DNA of 64,000 bases from the NCBI GenBank assembly GCA_022813865.1, contig JALDZX010000005.1:186001-250000 (forward strand), in the 5' to 3' direction. The position numbers were made by a program, and so were the translations under genes. Numbering within the stretch: the stretch's first letter is position 1; each line of letters starts with the position of its first letter. This document shows, in pieces, positions 1-64,000 of the stretch. The notes below the pieces were generated by a model that searched no databases, had not been told where the DNA came from, and worked only from the letters and a program-made list of their open reading frames with translations. This DNA is from Xylographa opegraphella. Its lineage: Eukaryota.

Positions 1-948
1 CCATCTCGGTCTCTCTGGGGCAATTACCAGATCCACGAGGAATATATCTGTCATCGGGTAACGAGTATAAACATAACACAAGCTGGTCAATCAAAGCCTT
101 CGCGTGGCTTTGGACCGAGGTTGCAATATCAGGCTTGTATGTGATTAGGGTGGAAGACAAAATCTCTCCCAGAAGCCGCTCCAACGTCAGCGCAATGATG
201 TACTGTACACATTCTCAGCTTCTTCCGATATGGAGGTAGATTATTCGGCTTCGAGGATTTTCATGATGCCTTTGGCAGAGGCTTGAAAGTGATTAATCTG
301 GACGAAAGCCTAGACAAACAATCGCAGAGCTTCGGTTTCATCCAGCTTCTTGCATGCTGTGAGATATCTACCATGACGTCGACTGTCAACAAGCAGCAAT
401 ATTATAAAGGTTGAAGCTTGACTATACCCAACTGCGTAGCACAAGGACAATTTCTCATATATAAACATACGAAAGCACAGACTGAAATTACTGCAGAAAA
501 GTCCTGACTTTACGAAGTGCGTCTGAATGGAAAAAGAACCGAGGAATAGCTTCACGCGTATGGCGAAAGCAATAAGTCATGAAATGAGCTGAGTCCCGAG
601 GAGCTCCACTTACCGAGCATGAAGAGCATGTGAATATAGTGACAAACAAGCTGCAAGAGGACTACTGTGATTCAAGGAGAAGTATGTAGTGAGTGATCTC
701 TATGAAACAACGGAGACAATGATAGCAGATATTACGCAGACGAAGAAATACAGGGTAGACAACAATATGAATAACGCAGAAGAGTCGATGAAGGAAGAAA
801 AGAGTCGTGCAGATTTAAAATTTGCTCCGAGAATGCAAAATGTACTACAGTGAAGGAAATCCGTAGAACTTATATTTCTGACAAATTCGTGGTGGGTATT
901 CTGTGAAATTACTCCTCCAAAGCTTGGACGCATGTCTTGCTATGATAG

Positions 949-3522
949 CTATATCCACTTCTCGACTTCATCTTCCTCGTCGTCTTCTGGATCCACCTTT
1001 AGGGCCGCCTCTGAGGCTAACGCGGCATCTCTTGCCACACTGGTGAGATTACCAGTCAGCTCGGTCCATACATTCAATGCCAGCAACATGCAGAGAGTCA
1101 AAGGCTAACATACCTATCAACATTGAAAATTTCATCCCTTCCCCTTGGTCTCATCCGTCCCATACTCTCCAACTCGTCCCAGATACTAGGATAGTTTGCC
1201 TTGATCCACTCCTCCACCTGAGCCTTCTTGACTGACCCTGGACTAGCGTTGTAGCACACCCCAAGACTAAAGCAAGCATGAGAAATTGTACATTCTCCAA
1301 ATTGGTACAGTGTGTACTTACCTAACAGCATCGGGTTTGTGGCCTACTTCTTGCTCCATTTTATCGAGCAATTCTGCGGACTCGACGATTAGGCCTTGGC
1401 CTGCCAGCGCAGCGACATAATTTTCGTAGATCTCCTTGTTGATCTCGATTTCGAACCGCTGAAGTCTTCTCCAGATGTCGCGAGCACGTCTCTCACCGAA
1501 CGGCGTAAGCTGACAAGCTCTTAACGCAATACGTATACTATCATAAGTCGGCCCTTCTCGAGAGTACACAATGTCGTCCCAGAAGTCAAGGCTTCGGTCA
1601 TACTGACCACAAGCTGAATACGCCATCATCAAGGCATTGTGTAACCTCGTATCAGGTTCTACTTCGGAATCGAGTTTCAGCATGTTGTGCACTATCTCCA
1701 TAGAGTTGGTGTCTGCTTGTTGGGCGATGCCCTCCAGGCACTGGGCATATGTGTCTGCGGTCGGTCGCTTTTGAGGAAATGGTGATTGCCTCATGTGCCC
1801 AAAGACATGAGTAGCCATATCACTGCGTTTTCGAGCGAAGAATTCATTCATCAGCTTAGTTCTCGTGCCGCGCTCGGTCTCAGTGAAAATCTGTCTGGAT
1901 ATGGTATAGGCATCCCAAGCCAAAGCTGTACTGTTATCACGATCTAGGCAGAAATCGACGAAGGTGTCTCGAACAGAAGCTCGTTCCTCTATGTCGTAAT
2001 GGAAGGCGTGAGTTTGGAGAAGATCAATCACATCGTGAAGCTCTTTTCGCCTGAGATGAAGAAGACATAAGGCTGACACTGTCGCTGGGTCAAAGCGGGC
2101 CTTCCGCTCTGTCAAATCCTCGACCAGACCCATAATAGCGTCGTAATCCTGCGTCTTTGCACTACACAGAGCGAGAATAAGCTTGTTGACAAATGGAACG
2201 TCCTTATCTCCGCTAACCTCATAGCTCTGCAGGTCTTTATAGGCATGGCGAGCACCGTCGAGGTCTCCAATATTGATCCTATAGTCAAGTTGGAGAAGCC
2301 AGGTCTGAGCGTTCAAAGCTATTTTCCACTTATGTGCCAGCGCTACATATCTCTCCGCGGTATAAGAATCGTGCATTTTATTGGCAAGATCGATTAGCTC
2401 GTTGATCGTATATATATCAGGACGTATGGTATTTCCTGACTTCGCAGTCGTCTCTATCATGACTTTCATCATTCTCTCGACTTCGTCGACTCCTTTACCT
2501 TTCGCAGAGGCCCACTGGAATATAACGTCCCATGCGTCTTTGTCCAGATTTTGGTCTAGGATTTTAGTGAAGATACCCTGACCCCATTGGAAGTCCTTCT
2601 CGTTTATGCATAGCTTGAGAACCATAACATTAAGTCGGGCACTCGGTGTAGCACCATTATCGATGGGTTGAAGATACCACCGCTTGGTAGATGCAAGATC
2701 TCCAAGTCGTATATATGCAAGCGTTAGAGCTTGATGAGCATCCACATCAAATGCAACTTCGTTCGCCCTCATCAAGTCAATGGTCCGAAGGATTTCTTCC
2801 TCTTTGCTCTCTCTAGCGAATCCCCTGAGCAGATGGTACCATAGCGTCACACTATCCTTCTTCAAACTCCGTTTCCAATGGTCTTCTACCAGCTCTCTGG
2901 CCTTTCCTGTGTTGCCACTTTGACTCAGTATCCGTACATATGGTGCAAGAACAAGCCTCTCGTAAACGATGGAATCATTGTTTGATGAGGTCTTCTCTTC
3001 TCGCAATCGAAGCTCTTCAAACAAAAGCCGAGAAAGCTCCGCGCGACTTTCCGGCCGCTGTTGAGGTTTTCTCCGCGTCAAAGCCTTCAGCGCAGTCTGT
3101 AGGTCCTCAGCAGTAAGCTCAGCGCTCCCGTCCCCAGTGTGAGTTTGCAGATGCTTGAATGCAGTAATTGCATGCTGAAATTGGTGGTCTTCCAGGGGCG
3201 ACTTAGAATCTGCTTTGGCATAAAAGAAGTCTCTGAATGCCTTGGTTATCTTATGAGCTGGTGGAGGTCTTGCTTTGATTGCCAGCAGATTGCAGAGCTC
3301 TATAAGTTGTTCGTGACCTTGATCAAGATCTGTAGGTTTCAATTCTCGGGGAGGTTTGCGGGAGAATCCAAACAGTGGTCGGCTAGAAGTTTTCGAAAGA
3401 CGCAAGGTAGGCTGTTGTCTCCGATATCGACGCAGTATTGATCGACTGTAGCATTGCAGATGAGTTATAGGCTCGTTTTGTAATATTTGCCTAAAGACCT
3501 GTCGGGTCAAATGGGATTGCAT
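949..3522 (-). CDS. cia84: Mitochondrial PPR-like protein, complex I intermediate-associated protein 84 homologue (3 exons)
   Basis: 734-aa ORF with Arg-rich mitochondrial presequence and PPR-like helical repeats (e.g. PDTRLHNALMMAYSACGQYDRSLDFWDDI). Introns 1267-1321 (gtaagt..ttag) and 1040-1113 (gtatgt..gctgac..cag) extend it to ...EDEVEKWI* at 949. Confidence 0.8.
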
Positions 3523-3853
3523 GGTAGGATATATCAGAGTTCGGCGCCCTGTTGGTCTACATTAATATAAGGAATGTAGATGGACCGGTCACTCGTTTTG
3601 GATGTAGCGTACGAGATTCTGGATTGTAGTAACCATCTTGACCGATATTAAAGAAACTTTCCAGACCTGGTGCTATACAATGCCTTCATGAGTGGCACAT
3701 GAAGTCCAATAGTGATACCAATTAAGCCGAGGGGAAGTGCGATGGCGGGAAAAAGCTCCGACTTCCAAGCTACAAATCCGCACTAGGCTGTCTTCCACCA
3801 TCCTTCCATCCATCCCTCTATAGTACCTACTCAGACATAGCTACACAAAGATA

Positions 3854-4574
3854 ATGTCGCTCGTCAAGGCGTTCAAAAGGCCACTGGCCATGATCGCAGA
3901 AGCTAGATTCATATGCCGCTCTTTCTCCACCTGCACTCCTCTGCGAGCTGACTATTCTTACCAAAGCCCAAGTATCAATTCACAGTACCCCAAGCTCAGT
4001 ACCCCATGACTAACTTGTCCAGGCCCTCATACTTCGATCTTGGAGCTCGATATCAAGGAGAAGGAGAAGCGCGATAGAACATTCGATACCCTAAGCACAT
4101 ATACCAAGCGTGACAAAAGCGTCGGAGCAAAAGAAATACTAAGGCAACAACTTGGAGATTTGGAGAAACGGGACCGAGCCCGGGATCTTGAACGAATGCA
4201 AGTACGGCGATGGAAGCAAGGTGATGTGTACGCGCCACACGATTTGAGCCCGGCGGAGATGAAGAAGTGGAGGCGGAAGATGCGGCCGGATCGAGACGTG
4301 TTTGACGCGCTTGCCATAAATCCAATAGATCACTACATGGTCAATATTCTGTTCGATGACGGCAAAACGGAGGCAGTGGCTAACTCAAGTCCAGAATTAC
4401 TCGATGATGTCCGAGTTTATGACTTCAATGGGACGAATCAAGCACCCGAGAGATACCGGTCTTCGACGGGTCAATCAGCGAAAAATTGCAAAGGCAATAC
4501 GGAGGGCAATAGGCATGGGGTGGATGCCGAGTGTGCATATGCATCCTGAGATGCTAAGGCGAGGCCAGAGATGA
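3854..4574 (+). CDS. RSM18: Mitochondrial small-subunit ribosomal protein S18 (3 exons)
   Basis: ATG at 3854, introns 3972-4022 and 4340-4394. Motifs RRWKQGDVYAPHDLS and MGRIKHPRDTGLRRVNQRKIAKAIRRAIGMGWMPSVH are typical of Ribosomal_S18/Rsm18. Confidence 0.9.
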
Positions 4575-6304
4575 ACAGGCTATCTGTGCGATTACTGGAG
4601 TCGCCGCTTTGAATCCACGACCTTGTCCGGTCCAGGTGTATAAAATGTCTCTATGTACGTATTCAAATACACTTGGCAGCATAGCACTTTTTTTTCTGCC
4701 ATCTTTCCGGATCTATGACCTCGTTCCACTATGGGACCTAAGGCTATCTGACGATTGAAATTGGAGTGCGCTCTACGGCTACTATTTGCATAAGAGGGGA
4801 CTGTTTATGAAGGCATTCTGTGGACGTGGCTTCCCGCCATGGCCTTTATATAGCAGCAGGCCACAAGCATGCGAAATTCTGCGAGATCTAAAAGCCATGA
4901 CGCCCTACATAGAACTACATTTCTCTCATTGTGATTGGTCAATCATGGCATGAGGATTCAAAACCCGCTTTATGTTTTCTATCCTCTATCTCTTTCTTGC
5001 CTCCGGTCAGAGCTCTCCTTTGCGAAATTAATTTTAGTCCTTGAAGTGCAGCTCGTTGAGGATGATCTAGCCTGCGTCTGTTTTAGCGATTTTTGAGATT
5101 AGATGACAAGTGGACGCTGTTTGGAGGAAAAGAGCCGACTCCGGCTGCTCCCCGTTCCCGATGGTTGGTTGTGCTGTATTCTTGTCTTCCTGGGTCTTCA
5201 CATCCACTGTTCTAACTATGTCACATAAACTACAGTCTCGGGAACGAATAACAGAGCAACCGCAATGGTCCGCCTCAAGAATTTGGAAGTGAGTGGTACT
5301 GGCGTTGATAGAAATCGCGCGCGGTACATGTCAACTACATTGATGTTACTGAGACAATGTTCAATTTCGGCCTTGGTACTGCGGTTGTGCAATGCCCGCA
5401 GTGTCTACGACCAATCAAGGATAAGCCCCAAACATCTCGAGGTGCAAGTAAAAAGGTCAAACGAATATACTGAATGGCCTAAAATAAAATCCTTCTTCGC
5501 GCAACTGTTGGTGCTTCATAGGAACTAGCAATATACGCTCGTTTGCGTCCTTCTCAGGCGTTCTGCTCAAAGTCCACACCGCCGTTCTACATCTTGTAGC
5601 GTCGTCCCCTGTGCTGGTATCGAGGTTCTGCAATGCGGAATTGTTTTCCAAGACTAAGTCTAGCGCTGATGGATTTTTGGCCTTATTTAGATCCGTATAC
5701 CCGCTTTAGGCCGTCGTTGCATTCTCGGTACGAGGCATGCTTTCTTGGGCTAGACTGGCGCGCTTAGGCCGATACTCAGCTGCCACCTTCCAATTGTGCC
5801 GATGAGTGCCAAGACTGTTTAAGCTCATTGCAGTCTCGGCGCTAGCTGTTTCGACCGGTCTGTCGGGTCTGGCCCAGGAGCTAGTAAGCACACTACCAGT
5901 TGGTACCTTTCGTTAGCCTTCAATCATATATCTTGCCTTCACCGTCAATGTTCACATAGTTGCTAGGCGATGACTAGCACTGAGCTGAGTCGGGAAGTCC
6001 TAGCCAGGACGGCACAACTTATAGATAGCTTCACTTCTACCCAAACCAGTGGCGCCTTCGAGACCTGGCCCTACTGCCAGAGTGGGCTCCACACCGACGA
6101 CACAGCAATGTTTACGATGTCTGTGCTCGTATTCGTCTTTTAGTGCCCTGACCGTTGCTTTTCTCCTACTCCGTATATTAGTATCAATTCCTGTGCTTCT
6201 TCCTCTCGCTTTCCGTGTTTGTTGTTTATTCTCTTCACAAAGGGATTTTTTATCTGTGGGGGTCGTTCCAACCGCACGTTCTCCATTCATTTCTCTTCAG
6301 CACC

Positions 6305-7506
6305 ATGTACTTTTCTCACGCAAGCCTCCTTGCTTTCGCCGCACTCTGCGGCGTGCTCAATGCCGCCGTGATTGCTGAACGCGCCGCCTGCAATGCCGAC
6401 AACTGCCTACGCGCCCTCAATGGCTATTCCAGCGCCGCCGCCTTTTGCAGTTCATACACCACAGCCACAAGTACAGCAACGACGGGCCTGCCAACCTTCG
6501 CTACGCTGTGCACTGGTGCGACTGTCTCGCGGCTCAGCTCGGCGTGTTCATGTTACGCAGCTACAGCAACGCCGAGCTAACAGACTACCACGACAACTTC
6601 GCTCCCTACAAGCTCTACGCCGTCCACGTGCACGGCTGTGACTGTTACCGCGACCCAAACCGAGCCAATAATGACAGTCACAGTCACTCCTGATGCCTCG
6701 ACACTCACGGCCACTGCGATAGTAACTGATACCGAAACCGAGCCAGTGATGACCGTCACAATTACTCCTGATGCTGTGACAGTCACAGTTACTCCCGATG
6801 CTTCCACAGTCACGGCCACTGCGATAGTAACTGATACCGAAACCGAGCCAGTAATGACCGTCACAGTCACCCCTGACGCTGTGACAGTCACGGCCACTCA
6901 ACCAGTCACCGTTCCAGTCACTTTGCCCGCCTCAACCGTGACCGTGACTGCGGCCGCACCCGCCGCCGCAGCGTCCGGGTACAGCTTAGGATTCGGCTTC
7001 GACCCGCTCATCGGCTATGTGTCCGACAACCTCGCAAGCTTCGCATCCGTCCAGGACCCCGCTAACGCCTACGCGGGGCAGTCCTACCTGTAAGCACCCC
7101 CGATCTCGCTCTTCCCCTCACCCCATTAGGTAGATAGATACACTAACACATCTCCAGCCTCGCCCAATTCGGCGCCTCCTCCGCCAGCGGCGACGTCACC
7201 CCACAGATCACCGTCAACGTGCAGCCCAACACCAACTACGTGGCCGACGGCTATTTCAAGAAAGGCTCCGCCGCCGGGACGTGCACGGTCGGCATCGCGG
7301 TGCTCAACGGCGCCGGCAGCGGCTACCTCAACGTCGGCACCGGCGGCTCCTACCACCTCCACACCCTCACCGCCGCCTACACCTACGACAGCACCGCTTT
7401 CAACACAGGCGCCAACACGCAGGTGTCCGTCCGCTACATTACCAGCTGCTACGGCGCCACTGGTCTCGCGGCCTACTACGACAACTTGACTCTGCATCCC
7501 GCTTGA
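6305..7506 (+). CDS. Secreted Cys-rich / Thr-Val repeat protein with C-terminal CBM4/9-like domain; interrupted by an in-frame TAA at 6578-6580
   Basis: Signal peptide MYFSHASLLAFAALCGVLNA, then CNADNCLRAL..FCSSY..SRLSSACSC domain. The same frame resumes after TAA with Thr-rich repeats. Intron 7090-7157 (gtaagc..ctaac..cag). C-terminal beta-rich domain ends YYDNLTLHPA*. Confidence 0.7.
6655..6900 (+). repeat. Intragenic coding tandem repeat (~105-nt / 35-aa unit built from VTVTVTPDA and TATAIVTDTETEP modules)
   Basis: cacggccactgcgatagtaactgataccgaaaccgagccagt occurs twice, 105 nt apart; the shorter TVTVTPDA module recurs several times. Confidence 0.85.
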
Positions 7507-8040
7507 GTGGGAGGCGCAGCCAATCCCGTTTCGTGTGGTTCGCATAGTTTGGCCGCCGGTGGGAATGCTTGGGTGGATTTTTTCGTTATTCGGCGGAGTT
7601 AGTAAAGGAGCGGATTTTTGCGGCATTTTCACCACGCATAGGGCGGACTTTTTCGTCCCGCCCGTCTTGTTCTCACGAATGCTCGTAAACAGCGACTGTG
7701 TAGACGACGCATTGTCCTGAAGATCTTGTACATACAGAAAACTTCGTTATCTATATGATAAGTCTGTTCTGTTCTGCCGATTGAGCTCCTCGCCGCTGAG
7801 CGAAAGTCCTTCTCTCCTGCTTTCCACTTCCACGATATCGCTAGCTTCGATTGATTGATGGAGGCCCTGGCCATGAGATGTACTGGGTACGTAGATAAGG
7901 ATTGCGGAGCTAGGTACGTTAAGGCTGCGCCAATGAATAATGTGTCCCGTGGCGCTGGTGCGGGTTCGGGACCGGGCTGCAGATGTCCCTTGTGCAGATT
8001 GTAGGGGACATGTCAGTTCGGGGTTTCGTTATGTTTCTGT

Positions 8041-8092
8041 TTCTGTTGCAGCGGTCTTCTGTTGCAGCGGTCTTCTATTGCAGCGGTCTTCT
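8041..8092. repeat. 16-bp tandem repeat (ttctgttgcagcggtc) x ~3
   Basis: Read directly: ttctgttgcagcggtc ttctgttgcagcggtc ttctattgcagcggtc ttct. Confidence 0.85.
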
Positions 8093-8334
8093 ATAAATTT
8101 GAGAACGACAACAGGTGCGAAAGAATTGCTGTGCGTGAGATTCTGCAACGGAGTCAACAGCTCCTCATGAGTGCAAGCTGGAGCTTGTTCCTTCTTTCGC
8201 ACCGAGTGAGTACCTATCTACCGAGAAACCGATCGTGACTGCATCAACACCCCGCGGGCAGCCGGTTGACCCCCCCCCGGCACAGCCAGCCGCCATGACA
8301 GAACACTCCCTCTATCGTGCAAAAACCGAAGCGC

Positions 8335-10321
8335 CTACATCTTCCCCACCAGCCCCGCCTCCACCACCGCCTCCGCGCTCTTCTCCCCACCCACCAAGCC
8401 CTGCTCCGTCTCCAGCCCAACATCGATATCATACGCCTTCACGAACGCCGACAGCAGCAGCGCCACAGCAGCGAGTGCGCAAGCGACAGCCCAGACGATC
8501 TTCAAGCTGTCCGCGTATGCCGACCTGAGGGCCAGCTTGCCGGCGCCCGCGGGGGTCTGCTGGATGATCTGCACGAGCGCGGCGGCGTCCTTGCCCAGCT
8601 GCGAGGCGCGGGCGGCGAATTCGGGGTACGCTTGCAGCTTCTGGATCATCTGGTTTTGGAAGATGACGCCGCCGATAGCGACGCCGAAGGTTTGGCCCAC
8701 GGAGCGGAAGAAGCCGTACATGGCGATGGAGAAGGCGATGGATGCTCGGTCGGTCTGCGAGGCTTGCACTTGGAATTGTAGTGCCGGCGAGAGCTGGAGG
8801 TTGAGTTAGTATCTGCTTTTCCGGTGGCCTTTTACGTGCCCGACTTACGATCCCGAGCCCGACGCCACTGGGCAGACATATGAAGACCCACTGCACAACT
8901 TGGGTGTCAACGTCAAGCAAGACAAGCAGGCCGCATCCCAGAACCGTGACCGCCCAGCCAGCCCAGATTGACCACCTGTACGAATTGGTTTTCGTGATCA
9001 GGAGGCCGGCAATGGTCGCCATGGGGGCCACGGTGAAAGTTGCTGGAAACAGCGCAACACCGGCAATGAGCGGCCTGTATCCCAGAACTGCTTCAAAATA
9101 CAATGGCTCGAAGTACAATATCACCCACAGGATCATGCCTTGTATGACCGTGTTGAAGTACGCTGTATTTGCGGACCGATTGGCGAAGATCGATAGCCTG
9201 ATCAGGGGCTCGGCCGTCCCGTATCTCTCGTAGACGAACAGTCCGGCCACACCGACGACGCCAAAGATCAAGGGCAGGAGGGTATGCCAGGACGTCCAGT
9301 CAAACATGACGCCTCCCCAGGAAAGAGGTATCAATATAGACGTCATGCTGCTTACGAAAAGCACGGATCCAAACCAGTCGATCCGTCGAAGCTTCGAAAT
9401 TAAGCTCGATGTGACAAAGTTCAAGCGGAGGAACAGCGGTACTAAAACATACGCTACCCCAATAAAGGGAAGATTGATGTAGAGCTGGTTCATTATCAGC
9501 AAAGGAAGCCCCTGGGACGCATTTCCAGAGCTCACAATCCATCGCCAGTTCACGACTGCGAACGCTCCCCCGATAATAGGTCCCGAAACAGATCCGAGCG
9601 CGTACATCGACGCAATCGCTCCAGTCCACGCCCCCCGGTACCGTAACGGTATCAGATCAGTGACGACTATTTCTGTCATGGCGACAATCCCTCCACCACC
9701 AACACCCTGTAGTGAGCGGCCGATAAGGAGGAGCGTGAAGTCTTGGGCGACCATTGCGACGATGACGCCGATCAGGAAGAAGGTTATTGCAGTCATAATC
9801 AAGGGCACGCGACCAAAGATATCGCTGAATGATGCAAAGTTTGGCTGAAACACCGTACTGCAAAGGAGGAACGCCGTTCCAGCCCACTAAAATCCGATAA
9901 TCAAAGTTAACAGTTGTTCTGGTGAGGCATCAGAGATAGAGGATTGTGATAGGATACTTCTGGACATAGTGAATTTATCTCAAACGTTCAATTGCTCCTT
10001 CGGAGCGCTGAATATCGGTTCTTAGACTGTACGTACAAATGCTTCAATGGCCGAACCGTTGAGCTGCTGTGCTATGATGGGAAGAGCGACTGAGATCGTC
10101 GTGCCATCAAGAGCAACCATGAGCGTAAGGACTGCGAGCACACTGAAGGCAAGGTAGAAACGTATCCCAGGTTGAAAAGCTGGAGCTGTGCTGGTAAACT
10201 CAGCGGGAGCTGGCGATGATGGAGGATGTGCTTCGAAGCCCCGAGTGATTGATCTCTGCGGGGAAGAAGTCGTCACATTAGAGGATGAAGCTTCGGCATG
10301 GTCAACAGATATTGAAGCCAT
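8335..10321 (-). CDS. MFS drug:H+ antiporter, DHA2 (14-TM) family
   Basis: Motifs LMVALDGTTISVALP, SDIFGR, GRSLQGVGGGG, GPIIGGAF, RRIDWFG, FFRSVGQTFGVAIGG. Intron 9887-10036 plus introns near 9484-9534 and 8793-8848. Confidence 0.9.
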
Positions 10322-11499
10322 GGCAGTGGTAGCACTCAGATCTGGCCGTGCTGCTCGTCAATTCTTGGTTTGAGTGACGATTATTCTTAAAGATTATCCG
10401 TGTCTATCATCGATTTGAGGAATTAACGCGTGTTCTTGTATTAGAGGCCTGGCCGAATATGCTATCAGAGAAGACGCCATTCCAGCCAATCAAAGAGGCA
10501 CAGCCTGTTAGGGCAAGAGCAATAAGTGTGTTCCTCATTTTGCTATTGTGCATGCGCAACCTTTGAGCCACCATCCAAGAATGATTGCGGGATGACGACG
10601 ATATCTTAGGTGAAGGATGGTTGTTGAAACGACTAAATATGTTGCTGCTTCATCGAGTCACCAAGGGGTCTCAATGAGATCGCAAGGCAGATCGACCTAT
10701 ACCGTTATAGGCATGGTTTGCGAGATCTCGGTAAGAACCCGAGGCTTCAAGATGAGCCAAAAGTCGGCGTAGTCTTTCAGCCTCGGATTTTGAGTAGATA
10801 TCCGAGGTGCTATCTGGAGGTAAGCCATCAACGCTGTGGCGCGGAGCACACAATAAGATTGTAAGTGCATCTCAGATCCTGGACTTGATCCACAAGGGCG
10901 CATAACGGCCTAGTCAATCTGGCCAAGTCCAAGCGCAGTAAGCTATCATCATTAGTATAGCCCCCCTTGTCGTGGATATCGTCTCCTCTTTCCTCCCGTT
11001 TCCACAGTGATGCCCAGCTTGTATCCCTTCAGATAACGAATATCAAGTCGAAGACAGACAAATACATTGCACCTTGAGGCGCCACTCTCTGTCCACAATT
11101 ATATACCCTTAAGAAGACGAACATCATGGGAGAGTTGCAGGAGGTCAACTTACAACTCTGTGTATCATATTGTGGTGCGGGTGTTCAGTCTCGAGCACAG
11201 ATCGCCATTATCACCGCTTGAATTCAAGGAAACATTTCCAGAGTTCTTGCCCGGTCACCGGTGCGTACTGCTTCGGTGGTGCCCGAAGGCTCACAGTCTT
11301 GAGAAGATTGGTGGAGAAACGACTTGTTTCTTTGTGACAGTCAATCAGTGAAATTATCCAAGCACTTGCAATTTTCCGCGCGATTTTCAGGTAACGATAA
11401 CAAGCGCTCTTGCTCTGGCAGACATCCATTGAGGACTAGCAACATTCAAAAGTGATTTGACTCTACGGAATGTATCACCATTGACACAGTTCGCAAGAC

Positions 11500-12866
11500 C
11501 TAGGCTCCAAGCACGCTTTTTGGCCATCGCAAGAGCTCGTCCCAGTCTGTACCCAAGCAAGACGCCACGTCCTCGATCAATCCGCATGACCAGTCTTTCG
11601 CCCACCATCTATCATTCAAGGTGTGAAAGCACGATGCCCAGAACGCCACCATGGCTAACGCAAGGCTGTCTCTGCAGCGCAACAGCGTAACAAACTCGAG
11701 TGTCACATTGGTCGGCCAAGCCAGGATATAGGCCCCCCAGATATCAGTCTGAGCACACTTACACACTTTATACAAACGTTGGATCTCCAGCATATACATC
11801 TTCCTCTGAGCTTTGTCCTTGGATCCGGGGACTTTATTGCATTCTGTTAGCTCTATCTGCCGCTCAACTCGTTGCCGTAAAAGGTCAAGTGTCTTTGCAG
11901 CCCCGGCTGGTATTTCCGGTAATTTGTCAAAATCTGGGGTACGAAATAGGTTTCCTATAATGCTAGTTTGAAGCCATTCATACGTCTCATTGATAATCGC
12001 GTCGGTACCCCGCCAAAAGCTAATGACTTCAACAAAAGCACCGACAGCCGATCGCGCATTAGGTACCTCTGGCAGTCTCCCTTGAACATGCACACCACTG
12101 GACGTGACCTCCCTCAAGTCCTCAGGTAGAGAGCGCGATGCAAAAGCAAGAGTGGAGAAAAGCATATTGAATGAGCACAAGGCTACACAATTCGAAGAGT
12201 CGGCATTATTGAGGACAGGTATGAACAGCTCGAGGCCTCGGTTTCGGTGCCAAACCGCTGTTAACACGCAGCGTTGGCGAGCAGCCACAGGTAGTGGCAT
12301 AGTGAACGCTTTATGCATCGCAGCGAGTGCGATGAGACCATGTAGTAGGAATGGCACAGATATTGCCAACTGAAACACGTCCTCCCGCCAAGTACGGCGC
12401 GCTTCTGGGGTGAAGGATAAGGTCTGATATGTTTCCGTCAGATACTGCTGAATCCATTCAAGATCTTTAACTGCAATGGTGCCTGCAGCTTCGTAATAGT
12501 CAACTGCAGGGAAAGATGGCGCGCTATACGGAACCTGTTGTGCTGTCTTCGGGGGTGGAATTGTATTCGTTAGATGCGTAGACCGAGGTGTGTTGTCCGC
12601 TGCATTAGTAACCGCGTAAGACGATACCCCTTGGTCAACGAAGGACAATGCATTCTCAGCAAGCGAGCAGATTTCGTTGCGCTGAACACATCGTCGGCAG
12701 GCCGGGATAGTCTCGTCACACTATACAAGGTTAGAATCTGTCGCGGCATATGCCGTCGAAGTTGACAACCAACCTTGACCTTCCGTTGCTTGCATTGGAG
12801 GCAACCATGATGGGACTTCTTGGAATTACGCTGCCTAGATCTGCTGATCGGAGCCGATGATAGCAT
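11500..12866 (-). CDS. Zn(II)2Cys6 transcription factor, Upc2/sterol-uptake-control-like family
   Basis: KKSHHGCLQCKQRKVK | intron 12721-12773 | CDETIPACRRCVQRNEIC. Body has PFLLHGLIALAAMH and WWAKDW motifs. Confidence 0.9.
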
Positions 12867-13827
12867 ATCGAGAAGGTAAAAGTGGTGCTACCTATTTAAC
12901 AGCTACCGGTTGTAGAGACCACCGTGGACCACTTGATACAATACGCAATAAAGCGTCCGAAACTAATACAGAAACAGCGCATCAAGACGATTGAAATGGA
13001 GATCTAGGCTAGTAATTAAGCATTCCGCAAAACTACAACGCTGCCGCAGCATAGAGTTCAGAATAGGTAAACGAAGAAGTCTTATATCATAATGCTGATC
13101 GATGGATGTGAAGTAACCTAATGAAAGTGAGCGGTGGAGTTGCAAAGCGCTTCATAGGATATCGAGGCGGAAAGTAATATATATCAGCAACATTGCTACG
13201 ACATGCTCTACCGGGATCAGGGACCGAAGATCTCATATTCGACGTCAGCATTTAATGGCGTACTTCCATGAAGAGCTTGTGGAGCACAACAAAGGCGAGG
13301 ATCTTTCCCATGCTGTTGAACTAGTAATCATCTCTAAGGCTTGGCGACGTATTTTGCCTAGCTGAAAAAAAACACTTAGTCCAAGTTTCTGGCGCGTATT
13401 CGCAGCGCGTGTATTCTCTGGTTGTGCAAAGGGACACGGGCCGAGGGGGCCTTACGCAAAGTAGAAGCACAATCCCCACATTACTGAGACCTTACAAGCA
13501 GTGATTCTATTGGTATCGACCTACTGAGCAGCTTGGTTACCGGTGTAGGTTGAGAGGCCACTGTATTTATTAGATAATCTATGTCATGCTGACTCGATCT
13601 TCTTTCGAGGATAGCTCCCCACATATGTTGTCATTTGTTCATACTGGGCTGGATGATGTCCTAATTGGAAAGCACGGCATTCCGACTGAACGGAATTCTG
13701 TGTACAGGTCGCAGACTAAATGACTATGAAATCATACCCTATAGCACCTGCCATCGACAGGAGGCGGGTGTGTAACGGAACAGACCAGCATATCACGAAG
13801 AAATTTCAGACGATCTTACATGCCAAT

Positions 13828-14615
13828 CTACCACGGAGGATTCAACCCGTCGTTCTTTTCCCAACCAGGTACGTGGATATCAATAAACTTGCCATTATCC
13901 ATATTGCTAGACTGGTGGATAGTTTCCAGAACTGCCTTGGCGCCGTTCTCCGCAGGCAAATCGGCATTGGATCCCCCGAGATCAGCCTGTAACCACTGCA
14001 GGACTGTCAGCAAAAGAATCATATCCGGTTGCCAACAGGTTTGTAAACCTCCGCCTTGCTGACTGAACGCAAGGTCGACGACCTGTGCAAAGGTGTCAAT
14101 CATCAACTGTCATATCGACATCACATAAGTCGTACATCTTGGCCACTTTCTTTTGTGTCCTTGTGCGCAAGAGTGGCAGGAACGCGCTCGTCACGATAGG
14201 GGCACTCGTGATGTTACTATTGAGCCAGAAGTTCAGACCACTCCTATTCGACAGTTTAGCTTGAGGACTTCGATAACAAAAGGGAGGTTGAGAACATGAT
14301 TATATCGTCAAGATTCCGTCAGGGCTATAATCCACGACCCTGGCATTGTTGACCAAAACATCGAGACCCTTCTGGCCGGAATCAGATCCACCTCAACGGC
14401 TGCTTTCCATGCATTCTTTTCGTCTGTAGCATTGAGCCGGACGTGCACAACGCGCGAGGAGAACAGCTCGACGAGTTTCTATACCTCAGCGGAAATCTCA
14501 CTACGTTTAGTTTACGAAGATTATTACAACCTCTTCATCGGGCAAGGAGGCAAATTGAGCCACCAGGTGAAGACCTAGGCCGCCGGACGAATTCTGTCAG
14601 TAGATAATCCGCCAT
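13828..14615 (-). pseudogene. Decayed short-chain dehydrogenase/reductase (C-factor-like SDR)
   Basis: Frameshifted and stop-broken remnants: MADYLLT/SSGGLGL (TGxxxGxG), GLDVLVNNA, VTSAFLPLLRTRTQKKVA, WLQADLGGSNADLPAENGAKAV..NGKFIDIHVPGWE..NPPW*. Confidence 0.8.
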
Positions 14616-15545
14616 GACGGGTAAGTAGTAGAGAGCTATAGATCCAGGACTTCGAGTCGAATTCCAAGACATCAAAACCGAGGCCAGCGGCAGCTGCTAC
14701 TAAGTATCCGAAGCGGCATACAGAAAGCCAACCCGAATGACCAAGCCAGCCAGGTCTCAGAACATCCAACAGATAACCAAACCTGTGGGCGATATCGTCC
14801 TTGTAATCTGAAGACCACTCTCGAATTTTCGATAGCGCCGTATACCATAAGAAACCATTGTGCCTTGAGATAGAAAGCAGCTCGTCCGAGATAGATTACC
14901 GACGTTGCACACGATGGCGTCCATCACGCACCACCACTGCTTGTCATGCAGGGACAAACCGCCTCACTCTGCTGAGCGGATACACTACAGTATTTTAAAA
15001 GGACAAGGCCGTAGCCATCATCTTTTCGCCGCACAGTTGCAGCACTACTCACTCATACACACACACACACATCACCCCAAAGCCCTCCCATGAATAAAGG
15101 GTGGTCCATTTACAGCACGAAAACTAATAAAACGGTTTACATCCAACCCCCTTCCCCCCCCAATTCGCCAACAAGACCGCGAATACAGATTCTATCCACG
15201 CGAGACGACGAACCGCATCTTTTCGAGCGAGTTCCCGTTCATGGTGTACAGTGACCTAACGAACCTAACCAAGCAATCAATGAACCAGCCGGACCGACAG
15301 CAGGGTATCTTTTATCGCGCAGATGCACCGGGACCGTCCACCCCCCCCAAAACGCCGCTCGTATATGCCTGTCCATTTGCGCACTTGACATCCGTCCCCC
15401 CGAGGCGCGACTCGAGCGCCCTGCTCCAACAGCACCGGTGAGCCGCGAACACGGGAGCTTCGACCTCCACGCCGGGTCGTCATAAAGCGGCAGTGTTCCC
15501 CCCCCCCCAAGAACGAAACGCGGCGCTCGTTGTAGCAGCAAAAAT

Positions 15546-17119
15546 TCAGAGTCCGACGGCCAGACACTCGTCGAGCAGGGCGTTGAGCTGCATCCGATCG
15601 GCCGCGCTGCCGCCCTCCCAGCCCCAGGATTCGTCCTCGTCATCCATCTCATCGTCCAGTGCTCCATTCTTCCCATGTATGCCATTAACGCCATTAATGC
15701 CATTCCCGTTGATATGCGCGAGCCGCTCCCGCCTCTGTTCCTCCTCCATTTTCTCGGCCTCTTCGTCATCTCGCTTCCGCTTCTGGTACTCTTCCCATTG
15801 TCCCTCAGGATTTCCATTCATGACCTTCCCTACTATGACTGGAAACTGCCCCAACCCGCAATCGCCGAGCTCCAGCGCAAACCGTAGGTCGTGCATGCCG
15901 AGCGGTTTACGTGCTGCCGCCTCTTTTACTTCCACGGGCAGAAGACCACTGCCCGGGGCACGGACAAGTTCGCCTCGACTGGCGGCTGCTTCTTCCTTCC
16001 GAAGCTGCTTCTTGAATTTATGGGTCAAAATGCTCTTTACACTGCCACCGGGCATATTACTACGAGTACGTGTGTAGACGGTGGAAAGGACTTCCTTGAT
16101 GAAGTGTTCCGTTGCTGTTGCCATAAAGCTTGCACAAAGTGGGGCGCAGCCGTTGGGGATGGATTCCTCGTAGCAGATGGGCACCATGCGACCGTGTATA
16201 GTTTCAGCATCAGGAAATTCACCCGTTTCTGAAGCGAGAGGTAGGGAGTAGCGTTTCCGGATCTCGAGATCCCAGTCTAGACACAAGTCAGTCAAGAGCG
16301 GTCTGAAGTGATTGGGGCAGCGGGCAGATATACTTGTCTTGTTGAAACCGCTAGCACCTGTGGGAGCAGTGTCTGAGCTGCGAAACTGTTTGGCAAGCTG
16401 ATACTCAGCCATGGCGGCTATGGTGGGATCAGTCTGATCGCCCTATTGGAGGTGGTTGTGGTTAGTGAAAGAGTTTGAGTCACTGGATATTTTGCTTGAT
16501 TGGCAGTGTTGACACTTCAACGCGCCTTATCAGCACCTACTTCGGTAATTTCCTTAAGCCTCCTTCGATCTCTCGCGGGCAGCTGCATGACCTCAGCCTT
16601 GAGTCTCTGCTCTGCGGCATCACCAGATATCGGCTTCGGTAATGTCGTAGGCTTGTCATTCGCAGAAACCCAAGGCGCGACGCCCGCGTCTGGGGGATCT
16701 CGAGGGACATTGGCAAAGATTGCGGCTACTAGCTGATTGTGAAGGTGCTCAGTCGTGGGATCGGTCGTCAAGAAGTAGTCCGTTCGCAAAGATAGCTCGC
16801 TCTGGTTAAGCTGGCCTAGGAGAAACGTGACATATTAGCAACGAACTATATTTCCAGAAATCTCCTAGCATCGTAGTTTCATACCAAGTATGAATAGACT
16901 GATAGCTTCTTTGTACTCTGACCAATGGTCGCCGATTGCTGCCTTCAGGTTCGTGTACAGAGGCTCGAGGTCTATGCGCTGGACGGTGTTCGCAGTTTTC
17001 GCCGCCTTCTGCGTGGCGAGCATATTGATGCCATTGAGTTTTGAGGTCAAAGATGAAGGCGCGAGGGGCTGAACGAAGGAGTCTGATCGGGTTAAGGCCG
17101 CCGGGTCGATATCTGGCAT
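15546..17119 (-). CDS. HFI1: SAGA complex subunit Ada1/Hfi1 (SAGA-Tad1 domain), 4 exons
   Basis: [78 protein letters not shown]. Introns near 16817-16885, 16445-16526 and 16277-16333. Confidence 0.88.
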
Positions 17120-17587
17120 GCTGGACGGGGTGGTGCTCCACCGGGACACGCCTGGGACTTTACGGTCGTCGCCGACGCATCAGGTGGTCGTAGATACTCA
17201 GAAACGTATAGCTGCTATGAAAGAACTAAGATAGAATAAATTACAATTGGTAGAGATGGTAGATGATTTGGAGGCGTTCAATCGTTTAAGAGTGTGGTTG
17301 CGGTGATGCTCCGCAGCCCTATCCTTCGCCTTATGGGCTCTATGCTAAAGGTTTGCTTTCAAGCTGCGCTCGTTTGGACATCTCTACCACAGGAACTTCA
17401 CGAAATAAACAGACCCATAGCATAATTGTACAGCAGTATCCAGCTCATGGCTGAAATTGTTTCGAGTGCGACGCCTGTACAAGCATAACTATGGGTATCT
17501 TAAAGCAAAATGCATACGGCGCTCTTAGAATGCCAAAGCAACATGTGATGGCAAAGTTTCGGACAGCAAAGTCTATTGTTCAAGCCA

Positions 17588-20500
17588 TTACCGCAGCTTA
17601 AACAAGTCCTCGTCAAGAACTCCGAAGAGTGTTTCGATCTCTTTCCCAATCTCCTTGATTTCTTTTGAAATCTGTCCAGTGACCAAAGCTGCAGGCCATT
17701 TCATTAGCTTCGATTGGAACCTTGATAGAATACAACTCACCATAGGCATATAGCAACCCATAGTCTTCGTCAGTAGTACCCTTTGATACCTTAATATCTC
17801 GACGATACTTAAAGATTTTGGCGAGAAGCCTATCCCTAGCATGATCCGTGCTAGGAAAAGCATCATTGAACGGAAACTCGAGCTTCATTGACGAGGCCAA
17901 TACTGTCATATATCAGTGAGAATATCAAATTGAGACGGCCGAGTCTACCTTGAAACAGATGACTTATCCGAGAACATAGTTGTGCTCTTTCACCAACAGT
18001 ATATCGAAGCAGCTCCGCTTCCCCGTCTGAGGCCTGGAGATCCTTGTTGATAACGACGTTCATAGCATGGAACGCATCCAACATTCTGCTTGTACTTTTG
18101 AGCATTCGACCATATGCTGCATTCGGAAACGGGCCTCGAAGCTCAAACTCCGATGCTGCGGCTCCGCGCAGATTCTCTAATTGTGAGACAAAACGTTGGA
18201 GCTCGAACTCTTCACGAAGGCTCATATATGAAGTTGTTGACTCTCGATCAAGAAGCATAGCGAGAGGCTCGCGCTTCCAGATTAGGCCCATGCGTAACCA
18301 GAGTAAACTCAAGCCATCCTTGAACTTGCTTCTCGCACTTATCGGCCATACCAGCCGCGTCACGATGAGTCCCCAAAGACATCCAGATAAAACCGCAACC
18401 ACTCTGTGGATGGCGATTTCGATAATCATTGGATTGACGCCGCCCTCGTCGTCGTCGTCATCATCGTCCTTGACAGACAAAGAGTAGGCATATAGTGCGG
18501 ACAGATTGTATGTAAGCATAATGAATCGTCCCAAGGGTGCTTTCCCCGCTGCCACGATCAAGTAAGAAGTCCCCAATGACATTAGCCACCCAAAAGCGGC
18601 AAGGACGAAAGCGTTGCCTTGTGAAATTGTCCACGTTAGAACGGCGCATATCGCACCTAAACAAGTGCCAAAGAATCGTGAAAATCCGGTAGTGTTCGAA
18701 GCACCAATAGTCATCGAGCATACCAGCATGTACGATAACAGACCCCATTCCCCGCGCCATAGTTGATAGAATTCTCGAGTCGAAAAGAGGAAAGATGGAA
18801 GTGCAAACATTGCAGCACCCGCACCCACTTTGATACCGAACTTGATATCGTCGCGTCTAAAGACACGTAATGCCTTCCATAGGTGACCAATATAAGCACT
18901 CGATAAGGAGCGAGCTTTCTCGGATGTGTATTGTCCAAGGTGAGTACGGTCCAACGGGCTAAGCATCTCGCTAGGGACATCCATCTCACCGTTCGGGGCA
19001 ACCAAGCTATCTCTTTCTGATCACTGTCAGTTTGACGTCTTGCTTTTAAGGATTGAGCTCACCCGTGTCTCCAGTTTTACTTAGCTGCTCTATTGCTGCC
19101 GTGTCTCTCCAAAACTTCAGCCAATTCCATGATCGGTGTCGAGAAGTTCTTTCTGTCTCTTCCTTGAGATCATCAAGAATATCCAGATATACCCTCATCT
19201 CCTCAGCAAAGTCTTGTAACGAGAAACTAAAATGCCCGCAACTGGCAGCAACCTCCTCAAAGTCGGCTTCCAATTCCATCGGTCGTGCGGAGCCGGAATC
19301 CTTCTTACCATACAGTAATGCCAGCGCTTTGGTCCTAGCTTCACCATATAATCGAATGGCTTCGACTAGACTGGTATGAAAGTGAGTATTCACAGCAATC
19401 TTGAACCCTGGAGCGGGCCCATATGGCAGCTCGTCTAAGATTTGTTTCAGAGTGTATGCCAGGGATTTCTGGAACGTTGAATTAGTATTGCACTGCAAAG
19501 TTGCCGCAAATTAACAGGCATACCATAGACGGTCCGAGTTGGCTTATGAATCTGTCAAAGATTTCAATGGGAGATTGCACAGTTGGCAGATTGTCAACCT
19601 CTTCTCCAGTATTCTGTTGTTCAGTGTCAGACGAGTCTTCGGTCATGCCGTCCTCCTCAGGGTGCTCATGAATAGCAGTCAAGCCTCCACGATCCTCCCG
19701 ACTTGTCAGCCAGCTGTCTGCCAACGACATGTTGGTTGCAGCTACAGGTGTATAGATCGATGCTGATGGGGTCACTCCACCATAAGAAGGTGCCTGTGAC
19801 AAAAGGTCAAACTGAGTAGTTGCAGCGCAACGGAGCCCGCCGATGTCTTGTGCCATGCGTTGCATACACTTGACCAGCTTGGCTTCCAGCTGATATTCGG
19901 ATTCCGTTCCGAATACGTAATGTTCAAACTTCGATTCCCGCAGGTTTTTCGTCAGGTTAGCGAAGACACTGCGGTAACGATCGGACGCAGCAATGAATGC
20001 TCGATGTTCTAGATCTTCCTCGTTACCCAGCAGGAAGCTCCTTGTGATCATTGTGAGCATATCCCCGAACGAATCCGTGACGTCAATCATGTTTTGCCTC
20101 AACTCCTTCCGGGCAGAAATCGGTCTGATCAAGAAACATACCGCCATCGCCGCAGTAACTCCCATTATAATCATATACATAACTTGCTCTACCTTGTCAT
20201 CCGAATATTCCACAGCTTGAACAGCACCTTCCTTTGTCAAAACCGTAATAAGAGCCAGCGAGGTCAAAGAGCATGCAACATTGACGAGCGGATTAGCAAG
20301 CCGTTGCTTAACCCATCCGACGAAACCCAGACTGCCGCCACAGAAAACTATCAAGACTATCGTATGACCCAGTACCATAAGATCGAATGTACGGCCAAAG
20401 AGGATGGAAACACCCATACTTGAGAAGCTGATGACTGCTGCGTATATGAAGGCCAAGATAGCAAGTCCTACGGCTTCGAACATGCTGCCTTGGGATCGAG

Positions 20501-20998
20501 CCGGATGGAAATAAACGGTAACGGTAGCGACCATATGCTTTCCATCTTGCTGGCCTAGAAGGTCGGAGATCAAAGGCACGAAGGTGGCCATGCTCCCTAT
20601 CAGGTATGCCAAGCTGCATTTCAGAATACCCTGCCCAGTTTTTGAACTGGCAAAAGCCCACATTTTCCATATACGATCTTCGCAGTCCTGCTGTATCGCT
20701 CGAAATGTGCTTCTCCTGGGAAGCTGACGCCCCTGCGTCAGCAGAGGCGAGTAATCCGCTGGTCCATCTCCATTCGCAGCTTCCAACGCTGGTGATCGCA
20801 GCGTGACCGCGCGTCTGACCCGCTCGCCCGTTCGTGGAGCAATGAAAGTAGCCTGTCGCAACTGTGGAAGCCATGTCAGCATAAACAGAAAAGGTATCAA
20901 GCCTGAGAGATGAAAGATATCCAATCTCGACTTACATTTGGTCTGAAAGACCGGCGAGTCTTGGGAAGCGCAATACCTCCATTTCCAGTGGCATTCAT
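17588..20998 (-). CDS. Aromatic-acid-exporter / fusaric acid resistance (FUSC, Bre4-like) membrane protein, multi-exon
   Basis: ILKCSLAYLIGS, VTVYFHPARSQGSM, WRGEWGLLSYMLVCSMTIGASN, RFFGTCLGA, RLVWPISAR and EFELRGPFP are joined by canonical introns. Probable ATG at 20998; ends LDEDLFKLR*. Confidence 0.85.
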
Positions 20999-21522
20999 CC
21001 TGGGTCAAACATATTCAACAAGTGTGCATGTGCTGGACAGTATGGAGTATGGCTGATACAAGCGAAGTTATTGCTCGCAATACCAATGGCTATAATGGAA
21101 ACCAATGATCGGTCATGAAGTTGGCGTTGGATTCCTTCCTAATCTGGTTCGCTGTCGCGTTATACTCACGTCACATCGGCGATGCCTCACCAAAGACAGA
21201 AAGAAGTGTGGCTGAGATCAGTATAACGGCACAACACTTTGAGCCAAACAGCTCTACCAACACATACGCCCCATAGTTATGTTTCTTTCCTACTTCTAAA
21301 GTGTATGCCCACATTGGCAGTTCTTGATCAGCCGAATAGCTCACGATAATCTAAGCTGCTAAGATATGGTCCTACGTACACGAGGAAGAAAGAGTACACA
21401 TGCTATACTAGCATTCTTTGACACTCAAGGCAATATCGTGAAATGATTTTCAAGATCCATCCTGCAATTGCTTAAGAACATTGTACGCACCCTCATACCT
21501 AAGACTCCATCCGCGACCCAAG

Positions 21523-23451
21523 TTATTTCATATTTCTCCTCTTCATTTCTGCAAACACCAAGTCCTTTAGCAATTGCACAGCCGCCCAAATCCCTTGTAC
21601 AACATCCCTTTCTGTGCGTTTCTCTTCGAAGTCGTGAACATCGCCAATGAGACCCTCCGGATCATCAGCATACTGGCTATGGACTGAGCGACCCTCGAAA
21701 TCTTGTTTTATATTCGAACCGAAGTCCAGCAGTGTACCAAACCCTTTATTTCTGAGGACATCCTCGTGCCACTTCCTTATCTCGCTGATCATCCTACATT
21801 TCAGTCCCTGTAGAGAATTGGAACCTAGACTCTCAATTTCGTCGACACTAAGTATCGCATCTGGGACCTGTTCTGGGTCATCAAAGCTCTGCACAGGAGG
21901 GTCGAAAGTCAGGGATGCTTGTAGCCCAAGAGGATACAAGTAGAATTGTAGAGCGTGAAACTGGATTCGCACATGGGCTGGAGGGTGAAATGCAGGCTGG
22001 CGAGGAAGACGGATATAGGCAGGAAAGGGCTCGAGGAGTGGTTCGAAGTGCATAGTGACGGTAGGATACGGGATTCTTGGGGTAATTGTTTGAGAGTGTT
22101 CTGAAAGTGACGTCCAGGCAGAGTCGTATCGCGCGAGGTCGTTCTTAGCTTGGCTGACAACATCAGCCGTAAGTCGAGGCATAGCTGTTTGGCCGTCACG
22201 GCCACCAAAATAATGATGCCTAGAGTAGCGATGGTAATAGCTACCAGGAAACACTCCGGGCTCATTGTCGCTTTTCGAAGCTTCATGCAGTAGATCTTCC
22301 TCTCTTGGCTGTTCTGTCCGTTTTCCATTAGGACCCCATGGATATTGTGTATCTGGTCGCCAGGTATCGTCACTATCGTTCGCGTCAATTATTTCACCCA
22401 ATGAGTACCAGCTCTGGCTGTGTTCTGGGTCGTGCAAATGGTATTTCTGCATATTTCGAAACTCCCGTTTCTCGATTTCGAGAGCTCTCTTCGCGCGATG
22501 AAGGATTCTTAGACAGTGTCGAATACGGCAACGTTGTCTACGTAAGGACGCAGCAATAATACTGAATACGTGCCATTGCTGCTTGAAGAAATCCCCATGT
22601 TGACTGTCCGTGGCCTTTGGTGTCGGAAAAGTCGCATGGAAATTCAAGGGACCATGATCAATAGGCGACTCATCTGTTGCACTGACATATATTGATTCAG
22701 GTAAATCTATATCGGGATTGTTGTTGTCTCTGTAATCTGTCAAGTCCGGGACTTTTGCACGATTTGGTAGGTGCTGGAAGAACTGGCTGCTGGAATAATC
22801 ATAGAGATTCGGGCCCAGGGTGGCTGAGGCATAATTCTCAGACACAGGAAGATCAGTGCACCAGGAATGATGGTACTCTGATGTATAATTATCTTCCAGC
22901 GAAGGAAAACCTCTGTCTCGAAGTCCTCTATACCTCAGACCTCGTACTGGCAAGCTTGCTGGAGTGCACGGTATAGCATAATCTCCTGGGTATACGGTAC
23001 CAGGCAGCATCGTCTCATTGTTCCGGACAATCTGACTCTGATCGGCATGTGCTTCGAAGTCTCCCATCCAATCGTTTCGCTCATCGTCATGAATGCCGCC
23101 TTGGAAAGATGGACATGGTTCCCATCTTGACAGCAGGTAATTGAGTCGTTCATTTCTCGATCCGCTACCAAACTTGCGACTTCCGCTGTGTCCATAGTGC
23201 TGGTAATCATATGCATCGTAGTGGTCGTCAGTGACATTCATTGTAAAGTCGTCAGCAACGTTCCAGAAATGCATTCCGGACCACTTGTATCTGTTGTCAA
23301 CTTCTCCACTTGATACGTAGGGCGGTCCGGCCCATCTTCGATTGTACATCGGACGGTATGGTACTCCATGGTGATGGTTAAAATCTTTCGCGCAAAACAA
23401 GGGCTGCATGATATTGGTCAATTCCTCGACTGGGTATGAGTAGAAGGTCAT
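21523..23451 (-). CDS. Hypothetical protein, 642 aa, with a degenerate 'IPWP...RWHPD'-type C-terminal domain
   Basis: Long single-exon ORF; start codon uncertain. C-terminus reads YDSAWTSL..IPYPT..EIRKWHEDVL..VQGIWAAV. Confidence 0.65.
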   Translation of the reverse strand: MTFYSYPVEELTNIMQPLFCAKDFNHHHGVPYRPMYNRRWAGPPYVSSGEVDNRYKWSGMHFWNVADDFTMNVTDDHYDAYDYQHYGHSGSRKFGSGSRNERLNYLLSRWEPCPSFQGGIHDDERNDWMGDFEAHADQSQIVRNNETMLPGTVYPGDYAIPCTPASLPVRGLRYRGLRDRGFPSLEDNYTSEYHHSWCTDLPVSENYASATLGPNLYDYSSSQFFQHLPNRAKVPDLTDYRDNNNPDIDLPESIYVSATDESPIDHGPLNFHATFPTPKATDSQHGDFFKQQWHVFSIIAASLRRQRCRIRHCLRILHRAKRALEIEKREFRNMQKYHLHDPEHSQSWYSLGEIIDANDSDDTWRPDTQYPWGPNGKRTEQPREEDLLHEASKSDNEPGVFPGSYYHRYSRHHYFGGRDGQTAMPRLTADVVSQAKNDLARYDSAWTSLSEHSQTITPRIPYPTVTMHFEPLLEPFPAYIRLPRQPAFHPPAHVRIQFHALQFYLYPLGLQASLTFDPPVQSFDDPEQVPDAILSVDEIESLGSNSLQGLKCRMISEIRKWHEDVLRNKGFGTLLDFGSNIKQDFEGRSVHSQYADDPEGLIGDVHDFEEKRTERDVVQGIWAAVQLLKDLVFAEMKRRNMK

Positions 23452-23844
23452 TTACAGCATTCAGTATAAAGCAATACCATTTAAGCAGACGGACAGAACG
23501 GTCAATAAATAGGACAAACAAACACGTAGCATAACGATTTCGATAACACAAACCGTTGTAACGTGTGCTATCATGCAAACACGAACGTACAGTGTAATTG
23601 ATTGGATCATTGCTCTGGTCTCATATGCAAACACCCGCGCCATCCCACCCAGCCACGAAATCAAATGAGCCTTACAAAGAGCACTCCTCTGGTAGCCCCA
23701 TTTAACCATAGATAGTCAGCTCAGTACTTGAAAGTGACGAAGCCCTTTAATTAATTAGCGTCTTATTCACACCACGTACGAAAGACAAGTCAGGAAGAAA
23801 GTGCCCACAAATTCTCGATAATTCAGGCATGACCGGCGAACATG

Positions 23845-26036
23845 CTAGATGTTGGCACTGTCGCCTTCACCCATAGGTTCTGTGCCATGGAAGGCATCAC
23901 CGAACGCAGAATCCTCGAGTACAAGTCCCATGTGCTCATCATTATCGACCCCTCCTCCATTGACTTCATAGCCTGCCAGCGCATCGCCGGCCGTGTCCAG
24001 ATTGCCAAAATCAACCGTGTCATCAAACTCGGTACCATCAAATCCCGCGGTTGATATACCTGGGACACCAGGGGTGAAGTCAGGTAAAGCTGTGGCCAGC
24101 TTGTCTAAATCTGGTTCTCCAATTGCAGTGCCGTTTGGGTGGCCTAGCTCGTCGCCTCCCTCCAAAGTGGCTGTATTTCCATCGTCTCCTTGCCTATCAA
24201 CCATGACCCAGTCATTAGAGTCTCCGACATGAGCTTGCGGTTCAAAGTTCGAAGGCGGCTCTGACATTTCAATATTGTTTTCCGGGCGATTCGAAGCTTC
24301 CAGCATATCAGCTGTTCCTGAAGGAGGATCATGTTCACCCTGCAACCAATCTACCTTCCCATCAAACTCTGAAAAGGCCGCCAGACTGTCTGTTTCAAGT
24401 GCTTCTGCCGGCACATCATGCTGTCCAGCAGCCGGAGCTGGAGGTGCCTCGTCGTTGCGTTTTGGAAGCGATGCGACTTTCTCTTCCAGTCCACCTTTCT
24501 GCACGCATTGGAGATCATGCACGGCTTCTATTCTCCTTTTAATAGCATGCTCTACCTCGACAGCAACTTCGTCGATTCTTTCTTGTTGGCGAAGTGTCGC
24601 GGCGGTTTTGTCGAATTCAGTGATGGGAATAGTTTGATTTCTGGTCTCTGCAGGGACCACCAGGCTGCGTAAGTGTTGCTCCGCATCTTTGACAATACTG
24701 CCTTTCCCAAGTCTTGACATCCTTTTCGCATGCAGTCGTCTGATCTTCTCCATTTCTGCGCCAATCTCTGCTACCCTTGCAGTAGCCCGCCGTACAAACT
24801 CCTCAGCTCTACCCTCTTCAAGACTAGTAGCGGGTGGAAGAGCCTTGTCGATTGACCTGGGTGTAGGACCAACAGGCGCTTCAAAAAATCCACGTGTCAG
24901 AGATTCAATTTCACCCTTCCTTCCGAGTCCCAAATCAACGGGCATGATCTGTCCAGTAGCATATGGTGAATCCAAAATCTCTGACATCCACTCGTGGTGT
25001 TGCTTGTATCGTGCGGTACTGATGTCCCTCGGAGTGATGAGATCCAAATAATCGCCAAGGTCATAATCATCCTCTCCTTGGATCTCAGGGTCAAGACCAG
25101 CCACACTGGCTGCATAGGAATTATTTGATCCGGGCCGCGGATTGGATGGTGCGGCTCGTACTCGTTTTGTAGGCGAAGGCCCTATACCCTGATACATAGC
25201 CGACGGATGAGAGTTGGACATGTGTGCTGGATGAGCAGCTCTGTTCATGTGCATTTCCTGCATCACGTTTCCAGGGTAACCGGGTACTTGCTGTATGTAA
25301 TGAGGCATGTGTGCTTGTGGTGCATTGATCCTTGGCCAGTTGTTACGGTCCTTCAGCATGAAATCCTTGCGAATCAATTGCCCCTGCTGCTGAAGATACC
25401 TCCTTTGAGCCACAATCGCTTGCTGCTCGCTGTTCAAATGAAGTCGGTCCACAGGATAGTGATCTTGCCGTTCCGCCTGTGAATAATGAACAACCCATAA
25501 CGAGGGATCACAGGGAGGAAGATTCGGGTCAGCATTCGCGGTTGGTGTGAGTCGATAGCGGCGTCTACAGTGAGTAGATACGACCTCATCAGGTTTGTAG
25601 CCGCTTTTGTGGATATACATCTCCAGGCTCTGTTTCGAGCGAGTAAGCAAACGGCCCATTCTTATGAGCCGGAGTGATTCTTACGTATCCCCTGTAATCC
25701 TGCTTGAATAATGCCTCCATATCGGCCCATATATAGCCGTCACTCGCGAATCTGTGACCGAGTTTTGCCTCTGGCTGCCAGACCAGCAGCTCCGTTCCGT
25801 CTCGAGGCGCGTCAAGGTATCTCCAGGTCATGGCTGAGACTTCTGCTACAATCTTGGGTGCTTGGAGTAGATGTTCCACCGTGGTCTCGATGCTGAGTCT
25901 CGATGTAGTGGCCCATTGGTACGTAGACACGAGGTGAATGTGTGGAAGCTATCTGATTAGCAGGTGTCACGCAGGAATCATTCGGAAGTACAAAACTCAC
26001 GAGATTTGGCGGGACGCCGTCACTGGGATCCTCCAT
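23845..26036 (-). CDS. SSR4: SWI/SNF and RSC complex subunit Ssr4 (DUF1750), 3 exons
   Basis: MEDPSDGVP, LLQAPKIV, FASDGYIWAD, HCRRRYRL, DPSLWVVHYS, TPRDISTARYKQHHEWMSEIL, PVDLGLGRKGE; acidic tail with LDTAGDALAGY. Confidence 0.85.
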
Positions 26037-27036
26037 CTTCTGAAACGTTCGGAGACCTAGCTGTGCTCAGGGTACGTGATGCTTCAGAGCGCGCAATTCG
26101 TTACCTCTCCTCCGTACGAAGTACATTCGTCGCATTGGCTCTGAGATTACTTTTGGGAAACGCGAACAGCGATGGTGCACGGACCACACACGCTAATGCG
26201 GCTGTAGACTAGACCACTTCGAGCCGTTCTACCACCATCAGCCGATCAGGACCAATTCTCCACGAATCAATACGTATAGCATTCCTCTTGTCTTTCATAC
26301 GGAGAACTTCGCCATATTACCCTCAGAGATAGCGACTCCATTCGCTATCAGTTTTATAGCGAGGAAGCTATAGTGAGTCGTACTATGATTCTACGCCAAT
26401 CACGCTCAGCCTGGGGTCATAGGTTCTCCGCCAGAAGAAACGATGGCTGCCTCAAAAGCCTCCATTGCCTGATCTTACCGGTACTTTATTATGGAGATTG
26501 CTCAAACCTGCTGCTTATGATGCGAGATCTATATGACATGATCTCACATTTATACCGATTGTCAATACTCGATACAATACCCCAGGCTGGTGCGGAGTAC
26601 CTTCGGGGCGAACACCCTATCATCACCCGATCCCGGTTGGAGGTCTGCTTCAGATAGAAAAGGGAGCGTGAGTGCTTGAGAGGGTTTTCCAAATCGCTTG
26701 TTCTGGCCAGCGTACATGAATACATCAAGATTGTTTTATCCGCCAGCTCCATACGGATTACTCTCGGCTGGTTAGCAGCCGCGGCTTAGGGCTAGTGCCC
26801 GAGTCTTTCTTCTACTTACCAGCTATCTTATGGTAGCGAGAGAGAGAGGTAGGGTACGCCTACGTTAGCAAATAAGTCTAGCCAGCGCATCTCGCGGTCG
26901 CTCCAGAAAGATGGATCATCGCGACAGACCTAGGATCCAGACCCGGACCTTGATCCTACAAATGTACTCACCCCGCATAACTCATCGTTCGCGCGTCTGC
27001 TGTCCTGTGACAACCGCGATTTGAACCGCAACCAGA

Positions 27037-28421
27037 ATGGACTCATTAACCCAGCTGGCCGAGGAAATCCTAGCCACCGCTAAGCGCCTCGACGCATACA
27101 CCACCGCAAAGAATCTACCCCCTGTCTCCTTCGATGAAGACAGCCTGAGAGAGCTCCCCGCCGACGTAGACGCCGCTCGCAAATCCCTCATCGATTCGAC
27201 CCAGACATTACGGCGACTTGCCCTCGGCCCTGTAGGCACCAACCTCGACATCGCATACAGCGTGAGCACCACGCCGCACACCCACCCGTACCCAACCCAA
27301 TTGACAACCGCCAGGCAACGAACGTGCTCTCCCTCCGCATTATCTACGAGTACCGCATCCCGCACATTGTTCCCCTTTCCGGCTCGATTACCTACGCCGC
27401 CATCAGCCAAGCATGCGGCCTGCCCGAGGACCTCGTTGTCCGCTTCCTGCGACACGCCATGGCGAACCACATCTTCGCGGAGGCCGCGCCCGGGCACGTC
27501 TGCCACACGGCCTTCTCGCGGCAGTACGTCACGGACGCAGCGTTCTGCGACACGATGGGCATGCTGACGTGCGAGGTCGACCCTTGTTATGGGAAGGTCG
27601 TCGACGTGCTCGCTTCGTACCCCGACTCCGGCGCGCCAAATGAGACGGCGTACGGTCTCGCCCACGGGACCTCCCTCCCGATGTATGCCTTCCTCACCGA
27701 GCACCCGGAGCGGGCGCGCCGCTTCGGCTCTGCCATGCGCTGGTTCACTAAGGACGAGGTCTGGGACCTGAAGCACCTCGTCTCCAGCTATGACTGGGCG
27801 TCGTTGGACCGGCCCGGCGCGGTGCTCGTGGACGTCGGCGGCGGCGAGGGAGGCGTCGCACAGGTCCTGGCCGCTGCGACGCAGCAGCTGAAATTCGTGG
27901 TGCAGGACCTGCCCGACACGGCGAAAAGAGCGCGGGAGCTGCTCCCCGCGGCCTTTCACGACCGGATCGAGTTCGCGGCGCATGATTTCTACACCGACCA
28001 GCCTGTCGCCGCCGATGCGTATCTCTTCCGCTGGATCATGCACAATTACAGCGATCCGGCCTGCGTGCAGATCCTGCGGGCGTTGATCCCCGCGCTGAGG
28101 GACGGGGCGCGCGTACTGGTGTACGAGATCGTGATGCCGGACACGCCGATCACGAGTTACACGGAGAAGATTCAGGCGTGAGTGCCCCTCCCCCATCCCT
28201 GGGCTTCTGCTGTGCTCACCGTGGAAGTCGGGACGCTGATGCCATGCGTGCGCTGCAGGAACGTCGATCTCATCATGCTGGCCATGTTCAACTCCTGTGA
28301 GCGGACAAAGGACGCTTGGCGCAAGCTGTTCGCCGCCGCGGACGAGCGATTTGTCTTCGCGACCATCATCAGCGTGCCGGGGAGCGAGCTGAGCGTGATT
28401 GAGTTCATCTGGAAACCATGA
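27037..28421 (+). CDS. SAM-dependent O-methyltransferase (Methyltransf_2), secondary-metabolite type, 3 exons
   Basis: Introns 27262-27314 and 28178-28258. Motifs LVDVGGGEG, FVVQDL, HDFYTDQPV, ADAYLFRWIMHNYSD, CERTKDAW. Confidence 0.92.
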
Positions 28422-29034
28422 TCGCGGTCGTCGCGGAGGCGGGATGTTGAGCTGCTGCAACGCAGCGGTGGTGTTTCCCCCTTGTTACCGTTCTACATGC
28501 TCGTGTAATATGCGTTGTCGACTGATGCCGAAGTACGGCACTCACAAAGCCTGAGAGATTGATTTTTGAGAATGGCTCGGCGATTGTTCCGGGATGTGAA
28601 ATCTGATGATTGTATTTTTCCTGTAAATATATGAGACTCACTGCCTAGCCGTCCACCCAGGCTTATAAAGTCCTCCTCCAGACGAGCTAGACACCGTTCC
28701 TGCATGCCACTTTTCAAACAGCCGGTACAACGGGTCCCTACCTCCCATGCGGGCCTGGTTCTTAGAGGCACACCTCGCGGCGCGAGATGATCACCTCGTA
28801 CCTGCTTCCGCATCCTCTCATACCGCGCCCGGCTTCTCGAAGCCAGCGTCGTCAAGGATCTCCGCGGGCTCTGCCACTCGCAATACCACTCGTGAGACAC
28901 GGTGTTTGAGCGTCCCAGTACGGCTATGTTTGAGACTAGCCCCAGAGCCTCGTGTGGCAATATCGACACCTCGACCCCGTCCAAGCGGCGTGTGTGCATT
29001 TATGCTTACTGCTTACCCTCCGTGCCCCGATTCG

Positions 29035-29877
29035 TCATCTTGTCTCGTTGGCCAACCTCACGCACAGCCCATTATGCACCCACAAGTCCTCACCCCTCCA
29101 CCGCGCGATATACAATCCTCAGCTGCGTGACACTCATATAGTAGTCCTGCGCGACGGCCGCACAGGCGCCGCCCCTCCGAACTGTATGTGCGCCCTTGTG
29201 CCGCCGGCACGCGCGGGACGACGCTGCGTGAGGGTCCGCGTGATGGAGCGGGTCTGGGTGAGTGTGCGTCGCTGGGAGGGCTCTCAGTAAGCGGTAAAAC
29301 TAGGACGGAGGGCGGGGGGCGGGGGGCAGACCAGGAAGAGGAAGGGCGCGAAGAGGCACCGGTCTATCTGCTTGGCGCTGCTGATGGAGCCGCTTTCGGA
29401 GACATCGTCTGCCTCCTTCTTCTTCTCATGCTGGTTGCGGGTGGAGCGTGGTAACTGGGACGCTGTTAGTGGGGATAAGCAGTGATGGGAAGGGCTGCGC
29501 ACGTCGATTTCCTTGGTTCTGGTTGTCTCCGTGGACTTGAATAATGGCGCGGGTTCTGCTTCTCGGGTCGCACTTGAGGATTCGGAAGCTGCCCCGACTG
29601 TAATTATATTAACTTTCTCTGTAGGTGGCAATCTGAAGTCAGGGGCTGGGAGGGGCACACGCCCTGCCTAAGAACACCGTAACTGGAACCCGGGGCTCCG
29701 TCCCAGGACTTCCGTCGCTATGTGCGTACGTGTATTGTTGAGTATCGGTGTCGTAGCCCACTCGCCGCATACCCTCCGGCAGGCGGTAGCTATCCTTTTG
29801 GTCCGTCAGAATCGAAACTGGACAGGCATCCACTGTGTGGAGGCGCCTACCTCATCATACTGAGTCCATCGACCCAT
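29035..29877 (-). pseudogene. Frameshifted membrane-anchored LysM (CBM50) protein gene
   Basis: MGRWTQYDE | intron | DSYRLPEGMRRVGYDTDTQQYTY..DGS, then a 1-nt frameshift into WDGAPGSSYGVL. TM remnant FAPFLFLV. Broken LysM HTVRRG/ACAAVAQDYYMSVTQLRIVY../EDLWVHNGLCV. Confidence 0.7.
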
Positions 29878-32800
29878 CCTTACCGCGCGTAACAATTCAG
29901 TGTCGGATTGAATTGGTATTGAAACGAGGTATATCAAACCCAATCGGATGAAATTCCACATGAGTATGGGCAGGAGTCAATTGTGGTGAATAAGGTATCG
30001 CTCCGCAAGCAACTTGGAAGGTCACACACCCCGCATCTCAGCCTTGTATCGTCCGCTTGAGCGAGGAAGCGAGATAAGACAGAACGAGTACGCGGATTCG
30101 AAGACTTATTGAAAGCGTACGGCTCATCCCCGCCCGTGATATAACCTGTACCAAACGATACTTCAGGATGACGCATCCCACCTGAGAATACCTGTCACCT
30201 CTAGACGCCAGTCCAGGTGCCTGTCAGCAATGATTTCTTCGATAAACTTCTCAGCCTCGACTGAGCAGCAGGGATCAATACTCTTACTGCCAAACCCTAC
30301 TGCTTCAAGAAAGGGTATTTGGTTAGCCAGTCAACTCTAAGAGTTCCACTCAAAAGGCCACTCTAAAGAACATGATTACCCACTCAGTTTTCGTCAATCT
30401 GCCGGTGGTCTGGCGCGAATTTGCTGAAGGGAACGAATGGAAGGTATAATCGACCGAGGCGAGGAAACTTGCCTGTGAGGTCTGCGAAATGAAACCTATA
30501 TAGACAGGTAGCAATATAAGAAAGCTTCCGAATAGTGAAAGGAACAAGCACTTTTGGATGCGGTACTATCACTCCCATGAGATCCTGCAAACTGGATGGA
30601 GGCGTTGGCCACCTCTGCCACATGTTCAGGCAGCTGTGAGCTTCGAGAAACGACCTTCGTCCAAGAGTAAGGACAGCCATACCCGCATATTGAAGGGGTA
30701 TATTTATGCCAAGGCGAATAGGTTGGTAGAGTTTTCGTGGTGGCCAATTCGGTATGCTTGGTAGCAGGTGGGTGTCTCAAAATGAGAACGTGATATGTCA
30801 TGAGAAAATTTCGAGTTCTTCCGACTTAAAAGAGCAACAAGTTAGATTACCGTGATAACCGGGCGGGACAACGATAATAACTGTCATAAGATCGATGACA
30901 TCAGGAAGAGTTCGCCAGAAAATGATAATATCACGCGGTAGATTGAGAAGGACGGTACTTTGCTTCTTTAATGCCATCAGATATTCCTAGCACGGAACTT
31001 TCAACACTAGACACATAACTCTCTTATCGCACAAAGTCAAGGAAGGGCTTTATTGAAACAAAAAACGAGCCTGGAAAAAGAGCATGTAGAGAATTGCAGA
31101 CCTCCAGCTTCTGCAAAACACAGGATACATAATCGATAACAGCATCACTGCAAGCTGTCACCTGGAAGTCTGGTTTGTGACATGATCTTACAGCAGAAGG
31201 AGCTGGGCTATCAAGAGATGCAAAGATGATACACAGAGATTGGGGGGTCGGTGGGGTGTCTAAGCAGGACAAGCAGTTTCATGAACGGCCATGCACTTGG
31301 TCATTAACAAAATCTGACTCATTTGTTCTATGTTGCTTCAAATGTGCTTGTTGATATTTCGTTTCTTGATCTTCTTTCATCGTCTACTTAGCAGAAAAGA
31401 CAACAGCATCTGATAAGGTTCCGCCGGACGTTTAATTGCCGCGTTAGCTGTCTTTAGATTCACCTCAGGCTGTGCTGAGATGGGATCTGGTGAAGACCTG
31501 AACGGGGCTCGAAATTGGATGAATCATTGACCGAAGACTATGAGGCTCTGGGATCTTGGCTCCCGTTGCTTTTCTTTGCTCTTTGTCTTCAAGATCCAAA
31601 TCCCATCAATGACCAGGGGAAAAGGTTTGTCGCTGCTTCTGTAGCGAATCCTTCCCCGGCTTGGCGGGCTCACGTGACGAAGCATTCTAGCCTATTCTAG
31701 TACTAATTAATACTACTCCATGTTCTTGCTCAATACATTTTACCTCTTCGACGTCACATATTCCCCGGCGCTTTGACGTTGACCGCAAATATGTATCGTG
31801 TCTTGTGTCGACTGCAGTTGCAGTGTTCTTATGTACCTTCTCTCGTATTGATGCTGCTTGGGCACTGTTGCCAAGATGGAATGTATTGATGAAGGCCGCT
31901 TAGCATGGCATTATTCGTCTGACCTGAGCATGTGAGCATCCAAGCATTGAGCTGGGGAACTAGAGACAACTTTAGCCCGCTTTTCTGGCTTGTTTTCATG
32001 GGCCTGAGCTCCCGAATCTTCTGTTGAGCCCCTGATTGTGCTACACGAGTCTTAAAAAGGTCGCCGTGCCGGGGTCTTGTATGCAAGGCCTCAAAGAACT
32101 CACGACCATCTGGCCTCTGTCAGGATAAAATAACGATCAAAAAGCGCAAACTTCTGCGGAATTGGGCGAATCCCGATGGATAGTTGAAACGGGACGGTTT
32201 ATCTGCGGATCTACTGTGCAAGCTTACGTATGATCAACCTACAAAGACATGAAACATCACATCTAGCAGAAGTGATATGGCACAAACAGATTCCAGCCCA
32301 TATTCTACAAGTGTCAAAGATCGTCATATCGATCGTATGTTGTCAATAAGACCTCTCGATCTCGTTTTTCTCTGCTGCCTACGAACCGGAAAGCAGCACT
32401 TCCGGCAAATGATGAAACACTCATCGCATATGTATGGTGTGGCTGTAGCATATGGCACATATCATAGTGACGAAGATGTTACCAATGATCGGAGGAAAGT
32501 TTCCGAAAGCTGTTCTCGTTCTCGCTCGATCGCTTCGCATTGCAACTTAAGTGGACAGGTTCACTCGATGGCGATGATCTATTTCAGCCATCAATAATAA
32601 CTGATTGTGTCCTTCCTATTCTAGCTGTTCTCTTGGATCTCTTCTATGTGGGGTTCGCATGCAAAACGACTTTTCTGCAATGCAACCCCATTGCATTGCT
32701 TGGCATCAGCTCGACTCTGATCTCTATTGCTTGTTAATTCAATTCGCTTGCTTTGCGGAGTATTCATGCGCGCATTTCAGTGATGTATGATACTAATTTG

Positions 32801-32990
32801 ACAACCTAACTTAAAGCAGCTATCTTCCATAGAGCCCACCATACCTCGCTATGACGAATCTACGATTGGCTATGGAGACCGGATTGTTGGGATTTTGCTC
32901 ATCCAATGTCGTTCATGTTTGACGTCTTTGGACAACGATGAAGAGGCTGGCGCTCATACCGACCAACAAATTATGGTTCCGGAGTTTGGC

Positions 32991-32997
32991 TATAAAA
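32991..32997 (+). promoter_or_regulatory. TATA box of the small secreted peptide gene
   Basis: TATAAAA about 109 nt upstream of the ATG at 33100. Confidence 0.5.
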
Positions 32998-33099
32998 CAT
33001 GCTTCATTAGGAGGCATCTTCTCATCCCTAGAAACGAATTCGCCGATTCTCCTCAGTCTCTCACTTGTCACCGTTCGACACGCTTCAAAGAGATTCATA

Positions 33100-33341
33100 A
33101 TGCTCCGCATCAAATTCCTCTCCACGCTATTACTTTGCGTTGCCTTGGCATCAGCAATGCCCTTTGAAGGTACGTGCTCTCTAGCCCAATTACATCCGTA
33201 CTACTTCTGATCCTGTATACCACAGCAACCGTCCTTGAAACTAGAGAAGACCTCATTTCGCGCGGTACCTGCAGCGGTCCCGGGAACCGTCGTTACTGCG
33301 AACCTGGCATCTGCGTTTGCGCCACTTGCGAGTGCCCCTGA
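33100..33341 (+). CDS. Small secreted cysteine-rich prepro-peptide (61 aa; 2 exons)
   Basis: Exon 33100-33169, intron 33170-33225 (gtacgt..ctgat..cacag), exon 33226-33341. Product: MLRIKFLSTLLLCVALASA-MPFEATVLETREDLISR-GTCSGPGNRRYCEPGICVCATCECP*. Confidence 0.8.
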
Positions 33342-34529
33342 AGAGGTCAATGGGTATATCAAGCGCTCTGGACTCGTCGAACATCGGTCGCTAAAGCGTG
33401 TATTGTGCTGAGCAAGAGGTCGGAGCCGAACACTTTGCTGCGAACGTCACAGGATAAAACGAAGTTTGTAAGCGTATCAAGCAGGCATTGTTTCAAGTCT
33501 AGCCGAGTGACCAGTGCGCTATTATATACTGCCTTGAGTATTTGGATGTCATAGCATATTATCGAGTCATTATTTTCACTCTCTGGACACACCCTCTTCG
33601 GAGTTTTTGCTGTGACCTTAAGACAAATTGATGCGAATTGAAATAGGCCCAGTAGGGCATTGCCGCCCGGTGCTGAGCTCAAATTCGATTTCTAGCAGAT
33701 GTCTAGAGAGTGAGGATTTCGGAAAATCTTCGACGAGTGCTGGTTCAGTTATATTTTGATCAGTATCTTTACAGATCGAGCAATATACATGTGTACGAAA
33801 TCCTATCCCACCATCCTCGTTTCGACCAGTCCACCAAATCAAGCACATTTCCACTGGCAGAAACCCCAGATACCAATACTCAACCACCTTTCCCTTCCCC
33901 ACAGTAAGGTCGACCCCACAAACTGCTGTTCCCCATCCACTTAATGTTGCTAGCCACATTGCCATCATAACCTCCAGAACTCTTGTTGCTCAAAAGCTTA
34001 TACGGCAAATACACTCTCTCGTAAACATCTTACAGAACTTGTGCTCTGCATTGACAAGCCATATAGGGTATTCACACCGTAGACCTTGAGCGCTGGTAGC
34101 TAAACGATCACTCATCCGAACAGCATCCCGCGTGGCAGGCACTGTTTCATCAGGGGCAGCTGTGCGCTGGTAGCAGAATATGGGAGTGAGTTCATGCAGC
34201 TGTGATCAATTTAGAATAGAAGCGGTTGACGTAAGTACAATGTCTGGGAGGCATCACGTCCTAGAAATGGTTGCAGGCGCCATAATTTTGAGATTTAATG
34301 AGCAGGAAGGCTTTAACATGACCTTACCCCACAGCCCGGAGATACCGCTGTTATCAGGGGCCCCTTAGGGACTATCTTAGTGCCTCACACGTCCATTAGG
34401 ATAACTCTAAATCAGCCTTATCTTAGCTGCGACCGCGTTGCTTCAATAACGAGAATGTCGCGTAGTTTCCAACTTGTGGTAGTCTTCAATCTTTGCAACG
34501 TAATTCTGGTTCCTCAACTTCCTGTACTA

Positions 34530-36008
34530 ATGGACGAATCTGACTCGGAAAGCAGCCGTTCGATGAAGAGACGCCGTATCACCAATAACGCGCAGCCCAA
34601 CTTCAGATACAGCTCGCCCGACGAGCTCGCTGCAAGCTCCGAACATGAGTTAAGATACACGAGACGAGCAAGTTCTTCCGCACATAAAGATCTGGGGGGC
34701 TCTAGACGACAGAGCTACCATGACCATGCCTCCGACGAAAGCCCGGATGAGCTTGATCATACCGTCCATACTTTCTACCGTGATAAGAGGACTCGAGCTC
34801 GAAGGAATCCGAATTCCATGTCTTCCCGAGAGCAGTCGGCGATTACGGGTAGATCAAAGCCTTCGCCAGAAAGAAAGCTTTCTTACATGAAATATAAGCA
34901 AAAACTGGTCTTGAAAGGTCATAGAAGAGGTGTCGCTGCGGTCAAATTCTCTCCAGATGGACGGTGTGTTGCGAGCTGCTGTGAGTTTTCCATGATTTTA
35001 CTTTGGTCTGCTTGGGCTGATGGAGAAACACGTCAGCGGCTGATGCTACCATCAGAATATGGGATACTGTTACCGGAAAGCAAATGCACATCCTTGAGGG
35101 CCACTTAGCTGGGATCTCCACTATAGCGTGGGGTCCCGATTCCAAGACACTGGCTTCTGGTTCCGACGATAAATCCATCCGCTTATGGGATGTCTCTACT
35201 GTGAGGAACATGTGAAAAGTCTTTTTTGTCGAGAACGAGGACTAAAGTGGGTTTTACAGGGCAAAGCCTATCCAGTACCATTGCTCGGACATCACAACTA
35301 TATATATTCTCTAGCCTTTTCGCCGAAGGGAAATATGCTCGTCAGTGGTTCGTACGATGAGGCTGTGTTTGTCTGGGACGTCAGGACGGCAAGTGTCATG
35401 CGGTCCCTACCAGCACATTCAGATCCCGTTGGGGGTGTCGATTTCATCCGCGACGGAACACTGATTGTCAGTTGTGCGGGCGACGGTCTTATGTAAGTTC
35501 TCTCATTGGCTTTATATGTATGGCTCGGACTATGGCTGATCACGATAGACGTATCTGGGATACTGCCACGGGACAATGCCTCCGCACCCTCGTGCACGAA
35601 GACAACGCCCCAGTTACCTCGGTTCGATTTTCACCCAATGGCAAATTCGTTCTTGCATGGACATTAGACTCGTGCGTCAGACTATGGAACTACATTGAGG
35701 GCAGATGTGTCAAAACCTATCAGGGTCATAGCAATGAAAAGTACAGCATCGGTGGCGCGTTTGGTGTTTACGGCGGCGGTGACCAAGCCTTCATAGCATC
35801 AGGCAGTGAGGACGGAAACATCACCCTTTGGGATGTCCCGAGCAAGAACATACTGCAGCGGCTGGAGGGTCATGATGGGGTCGTGCTCGGTCTGGATACG
35901 CTGTCGGGAAAAGGCCTGCTGGTGAGTGGGGGACTTGATGGGACGGTCAGGATATGGCGAGCGGAAGAAGAAGAAGCCGATCACGTAATGAAGAACGAGA
36001 TGGATTGA
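34530..36008 (+). CDS. SWD3: WD40-repeat protein, WDR5/Swd3 (COMPASS) type, 4 exons
   Basis: LKGHRRGVAAVKFSPDG, GSYDEAVFVWDVR, SLPAHSDPVGGVDF, IWDTATGQCLRTL, KTYQGHSNEKY. Introns 34981-35036, 35201-35259, 35493-35548. Confidence 0.85.
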
Positions 36009-36109
36009 ATGCTGGACAGCCATATCCAGCCAGATAGAGGATATCCTCAGCTCTCTACATTTAACTCTCTGGTCTGCTTGTTACAGAACACTGTCTCACG
36101 GAGTGCCCA

Positions 36110-37513
36110 TCAAAACAAGTCCCTTATCTTGCCGGCGAAATCCCTTTTGGCCTGCGCATCGACATCCTCCTGCTTGCCCTCCACCTCAATTGCGTTCCGA
36201 ATCTCCCACTCAAACTCCTTGAGCGCCCGCAGCTCCGACCCGATGAACAAGCCCCCGATCAAACCATCAATTACGCCAGCGCTCAGGTTGATGGTGCTGA
36301 TGAGGGCGACGATGAAGGAGACGTAGGTGTGGGGCGACCACCAGATGCCGATAAGGCAGCCGATCGAGATGAAGACGGCAATCACCAAATGCGAGAGCAT
36401 GATACGCCGCTGCCGGAGCTGGCGCGCAGTATATGTGTGGATAAGGGGAAGGATTGAGAGAAGGAGAGTACGGTCTGGAGCTCGCGGCGGAGAGTCTACT
36501 TTTTCGCCATCGTCCGATCCGACCCGCACAATGGTTGCCTCGACGGAGAAATGGTCGCTCAGCGAGCAGCCCAGCGTCGGATGCCGGGCCGTCATACCCA
36601 CTTTGGAGGCCTGCACCCGCCACTCACTCCCTGGACCCGAGCCAGGGCTGAAGAAGATGTAGTCGAGCCTCTTCGCGTTCCGGTCTTCCGCCTCGTCCTC
36701 GGCGTCGATGCGCTCGCCTTTCCGAAGCCGCTTCTGGTCTTCCTTGCTCCACCGCCACGTGTTCAGCGCACTGTCACACGTTGCTCCGTTCTCCCGCACA
36801 CTCTCCCGCGCGGTCGGCACCGGCCTGCCCCGTGCCTTCTCGGCCTCATCCGCCGCCGCCCCCACCGAGGACTCGGGATACAGCACCCGCCACACGTCCC
36901 TCACGGGCGCGAACCCCTCGATCAGCCGGTGCGCCAGCGACAGCGGCACCATGTTGAAGTCGCCCATGCCGACCACCAAATGCCCGCGCTCCGCGGCTCC
37001 GCGCAGCAGCTTGGCGATCTCCCACGCCTGCGCCGTGCGGTGGCACAGATAGGAGTCGCGCGGCTCCTTCTCGTACGGCGCGTGCAGGTGCGTGCAGAAT
37101 ACCTCGAGCACGTCTTTCACGCCCGGGCCGTAGCGGATGCTCGCGCACGCGACCCCCTTGCCGACGAACCAGTCGCCGCGGTAGAAGGCCGTCGGCCGCC
37201 CGTTGAGGGGGTAGCGGTACATGGTGCTCGCGGTGATGGGGTACGCGGACAGGATGACGAGCCCGGAGCCGAAGGCGCCGCTGTGGTAGAACTTCGAGTG
37301 TGGGAGGAGGGGGCGCGTGGCGGCGCGGATGGACAGGTAGTCGGCGTACGCCCAGCATTCTTGCAGCGCGACGATGTCGGGTGCGGGCGAAGCGCGGGCG
37401 ATCTCGTGCCCGATGCGGGAGAGGCGCGCCGAGCGCGAGGTGGAGATGTATTTGAGGCCCCAGCAGTTGAGGGTGAGGAGGTGGAGGGTTTTGGGTGGGG
37501 TGGGGTGGGACAT
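36110..37513 (-). CDS. ISC1: Inositol phosphosphingolipid phospholipase C (neutral sphingomyelinase, EEP family)
   Basis: LTLNCWGLKY, DIVALQE, GDWFVGKGVA, THLHAPY, GDFN, RLDYIF, SDHF and two C-terminal TM helices. Confidence 0.93.
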   Translation of the reverse strand: MSHPTPPKTLHLLTLNCWGLKYISTSRSARLSRIGHEIARASPAPDIVALQECWAYADYLSIRAATRPLLPHSKFYHSGAFGSGLVILSAYPITASTMYRYPLNGRPTAFYRGDWFVGKGVACASIRYGPGVKDVLEVFCTHLHAPYEKEPRDSYLCHRTAQAWEIAKLLRGAAERGHLVVGMGDFNMVPLSLAHRLIEGFAPVRDVWRVLYPESSVGAAADEAEKARGRPVPTARESVRENGATCDSALNTWRWSKEDQKRLRKGERIDAEDEAEDRNAKRLDYIFFSPGSGPGSEWRVQASKVGMTARHPTLGCSLSDHFSVEATIVRVGSDDGEKVDSPPRAPDRTLLLSILPLIHTYTARQLRQRRIMLSHLVIAVFISIGCLIGIWWSPHTYVSFIVALISTINLSAGVIDGLIGGLFIGSELRALKEFEWEIRNAIEVEGKQEDVDAQAKRDFAGKIRDLF

Positions 37514-38315
37514 TGGTGGGTGGGGGTGGAGTGTAGGGGTGGTTGGAGGAGTGGGGCGTGGGGAATGATCGGTGATGTGTTTGGGTTAGATTGCTGTCAC
37601 GGTTTCGAAGCTGGAGACTGTGAATTGAATATAGGAAAGGATTGAAGTAGTGGTATAGGACCAGCGTGGGTACTGCGGAGGCGGAGAAATCTTTTTTACT
37701 CCAATTCAGCTGGGATGAGACATGGTAGATGAGATAGTGGGGGCGAAGGGAGGAATACCTCAAGTAAAGATTCCCACGCAACCAAAAGCTTTGGAAAAGT
37801 AGGATGGGGAAGAAGTGAGGATGTTCGGTGCAGAACTCCGTGTCGAAAACGGGCTTTCGCGGTCTTCCACTCTCGTTCCCCCATCTGGTTAGTCTTAGGA
37901 TCGAAGATATTCCCTTCCGACAACCCTAGGTACCTAGTCCCAATGGGCATCGTATGAAGAACAATCGTGGAGGTGTTGGGTTGAAGTACGGGAGTGGTCC
38001 GTTTCTACTATTCTCAGGACATTCTTATTGAGATGTTGATACGGGCTTTAATATAGTAGAGTATCGTGACGGACAGATCTACGAGGAGGGAGGGCGGGTT
38101 GATGGTGAGGGTGGAGGGTGATGTTGGGTGTCTGTCGTCGTTTATGCATTGATAGATTGGGGAGATGGTGTGCTTGTGGGGGAAGTGGCCTCGGAGTTAA
38201 TCACATGCCTTGATACGCTGCTGCTTCTGATAACTTGCATGCATGGCCGCTTACAATTGTAAGAAAGAAATAACGAAAACCCCCTCACGTCAATAATGTA
38301 CCTCTGTCAGGCGAT

Positions 38316-39568
38316 TCAATTCGTTTCAGCTATTTTATCCTTCGGCCACTGTATCGCGACCTGCCACTCCTGCGGAAGTGCTCCGCTCACAGCATCGACC
38401 ACCCACCGCCCCCACGTGCCGAACCACCAGCACTCCCGACTGTCGTGCAGGATGACGCCGTAATGGGCCAGTATGGCCAGGGCCATCGGCTCCCGCCGCG
38501 CCAGCGCGACCGGAAACGCACTCGTGATCATGATGGGCCACGAGAAGGCGCGGGCTCTGCTGCTCATGGACGTGAGCTGCTGCTCGAACACGGAGAGCAG
38601 GTTGCGGATGACGGAGCCGTAGACCTCGCGCACCAGCTCGTCCTCGGTCGCCACCCGGTTCCGTTCCGCCAGGGCGTGAAGAGCACCGACGGCGTCTGTC
38701 GGCGCCGGGAGCATTGCCAGGTCTTGCTCAAAGGCGATGAGCGGGCCGAGCTTGCTCCGAGCGATCGAGCCCCTCGCGACGTCCAGCACAGCATAGATGC
38801 CTCGCATCAGCTTGAAGATGGCGAGGAGGTCTGCGATCGGGTCGGCTGGCGGTGTGCCGGACACCTGGGGCAGGGCGAAGGCGATCATGGCGGCTACGGC
38901 GGAATAAGCGAAGACGGCGGCGCTGTTCTCCTCCGTGAGGGCGCTGAGCGTCGGCCGGAAGAGGATGATGGCCATGTCCTGATGACGGACGGCGACGTCG
39001 TAGTAGAACCGTTGCTGAGAAGGATGGGAATTGGCCAGGTGGAGGGCAGTGATGGCCAGCAAGCCGTGCATCAGGAACGGGTGGGATTCGGCTTCCTGGG
39101 GGATGACGTCCTGCCAATACACATTGAACGACGTCCTCCCGGCGAGGAGTAATGAGGTCGTGAGAGCGTAGTGGCGCATCAGGCTCAAGTCCAGAAGGAA
39201 CGCGTCCGTCAACACGTGCGGTTGAGCATTGGGTGGGACTACACCAAGGGTACCAGGGGTGGATGGCGTTGACAAGCTCGCCGCGACGTCTTCTGGTTGT
39301 GCGGGATGATCATTCGGGCTGCACGATGCACCGTGCAGAGGCTCTCGTGCATTGGAGGGATCTGCGCTTTCGCCAGAGAATTCGCACCGCCGTCGCTGCT
39401 TCACACAATGGCCGCAGACGGGCCGCTTCTCGTCGCACTGTGCTTCCGCAGAGCTGATGAGCCAGGGGAGCATTCGGCAGCGGAGACACCACCTGCCTTG
39501 ATTCTCTTGCTTTTACATTGAGCGCAGCCGAAACGCGATTTGACGTGCGATTTTCGGAGTCCCGTCAT
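38316..39568 (-). CDS. Zn(II)2Cys6 transcription factor, Upc2-like family
   Basis: RKSHVKSRFGCAQCKSKRIK | intron 39438-39496 with probable GC donor | CDEKRPVCGHCVKQRRRC. Also LDLSLMRHY, PFLMHGLLAITALH, WWFGTWG. An alternative ATG lies at 39607. Confidence 0.9.
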
Positions 39569-39632
39569 CAGGCAGGTCTTGCTATGCAGCAAATCGGTTT
39601 CTCGCATGGTTGAGTATCGAGGTTTGCGGGCG

Positions 39633-39971
39633 TCGTATCGTCGTATAAGAATCGGTGATTGCTGCTGGGAGGCGGGTTATTCGGGGTGTTGCAGGCCTTC
39701 GGATCAACCGTGTCTGCGCAGCCGGAACGGACCGCGCGTCGCCAAAGCCATCCGTGCTAGGGACCGAATACTGAAGTAGGCAAAGCTTACGAGGAATACG
39801 ATGGCCAATCGCGTTGCTGATTCGATTCAGGTGAGAAGAATTGTTTATAATGTACGAGATGGAAGCATTTTCTTCTGGAGAGCACTCTCTCCTGTCAGCA
39901 GTTTGGTACCGGCGTTATCACATCAGTAGCAAGAGTCCTTCGTGATCAATCAAGCTTCAAGCTCTCTACGA
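39633..39971. promoter_or_regulatory. Cluster of TCGTA/TACGA (SRE-like) sites in the divergent TF/RTA1 promoter
   Basis: TCGTA at 39633 and 39641 (the latter a full TCGTATA); TACGA at 39788, 39797, 39853 and 39967. Confidence 0.55.
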
Positions 39972-40906
39972 TGGCAGACTCTCGCTTCGCCTACTACCGC
40001 TACGATCCTTCCCTACCAGCAGCTGTCATCTTCATCGTGCTCTTCATTGCGGCTACTGCCCTGCATATATTTCGTCTGTTCCGTACCCGCACATGGTTCT
40101 TCATACCTTTGATCGTTGGAGGCTTCTGTAAGCAATCCTACCAATATCTGGCTATCCGGAAAGTGCCTTCACTGATATGAGTTGTTCCCTCCTAGTTGAA
40201 TGGATCGGCTATGTCGGCCGCGCACTATCCGCCTCCCAGACTCCTGATTGGACCCTTGGCCCATATATCATTCAAGCCCTCCTCCTCCTCGTTGCTCCCG
40301 CCCTTTTCGCCGCTAGCATTTACATGCAGTTGGGAAGAATCATACTCGCAACCGATGGCGAGAAGTACTCTCTGATTAAGAGGACATGGTTGACAAAGAT
40401 CTTCGTCATGGGCGATGTTCTATCGTTCGGGGTTCAAGCGGCCGGTAAGCGCCCCACAATAAAGTTCTGCCCATGAACTGACATAACATGATGCAGGCGG
40501 CGGCATCATGGCCGGTGGAACCGAAGCGTCCTTCAACAGTGGCCAGACCGTCGTCGTCGTGGGACTTATCCTGCAGATCGTCTTCTTCAGCCTCTTCACC
40601 GTCGTGGCCTTTGTCTTCAACCATCGGCTGCGGAGAGCCTTCAGCAAGACCGCTACGGAGGCGGGAGGCACGCACCAGAAGCATTTGAATGCTCTATACT
40701 TATCCAGTCTCTTGATCATGGTGCGCTCAATCTTCAGGGTCGTGGAGTATGCCCTGGGCAACGATGGCTACCTCATGCAACATGAGTGGTTTCTGTACGT
40801 GTTCGATGCTGTTCTGATGGTCGGCGTGATGGTGGTGTTCTTGGTCGTGCATCCAGGCCAAGTCAGCACAAATCCCAAGGGCAGGAATGCGACTGGTTGG
40901 GCCTAG
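39971..40906 (+). CDS. RTA1-like (lipid-translocating exporter) 7-TM protein, 3 exons
   Basis: YYRYDPSLPAAVIF, LLLVAPALFAASIYMQLGRII, TKIFVMGDVLSF, RSIFRVVEY, EWFLYVFDA. Introns 40128-40195 and 40445-40496. Confidence 0.92.
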
Positions 40907-42165
40907 ATAGGGTACTGGGGACTCCCTATCGAGTGCACGTGTTTATCCCCTTGCGCTTCCCCACCATCCCAGCGTATGGGCCATCTCTCTGCATATAAAA
41001 CGAATAAGCGCCTCGCAGAAAATAATGGTTCAGCAGTATGAGCCTTTGATTTTTAGCGGAACGGTTTCATTCACTTCTTGGGATCAGCGAGTCAGGAGCG
41101 CTACGTTTGGCCTTCAGCGGAGGCATGTTCTTTTCGGCGTTGTTCGGCTGGTGGTACATAGACGAATCAAGAGGCGTCTGTAGACAGTAATAGAAGGCGG
41201 TATCAAGGGTGCTTCATGTCCTTGTGCCGTCATAACCATCTTATCCACTTCTTTGACCACTGAAGTCCTTGAAGTCGGACCTAAGCTCGGGACTCGACTC
41301 ATTGTGAACCTAGAATTTACTCTAGAGACTAACTAGTGTAGGATATCCTAGCTAGCGGAAGTGGATCGGGCCGAAGTCTATCGGTCCTGAGCATCTCTCG
41401 ACAGCGTCTGTGCTGCATTCCTCCTGTTTTGATGGGAGTCCTTCAATCCTGGATGAGTCGGCCTTTGTCGCAGATAACGGGAACCGTCGGTGTATATTTG
41501 GTTCGGAGATAACCAGATTCCAACCAGGAGGATATCACTACTACATTTCTCCTGTATTCTTTCCTTCGAGTTGAAGTGTTTATTCTCCTTGTCATGTTGT
41601 TCCGGAGATGCCATGACCTCCTTTGCTAGGTCGGAGAATTCAGTCCAATATCTACAATCTCTCGGTTCTTCTCTTGCTTTATCTGACACCATTCACCCAT
41701 GCTTGTGTCGCTTATGTGTCGTGACGAAGGTCCGTGAGTTTGCACGCTAGCTATCTTAGCGATCAACGACCATGAAGAAGCAAAGCAGTCCATTGGCCTA
41801 GCTAGGCAGCTTCGCTCTACAGCAGAATGTTTTGTTGGCCGAAGCTATAACGGATTGCTTTCTCGAAAAATATGAGCTACCTCTTGTTGAGGAGGCGGCT
41901 TCCTTAGTATAGACATTCCGAGGTTTGGTGCCCAAGCTCCTCGGCTATCTTATGCTTCTCTCCACCCTGTCTCAAAGTTGCGCATACATGAGAGCGGGAC
42001 GGGAGAACATCCTCTGTTGATGCATTTCATGTTTCGTGAGCACTGCCACGTATATGGACTCGACCTTTGTCGCAATGGCCATGCTGTTTGTAGAAGACCC
42101 ATCGTTCAACCTCGTTGTTGGATTGCCCTTGATGAAGGACGACTGCCTCGTACCATCGACACATC

Positions 42166-43268
42166 ATGTCACGACGTGCCCTACTCTCGGATCTTCTGCT
42201 ACAGCTATCTCTTCTGTTCAGCTTTCTCGATCTGTCGTTTGCTCAGCAATGCTGGTTTCCGGATGGGGTGACCTTGGCCCCGGCGGACATTCCGTGCCAG
42301 AACAAGTCCTCTGGTGAACATACATCGTGCTGCGGCCTCCAAGCCGACGGATCGCCTGCCTACTGTCTTTCCAATGGCCTTTGCTGGGGGAACATGATAG
42401 TCTCTCGAGGGTCCTGCACAGACCAGAGCTGGAAGTCGGGAGCCTGCGGACAGTACTGTCTAGGTAGGGGCAAGCACGTTCCCATGGTCCTTTCCACCAG
42501 ATCTACTCCCACACCACCTTCATCCCATCTTCCCAGCCCCCCCCTCCCTTGAAGTAACACCCCCTCTAATACCATCTTCTCCATCCAGACATGCGAGCAG
42601 GCGGAGTCGTCATGACGCCCTGCTCCAACAACACCTGGGGCTGCGGCCTAGAATGCGGAACCAACACCTTCCCCCTCCCCCCTGGCAGCCTCCAAATCTC
42701 CGACGCCAACTCCGCCGCCCTCAAACCCAACAACCAGACCGCCCCCTCCGCCTCTTCCTCCTCCGTCACCACCCCTCCAACCTCCACCCCCATAACCTCC
42801 ACCCCCATAGCAGCCACCACCCCACCAACCCCCGCCCCCGCCGCGAGCTGCTCCACCCCCCCTCCTCCCCTTCCCCCACCCCACCTCTCCACCCCCAACA
42901 TCATCGGCATCTGCATCGGCATCCCCCTCGGCCTCGCCTTCGCCCTCACCGCCTTGCTCCTCCTGCACGAGCGCCGCAAACTGCTCCAGACGCGCAGAGC
43001 GCTGGTGCTGCTCTACGAGCGCAGACCGGCCGCGCACACGGTCCTCCACCACGGCGCCGACGCGGCGAAGCTGCACTTCGTGCCACGCCAGCCAGAGCAG
43101 CCGCCTGATGAGCAGAGCTGGCAGCCGCCGTGTGTGGGCCTGGGGGAGGGGGATGGGGGGAGGGAGGAGGGGGGGAGTGGGGAGGTGGGGTTTGGGATGG
43201 CGGTGGGAATGGGACTGGCGGAGAAAATGAAAATTGTGGAGGGCGGGACGCTGCAAGAGTTACCGTGA
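42166..43268 (+). CDS. Type I membrane protein: signal peptide, Cys-rich ectodomain, Ser/Thr/Pro stalk, single TM (Mid2-like surface sensor)
   Basis: CWFPDG..PC..CCG..CLSNGLC..RGSCTDQSWKSGACGQYC, intron 42463-42588, stalk, TM IIGICIGIPLGLAFALTALLLL followed by HERRK; ends LQELP*. Confidence 0.8.
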
Positions 43269-44532
43269 TGGTTGAGGCGGGGCTTGGGTGGGGGGCGAGT
43301 ATAGAGCGGAGATGAAGGGGGGTGCTGGACCACGCTCCTTTGTTCGGATATTGGAAAAAAGCTGAAGCACGCTACCTTATACAGCTAGACGCCTATTTAT
43401 AGTGGGAAGAAATCTCAACGCGCACCCAGAATACTCACGTCGCAGACAAAAAGCCTCCCTCCCTCCCTCCCTCCCTCCTGCCCACCATGCATGACTGCCC
43501 GTGCGCTCTGCTCCGCTGTGAAAGCTTTCTTTGGTTTCCCCCCATCGGGTTTTCAGCATAAGCACAAGCACCCTCCACCCCCCATTCACTACGCTATCCA
43601 ACCCCTCCTCAGCCCCCCCCCCTCCCCCTCTCCCTCCCCATCCCTAGCTCCGGACTAGCAATCATGTTTCCGTACACCATTCCCCGCTCCGGGATAACGC
43701 GCACGCGAGGTAGTAGGCCGTAATATTAATAACGAGAGCGAGTAGCAGGACGGCGATGAGCAGTAGCAGGACGCCGTGTCCATTAAAATAAGCTTGGGGG
43801 GGTGTATGAGAGGGTAAGTTCTTCGGAGCTATATGGGGTAGATACCAGGAACCAAGCATCTGGAAAGCTCTGTGCGAGGGGGAGGGCGCGGTGCCTGGCT
43901 TGGAGGTTCGAGCTGCGGCTGGGGCGTGCGGGTTGGAGGATGTGGAGAGGGAGGGCAGACAAGGAGGGGGGGAGCGGCGGCAAAGCCCTGCGCTGTGGGT
44001 GTGTGTGCGGCGGATGGGAGTGGTGGTATGTTATGCATGGGTGGCAGAGGGTGCGTAGGAATAGAAACGCCAAGATGGATTTTCCGAAGGAGGGAGCACG
44101 TCCGCTACGAAAAGCGGAGGGTGGACGCGGATATTCGGGGTGGTATATGGATATCAAACATGGGAACCACGGCTGGAAAAGGCAAACCACACATCTGTGC
44201 GTGGAGAGAAAGCGGTGACGTTTGAGAATCAGTGCTGCAATAGATATTGGTATCATTTGGCCCCCAAGTGCTAAGCTACCTGACCGGAACAACTGCTCCC
44301 GGAGGGAGTATTAAAAGACATCCCCAGTGATCAATATGTGCAAGGAAATGCAAGTAGTCGAAAGCGCGCATCGTCGTCAGATGGAGACCAGACACCTTCC
44401 CCGGACCTCCGAAAGCCCAAAAGCAACCGTTTTGCATGGAAATATTGTACCTTTCACCGAATACTGACCCGTACTCAAGTTCCACTTCCCTTAACGTCGT
44501 GCAAAGTATGAAGCTAGAAGTTGTCGCCATGT

Positions 44533-45304
44533 CTATCTGATAATGCCATCACCCTTGGCTGGTGGTGGTCCATCGGGTGCCCGATAAGCATTCTCCACAC
44601 CATGCGGCTGATAAGAGTTGTTTGGCTGTTGAAGTTCGATACCGCTCTGCTGTCCGCCAAAGTAACTCTGATTCGCACCGCCGTTTCCATTTCCGTAGTA
44701 GGTGCCCTCCTTGGGAGGCTCGTAGGTTGGCGGGGCAGCATTTGGAGTGCCATTGTTGTTGTTGTAGTAATTCGGGTTGTTATTTCCATATGGCTGCACT
44801 GGAGGCTGGTATTGATTATGGGTGGTGGTCACTGGGCCATGATGGGCCCAGCCAGTCATGCGGTATGGCTGTAGACCGCGACGCTTACGACGTCGTGCAC
44901 TGAGACATCTGCAACACAGTCAGACAGAACATGATGCACTCAGGTTGGGAGGGGGTGGGGAGGTGCTCACGAGAAGGCTAGGAAGAATAAGAGAGCGGCA
45001 GCAATGATAGCGGCGAGGAGGATCCAGCGACCATAGGAAGAAAAGGCGCTGTTGTTGCACGCGTAATTGTAGCTATAACCGCCACAGCTGCAGAGGAAGT
45101 ATTGTCAGCCTGATGATCGAGAAACGAGTTGCAGATCATGTAACGGTGTGCAGATGTTGAGCGGCGGGAGGCTCTGAGCCGCTTCACGAATGGTACGACT
45201 CCAGCCTTGCGATTGTAACACTTGCCGAAAACAAGAATTGTATAGATAGAAAGCATAGGAAGGGCATCTTACTAGTACTGTCGTCGCTCCAAGGCTGGTG
45301 CCAT
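44533..45304 (-). CDS. RCR-family (chitin synthesis regulation / Congo red resistance-like) small membrane protein, 3 exons
   Basis: Spliced product MAPALERRQYYCGGYSYNYACNNSAFSSYGRWILLAAIIAAALLFFLAFSCLSARRRKRRGLQPYRMTGW..APPTYEP..PDGPPPAK. Introns about 45088-45272 and 44909-44970. Confidence 0.8.
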
Positions 45305-45874
45305 TGTACTTTGCTGGTCGACGTCAACGTATGTTTGTTGAAAGTGGGAAGTTTGTGGTCGTGGTCGATGCGACGCGATCGGACACTAGCCACACAAGAT
45401 CTGATGTGGCGTGAGATAGGAAGGGAGGATGAAGGATGATCTAAGAGAGGTGAAGGAAATGGGAAGATGTGCGAGTATTAAATGAATGAAGTTTTGCCTC
45501 TCGTGCATTGACGACGAGGACGCTGGGCAAGGTAGGCTGTGCAAGTGGCTGATCGGACGCATCGGAGTGTGGAGGTCATGACGGCGTGGACAGCCGAAAG
45601 CCTCACGCCCGATCGAGTATGGCGCGAGTGCTGCGCTTTCACCGGATCGGTCTGTTGCAGCTCTCGATGACGCAGCCTCGCTTCTCGCCGTCCAGCTCTA
45701 TGTCTGAGGAATCTCAATGTACACCCTAGGGAGAGTACTATGTAGTAATATTTGGAAGAGTCTCGACTCTCAATAATAGGATAGAACAATCTGGACTTTC
45801 ACGTCTGCATGACCACCTCTCAAATGTTCTAACAAGCAACCTCTTGTTCTCAATCACCGCCAACACACTTGGTC

Positions 45875-46828
45875 TCATCCCTTCACCGCCGCCAGTGCCT
45901 GATGGCCGATTCTGACCAAGTCCTCATTCTCAAGCGGTTCCTTTTCGAAGCCGTTGACAATCTCATGCAGCATCGCGGCCGAGATCTCCGCCACCGTGAT
46001 ATTCGGCACCGACATCACATATTTCAATATCGTCGCGCCGACCATCTTCAGGTATTGTCCTGGCCCGATAATCATCCCGGGTTTTGCCACACAGGCCTCC
46101 ATGTCCCCCTTGTGCTCTGCGGCGAACGCGAGGACCTGACTCTCGGTCTCGCCCTAGAAGTCGCCAGAGCGGTCAGCTTGGACGACCAGATTCAGTGATC
46201 ACGCCAGGATCACACGTGTAGGCCGACGTTGGTACTCACTCGCATCAAGGAATACTGCGGCATGAAGCTTGGGGTCTTGCTTTGGTCGCGCTCTGCCGCG
46301 GTGCCGCTCATGTATAAGAAGCGGAATGGTTGAAGGCTCTTCTGATCTCCAGCCTCGTTGTGCGCCTCCAACATGGCCTGGAGCCCGGCGAGCGTGTGCT
46401 CGTGACACACGCGACGAAGCTCATCGAAATCGAGCCCGCGTGACTTGTTTGGGGTAATTGCAACAGTCCTAGTCATAATGATTCAGCACGGTTTTACTTG
46501 GTGACTTTGCTTATGAGGTGGGCCACAGTGACAGCCCAGGACGAAGGTGATTGGAGCGGTTAGACTGAAGACGGAAAGGTAATTGAACATACCAAATGCA
46601 GGCGTTCGCGCCAGCGAGCTGCTTCTTCACGTTTTCTGGATAACTACTGTAGTCTTCGAGAGTAACGCTGTGTAGCTTGGAGGCGTCTGCGTGCTGGTCG
46701 AGGTTGGAGGGCGCCGACACGGGGCGACGTGCCAGTGCGATCACAGAGGTGATCTGGGGAATGCTGAGGCATTGACGGATAATCTCCGTGGCAACAAAGC
46801 CGGACGCACCGGCAACAACGAGCTTCAT
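45875..46828 (-). CDS. Atypical NAD(P)-binding Rossmann protein (Fmp52/TIP30-like, NDP-sugar epimerase-like), 3 exons
   Basis: MKLVVAGASGFVATEIIRQCL, ALARR, ACIW|TVAITP, FRFLYMSG, AKPGMI, LENEDL. Confidence 0.82.
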
Positions 46829-48057
46829 GGCTGCTACGCGGTGCTGTTCCGAAGGGGTCGACACAGAGAACGAGGAGTCAGAAATGGCAGTGTCTACTCC
46901 CTATCAAGCTCCCTATCCAATACTGCTGTTTTGATAGTGAGCCGGAATGTGATTGTGAGATGTGAAGTCCACTGTGGAGCTTCAGATGTTGGTGAATCTC
47001 AAGATTGACAGAATAAGAAGAAGGAAAGGCGGAGGGGTCTGCATTCAAGTAAGGTGCTCGCTCATCCTTCGTTACACAGTTATGTGGGGGGTCGGCATAG
47101 AAGCCCGAAGCAGCGATTCGTAGCAGGGCGTAGCTTCCTCCATTAAGTCCTAACGCCGAAGCGAAAGCACACTGTATGTGTTCTTGTCAGTTGCAGTCCA
47201 AAATACCCGCTCGAGCCGCGAATGAGTACGATACCTTACCGTCCTTGACAAAAAAAGGCACATGGCAACCGCAGGGTCAAATATCTCGAAGAATGTATCA
47301 CGTGATTACCACACAAACGTTTTGAGGAGCTCCATTAAGGCTGAGCTAGTACCACTACTCCAAAGCGAAGCTTGGCAGATAACCCCGATCTAGCTTAGCG
47401 GCTGGCTGTATCGTCGGCAACGCATGACAGGGATCTCGCGTTCCTTAGTGGTGGATCGGTATGCACGATGTGCTGGCAATCAGTCGTGCAAGAAACTTCT
47501 TTATATTCCGCTCTACCATTCCCCATTCTTCCTCTTTCAAACAACCGGAGTCGCTAGCGATCAAGTTGTCGATTTTCGTCGATGCATTGTTGTGCGGCAT
47601 GGCCTCTCGTTCTCCTGCTGCCGTGGTTTCCTTTGGCGCATGAGTCTCGCCAACCCGAAGGCTTACCACACATGCTGCGTCTTGAATTCTTAAATGATTT
47701 CCGTCAGTGCGTATCCGTTATGTGGAGAGATCCCGCGCTGTGAGAACGACTTCATTTGTTTCTGCATATCTGGAAGAGAATCTATCGAAAATTATGATCG
47801 CGGCGCTGTGCTCGCCTATTACAATGCGGATCGAGGAACCCAAAACACTATACGATTGCGGCCCTCCAATGTCTGCGAATCCGCCATATCAGAGAGGAAA
47901 AGAATGAAAGCCCCAGTGAAGAGGTCGTGAGAAATATATCGTGCCATCGCTGGCGTGAATGCGTCTTTCAGTCATGTCGTCAAATCATAAAATGCTAACT
48001 CTGGACTGAGATCCTTCGCGTCAGTCCTCCTCCTCCGTGCTCGTGTTTGCCCGCTCA

Positions 48058-48996
48058 TCACTTGCTCTTCTTGGCGATGAGCCACGATAGAACTGCGTCG
48101 AGATTAGTTTCCTCCTTGGCACTGATTCCATAGCAGCTCGTCTCGCGATCCGTAACGTCCTTCAGGTTGAGGGCGTCGATGAGCTGATCGACCGACAGTT
48201 TCTCTGGCAGGTCGGACTTGTTCCCCAGAACAAGCAAGGGGATACCCTTCAAGACTGGCTTGTCGAGTAAGGCGTGGAGCTCTTCACCTGCTATCGGAAG
48301 GGCTTCCTTGTCGGCAGCATCCACGATGTACCTGGAGCAAAGTCAACGCAGAACAAGCCTTCGCTTAAAGATCCACATTCATACACTATGGCGTTCACAT
48401 TACGACAATACCGCTCCCACATCGAGCGGAACCGTGGCTGTCCACCCAGGTCCCAACTGCGGCGATCGTTAGTCCACTCAGCGGTCCACTAAAAGAAAGT
48501 TCCGGCCATGGGCTCACCACTTCAAAGTAACGTGACCCTTCTGGACCTTCTTCATGTTGAAGCCTACGGTGGGGATCGAGCTGGACGAGAATTGTCAGAT
48601 AAGAAGCCTTGCCATACTCACACGGCGATGACTCGTCCCAGCTTCACATACTCTGTTGTGAACTCGCCTCCCTGTGCGCAACTCGTTAGCTGCTCGCACC
48701 CCAACCATGGTCGACTGGTGATGTTGACAATGATATAACGAGATACTCACCGCCAGCACCCGCAAGAGCGAGGTCTTGCCCGCGTTTTGCAGACCTATCA
48801 TGGTGACGTCCATCTCCGTCGCCCTACCATCACGACGAGGCACCAGTCAGCATACTCGGCGCTTTGATTGCACAACCCGTTTGGGGGAACTCAGCAGCCT
48901 CTCTGGCGCGCGGAAAGGACCCAAGGGACGAAGAGGACGGACGGACCAGAAAAGACGCAGCAGCCAATCATAGATAACTTGGAACACGCCGGCCAT
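48058..48996 (-). CDS. ARL8: ADP-ribosylation factor-like GTPase Arl8, 6 exons
   Basis: [73 protein letters not shown]. Confidence 0.93.
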
Positions 48997-49805
48997 GTCG
49001 ACGACGGGGGCTATGAGAAGCTCCGTGCAAGAGATATTAGTTGTGAAAAGTGGGATGGCCAGTGGTTGCGAGAGGAAGGCAATGGGGGATCCTTGGTTGG
49101 TTTGTGCGCCGAGATTTAAAGCGGGGAGGGGGGGGGAGGGGAGGAATCTAATAAGTGAGAATGCCTGACTCGTAGTTGTGCACCTTAGACATATAGACGG
49201 CCGGCTCGGAAGAATTAGCACATCGCCGTCCTTTTTCTCTGGCGGTCTTGTGTCTGGTGGTGAAATGTGGTCTCAAGTGATTTTTCGAATGGGGCGATAA
49301 TGGCAATATGGCGAGAGGATCCTTTGCAGTTTTGGGTTTGTAGGTGCAGGTGATGCGGTTGGCGCCTAAGACTGGTGGTGGTGGAAGCTTACCTTAAGCA
49401 TTAGAGGACTGGGGTGGTTGTTGGCCTGGTCTGGTCTGGTCTGGTCTTCTTGTGCGGGAGCATTCAGCCAGTTTTTCTTTTGCTTCTTTCGCTGCAACGC
49501 CCGCCACGGCCGAGCTAGGCCGCAAGAGGCACCTCTGCTACTACAGTAGTCAGGTAATCGATAAGCGGCCCCGGCCCGAAGACGCCCGTCGTTTCCGTGA
49601 CCACAAAAATCCTCTCACCCCCCCCCGCAGGAGAAAATTATATTCGCTATTCCCCGTCGTTCGGTCGACTGCCCACAGGCACATATTCAAAGCCCTTCAC
49701 CGCTCTGCCCGACCATGATCCACGAACAAAGCCTCGAGAGTCGCGTCGGTGTGACCATGTCTCGAACAATCCATTGCTTCGACTAGATCGAGTCGTGTGT
49801 GCATC

Positions 49806-52800
49806 ATGGCTCCGTCAGCTACTACCGCGCCAACGGACACCAACTGGACCCATGAGTTCGATACCGTACGACGCGAGAAGCTCTTTCGGAACCCCCCCGA
49901 AGACCGAACGCCATATCCGCTGCTCGCCGAGACCATCAGACCTCACATCGACTCCTTCAATGCCATCTTCGAGAATAATAAGCTCATCGATGCTGCCCTG
50001 AAGGATATCGGGACCAGGGTCTTCCTGCAGCCCGATGAAACACCCCAGCAGCGATCCGCCAGGGAGCAGGAAGGCCGACCTTCGCGCAAGAAAGACCGGC
50101 TGAGTATCCGGATACGGGATGTCTTCCTGGAAAAGGCAGTCTTGCCAAGCAATAACAAGTTCAGCACCAAGAATCGAGACATCTATCCCAGCGAGTGTCG
50201 AGAAAGGCACGCTAGCTACCGTGGCAAGTTGAGGGCCAGGATCGGTTATAGGATCAACAATGGAGACTGGCAGGACGCCGTGCGTGAGCTGGGACAGATT
50301 CCCATTATGCTCCGTAGCAACAAGTGCCACCTGGAGAAGTTCACGCCAGCCAAGTTGGTGGAACGGAAAGAGGAGGCTGAGGAGCTGGGTGGCTATTTCA
50401 TCATCAATGGCAACGAGAAACTCATCCGCCTCTTGATAGTCTCGAAGAGGAACTATCCTATGGCTATCATCCGAAATTCCTTCATCGGACGAGGTGCGGG
50501 TTACACCAAGTTTGGCATACAGATCAGATCTGTGCGTCCAGATCAAACTTCTCAGACGAACGTCCTTCATTATCTGAGTGACGGGAACATCACCTTCCGT
50601 TTCTCGTGGAAGAAAAATGAATATCTTGTTCCAGTCATGATGATACTCAAAGCTCTAACAGAAACTAATGACAGAGAAGTATTCGAGGGACTTGTGGGTG
50701 CCGCGGGCTCCAAAGGTGTCGAGAACACGTTCATGACAGATCGAGTTGAACTGCTCCTGCGGACATACAAAGCCTACCAACTGCACGGCAAGGCCAAGAC
50801 TCGGGCATACCTGGGTGAGAAATTCAAGACAGTACTTGATGTGCCTGAGAATATGCCCAATGAGGAAGCAGGTACCGAATTCCTTCGCAAAATTGTGCTC
50901 GTCCATTTGGGCAACGTCAACGTGACCGAAGCACAAGACGCTGATAAGTCCAAGATGCTACTATTCATGATTCGGAAATTGTACGCCCTGGTTGCGGGTG
51001 ATTGTGCGGTCGATAATCCCGATGCAGCCTCCAATCAAGAAATTCTGCTTGGAGGATTCCTGTACAGCATGATCTTGAAAGAGAAGCTGGAAGAGTGGAT
51101 CAGATCGATTGCTATAGCGCTCCGGTCTTGGTATGACAATAATGGTCGCAAGTCGTTTACGGACCCTGTGTTCCTCAAAGACTTTGGGCCAAAAATCATG
51201 AGAAGGTCAAGCGAGGCTATAGGAGGAGCTCTTGAGTACTTCATGTCTACAGGTAATTTATCTAGTCCATCGGGACTTGATCTGCAGCAGACATCAGGTT
51301 TTACCGTTGTAGCCGAGAAAATCAATTTTTTCAGATTCATCAGTCACTTTCGTATGGTGCATCGAGGAAGTTTCTTTGCTCAGCTCAAGACCACTACGGT
51401 CCGCAAACTGCTCCCAGAGAGCTGGGGCTTTCTATGTCCTGTCCACACTCCCGACGGAAGTCCCTGCGGCTTGCTGAACCATCTTGCCCATCAATGTAAA
51501 GTCACAACTCGTGATTCAGACGTGTCCAAATTGCCTGCTCTGCTTGCACAGATGGGGGTGACCTCGTCATCTTCCGCTTCTGTTGCCGACAGTGTTGTTG
51601 TACAGCTTGATGGCCGTATCCTAGGCTTCTGTCATCCCAAGCAAGCTCGCATAATTGCCGACACGCTGAGGTATTGGAAGGTGGAGGGAACACATGCGAT
51701 ACCGCTCGAACTCGAGATAGGCCATGTTCCAAATTCGAACGGTGGGCTTTATCCCGGTTTATACCTGTTTGCTCATGCGGCACGGATGATACGGCCAGTC
51801 ACATACCTTCTACTCGATAAGCAAGACTACGTCGGTCCCTTCGAGCAGCCATACATGTCCATCGCTTGCCGGCCTAATGAGCCCGAATCCAAGAACTCTA
51901 CTCATATGGAAGTCGCCCCGACCAATATCCTCTCCATCGTCGCCAACCAAACGCCCTTTTCCGACCACAATCAATCCCCCCGAAACATGTACCAATGCCA
52001 GATGGGAAAGCAAGCCATGGGAACCCCCGGTTCCGCCATCCGCTACCGCACTGACAACAAATCCTACCGTCTGCAAACCGGGCAGACCCCCATCGTCCGG
52101 CCACCACTCTTCAACGCATACGGTCTCGATAACTTCCCCAACGGCATGAATGCTGTTGTTGCCGTCATCTCGTACACTGGCTATGACATGGACGACGCCA
52201 TGATTCTCAACAAATCCGCGCACGAGCGCGGCTTCGGCCACGGAACCATCTACAAAACTAAAGTCGTGCACCTCGACGAAACCGGCAGGTCCGCTCGCTC
52301 CAAAAGAGCCATTTCCAAGCTCTTCGGCTTCGCTCCCAACTCCCGCGTCTCACCCTCCATCGCCCAGCATCTCGACCAGGACGGCCTGCCCTACATCGGC
52401 ACCATGCTCCAGGAGGGCGACGTCCTGTGCGCCTCTCACTCCGTCACCCACGACCCCGTCTCCAACACCTACATCAACCGCGACGCTATCACCACGCTCC
52501 ATAAGTACAAAGACGCCGAAACCGCCTTCGTCGAAGAGGTCCGCCTCCTCGGCGCCGAAAGCGGCGACCAGCCCTGCCAAGCCCTCTCCATCAAGCTGCG
52601 CATCCCACGCTCGCCCGTCATCGGCGACAAGTTCTCCTCGCGCCACGGGCAGAAGGGGGTGTGCTCGCAGAAGTGGCCGGCAGCCGACATGCCCTTCTCG
52701 GAGAGCGGGATCGTGCCGGACATCATCATCAACCCGCACGCGTTCCCGTCGCGGATGACGATCGGCATGTTCGTCGAGTCGCTCGCGGGCAAGGCCGGCG

Positions 52801-53465
52801 CCCTGCACGGCATCGCGCAGGACTCCTCCCCCTGGCGCTTCTCCGAGGCCTCGCCCGCGGGCGACTACTTCGGCGAGCAGCTCCGCGCCGCTGGCTACAA
52901 CTACCACGGCAACGAGCCGATGTACAGCGGCATCACGGGCCGCGAGTTCGCGGCCGACATCTACGTCGGTGTCGTCTTCTACCAGCGCCTGCGGCACATG
53001 GTCAACGACAAGTTCCAGGTCCGCACCACCGGGCCCGTCAACGCCCTCACGGGCCAGCCCATCAAGGGCCGCAGCAAGGGCGGCGGCATCCGCGTCGGCG
53101 AGATGGAGCGCGACGCCCTGCTCGCCCACGGCGCCGCCTATCTGCTGCAGGACCGCCTGCTCAACTGCAGCGACTACTGCCGCGCCTGGGTCTGCAAGGC
53201 GTGCGGCAGCTTCCTCAGCACGCAGCCGACCGTGGCGCCGGGCGGCAGGAAGGGCGCGAGAGGGACCGGCATCGTGAGGTGCAGGCGGTGCGCGCGCCCG
53301 GCGGCGGGCGGGGAGCAGAAGAGTCTCGTGTGGGAGGACGGCACGGGCGGGCGGTGGGTCGGCGGCGAAGAGACGACGGTCGTGGCCGTGCCGGGGGTGC
53401 TGCGCTACCTGGACGTGGAGCTGAGTGCGATGGGGGTGCGGATGCGCTTCAATATCGAGCCGTGA
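49806..53465 (+). CDS. RPA135: RNA polymerase I second-largest subunit (A135), intronless
   Basis: GGYFIINGNEK, VRKLLPESWGFLCPVHTPDGSPCGLLNH, SYTGYDMDDA, GDKFSSRHGQKG, GGIRVGEMERD and a C-terminal zinc site. Confidence 0.97.
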   Translation: MAPSATTAPTDTNWTHEFDTVRREKLFRNPPEDRTPYPLLAETIRPHIDSFNAIFENNKLIDAALKDIGTRVFLQPDETPQQRSAREQEGRPSRKKDRLSIRIRDVFLEKAVLPSNNKFSTKNRDIYPSECRERHASYRGKLRARIGYRINNGDWQDAVRELGQIPIMLRSNKCHLEKFTPAKLVERKEEAEELGGYFIINGNEKLIRLLIVSKRNYPMAIIRNSFIGRGAGYTKFGIQIRSVRPDQTSQTNVLHYLSDGNITFRFSWKKNEYLVPVMMILKALTETNDREVFEGLVGAAGSKGVENTFMTDRVELLLRTYKAYQLHGKAKTRAYLGEKFKTVLDVPENMPNEEAGTEFLRKIVLVHLGNVNVTEAQDADKSKMLLFMIRKLYALVAGDCAVDNPDAASNQEILLGGFLYSMILKEKLEEWIRSIAIALRSWYDNNGRKSFTDPVFLKDFGPKIMRRSSEAIGGALEYFMSTGNLSSPSGLDLQQTSGFTVVAEKINFFRFISHFRMVHRGSFFAQLKTTTVRKLLPESWGFLCPVHTPDGSPCGLLNHLAHQCKVTTRDSDVSKLPALLAQMGVTSSSSASVADSVVVQLDGRILGFCHPKQARIIADTLRYWKVEGTHAIPLELEIGHVPNSNGGLYPGLYLFAHAARMIRPVTYLLLDKQDYVGPFEQPYMSIACRPNEPESKNSTHMEVAPTNILSIVANQTPFSDHNQSPRNMYQCQMGKQAMGTPGSAIRYRTDNKSYRLQTGQTPIVRPPLFNAYGLDNFPNGMNAVVAVISYTGYDMDDAMILNKSAHERGFGHGTIYKTKVVHLDETGRSARSKRAISKLFGFAPNSRVSPSIAQHLDQDGLPYIGTMLQEGDVLCASHSVTHDPVSNTYINRDAITTLHKYKDAETAFVEEVRLLGAESGDQPCQALSIKLRIPRSPVIGDKFSSRHGQKGVCSQKWPAADMPFSESGIVPDIIINPHAFPSRMTIGMFVESLAGKAGALHGIAQDSSPWRFSEASPAGDYFGEQLRAAGYNYHGNEPMYSGITGREFAADIYVGVVFYQRLRHMVNDKFQVRTTGPVNALTGQPIKGRSKGGGIRVGEMERDALLAHGAAYLLQDRLLNCSDYCRAWVCKACGSFLSTQPTVAPGGRKGARGTGIVRCRRCARPAAGGEQKSLVWEDGTGGRWVGGEETTVVAVPGVLRYLDVELSAMGVRMRFNIEP

Positions 53466-53970
53466 GAGGGGACAAGCGCGCAGCGTTTTCGATGGAAATA
53501 ATCGGTCTCGGGCGGAAGCGGGTGCGCATATCTCGCTAGCCTGTTATCTCGCGCGGCATCGTAGATGCAGGCCAGTGACTGCAAAGGTGTCCTTGTTCAA
53601 CCCAGTAGATATCCCAGTTTCCGAACCGGGTGCCGACGTGTTTCTTCCATTCATTACCTTACCTCATCTATTCAATGACCACCCCATCTTCTAGTTAGCT
53701 AGCCCTCTCCTCTCTGCTCCCGCGGACGAAAACTCGTCACTCCCCTACAGCTCACTCCCTTTTCAATAGGGGAGGAATACCTCCGTCCAGCCATCTCGGC
53801 TACTAGAACCAGGGCATAAGGTACGGTAACTCTACGCCCCGCCACACTTACGCGCACGGGGTCCACCTGCCCCTCTTATGAACCTTACCGTCTGCATTTC
53901 ACTCCGTTTCAGCCCGTCAATGCCAAGCACCGCTGCCCAGACGTGGTCTCATATCCCCCTCCCCTCCCAT

Positions 53971-55042
53971 TCAACACCCCCATTCCCACCCCCACCCTTC
54001 CTCCACAGGTGACGACGCCCCCGTCGAGGGCGAGGGCGAGTCCGTGTTTAGAGACGAGGGCGGGCCGCTGTTGAGCGGGGAGAGCGGGGAGAGCGCGTTG
54101 GTGGGGGGCGGCTGTTGCTGCGTGGCGTAGATGGTAGGGATGTGGGTGAATGCGACGAAGATGTCGATGCTCGGGTCGGTGCTGGGGGAGGGGGTTTGTG
54201 GGGGAGCAGGTCTCTCAGCTTCCTCATCGACCGGAGAAGATTTGGTGAGTGTTCCAGGCACCTGCTTCAAAGGCACATGCGCGAACCTCCGCGTCGGAGC
54301 AAGATTCCGGTTGATACTCCCCCCAGAATATCGCTCGAGCAATGGTTCCGACCCCTCCGCCTCAGCCGACCGCGTCTCCTGACAAACACGCAAACCGTGC
54401 CGGCACTATTCCAGAAGTGAGCCCGGACACCGGCAACGCGTGTTCGAGAATAAGTCTACCGCTTACAGCTTTCTTACTCTTCCTGCACACCTCACACGCG
54501 CCCTTGCCGCGCACAATCGCGACCTCGGCTTTCCGCACAGGACTGTAGGACCGTCGTTTCGGGGCAACGGCCGGCTTCCCCGTCTCGAGCGAGAAGCATG
54601 ATTGGCCAGGGTATACGGTTCGAGAGCGAGACACCCATGGTCGCGAAGCGCGGTCGGGGAGGTTGAAGATACATTTCTCCACTAAACCCATTGACTGTTC
54701 TTGGACGCAAACGCTATCATCAGGGTTGCGAAGTTTGTGTGACGGATTTCTCACTGCGCCGGAGCTGTTTGTCTCCAAACCGCCGCCCTGAAAACCGCCA
54801 TTTCCCCCAACTGGCGGAGGTAGAGTGCCAGCGCTGTCGGTTAACGCCTCTGAAGACAGATGCGGACATAAAGGGCGCTGCAACCGAACATCCCGAACCG
54901 TGGGCTCCGGCAAGCTGAACGAAATGTCTTGTGAGTAACCATCTTGCCGATGATTACAGACCGAGCAGAAGTCGAAGATTTCTTGATTATAAGGTCCATC
55001 TCCACAAGAAGCGCAATACCAGAAGAGACGCGCGGAACTCAT
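53971..55042 (-). CDS. Putative zinc-finger regulator, paralogue B (WYCxxC..CxxC finger plus CxxC-x6-CxH motif), 2 exons
   Basis: MSSARLFWYCASCGDGPYNQEIFDFCSVCNHR..FSLETGKPAVAPKRR..RGKGACEVCRKSKKA | intron 54406-54466 | CRHGLRVC.. continuing into ORF 53971-54393. Confidence 0.75.
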
Positions 55043-55504
55043 AGTCGCGATGCCGCGTGAAGGGTCATGCATAGAATAGTTTGCGGCGCAATAAAACAAG
55101 AACTCATAACGATGCTTAATGTCACGAAGTGCGAGTAAGATTTCAATCATAGAAACTGAAGAACGACTGGAACTCTCATTATTATTATGTCAATGCGGCC
55201 TGACCGAGGTTCACCGATTCCCAAAAAGGAAATGGCGCATTCGTCCAATCATAATAATCCCCGATCGATTAGTTTCTCATCACTTCGCCGGGACGGTATC
55301 CACAGAGCGATTGGTTGAAATCCCTGAGACAAGATACATAGCATATTCAGGAGCATTTCCGAAAAGTCGTGAAGTAATTAATGAGACACAATTGGATTCA
55401 TAACGCAGACCAAGTCTATTAATACAAAATGAACCTCAATCTTGGCGGAAACGAAGATTGAGTCTATGTTGGCGCGAAGAGTAATGAGAAGCTTTGATGA
55501 GGTT

Positions 55505-57446
55505 TTACTGCGCGGTATACTCTTTACCACTGTTGTCCGATGGAGGTGTCAGGCTTGAGCCGCTAGTTGAATTCCCACTCTCCACGGAGAAACCTGAATG
55601 ACAGGGGACCTTCCGGCCAGCTTCCCAACTCAGATCAACATCCATCTCAGCAGACTTCTCGATATCATCATTGTCCAGCCATGGAAAGTCGCCGTAAAGA
55701 TTGAGGTCCCCAGGACCATACGGTTCCAGAAGCTCAATATCCGGTGTACTTTGTGACTGCTGTCGCGTTGCGATAGCCATTGAAAATGCCTGTCCCGGCA
55801 CAGTCGCCGGATTTGCTGGCGTATATGCTCCATACCATTGTGAGTAATCTTCGTCGAGTGTAACCTGGCTCTCAGTAGTTGTGTGGATTTCTCGCACCTG
55901 GTGACACTGAATATCCCGCGAGCTCTGAGGCGACTGTTCAGGACAGATAGCCCATGCGGAATCGCTCGGTCCCGTATCAGGAATGCCCATTAACATCGGT
56001 GTGTTCGCGGCTTGCGAGGCGACGTATTGCAACGGGTTGTGATCGTCGATACCTCTATTACCAGCTGTTCTTGTTTGAGAAAAACTTGGAGAAGCAGTAT
56101 GAGGATCGTGCTCGTGACTCGCATTATTGGCAATTGGCACCAACAATTGGTCCGCGCTGGTTCGTGTACCATTACACGGAGTGGTGTGTGTATTTCTGGC
56201 GTGCTCGCTGTTTGCAATCTCGGCCCTTCCAAGAAGATCGGGATAGTGAGGTCGGATTGGAAGAAAATGATCAAATTGATCGACATCCAGCGCGCGGGTA
56301 CCGTGGCCCAGTGTTGTTGCTATTTGACTCTCAGGCAGTACTTCCCGAGACAAGCTCGAACCCACCGGTATGCTTGGACCAGAAGTAGGCGACGTGGTAA
56401 GAGGGTCGACTCTGATACGTGTATAGTTGGACGTAGGAAGCTTCCGGGCTCTTCTGTCTCCGTACCGAATGCTCGATGTTCTCCGGTTCGGGGAGGTCGT
56501 GGTCTTTGTTTCTTCCGAAACACTTTCTTCGCCGGTGGAAATACTGTCAATCTCGTGTCTCCTACGCCTCGTTGGGTAGTCGAAAGCGGTTCGGTTTCGA
56601 GCACTTGCTATCGTCGTATCTTCTTGCTCCCGTAAGCGATGGAGGCACTTTGCTATTCAGTTAGCAACTGAATACTCTATGCGCCTGCAGCACGAGGCAA
56701 GTCTTGCTTACCTTCTTTTTCCGTGCTCTACACGAATCGCAAGCCCCTTTTCGCCTTGTATATGCTGTTTCAGACTTGCTTTTGGGGCTTAAAGGTCGTC
56801 TTGAAGGAGCTATTGCGGGCTCACCGGTCTCCAACGAGAAGCTGTGTTCACCAGGAAAGCGAATGCGCGCTGGAAAAATGATAATCTCTTCATATCTTGT
56901 ACTATAGCCAGTATTTTCCGGATGGAAAAGGTATCTTTGTAGCTGTGCTATTTTGTCCTCCGACCCAATGCGAAGAATGTTAGGTTCACACAAAGAATCG
57001 TCTTTCATTATCGGATTGATCGATGAGACGAGGCTGCTTTTGTCGCTCAAAGCAGAAGCAGGAAGTGTCTTGGGATTTCTGGTTTCAGGAACATTCAGAT
57101 TTGAGCTCGGTATGGTCGCAACGGATTTAACAATATCCACGTTTTCGTATTCTTCCGAAAGAGCAATGATATCCTTTGACGTAGGTATGCTAGGTTGTTC
57201 CATGGTGTTGTCGTCGTTTTTGATGTTATCTCGACTCGAAGGCTGTACCATACTTGCAGACTCGATGGTTCGTGAACTAAGGGTACTTTTCGGCGATGGT
57301 TCTCGCCAGCGGTCCTGGAGGTAAAAAATTTCCCCTCTTGTGTTGTGACTCCGCCGGCGATGACAAACATTACAATGGTCATTAAGGACTGCAGAGTGAG
57401 GGCCGTAGTCACACCATTCGCAGTACCAATGCACTCCTCGACGCAT
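55505..57446 (-). CDS. Putative zinc-finger regulator, paralogue A, 2 exons
   Basis: MRRGVHWYCEWCDYGPHSAVLNDHCNVCHRR..FSLETGEPAIAPSRR..RRKGACDSCRARKKK | intron 56648-56711 | CLHRL.. in frame with ORF 55505-56365 (acidic tail). Confidence 0.75.
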
Positions 57447-58636
57447 TACTCAAGCAACAGCCACAAATCTTGTGACAGTAAAGTAAATAATTCAATGACA
57501 AGCAATTAACAACGGAGATTTCGTGTAGAACTAGAAAGCATGTATATATATATAGGTGTAATAAGTTCATAGGATTATTCACCTTAAATAGAAATTCTTG
57601 TTTTAATTGTTGATCGGGATACCCATCTTCGCCGATAGCCGTAAATGGATTAGTTCAACTCGGCATAGATTGAACCAATAGCGCAGCGCCTGCGATACTC
57701 TTGTTTGCGATCTTCAATTTCATCATGGAGAACCGTACTAGGTTGCAAATTGACTGGTGATCGTTCGTCGCCAGGCAATTCCAGAGCTCTACCTTTTGAT
57801 GATGTTTTCAAACCCCTTAACGCCTGTGTGACGTTTCTCTGGCAGAACTCAGTTGACATAATGGCGGGATTGAGGACAACAAAGCCATGAAAGAGTGAAC
57901 AGAGAAAGCAGTTCGACGCCTCATATTGTACTTTGACAGGGGCTGTTAGATCAGTATTCATTGCGTTGGACGCTTTGCCTAGCATAGGGTATGCCAATGC
58001 CAAGTTCTGTATTGTGAATACCACGCTGGGAGACCCCTCAAGGTTGCCTCATTAGGCTGCCTTTCATGCGTATAGACTTGTGATAGATGGATATCAGTTG
58101 ATATAACAGTCTGAAGGACTATCTACCTTCGTAGAGTAGTAATCTATAAGAAGTGCACATATAAATTACTGTCCCAAAGTGATGGGAATTAAAATTATCC
58201 TAGATGTCTTAATGGGTCAAGCAAGAATTGGGTCATACAAACGATCACGGCAAAATAGTAGATCATTGTATCAGAGTTTCTGTCATTTAGAGAGCTGTCT
58301 GATCCTGGAGATGGTTCAGCACAACGAGGAAGAGATGTTTGACCGATGCGCTACCTGAGGCAGCCACAAACACTGTGGCTCAATCGTGATCTTAGTACCT
58401 TACGGTTTCGGCCTAGCGCGGCGATTCTGCCTACACGCCATTTATTGTTGTTGATAAAGAAAATAAACCCAAATCCCATCACTAGTCTGGACTCAGAGCA
58501 GGGAATCTGCTTCAGAAACCTCTGATATAGATCACTGACAGTTCTCTCTCTCTGACTGGTCTCCGATCGTGCGCGGGTTCAGTGTCTCAGCTGTCAGCAC
58601 GTCTCCACTGAAAGCTACGGAGCTTTCTTTCTCAAC

Positions 58637-60933
58637 ATGGGATCCGTTTCTGATGATGAGCTGGAGTACCTATCCCCTTCTTTCGATCCGGCCAAACTGA
58701 CAGTACCGAAAATCCGAGCCATCTTCGTGTCTCACGATATTCCATATCCTGCGTCTGCGAAGAAACCTGAGCTTATCGAGATCTTCAACCAACAGCTCGT
58801 CCCTAAATCGCGAACGATCTTGGCAGCCCGGTCTCGAATCTCAAGGACAGCCAGACGCATTGTTGATATGCCAAGTAGTGAGGAGAGTACGGTCAGTGGG
58901 GATACGGATGACACAGCGACGATGCCTCCACCACCGGAGCCCAGCACCTCGAGGAAAAGGAGATCAAGCACGCGTGCATCTACTGCAGACAGCGCGGAGA
59001 AGTATCCGGTTTCGACAAGAACGTCAAGCAGTCGAAAGAGTGCTGTAAAACACCCAAGAGCCTCAGATACTGAGGTCGACCCAGATACTGGTTTAGAGCA
59101 ACCAGTAGTCCGCAAAAGCCGCAAGAGTAATGTCACGCCAACGGTCAAGGTTGAAGAAGTCGAGAATCCAGCACGACGGACTTCCAGGCCACCTCTAGAA
59201 GCAAGTCCATTCAGCGACGAGAATCCTTTCCAAAAAGGCAGCTCGCCGTTATATTCGGAAGAGAAGAGGCGGAAAAGTGGAGGAACAAGTACTGATAAGA
59301 GAAAAAGCTCATCACGGCGAAGAACCATAGAGCCGAAAAGCAGCACAGAAACACCTGTGCCAAAACATCAAGATGGAACAGTGGTGCCATCGTCAGATAC
59401 CTTTAAAGCCCCTGTCGCGAAATATAAACCCCGGAAAGTGAATCCTGAACCGGTGGAAACCATCGAAGCAGGCGAGGAATTCACCGCCGAAGAGCAGCTC
59501 TCCCTAGAGGCCGAAAGAGCCGCCAACGGTGAGCAGGACCTCCTTCCTCCTCGGCGCATCAGTCGCTCCAAGCGCTCCACCAACGGCTTCCGCTCCGCCC
59601 CTTGGATCGTCCTCACTACGATCCTCGCTGGCTACGCTGCTTGGTATCGCAAAGAGAAGATTGAAGTCGGCTACTGCGGCATCGGCCAGTCCACTTTAGA
59701 CGGTCCCGTCGCTGAATTGCCCACTTGGGCTGCTATCCTGCAACCCCAATGCGAGCTATGCCCTAATAACGCATTTTGCTCTGCGAACATGGAGGTAGTA
59801 TGTGACAGCAAGTTCGTCCTCAAGCCGCACCCGCTTTCCCTCGGCGGATTGATTCCCTTAGCCCCAACATGCGAGCCGGACGGCGACAAGGGCCGCAAGA
59901 TCAAAGCCGTCGCCGACAAAGCCATCAACGTGCTCCGCGAACGTCGTGCCCAATGGGAATGCGACACCGTTATCGAGAAAGACGGCACGCCCGCCACCGC
60001 AGTCGAGATCAGCGAACCGGCCTTGAAAGCAGAAGTAAGCACCAAGCGCCGCAAAGGCATGACGGACGCGGAATTCGAAAAGCTCTGGGAAGACGCCATC
60101 GGCGAGATCCTCAGTCGCGAGGAAGTCACCGACTCCGGCGCCGACGGAAACGCGTACGTCCCCCCTCCCTATTTCCTCTCACCACCCATCCACCGTCTAC
60201 CGCACCCTTTTCTAACTCGCTCCTCACTAACCAGCTCCCCCCTCCGCCCTACAGAAGCCCTTCCCACAACGCGCACCCTCACCGTCTTGCGTCCTCCTCC
60301 CTCGCTCGCCTCCCCCTCACCTGCGCCCTCCGCCGCCGCACGCTCCGCACGCTGGCGCGCCATCGTCTCCAGCTTGGCCTTCTAACCGGCCTCACCACGC
60401 TCGCCCTCTACCTCCGCTCCCGCCTCCTGCGGCACCGCGCCGACGAGGCGCGCATCCCCGCGCTCGTGGCCTCGACGCTCGACCGGCTCGCCACGCAGGC
60501 GGTGCTGCACGCGCGCGGCGCGCAACCGGAGCCCTTCATCAGCGCCGGCCAGATGCGCGACGACGTGCTGCGCGACGAGTTCTCCATCCAGCGCCGCGAC
60601 GCCATCTGGAACAAGGTCCGGGCCGTCGTCGAAACGAACGCCAACGTGCGCGCGAGTGTCAGGGAGGGCCGCCTCGGCGAGGTCAGTCGTGTCTGGGAGT
60701 GGATCGGCAGCATCATGGCGCAGGAGGAGCGGCTGGACGCGGAGAGACGCGGGAATGATTGGCGCGCTGGCGACGCCGCTGCGAGGTATGGCTATGGGCA
60801 CGATACGGCGACGGAGAGGGAGAGGGAAGCGCCGCGCCCGGAGTGCATTGGTGCCGCGAGGCGGTGGGGGGAGGACACCCCCGAGGGGGAGGGCAATCGC
60901 AGGAGGTGGGATGAGGGCCTCTCGGTGGTGTGA
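58637..60933 (+). CDS. SRC1: Inner nuclear membrane LEM-like protein Src1/Heh1 (HeH + MSC domains), 2 exons
   Basis: YLSPSFDPAKLTVPKIRAIFVSHDIPYPASAKKPELI (HeH), FSDENPFQKG, WYRKEKIEVGYCG, PTCEPD, intron ~60154-60254, VETNANVRASVRE..VWEWIG. Confidence 0.92.
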
Positions 60934-61808
60934 TGGCCTGGGTCGGGCGGGACGGCGTTTGCAGGATATGACTGGCGGGCGGGCGTGCTTTGCGGGTGCG
61001 GGTGCGTGTGCTCATCAGGGTCAGGGTGTTTCGAGCGCTCCCTGGTTACCGTACCTACCTTACCTTACCTACTCTTCAGCGTCTTGCGAAGTACTTTTTA
61101 ATCAGTTATATTGAAACTAATCACTAGGCGCAGGTAATGGCAGCAGGTAACAGTGCATTGCTTAATCACTAAGAAGGTGAAGAGTTCTTCTGGANACGGG
61201 GCTCCAGAAGACTCCTCTAGTTCTGCACTAAGCTAGGCCTAATCCGCTATAGTAAAGGACCAACAACACAGACTGCTAACGCCCTGATTTTCAACAAGTT
61301 TCGTCAATCGCACCGCGTCGAGGGGAGGACGAACGTTCTCCTCGTGAGGTAGATCCCGATCCCGGATCCAATCCCCCGTCACGGCGCAGCGTCCCGCTCG
61401 TTGGGCTTCGGCTTGGCGCTTGGAGGGTTCGGAGCGTGGGAATGAGGGGTGGGATGGGCATGGGTGATGGAGATGAATAAATCTGCTTTAGGTCATGGAG
61501 GTTGGAATTTCAAGGATATATCCACGCCCCCCTCCCCCTTTTTGGGGGTTTTTTTTTCCCGGTGGACCATGTATGATCGACGATGCGTAGAAAGGCGCTT
61601 ACAAGACCTCACGCATTCGCAAACACACACGAGAACCACACAGGCAGTGATGAACGCACATCGACAATCGCAAACATCAATACATTTTCCGTCCCTCGCG
61701 GCACGGGTCCAAGATACAGAGAGAGAGACACACACAACGCTCCGCCAGCCCGCTCCCCCACGTGGCCCGATCCGAGCGCAACTGCTTCGCGCCCGCGACA
61801 CCCCAGGA

Positions 61809-61857
61809 GCAGTGGCACGTAGAATGCAGCAGTGGCACGTAGAATGCAGCAGTGGCA
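61809..61857. repeat. 20-bp tandem repeat (gcagtggcacgtagaatgca) x ~2.5 in the PDI 3' region
   Basis: Read directly in the sequence. Confidence 0.8.
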
Positions 61858-61936
61858 ATAGTCAGCCCACGAACTGGGTCTCGACTCTTACCTTCCACCC
61901 ACTCCCCAATCCTCCCCCTCCCTGTTCACTGCCACA

Positions 61937-63770
61937 TTACAACTCATCATGATCGTCCATCTGCCCCTCATCCCCATCCAGCACCGCCTCCTTCACTTTG
62001 CCCGCCGCCTCGCTGATCTTACTCATCACGCCCTCGGCCGTTTCGCTCGCCTTCCCGGCCGCTTCCTTGGCAACCTCTGTCGCCGCCGGCGCCGCATGCG
62101 GCATGTTGTCTGCCTCGCCCATGACGACCTCATCACCCGCGCTCGCGCTCGCCTTGTCGGCGTAGACGTCGATGTGGAACGAGCCGTGCTCCTTGACGAA
62201 CTTGGCGAGGTCCTCGATGGTACGGTCGCCGCTGTACTCGACAGGGGCGGCCTTGGCGCCCGCAGCGAAGAGCTTGATGGTCGGGAAGCCTTGGATCTCG
62301 TCCGGGACGTCGTTGGCCGTGGCGTCGACCTTGGCGATCGTGACTGGGTGGTTGGCGTACAGGGAGGCAAGTTCTTCGTATTTGGGAGCGAGGCTAGGGG
62401 TGGGGGTTAGTATGCGTGGAGGCGTGTAAAGAGGAAGGGGAATGAAGGGTGTGGAGGTTAGAAAACGGAGAGCGCTTACGCTTTGCAGTGGCCGCACCAT
62501 GGGGCGTAGAACTCGACGAGGACGTCCTTGGTCTCGTCCATGACGATATCGTTGTAGTTGTGCGCGACGACAACGGTGACCGGGCCGTCCTGTTTCTCCG
62601 GAATGGGCTCGCTCTTGACGCTGGGCTGGATCTTACCGTCGACGAAGTCCTGGACGAACTTGGAAATGGCTTTCTCGGTAAGTTTCTGGTCTTGAGGAAG
62701 GAAAGGGAATTTCTGATTCTTGGCGATCTCCTGAATGGCGAAGGCGGGGAATCTGTCGGCCGCGAGGTTGAGATTGCCGGCATGAGCGCCGAAGGCTTTA
62801 GCGTCGATGGTGGCGAAGTTGACCTTCCCCTTGTGTTTCTCGGCGACGGGCTTGAGCTCGAGAGCAAGGGCATCACTCTCCTCTGTGGTCTCGGCGAAGA
62901 TGTAGGCTAACGGGATACCAGCCTGAGACGTGTGTCAGTCGGGCGTTCGCGTAGACCATGGAGAATGATAGAGAATGACTTACAGCCATGTAGTTGGCAT
63001 ATGTGTCGGGGCCAACTTCGCCAATAAGTGGTGTAGCGGCGCTCTTGGTGAAGGCAATGATGGCTTCCTTGTCAAACTTTTCTTCGAATTTGTTCTCACC
63101 CTCGTCGAAGGTCTTGTACAGAACGATAGCGGGTTGCTTGACGCCAGCGGCTTTCGCCAGGGTGGCGTCATTGATGGCCCCAAATAGGTAATCATCTCGA
63201 AGAGAGTCGGCAACTTCTGTGAATGTAGTATTTGAAGCTTTATCATCGGCGGCAAAGTAAGCCACGATGACAACCTTGTCAGCGGTCTTGAACTCTTCAA
63301 GCGTTTCAGTTGTCAAAGTTGATACGGCGGGAAGCGATTGCTTTGTCATGTATGAAATAATGCTGGCAACCTGGTCAGCTGAAGCCCCTTTTGGATTGAA
63401 AGTGCAAAGTGTCTACTAACGCAGGAGCTTTTCGGGGTCCGCTGTAGGGAGCAACATTGTCTGGCCCTCTGAATACCTTGACTGTTGGGTATCCCTCAAC
63501 GCCGTAGTCCTTGCAAAGATCGGCTTCTTCTGTGCAGTCGACCTTGACAAGGGGAATGTCTTTCTCCTTCAGTGTGGTAGCGGCCTCTTCATATTCCGGG
63601 GCAAGCGCTTTGCAGTGTCCGCACCACGGGGCGAAGAACTCTGCTAGGACCAGGTCATGCGACTTGATGAAGTCTCCGAACGTATCTTTCTTGAGGTCAT
63701 GTACATCCGAAGCTGAAGCCACGGCAGCAGCACCGATCAGCCCAAGGGCAGCGTTCCTGAAATTCCTCAT
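61937..63770 (-). CDS. PDI1: Protein disulfide-isomerase, 4 exons
   Basis: Signal peptide, two APWCGHCK active sites (the second split by an intron), IQGFPTIKLF and C-terminal HDEL. Confidence 0.96.
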
Positions 63771-64000
63771 TGTGGTTGTGGGGAAACGAGTGGAGAAAGT
63801 ACTGAGGACGAGTGAAGGATGAGTGGAATCCCCTCAATCAAATATGGAGAACTCCTATGTTCTGGACCGAAGAAGATGTAAGTGCCTGAGGAGCATGCGA
63901 CAAAGCAAGTAGCCGAAGGTATTCTAGTCTACCTGAAGTTGCCAGATATTCCTCAACTCCGCCCTCGAAAGTCTCGCCAAGCCGGACCCCTAATTTCTCA

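Follow-up and report, generated by a model that had tools for sequence, protein, structure and literature searches.

We identified a probable unannotated gene of a lecanoromycete close to Xylographa, with two exons and a putative 61-aa prepro-peptide as its product. That the locus is a real gene we consider fairly probable. The fuller reading, which we prefer with modest confidence, is that the prepro-peptide would give rise to a secreted, disulfide-rich effector candidate. The window, meaning the whole stretch of 64,000 nucleotides analysed here, contains this layout once, in a gene-poor region around position 33,100.

The coding sequence lies on the forward strand and runs from an ATG at 33100 to a TGA at 33339–33341, giving a CDS of 186 nt and a product of 61 aa. 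Upon re-reading of the sequence, the intron, ATG, and stop fell exactly at the coordinates proposed in the initial annotation. Its statement that the open reading frame (ORF) track misses the gene was also borne out, as the frames are split and a single ORF covering the gene is absent from the ORF lists. The features of the locus are as follows.

32991–32996 (+): TATAAA box, 109 nt upstream of the ATG
32997–33099 (+): pyrimidine-rich spacer and presumed 5' UTR (C+T 0.59 vs. 0.505 in the window)
33100–33169 (+): exon 1, 70 nt, encoding a 19-aa signal-like peptide (33100–33156) and the beginning of an acidic spacer
33170–33225 (+): intron, 56 nt: donor GTACGT, branch-like CTGAT at 33207–33211, 3' end CCACAG (acceptor CAG)
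33226–33263 (+): first part of exon 2, encoding the remainder of the acidic spacer ("pro-region") with S-R at its end
33264–33338 (+): Cys-rich tail in exon 2, 25 codons, with six Cys (all TGC) and an internal R-R
33339–33341 (+): stop codon TGA, end of translation

The ATG stands in the context TTCATAATGC, with an A at −3. Exon 1 translates as MLRIKFLSTLLLCVALASAMPFE, the split codon G|CA across the exon junction gives Ala, and exon 2, read from 33228, translates as TVLETREDLISRGTCSGPGNRRYCEPGICVCATCECP followed by the stop, which comes one codon past the final Cys of the tail. An upstream TATA box had been reported, and TATAAA was found at 32991; the transcription start site presumably lies between this box and the ATG. 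The surroundings were as gene-poor as had been described, with frames of at least 200 aa absent between 28484 and 34317.

The choice of splice sites was examined across all GT/AG pairs. A total of 23 combinations keep the frame open from the ATG at 33100, and the sole consensus donor is GTACGT at 33170. The first AG past the branch motif is at 33225, 15 nt from CTGAT, and the pairing of this donor with this AG yields exactly the Cys-rich frame. Introns of the adjacent WD40 gene (start at ~34455) measure 59 and 56 nt, have GTGAGG and GTAAGT donors and CTAAA and CTGAT motifs, and leave no internal stop upon removal; the distances from branch motif to acceptor are 14 and 9 nt. Since it falls in the same length class and carries the same kinds of motifs, the candidate intron is typical of this genome. 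No other gene model at the locus is as canonical. Similar 12-nt strings encode G-T-C-S at 33169–33180, if the 5' splice site is read through, and at 33264–33275, where the tail starts, probably by coincidence.

The locus could also be transcribed and give another product, either a 36-aa peptide from the unspliced frame, which stays open until it ends at 33210, or a 78-aa Ala/Pro/Val-rich secreted protein. The latter arises when donor 33170 is joined to the TAG acceptor at 33244, which keeps a frame open that has one Cys after the signal. Over exon 2, this alternative frame (33247–33411, +) has the higher overall codon log-odds, 0.149 vs. 0.033 for the Cys frame. However, the branch motif is followed first by the AG at 33225, at 15 nt, and only later by acceptor 33244, whose distance of 34 nt also exceeds the short ones in the WD40 gene. 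In addition, the alternative frame (33211–33411) had no Pfam match. We therefore regard both of these products as very unlikely and continue with the 61-aa precursor.

Translation of the spliced frame reproduced the described layout, in which a signal-like N-terminus of 19 aa is followed by an acidic stretch of 17 aa and a Cys-rich tail of 25 aa. Cysteines occupy precursor positions 13, 39, 48, 53, 55, 58, and 60. After the signal-like region, the spacing is C-x8-C-x4-C-x-C-x2-C-x-C, in agreement with the initial annotation, to which one correction is made here: a seventh Cys, at position 13, lies within the signal-like region itself. The other six fall within the last 23 residues of the 61-aa precursor, and Cys makes up 24% of the tail. 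The N-terminus passed a crude signal-peptide filter that was passed by only 6 of the 2193 ATGs in the window. This rule asked for a basic n-region, small residues at −3 and −1, and a hydrophobic core of 10 aa averaging at least 2.3 in hydropathy; in the candidate, A-S-A occupies −3 to −1 of the presumed cleavage site. A strong signal-like start was also seen at the ATG at 16974 (+), with a hydrophobic core score of 2.89, which may begin a gene for a secreted or membrane protein.

The proposed cleavage before the 25-aa tail, S-R|G, is monobasic and is not a dibasic Kex2 site, while a dibasic R-R occurs inside the proposed "mature" peptide; consequently, any mature peptide may have a different N-terminus. 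The exon 2 portion of the spacer has a pI of 4.68. The 25-aa tail contains one Tyr and is near neutral rather than cationic (pI 6.1, charge −0.3 at pH 7), which makes it a poor fit to a classical cationic antimicrobial peptide. An AlphaFold2 model, built from the single sequence with no alignment, was unusable (pLDDT 57.3, pTM 0.22).

Chance expectation was assessed for the parts of the layout and for the whole. Stop-free 25-codon regions with at least six Cys occur at seven separate places in the six frames, among 58,663 stop-free segments of this length, so Cys richness by itself is not unusual in the window. Within the same gene-poor stretch, a 38-aa ATG ORF at 32211–32327 (−) has six Cys within 25 residues and lacks a signal-like start; it is probably a chance frame. 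The full-model search called for a signal-like start, a product of 40–120 aa, at least six Cys after residue 19, and at most one intron, which had to fit a consensus defined as GTRNGT, CTRAY 8–40 nt before YAG, and a length of 45–100 nt. This full model was found once in the real window, at the 33100 locus, and was absent from the reversed window and from all of 300 order-3 Markov windows (0/300). In 40 further simulated windows with 87,735 ATGs, 80 ATGs were signal-like and 267 had the Cys model. The factorised expectation was ~0.006 full models per 64 kb, a value to be read in light of simulation criteria that were fixed after the candidate had been seen. The TATA box was a feature independent of the model search: TATAAA occurs only 22 times in the window on both strands and stands at −150 to −40 of just 41 of 2191 ATGs (1.9%). 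The whole layout is thus rare, though each feature alone is weak.

These numbers bear directly on the possibility that there is no gene and that intergenic DNA combines, by coincidence, a signal-like ORF with splice-like motifs and a Cys-rich frame. The features had been picked post hoc in the initial annotation, the seven Cys-rich regions and six signal-like ATGs occur in the window regardless, and at ~0.006 per window, a genome-wide scan of several hundred windows would be expected to return a few chance models before the TATA criterion is applied. Against coincidence stand the zero counts in the 300 simulated windows and in the reversed window, the additional TATAAA, the fact that a lone consensus donor and the first AG yield the Cys frame, and the stop directly after the Cys cluster.

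Codon usage was compared with that of gene segments and stop-free intergenic segments, and it cuts both ways on the question of coincidence. The overall codon log-odds of the candidate was 0.011 per codon, compared to a mean of 0.005 for stop-free intergenic DNA and 0.14 for gene segments. This value is below 93% of gene segments and is indistinguishable from the intergenic null, which favours the absence of a gene, although a low overall score is partly expected because the measure penalises Cys-rich composition. The synonymous-only score was 0.044, which is gene-like (gene mean 0.036, intergenic null mean −0.016), and 14% of null segments score as high. TGC is the codon used for all seven Cys. 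The GC content also rises in a gene-like manner, to 0.62 over exon 2 vs. ~0.45 in the flanks, with 0.464 across 30–34 kb as a whole. Taken together, codon usage is neutral to weakly supportive of a gene.

The surroundings were searched for features that might compete with the candidate. The locus lies between genes, and no competing Pfam, Rfam, repeat, or tandem-repeat feature was found there. Pfam gave nothing above cut-offs for 34 frames across 28.5–34.4 kb, and Rfam gave no match at gathering level across 28–35 kb, with one sub-threshold lncRNA match (E 0.35) at 32076–32142. Paralogues, repeats, and tandem repeats of the candidate were absent from the 64-kb window. Results of a bacterial promoter and terminator scan of the region were set aside as irrelevant, the host being a fungus. 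Elsewhere in the window, the open frames at 26982–28484 (−; 500 aa) and 21523–23451 (−; 642 aa) had no Pfam family at E ≤ 0.01. A GC content of 0.579 and minus-strand frames of 101–168 aa extending to ~29.7 kb suggest further upstream exons for the 26982–28484 gene. The single ambiguous base (N) of the window is at 61195.

A neighbouring gene for a phospholipase C-type enzyme, at 36110–37513 (−), places the host close to Xylographa: its protein shares 78–82% identity with those of five named Xylographa species. The genus is placed in the Lecanoromycetes, which are lichen-forming fungi, and genes in the window carry short spliceosomal introns. The same phospholipase C-type protein also has an entry of 100% identity in the protein collection. 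Unlike this neighbour, the candidate has no self-match there, which indicates that the gene was not called in the protein set of its own genome. The missing self-match counts towards an absence of a gene. Ab initio callers, however, seldom predict two-exon genes of 61 aa. For the named Xylographa genomes, gene calling was purely ab initio and used Augustus, snap, GeneMark-ES, and GlimmerHMM (PMC9098629), so that absence from protein sets is weak counter-evidence.

Relatives were sought in protein, structure, and prokaryotic genome collections. Pfam searches with the 25-, 37-, and 55-aa reads returned no families even when E values up to 10 were admitted, and the only hit among PDB sequences was the unrelated FabA (E 1.2). 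A word-indexed search of a 40-aa reference against proteins of 22–70 aa returned nothing. The ESM Atlas gave no usable match for the 37-aa query, and for the 25-aa query the best values, 0.79 and 0.78, were below the level that shuffled proteins reach one-third of the time. In bacterial and archaeal genomes, none of 600 pattern matches was confirmed.

An HMMER scan of 1.84 billion representative proteins gave one borderline match, at E 2.6e-4, to a partial hypothetical protein (P0003) of Smittium culicis, from a distant fungal phylum. This protein is built of repeat units of ~29 aa with K-R before each, has no cysteine, and has no Pfam family above cut-off. The alignment comprises 11 identities in 24 positions over a "spacer - basic site - G-T...G..N.RY" pattern, both aligned query Cys are replaced, and three repeated stretches account for the E-value of 2.6e-4. 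We rejected it as a relative, given that the Cys are not conserved, and attribute the similarity to chance or to convergence at a processing site. In its own right, the protein resembles a repeat precursor from which Kex2 would release small peptides. The gut-dwelling S. culicis also has two related hypothetical proteins (P0125 and P0126). Compared to such precursors, the candidate has a single unit and S-R in place of K-R, and repeated units with K-R or R-R separators were found neither in the gene nor in the window. With no usable family match from Pfam, PDB, the ESM Atlas, or the 1.84 billion representatives, the suggestion that the peptide belongs to no known family held up, and the sequence appears to be new, with no detectable relatives in the protein, structure, and prokaryotic collections searched. 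The same lack of any homologue is also what would be seen if the locus were intergenic DNA. Weighing this and the points above, we consider coincidence unlikely, yet deserving of serious attention, and continue to favour a real gene.

The candidate was then compared with known classes of small peptides. Small secreted Cys-rich peptides that are orphans form a common class in fungi, and some can be expected in any filamentous fungal genome. The small secreted Cys-rich proteins and candidate effectors of filamentous fungi share a signal, tiny size, high Cys content, the lack of a domain, and lineage specificity. The candidate has the corresponding features, namely a signal-like N-terminus (by the crude rule), a length of 61 aa, and six Cys outside the signal, in an operational class that is not a homology family and in which membership says nothing about function. 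It differs in being shorter than most annotated members, in being unannotated, and in being known from sequence alone. For Cladonia grayi, also a lichen fungus, coculture with the alga is reported to induce small secreted proteins, most of which are unknown and unique to that species (PMC6652019). The predicted peptide is thus ordinary in kind and resembles the lineage-specific small secreted peptides of fungi.

The closest layout is that of Avr9, an apoplastic effector that has a cystine-knot fold and a short intron. In Cladosporium fulvum, the Avr9 precursor is 63 aa long and yields a mature peptide of 28 aa that contains six Cys (PMC7488470). The candidate, with its 61-aa precursor and 25-aa six-Cys tail, is compared to it here by size and Cys number alone. 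Knottins (inhibitor cystine knots) have six Cys connected 1–4, 2–5, and 3–6, with loop lengths in a range typical of the family. A knottin check gave no toxin or knottin Pfam match, the Atlas value of 0.78 was to scorpion short-toxin clusters and below chance level, and the structural model was, as given above, of low confidence (pLDDT 57.3). The loops of 8, 4, 1, 2, and 1 residues are presumably atypical for a knottin, and the C-x-C-x2-C-x-C cluster would leave loops too short for a standard knot.

Defensins and related antifungals share with the candidate a signal, a pro-region, a Cys-rich mature peptide, and secretion. Plectasin-type (CS-alpha-beta defensin) and AFP/PAF-type peptides are ~40–58 aa long and cationic, whereas the tail of the candidate is 25 aa and near neutral with its pI of 6.1. 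The CxxxC...CxC framework of CS-alpha-beta defensins is absent, CxxxC is absent altogether, and Pfam and PDB gave no match to this group. The spacing is thus unlike that of a CS-alpha-beta defensin by both framework and profile, as the initial annotation had judged.

Resemblance to metallothioneins required separate consideration. Metallothioneins are cytosolic and typically have no aromatic residues, the smallest fungal ones are similar in size to the candidate, and an even number of Cys in the oxidising ER normally leads to disulfides. A metallothionein motif had been recognised in CxCxxCxC, and this string does correspond to the final part of CxCxxxCxCxxCxC, a motif conserved in plant metallothioneins (PMC6212650); the likeness is one of resemblance only. 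On this basis, a real gene could encode a tail with reduced Cys that acts as an extracellular, metallothionein-like Cu/Zn binder. Along with the shared motif, the 24% Cys of the tail agrees with such a role, and papers on CXCXXCXC, judged by title, mostly concern metallothionein. In contrast to metallothioneins, the candidate has a pro-region, only six Cys, a Tyr in its tail, and a signal-like N-terminus in place of the cytosolic, signal-free form. Metallothionein family profiles in Pfam gave no matches at E up to 10, the signal would route the chain via the oxidising ER, and there is only one short CxC/CxxC cluster. We hold a metal-binding product to be extremely unlikely. By its predicted features, the peptide is neither a defensin nor a metallothionein, and it is probably not a standard knottin.

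Under the reading that we prefer, that of a small secreted effector candidate, the 19-aa N-terminus would direct the chain into the ER and be cut after A-S-A. The six Cys of the tail, an even number in an oxidising compartment, would form three disulfides and give a compact, near-neutral peptide of ~2.6 kDa; the calculated mass of the reduced 25-aa form is 2577 Da, and three disulfides would lower it by 6 Da. A monobasic-specific or Kex2-like protease may take off the acidic 17-aa spacer, perhaps with a cut behind S-R, or processing might instead take place at the internal R-R. Release into the extracellular matrix would follow, and the product may be of a stable ligand or inhibitor type, a candidate effector that would act on the algal partner or on other microbes. 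We regard a cationic, membrane-active antimicrobial as less likely. What was observed is the anatomy of the sequence, and each step past translation is one we infer from it. A bolder reading, and a long shot, is that of a new fold or family, in which a near-neutral, 25-residue secreted peptide with a C-terminal CxCxxCxC would act extracellularly as a metal binder or as a three-disulfide scaffold for fungus–alga signalling. Lecanoromycete genomes might then harbour further members of such a family, overlooked because short spliced genes escape ab initio callers.

As a single orphan candidate read from DNA, the locus changes little by itself. If expressed, it would be an example of very short spliced secreted-peptide genes that escape ab initio annotation in the genomes of lichen fungi, in which candidate effectors of the fungus–alga symbiosis are poorly known. 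A compact three-disulfide peptide of 2.6 kDa without relatives would also be inexpensive to synthesise and test.

Follow-up and report, generated by a model that had tools for sequence, protein, structure and literature searches.

Genes A and B

Two neighbouring genes, here called A and B, lie on the minus strand of the window (the whole 64-kb stretch analysed, 64,000 nucleotides of Xylographa opegraphella contig JALDZX010000005.1), and the positions originally given for both are confirmed (Table 1). Both products carry a four-cysteine ribbon near the N-terminus and a shared 52-residue core that ends in CxxC-x6-C-x-H and is split by the intron before the third cysteine.

Table 1. Positions of exons, introns, domains and motifs of genes A and B within the window
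Feature	Coordinates	Strand	Remarks
A exon 1 (residues 1-192)	54467..55042	-	ribbon, linker, core up to sixth residue past CxxC
A ribbon, W-Y-C-x2-C-x2-G-P-x8-C-x2-C (residues 8-29)	54956..55021	-	four cysteines; from sequence and predicted model
A core	54467..54613	-	PG..FSLETG.P block, basic arm, helix 168-180, CxxC, predicted recognition helix 184-189
A intron	54406..54466	-	61 nt, GT..TAG, phase 0, immediately 5' of third cysteine
A exon 2	53971..54405	-	C-R-H, short helix, S/T/P-rich tail, stop
A C-R-H	54397..54405	-	third cysteine and candidate histidine ligand
A tail motif D-I-F-x-x-F-T-H-I-x-x-x-Y	54127..54165	-	kept in three Xylographa orthologues
B exon 1 (residues 1-245)	56712..57446	-	includes 65 N-terminal residues carrying the ribbon
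B ribbon (residues 7-28)	57363..57428	-	four cysteines
B core	56712..56858	-	PG..FSLETG.P block, basic arm, helix, CxxC, complete Gal4 R-x2-K-x-K
B intron	56648..56711	-	64 nt, GT donor, CTAAC branch motif, AAG acceptor
B exon 2	55505..56647	-	C-L-H (56639..56647), long low-complexity tail, stop
B acidic-aromatic segment	55658..55747	-	conserved in orthologue
B tail motif [LF]-T-P-x-S-[DNS]	55535..55552	-	

The 336-residue gene A product is identical to database protein P0001 and shares its start methionine with orthologues P0006 and P0008; two in-frame ATGs further upstream (55150 and 55072) were rejected because the orthologues begin at 55042. Gene B encodes 625 residues, and its database model (P0003) has the same splice with a start 65 residues later, which leaves out the ribbon. 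The upstream start is supported by the ribbon tryptophan, which lies at residue 2–12 in 25 of the 26 relatives that have both modules. A TAG lies 5 nt upstream of the gene B acceptor, and its use would shift the frame; the C-L-H junction is also present in P0003, P0004 and P0005.

Resemblance between the two products is confined to two blocks, as had been proposed. The N-terminal block of 40 aa aligns with a score of 75 (shuffle mean 21.9) and the core with a score of 169 (shuffle mean 26.2), and in both cases none of 500 shuffles scores as high. The linkers score 26 against a shuffle mean of 26.7 (280/500 shuffles as high) and the tails 41 against 41.3 (92/200), and thus the ribbon and core blocks are real and the linkers and tails unrelated. 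A histidine after the ribbon, listed in the original prediction as a further conserved feature, is not one: its place differs between A (+2) and B (+1), and a histidine occurs at one of these places in only 13 of 37 ribbons.

The intron follows CxxC-x6 in A, in B and, as claimed, in both canonical Zn2Cys6 genes of the window (first cysteine at 12803 in one and at 39526 in the other, which has a GC donor). Every acceptor downstream of either the A or the B donor fails to supply a six-cysteine cluster, and there is no intact CxxC downstream of the donors in any frame of the coding strand. A search of the window for further paralogues gave only weak low-complexity matches, there is no Rfam family in 53000–59000, the DNA repeats include nothing meaningful, and CGG pairs upstream of the genes are in no clear excess (4 vs 2.4; 5 vs 6.9).

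Relationship of the core to Gal4-type clusters

The Zn2Cys6 cluster is usually treated as an all-or-nothing binuclear unit of six cysteines with the pattern CxxC-x6-C-x5-12-CxxC-x6-8-C. Genes A and B have the spacing of the first half, CxxC-x6-C, but x-His where cysteines four to six would be. They share with Gal4, Lac9 and Put3 (PF00172) the intron before the third cysteine, acidic tails, and R-x2-K(-x-K) between cysteines two and three. What sets them apart is an additional N-terminal ribbon, a conserved hairpin, arm and helix ahead of the cysteines, and the lack of any matched Fungal_trans or middle-homology domain. The roles of R-x2-K-x-K and its accepted substitutes in DNA-binding clusters are described in excerpts of PMC4025492. 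The motif is complete in B and has alanine at the last place in A, an alanine that occupies the Gal4 Lys20 position in 31 of 77 cores. The equivalent of Gal4 Lys18 is lysine in 68 of the 77 (His in 5, Arg in 3), and position 15 is Arg or Lys in 70. Gal4 Lys23 contacts DNA according to part of PMC2896094, and the C-x-H histidine sits at this position, so its contact could be with DNA and not with zinc.

The Pfam Zn_clus model, with a gathering score of 21 bits, gives 11.5 bits for P0003 and no match for P0001; this test is insensitive, since it also misses the canonical relative P0047. Eight C3H proteins of 30 scanned match positions 2–13 to 2–16 of the 39 in this profile, all below cut-off. 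The only PDB sequence matches are non-significant (Put3 and Gal4 for P0047, E 2.8–8.2; Lac9 for the family profiles, E 0.44–0.92). The core model has pLDDT 82–92 over residues 41–80, with helices at 58–70, 74–79 and 86–99. Fold searches with this small model (Foldseek, VIA) reach Z 2.7 at best, with neither Gal4-type nor Amt1 structures among the matches listed, an absence that speaks against neither. In the ESM Atlas the core scores 0.84 to a Zn_clus cluster, which being below the 0.9 mark is a lead only, and a homodimer and zinc complex predicted without use of the alignment scores 0.11, which points neither way.

In two relatives the same upstream core leads into a six-cysteine cluster. One is P0047, which has the whole architecture (ribbon, core and tail motif) with a canonical CxxC-x6-C-x8-CxxC-x6-C cluster; the other is P0057. 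The hhalign probabilities for the shared upstream core are 99.5 and 96.7 respectively. These proteins link the C3H module directly to Zn2Cys6 and bear out the proposal that A and B contain a half-cluster relative of it. P0057 and P0077 belong to a six-cysteine subgroup marked by R-x-x-G-A-C-L-R-C, which is presumably covered by PANTHER PTHR35392. It has in common with A and B the PG..F[ST]L.G block, the helix R-R-x-x-[FY]-S-P-x-R-x-x-E-V and the intron. Unlike A and B, it retains a CxxC and a far sixth cysteine after the intron, and has no ribbon in 14 rows.

Family distribution and evolution

A profile search identified 90 relatives, of which 26 have both ribbon and core. Among 20 spliced cores in these matches, 17 end in C-x-H and two in a full six-cysteine cluster, a ratio biased towards C-x-H by its inclusion in the search profile; in 53 of 74 cores the sequence reads through into the intron, and exon 2 is not represented. 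Two in-frame read-throughs likewise continue to C-x-H. With a profile of exon 1 only, P0057 ranks above eight C3H proteins and P0047 is last of 22. Ribbon and core are separately mobile, each being found without the other. In five C3H proteins the start lies no more than ~50 residues from the core, and the C3H site therefore does not need the ribbon. In P0053 and P0054 the upstream block is kept with no CxxC cluster after it.

The original prediction had the pair retained after an old duplication. The split is indeed ancient and under purifying selection, but A and B did not arise as simple sisters by a single local duplication, since their grouping as one clade is rejected (p-AU 0.016); they sit in different sub-lineages of a multi-paralogue family. 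Between the A and B cores dN is 0.38 although synonymous sites are saturated (pS 1.01), and only 5 codons are identical among 30 identical residues, in agreement with the predicted purifying selection on the conserved blocks. Identity between orthologues is 43/54 in the core and 47–52/105 in the linker. The R-x-x-G-A-C-L-R-C subgroup falls with the A lineage in the tree, which is unrooted; the change presumably ran from six cysteines to C3H. Independent origins of the six-cysteine members were considered and dropped: the tree needs two changes, and a single six-cysteine clade is not rejected (p-AU 0.32). A prokaryotic occurrence was likewise discarded, as the only one of 70 pattern matches to pass lies out of frame within another gene, contains stops and is due to chance.

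The N-terminal ribbon

The ribbon had been described as RanBP2-like. In fold the resemblance shows only at weak scores, and the sequence does not fit the RanBP2 consensus. The gene A ribbon model has pLDDT 92–93 across residues 11–30 and superimposes on the fingers of ZRANB2, Npl4, TRABID and TAB2 with rmsd 1.4–1.9 Å over 27–31 residues. The rmsd is 1.4 Å to 3g9y, 1q5w and 5af6, with E >1 and Z 2.1–2.4, level with other C4 ribbons. The RanBP2 consensus is W-x-C-x(2,4)-C-x3-N-x6-C-x2-C. It is matched by one of 92 proteins (P0046) and not by P0001, the B ribbon has the same G-P-x8 spacing as A, and there is no zf-RanBP profile match for the ribbon among the matches listed. The W-x-C-x2-C ... C-x2-C framework is common to these ribbons and the RanBP2/NZF fingers (ZRANB2, Npl4, TRABID, TAB2, RBM5). 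The ribbons described here differ in having 12 residues with Gly-Pro between cysteines two and three, in lacking an asparagine where the consensus has one, and in their conserved R-x-D-x-Y-A tail. In the ESM Atlas the ribbon scores 0.83 to unnamed ascomycete products of 54–58 aa (below the 0.9 mark and a lead only).

Proposed function and alternatives

On balance, A and B are probably nuclear regulators that bind DNA sequence-specifically, through a domain that is the first half of a Gal4-type cluster made into a single-zinc site. This reading is drawn from the gene structure, the three conserved cysteines and histidine, the conserved Gal4 contact residues, the basic arm and helix, and the homology to six-cysteine proteins; the putative regulatory role and zinc binding are both deduced from sequence. 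In Gal4 the first three cysteines share one zinc. In A and B, one Zn(II) would be held by Cys1, Cys2, Cys3 and the histidine at Cys3+2, which would replace the fourth cysteine of Gal4, and a G/C triplet would be read by the helix between Cys2 and Cys3, with the equivalent of Lys18 as the reading residue. The basic arm and preceding helix would add contacts that offset loss of the second half, and the protein would probably bind an extended site as a monomer. The flexibly linked ribbon would bind a second zinc and serve to dock a partner, not DNA. The six-cysteine and C-x-H endings were probably swapped at the intron that precedes Cys3.

An unlikely alternative is that the C3H module serves as a zinc-stabilised surface for interaction and nuclear import and does not read specific sequences, the proteins being co-regulators, or RNA or ubiquitin adaptors, that are brought in by the ribbon or by a partner factor. 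It would accommodate the similarity of the ribbon model to RNA- and ubiquitin-binding fingers, the absence from A of half the cluster and one phosphate-contact lysine, and the presence of the core module on caspase-like and homeodomain-like proteins (Pfam matches that are weak and below cut-off). Cuf2 is a precedent, a regulator with a partial zinc module that may need a partner (excerpts of PMC4795683). However, the base-reading lysine is the best-kept non-cysteine residue between the cysteines, and its replacements match those in DNA-binding clusters; a signal for import alone would leave that position free to vary, and the same arm and helix also precede full six-cysteine clusters.

It is quite improbable that a single Zn2Cys6 cluster is put together in trans from the half-clusters of two chains (A-A, B-B or A-B). 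The three cysteines of each chain make up half of the six, two of the cysteines in the Gal4 cluster are bridging (part of PMC7614390), and such pairing would explain the kept adjacency of the genes, which appears to be conserved within Xylographa, the X. bjoerkii orthologues having locus tags two apart and contigs of equal length. Adjacency is supported within that genus only, however, the flanking domains differ in many members, and the nearly invariant histidine at Cys3+2 would be needless.

We consider it very improbable that the module belongs to the line of the copper-fist zinc module (PF00649; Ace1, Amt1, Mac1, Cuf) rather than to Zn2Cys6. That module, with the pattern C-x2-C-x8-C-x-H, is also a fungal single-zinc Cys3His DNA-binding module with the same ligand order and a similar start. 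The spacing is however x6, not x8, in A, B and all 19 spliced C3H cores (themselves selected by that spacing), six-cysteine relatives share the upstream core and intron position, and no Copper-fist match appeared among 30 and 43 proteins where Zn_clus did (weak matches being filtered). The (K/R)GRP hook, as given in a portion of PMC4795683, and the copper clusters that follow the module are absent from A and B.

That A and B are artefacts or relics, their real mRNAs encoding six cysteines through another splice or the genes being truncated, is scarcely credible: the splices are predicted from sequence, B requires an unusual AAG acceptor, and the A tail is 125–190 residues shorter than in its orthologues, but the frames are open, selection is purifying, no six-cysteine splice is available, and the C-x-H junction recurs in many other proteins besides the independent gene models of three Xylographa species.

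No Pfam or NCBIfam family scores above cut-off for A or B, in keeping with the suggestion of a probably uncharacterised family. We found no description of the domain or family in the main texts of the open literature; supplementary domain tables could list the proteins, and the family may already bear a generic label in PANTHER, CDD or SUPERFAMILY. Fungal transcription-factor catalogues rest on models that proteins of this type fail, and if the half-cluster reading of A and B is correct, a conserved Cys3His half-cluster that is under purifying selection and has six-cysteine kin with the same upstream helix and intron would be a missed class of regulators. More tentatively, and with some doubt, the class might be widespread and overlooked in fungi, a single-zinc 'half-Gal4' with its own N-terminal reading helix that arose (and perhaps reverted) by swap of the exon after the pre-Cys3 intron, and that as a monomer recognises DNA sites other than CGG repeats. 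Such a class would mean that the Gal4 cluster can be halved yet still work, and would link the Zn2Cys6 cluster to the Ace1/Amt1 zinc module by a structural bridge or by convergence. The old structural question of whether the first Gal4 subdomain can fold and read DNA alone becomes testable with 70-residue peptides, for which P0047 and the C3H members are a natural matched pair.

In the half-cluster reading the acidic or short-motif tails would activate transcription or set turnover. The motif in the gene A tail is a candidate partner-binding or activation helix, and the acidic-aromatic segment of gene B a candidate activation domain. The [LF]-T-P-x-S-[DNS] motif of gene B, a candidate phospho-site or degron, is present in 9 of 29 long relatives where 0.22 are expected, having been picked after viewing the same sequences.

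Gene models and locus

Genes A and B each consist of two exons, whose positions are collected in the table together with those of neighbouring features. The joined exons of gene A yield the database protein P0001 exactly, and its exon 1 is 100% identical to MMC26_001085, a 336-aa hypothetical protein of the Lecanoromycete Xylographa opegraphella. For gene B the database match is MMC26_001086; our join yields 625 aa, of which the final 560 are the shorter database model P0003. The gene B intron uses an AAG acceptor (splicing at the closer TAG would put exon 2 out of frame), and its C-L-H junction recurs in P0004 of X. bjoerkii and in P0005. The database model lacks the N-terminal four-cysteine module (the ribbon) owing to its later start, a downstream Met in strong context. 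We favour the longer start on three grounds: the reading frame from it is uninterrupted, its ATG has a stop two codons upstream, and it places the ribbon Trp as in relatives, where this residue is at 2–12 in 25 of 26 two-module proteins by pattern count. The annotations of the B-like P0004 and P0005, known from protein models alone, likewise show no ribbon. In gene B itself, use of both starts could produce isoforms that differ in having the ribbon.

Positions of the A/B genes and neighbouring features in the window
Feature	Position	Strand	Remark
Gene A	55042–54467 + 54405–53971	minus	
Gene A tail	53971–54405	minus	
Gene B	57446–56712 + 56647–55505	minus	
Gene B, longer start to database start	57446–57252	minus	
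Divergent upstream region	57447–58640		1.2 kb
RNA polymerase I second-subunit gene	49809–53465	plus	intronless
Intron of canonical Zn2Cys6 gene (~38.3–39.6 kb)	39496–39438	minus	GC-AG, 59 nt

The pair is flanked on one side by the RNA polymerase I second-subunit gene and on the other by a Man1/Src1 LEM-domain gene, which shares a divergent upstream region with gene B; the pair's neighbours include no obvious biosynthetic genes. The 3′ part of the polymerase gene is much higher in G+C (0.64 at 52–54 kb versus 0.50 at 50–52 kb). The gene A tail is 125–190 residues shorter than its X. vitiligo and X. bjoerkii counterparts, and retains a D-I-F-x-x-F-T-H-I motif despite its shortness.

Shared modules and the wider family

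The original prediction described A and B as sharing conserved blocks with dissimilar linkers and tails, and this holds: ribbon and core similarity exceeds all 500 shuffles, and that of linkers and tails is not above shuffles. In the 52-codon core A and B agree at 30 residues, but use the same codon at just five of them (dN 0.38, pS saturated; ribbon dN 0.47). As had been noted, A and B have their intron directly after CxxC-x6, the place it also occupies in the window's two canonical Zn2Cys6 genes, one of which has a GC-AG intron at this same K|C position. Splicing to a full six-Cys cluster was to count against the prediction, and no alternative acceptor or frame adds cysteine pairs in either gene.

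A six-row profile (alignment A2) searched against 1.84 billion representatives matched 90 proteins at E ≤ 0.001 (44 at 1e-10), and A and B thus belong to a family rather than being a one-off. By pattern, the core is present in 74 of the 90, the ribbon in 37 and both in 26. Cysteine directly follows CxxC-x6 in 20 of the 74 cores (17 C-x-H, two six-Cys and one other, a ratio biased because the search profile itself contained C-x-H), Val or Ala does so in 53, and one further core is unclassed. Those 53 have probably been read into a GT or GC intron, since P0002/P0006 and P0049/P0043 each pair a read-through form with a spliced one. Three read-throughs start with Ala, suggesting GC donors.

The ribbon spacer is eight residues in 36 of 37 cases; the His after the ribbon, listed among the shared features, occurs in only 13 and is not conserved. 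Ribbon and core each travel alone. Some small proteins have a ribbon without a core, ribbons also stand in tandem, and one closes a C2H2-like protein; C3H cores occur without a ribbon, and next to caspase-like or homeodomain-like regions. As a mobile fungal module (P0059, P0078, P0089, P0066, P0069, P0088 and P0068), the ribbon passes no Pfam cut-off in the members scanned. One form of it has four cysteines and an R-x-D-x-Y-A tail, and a second is richer in Cys, with additional Cys and His; several 150–190 aa proteins bear one of each. Two relatives, P0053 and P0054, retain upstream core and basic helix, but no CxxC cluster comes after these, and their N-terminal ribbon is altered; another, P0075, has a core ending C-P-W-D-H-H, a further half-cluster variant, and more Cys/His motifs.

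Named organisms are three Xylographa species, and ESM Atlas leads point to Ascomycota; a pattern scan of 185,579 prokaryote genomes, tuned to close relatives, gave no true match. The family passes no Pfam or NCBIfam cut-off, in keeping with its supposed novelty, and we found no description of the domain or family in open-access full texts, although InterPro, CDD or PANTHER may carry a generic label.

AlphaFold2 predicts two confident islands in gene A (residues ~1–40 and 150–195) in an otherwise low-confidence chain (pTM 0.25), which suggests that ribbon and core are independent modules. When the core is modelled alone, the FSLETG block forms a small hairpin, followed by a basic arm in extended form and then three helices. 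The proposed RanBP2-like character of the ribbon needs qualifying: its model superposes on NZF/RanBP2 fingers at 1.4–1.9 Å, with weak statistics common to other C4 ribbons, and gene A does not fit the RanBP2 pattern.

Relationship to Zn2Cys6 and history of the pair

The proposal of a half-cluster relative of Zn2Cys6 is supported by two six-Cys proteins. One is P0047, a search match outside the alignment rows, which has ribbon, upstream core, tail motif and a canonical cluster (alignment probability to the family profile 99.5); the other is P0057, which meets the Pfam Zn_clus cut-off (96.7). Among 30 proteins scanned, eight of C3H type match only the first 13–16 of 39 Zn_clus positions. Counting against the link, PDB sequence matches to Lac9, Put3 and Gal4 are all non-significant, and no Gal4-type chain is among the matches listed in a fold search of the core model. 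Unlike Zn2Cys6 factors, A and B lack the six cysteines and are therefore not members of that family; we infer that they work like them.

An unrooted tree was built from 75 exon-1 cores over 86 columns, as 17 of the 92 proteins had no usable core. It places gene A's lineage, together with a 14-row CLRC-type group, in a starred clade of 23 rows, and gene B elsewhere. A single clade of A, B and their five closest relatives is rejected (p-AU 0.016, a post-tree test on few columns), so the two are deep paralogues. The predicted old duplication is upheld in its depth, but not as a joint A/B clade. The X. bjoerkii orthologues have locus tags 008573 and 008575, with one tag between, and their contigs are of equal length; adjacency seems to hold there, and may go back to an old tandem arrangement or have arisen later. 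As the tree is unrooted and one single six-Cys clade is not rejected, it does not fix the direction or number of switches; because canonical Zn2Cys6 is so broadly spread, C3H presumably derives from six-Cys.

Possible function

In Gal4 the first three cysteines share one zinc. Two of the six bridge in the Gal4 cluster, according to PMC7614390. We think it reasonably probable that in A and B three Cys and the His would hold a single zinc, the recognition helix would read bases via a conserved Lys, the basic arm and first helix would extend DNA contact, the ribbon would dock a partner, and the tail would activate or control turnover. Among the 77 cores compared, one of them included wrongly, the base-reading position is Lys in 68, His in five and Arg in three. 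The Gal4 recognition motif, given as R-x2-K-x-K in PMC4025492, is complete in gene B and lacks the final Lys in gene A. An adaptor that does not read DNA is an unlikely but serious alternative to such base reading. A cluster rebuilt in trans is improbable, a copper-fist relative marginally more so, and an artefact very improbable indeed.

For the tail, an acidic-aromatic segment is present in gene B and several relatives, and a motif is conserved among gene A orthologues. [LF]TPxS[DNS], picked after inspection, occurs in nine of the 29 long members, where 0.22 would be expected.

What the first reader, a model, noticed from the sequence alone, without database searches (positions are those of the whole stretch)
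53971..57446. Tandem paralogue pair with an unusual two-module zinc architecture
Seen: two adjacent same-strand genes share (i) N-terminal WYCxxCxxGP-x8-CxxC followed by H, (ii) a conserved block [FY]PGxxxFSLETGxPAxAPxRRxxSP, (iii) a basic motif RxKGACxxCRxxKKx|CxH with an intron at the same codon position. Linkers and tails show no obvious similarity. Established: Gal4-type clusters need six Cys (CxxCx6Cx5-12CxxCx6-8C), and this intron position matches the K|C intron in the two normal Zn2Cys6 genes in this window. Inference: these are 'half-cluster' C3H derivatives of Zn2Cys6 fused to a RanBP2-like zinc ribbon, i.e. a probably uncharacterised regulator family retained after an old duplication.
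Basis: partly seen in the sequence, partly recalled or inferred. Interest (0 to 1): 0.75.

Follow-up and report, generated by a model that had tools for sequence, protein, structure and literature searches.

The report
Half zinc-cluster regulators in lichen fungi
Two neighbouring genes of a lichen fungus belong to an unannotated family of probable gene regulators that keep only the DNA-reading half of the classic fungal six-cysteine zinc cluster, close it with a histidine, and sit as old tandem copies in several related lichens.

Summary
Genes A (336 aa) and B (625 aa) are intact paralogues of Xylographa opegraphella sharing an N-terminal four-cysteine ribbon and a basic core ending C-x2-C-x6|C-x-H, split by a phase-0 intron where two ordinary Zn2Cys6 genes of the window have theirs. 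No acceptor tried completes a six-cysteine cluster (0 of 64 for A, 0 of 195 for B; both controls do). About 50 relatives were found. All 15 named proteins come from Ostropomycetidae lichens; five of nine named species hold 2-3 copies with close locus tags; the A/B split predates the genus Xylographa. None of 40 members scanned reaches a Pfam cut-off. The position that reads the CGG guanine in Gal4-type proteins is Lys, His or Arg in 48 of 48. Best reading: DNA-binding regulators in which the first zinc site of the Gal4 cluster survives as a mononuclear Cys3His knuckle, aided by a new upstream hairpin and basic helix. Zinc binding, DNA binding and expression are inferred, not shown; fold searches did not recover Gal4-type structures. 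Corrections: the His after the ribbon is not conserved, the ribbon fails the RanBP2 consensus, and the database model of B omits it. New variant of a known kind.

The parts
56712..57446 (-). Gene B exon 1 (245 codons): ribbon, linker, L-x-x-Y-L-F helix, hairpin block, basic helix, C-x2-C-x6
   Evidence: N-terminal 33 residues 19/33 identical to the X. soralifera orthologue P0059; database model P0005 starts 65 codons later
57363..57428 (-). Gene B N-terminal ribbon W-Y-C-x2-C-x2-G-P-x8-C-x2-C
56712..56954 (-). Gene B conserved core: L-x-x-Y-L-F helix, PG...FSLETGEPA hairpin, basic helix, Cys1 (56741) and Cys2
   Evidence: (pLDDT 81-94 over model residues 141-180, 82 over 101-110)
56648..56711 (-). 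Gene B intron, 64 nt, phase 0, GTAAGC donor, CTAAC branch site, AAG acceptor (competing TAG 5 nt upstream)
   Evidence: same junction in database protein P0005 and in the models of three orthologues
55505..56647 (-). Gene B exon 2: Cys3-Leu-His, short helix-like segment, long Ser/Thr/Pro-rich tail with an acidic end
   Evidence: 11 D+E, 4 K+R in the last 60 residues; low pLDDT
54467..55042 (-). Gene A exon 1 (192 codons): ribbon, linker, core, C-x2-C-x6
   Evidence: matches database protein P0022
54956..55021 (-). Gene A N-terminal ribbon
   Evidence: pLDDT 92-94 over residues 11-30; weak NZF/RanBP2-type fold matches
54467..54622 (-). Gene A conserved core: hairpin block, basic helix, Cys1 (54496) and Cys2
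   Evidence: (pLDDT 80-90 over residues 151-190)
54406..54466 (-). Gene A intron, 61 nt, phase 0, GTAAGC donor, CTCAC branch site, TAG acceptor
53971..54405 (-). Gene A exon 2: Cys3-Arg-His, predicted helix, Pro/Ser-rich tail

Best explanation
A and B are nuclear, sequence-specific DNA-binding regulators of a family descended from a Zn2Cys6 (Gal4-type) gene that lost the second half of the cluster. Steps. (1) Shown: the spliced proteins carry C-x2-C-x6-C-x-H and no further CxxC. (2) Inferred: Cys1, Cys2 and Cys3, which bind the first zinc in solved clusters, still bind one zinc, and the invariant His replaces Cys4, giving a mononuclear Cys3His knuckle. (3) Inferred: the short helix between Cys2 and Cys3 enters the major groove and reads a guanine through the Lys/His at Cys1+7, as in Gal4-type proteins. 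(4) Inferred: the family's own hairpin and Arg-rich helix just upstream extend the DNA contact and make up for the lost second zinc site. (5) Inferred, weakly: the disordered tails act as activation regions, and the N-terminal four-Cys ribbon is an optional partner-binding module. (6) Shown: the copies arose by tandem duplication before Xylographa split from Lambiella and have been kept since, with linkers and tails diverging, which suggests different partners or expression for similar DNA sites.
For: No six-Cys splice product in A (0 of 64 acceptors), B (0 of 195) or loci L001, L002, L003, L005 (0 of 123, 27, 123, 132), against 1 of 57 and 1 of 50 for the two control genes. Of 17 family models of 330 aa or more, 13 read C-x2-C-x6-C-x-H, 1 reads C-x2-C-x8-C-x-H, 2 run through the intron into C-P-H, 1 has lost the CxxC, 0 have six Cys. 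Pfam Zn_clus aligns B residues 170-181 (P0005) to profile positions 2-13 of 39 (E 0.33, weak) and the second exons of the two control genes to positions 13-33/34, so the intron cuts the profile at the same place. PMC6265462 (passages; Discussion): Zn1 of Pho7 is held by Cys292, 295, 302 and 308, the proximal helix enters the major groove, and the guanine-reading residue (Pho7 Asn299, seven after Cys1; Gal4 Lys18) is Lys in Ppr1, Hap1, Leu3, AlcR and His in Put3; here it is Lys 35, His 11, Arg 2 of 48. A C-x-H pair closing a one-zinc Cys3His site has precedent in AMT1/MAC1 (PMC9472267, passages). Core net charge +10 and +8. AlphaFold2 gives the same confident core for A and B: hairpin, 13-residue helix, short helix. 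The nearest named Atlas cluster is 90% PF00172 (score 0.85, a lead only). Core identity to orthologues 40-46 of 55, above linkers (29-50%) and tails (41-55%); core dN/dS 0.16 and 0.14, Fisher p 8e-7 and 7e-8.
Against: No significant match ties the core to Zn2Cys6: 1 of 40 members hits Zn_clus, at E 0.33; profile searches of the PDB give nothing or chance hits. An incomplete four-Cys Zn2Cys6 domain of Trichoderma ACE3 was reported unable to bind DNA (PMC7412840, passages), so half clusters are not functional by default; that variant lacks the first two Cys, the opposite half. Two family members (P0024, Icmadophila 005649; P0026) have lost the CxxC but keep the hairpin and basic helix. Between the close loci L001 and L002 the core is not measurably constrained (4 synonymous, 9 non-synonymous changes, dN/dS 0.79, p 0.46; 0.53 with wider bounds; whole gene 0.44). 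Two of five metagenome loci (L003, L005) have no in-frame ATG before the core. The AlphaFold models contain no zinc and their ligand geometry could not be inspected. B needs an AAG acceptor that no read confirms.
Confidence: 0.6

Rival explanations
1. The proteins are nuclear but not sequence-specific DNA binders. The basic helix is an import signal or binds nucleic acid or chromatin without specificity, the zinc knuckle is structural, and the proteins work as co-regulators through partners, as proposed for the partial copper-fist protein Cuf2.
For: Two members have lost the CxxC yet keep the rest of the core. Truncated ACE3 cluster does not bind DNA (PMC7412840 passages). PMC4795683 (passages) argues that Cuf2, with a partial DNA-binding domain, needs a partner. 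The ribbon resembles NZF/RanBP2 fingers, which bind proteins or RNA.
Against: The Lys/His/Arg choice at Cys1+7 in 48 of 48 matches the base-reading residue types of solved clusters; an Arg five residues before Cys1 is present in 46 of 47 aligned sequences and several helix positions are fixed, more than an import signal needs.
Confidence: 0.22
2. The Cys3His knuckle did not come from Zn2Cys6; it arose from a copper-fist-type zinc module (C-x2-C-x8-C-x-H) or independently, and the shared spacing is convergence.
For: The closing C-x-H is the AMT1/MAC1 pattern (PMC9472267). One Icmadophila paralogue (P0078) has exactly C-x2-C-x8-C-x-H. No significant Zn_clus or structural match.
Against: No member of 40 hits a copper-fist Pfam model at E up to 1. 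The x6 spacing is the rule (13 of 14 spliced models with the motif). The intron falls where the two control Zn2Cys6 genes have theirs. The (K/R)GRP motif that follows copper-fist modules (PMC4795683) is not seen after the His. The motif is internal, not in the first 40 residues.
Confidence: 0.1
3. Gene B, or the pair, is decaying: B is mostly spliced at the upstream TAG into a truncated product, and the family is dispensable.
For: A canonical TAG lies 5 nt before the AAG. ATG-less versions in two other organisms. A is 125-190 residues shorter than its two Xylographa orthologues.
Against: B exon 2 is open for 380 codons and 41-55% identical to three orthologues. The branch site lies 13 nt from the AAG but 8 nt from the TAG, against 12, 10 and 20 nt in the three other introns measured. 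Core identity is high in all orthologue pairs.
Confidence: 0.07
4. Hidden or alternative splicing restores a normal six-Cys Zn2Cys6 domain, so these are ordinary transcription factors.
For: Intron position as in ordinary Zn2Cys6 genes; ACE3 shows that clusters split by long introns get mis-annotated.
Against: 0 of 64 and 0 of 195 acceptors complete a cluster, and the only CxxC motifs in any minus-strand frame between the B donor and RPA2 are those of gene A itself plus one that spans a stop codon.
Confidence: 0.01

Closest known systems
Zn(II)2Cys6 binuclear cluster regulators (Gal4, Pho7, Put3, AlcR; Pfam PF00172)
   Same: C-x2-C-x6-C spacing, basic residues between Cys2 and Cys3, Lys/His at the guanine-reading position, phase-0 intron before Cys3 as in two window genes, long disordered tail.
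   Different: Cys4-Cys6 absent; invariant His two residues after Cys3; extra upstream helix, hairpin and basic helix; an N-terminal four-Cys ribbon; no Fungal_trans domain or other Pfam match.
Copper-fist zinc module (AMT1, MAC1, Ace1, Cuf2)
   Same: Fungal regulator with one zinc held by three Cys and a His, ending in C-x-H (PMC9472267 passages).
   Different: Spacing x6 instead of x8 in 13 of 14 spliced models; internal position; no (K/R)GRP motif and no copper-binding Cys pairs after it; no Pfam hit.
RanBP2/NZF-type zinc fingers (Npl4 NZF, RBM5, ZRANB2, TAB2)
   Same: W-x-C-x2-C...C-x2-C pattern; predicted ribbon aligns with 1q5w_A at Z 3.6, rmsd 1.4 over 31 residues, and with 2lk1 and 7e62 at Z 3.3.
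   Different: 12 residues between Cys2 and Cys3 instead of 10; the consensus Asn is Pro in 25 of 27; fixed G-P; Z-scores are low and tied with ribosomal and ESCRT ribbons.
Unnamed 54-58 residue Ascomycota clusters in the ESM Atlas
   Same: Nearest neighbours of the ribbon by features, score 0.82-0.83.
   Different: Stand-alone small proteins; scores are within the range of shuffled queries, so a lead only.

Membership tests
Zn2Cys6 binuclear cluster | Six Cys in the pattern C-x2-C-x6-C-x(5-12)-C-x2-C-x(6-8)-C | tested here: not met
   0 of 64 and 0 of 195 acceptors; 0 of 17 long models
Zn2Cys6 binuclear cluster | First-half spacing C-x2-C-x6-C | tested here: met
   A, B and 13 of 14 spliced models with the motif
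Zn2Cys6 binuclear cluster | Guanine-reading Lys/His/Asn seven residues after Cys1 | tested here: met
   K35, H11, R2 of 48; position taken from PMC6265462
Zn2Cys6 binuclear cluster | Pfam PF00172 at the curated cut-off (21 bits) | tested here: not met
   best 11.5 bits, 1 of 40 members
Zn2Cys6 binuclear cluster | Fold of the recognition helix superimposes on Gal4/Pho7 | tested here: inconclusive
   not among listed rows; domain small and models long
Zn2Cys6 binuclear cluster | Two zinc ions per domain; binding to CGG triplets | not testable with these tools
   needs protein biochemistry
Copper-fist zinc module | C-x2-C-x8-C-x-H | tested here: not met
   A and B have x6; 1 of 14 spliced relatives has x8
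Copper-fist zinc module | N-terminal 40-residue segment with (K/R)GRP motif | tested here: not met
   motif internal, no GRP after the His
Copper-fist zinc module | Cys3His coordination of one zinc | not testable with these tools
   ligand set present in sequence; metal binding not measured
RanBP2-type zinc finger | W-X-C-X(2,4)-C-X3-N-X6-C-X2-C | tested here: not met
   spacer 12, Asn replaced by Pro in 25 of 27; no zf-RanBP Pfam hit in 40 members
RanBP2-type zinc finger | Two-hairpin zinc ribbon fold | tested here: inconclusive
   Z 3.1-3.6, rmsd 1.4-2.5 over about 30 residues, tied with unrelated ribbons

The most novel reading that the evidence does not exclude
The family defines a new DNA-binding domain: the recognition half of the Gal4 cluster, rebuilt as a one-zinc Cys3His knuckle and joined to a hairpin and basic helix of its own. 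It escapes Pfam-based transcription-factor inventories and has been held as a two-to-three-gene tandem array across three orders of Ostropomycetidae lichens, where it may govern a lineage-specific programme of development or symbiosis.
Probability: 0.4. Interest if true: 0.72.

Novelty: new variant of a known kind. Interest (0 to 1): 0.52.

Why it matters
The six-cysteine cluster is treated as an indivisible two-zinc unit, and sequences with fewer cysteines are usually read as annotation errors or dead proteins. A conserved family that keeps the DNA-reading half and adds a new histidine ligand would show a natural route from a binuclear cluster to a mononuclear finger, and it is small enough (about 60-90 residues) to test directly. 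It also points to regulators that domain-based counts miss in lichen genomes. The biological role is unknown, which caps the present interest.

Tried and rejected
No genome was held for the window, so copy number elsewhere in this genome is unchecked. No RNA holder was listed; this says nothing on expression. A homodimer prediction of the A core with zinc gave no answer. Foldseek gave no match at E 0.001 for either model; VIA-align listed only generic helices for the A core and nothing at Z 2 or more for the 560-residue B model; these blanks do not exclude a Gal4-like helix. PDB profile searches: 0 hits and 7 chance-level hits at E 0.4-1.9. A whole-protein profile search returned only 5 known members. 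Two of the 40 hits (P0032, P0044) were repeat proteins without the motifs and were dropped. A remnant third copy in the window was sought by HMM and tblastn and not found. Synteny with RPA2/SRC1 was absent in the three long metagenome loci. Paper searches that found no description of this family: (one search returned only plant gene-family papers); the library lacks most subscription journals, and no supplements were read. Earlier findings: nothing by sequence or place; three unrelated notes by words.

Full report
Setting. The window is fungal. The spliced product of gene B is in the protein collection as MMC26_001086 and that of gene A as MMC26_001085 of Xylographa opegraphella, both 'hypothetical protein'. 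The pair lies between RPA2 (49806-53465, +, Pfam Rpa2-specific domain) and a HeH/MSC (Src1-type) gene starting at 58637. No genome was held.

Observation. B has two exons (57446-56712, 56647-55505; 625 aa) and A has two (55042-54467, 54405-53971; 336 aa), about 460 bp apart on the minus strand. Similarity is confined to the ribbon and the core, each above all 2000 shuffles, while linker and tail score like shuffles. The database model of B lacks the first 65 codons, and so the ribbon; the X. soralifera orthologue includes it and matches at 19 of 33 residues, which supports the upstream ATG. B needs an AAG acceptor; the TAG 5 nt upstream sits only 8 nt from the branch site, against 10-20 nt in three other introns. 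No RNA run was listed, so both junctions are predictions, backed by orthologues.

No six-cysteine cluster. Every AG up to 1 kb (A) or 3.2 kb (B) downstream of the donor was tried: 0 of 64 and 0 of 195 complete a cluster, whereas the two control genes each do (1 of 57, 1 of 50). In four related loci the only matching product is again C-x-H (L001 and L003 are near-identical versions of one locus; L004 ends before the acceptor).

The family. phmmer over 1.84 billion representatives with the 81-residue B core gave 40 hits at E 0.001, 38 of them family members. A core profile gave 32 hits among 8000 scored candidates, 14 new. For counting I kept 51 sequences, dropping the four window fragments, the two spurious hits, near-identical cluster members and three fragments that duplicate others. 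Forty-eight matched the core pattern; two have lost the CxxC; one has it but missed the pattern. Of 17 models of 330 aa or more, none has six Cys. Most shorter members are gene calls that run into the intron, and they break off at the same position. The ribbon was found in 31 of 51; many of the other 20 may be short gene calls, but some look like real losses. The 15 named proteins come from nine species in Xylographa, Lambiella, Trapelia, Icmadophila and Circinaria; the five species looked up, one per genus, are all Ostropomycetidae, in three orders. Names were looked up for 30 proteins; most other members are unnamed metagenome proteins, so the true range is open, and both searches have limited reach. 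From memory, not tested: other filamentous ascomycetes have hypothetical proteins with a basic helix before C-x2-C-x6-C, so deeper relatives are likely; two unnamed Atlas clusters at 0.83 are a lead in that direction.

Tandem arrays and age. Five of the nine named species show two or three copies on one contig with close locus tags: X. opegraphella 1085/1086, X. trunciseda 889/890, X. bjoerkii 8573/8575, Lambiella 2018/2020, Icmadophila 5649/5650/5653. Three pairs of unnamed proteins share a longest-contig length, which suggests more arrays. The three long metagenome loci hold one copy within the DNA fetched. In core trees, A groups with X. vitiligo 2637, X. bjoerkii 8575 and then Lambiella 2020; B groups with X. 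soralifera 7996, X. trunciseda 889 and X. bjoerkii 8573; X. trunciseda 890 is a third type. A clade of A plus B is rejected (p-AU 8e-5), as is a clade of all Xylographa copies (9e-5; 1e-3 without the third type); the groups were named after I had seen the larger tree, so these p-values are generous. The duplication therefore predates the genus. The locus tags fit an older three-gene order B, third type, A, with the middle gene lost here; this is inference from numbering only, and no remnant was found.

Selection. Between Xylographa orthologues the core is 40-46 of 55 identical, the ribbon 19-24 of 33-34 where annotated, linkers 29-50% and tails 41-55%. Codon counts were possible only for metagenome loci: core dN/dS 0.16 and 0.14 for L001 against L004/L005 (one comparison in effect, as these two are identical in the core), but 0.79 (4 and 9 changes, not significant) for the close pair L001/L002, whose whole gene gives 0.44. 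The ribbon showed no significant constraint in these pairs (0.27, p 0.07; 0.73, p 0.37). These are fast-evolving genes with a conserved core.

Structure. AlphaFold2 models of A and B each show a confident core (hairpin, 13-residue basic helix, short helix after Cys1) amid disorder; A also has a confident ribbon and a helix after the His. The ribbon aligns weakly with NZF/RanBP2 fingers but fails their consensus (PMC7154859 passages). Fold and profile searches did not place the core. Pfam names none of 40 members; the best Zn_clus score covers exactly profile positions 2-13.

Mechanism. In Pho7 the first zinc is held by Cys1-Cys4 and the helix between Cys2 and Cys3 enters the major groove; the residue seven after Cys1 reads the second guanine of CGG and is Lys, His or Asn in solved structures (PMC6265462, passages and Discussion). 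This family keeps Cys1-Cys3, has Lys, His or Arg at that position in 48 of 48, and has a His two residues after Cys3 in every spliced model that keeps the cysteines. A closing C-x-H holds zinc in AMT1/MAC1 (PMC9472267 passages). The simplest reading is a one-zinc Cys3His knuckle that preserves the recognition helix, with the upstream hairpin and Arg-rich helix adding contacts, much as Pho7 and AlcR use flanking segments. Sequence, splicing pattern, conservation and age are shown; zinc binding, DNA binding, nuclear location and activation are inferred. Against it stand the non-binding four-Cys ACE3 variant (PMC7412840 passages), two members without the CxxC, and ATG-less versions in two other organisms.

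Membership and novelty. It probably works like a Zn2Cys6 regulator but is not a member: the six-Cys feature was tested and not met. It is neither a copper-fist nor a consensus RanBP2 protein. Six paper searches found no description, within a library that lacks most subscription journals. Verdict: real, apparently undescribed, a new variant of a known kind; interest 0.52, limited by the lack of any functional link.

Noticed in passing
L003:9957-10022 against L001:9920-10010; L005:9600-9720 against L004:470-585: In two different unnamed organisms one version of the gene is intact and another lacks the start codon: about 82 bp deleted in L003, and the sequence 5' of the ribbon's middle replaced by unrelated sequence in L005. 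Neither has an in-frame ATG before the core. Could be null alleles or assembly artefacts.
   Followed up: partly
P0024 (Icmadophila 005649) and P0026: Paralogues that keep the hairpin and basic helix but have lost the whole cysteine motif.
   Followed up: partly
P0078 (Icmadophila 005653): Paralogue with C-x2-C-x8-C-x-H, the copper-fist spacing, by a two-residue insertion before the intron.
   Followed up: partly
window 57252-57446 (-): The database model MMC26_001086 starts 65 codons downstream and omits the ribbon; the models of the X. trunciseda and X. bjoerkii orthologues also start after it.
   Followed up: yes
window 39496-39438 (-): The control Zn2Cys6 gene at 39526 appears to use a GC donor (GCAGGT) for its 59-nt intron.
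   Followed up: partly
L003:16054-20712 and L005:15317-20301: The two loci share two flanking genes at 71-81% DNA identity, inverted relative to the family gene; one looks like HMG-CoA synthase (recalled from its sequence, not tested).
   Followed up: no
L001/L003:4900-5900: An internally repeated stretch that differs in length between the two versions, inside a long ORF with a P-loop-like motif.
   Followed up: no
window 6581-7090 (+): ORF with repeated Thr/Val-rich units.
   Followed up: no
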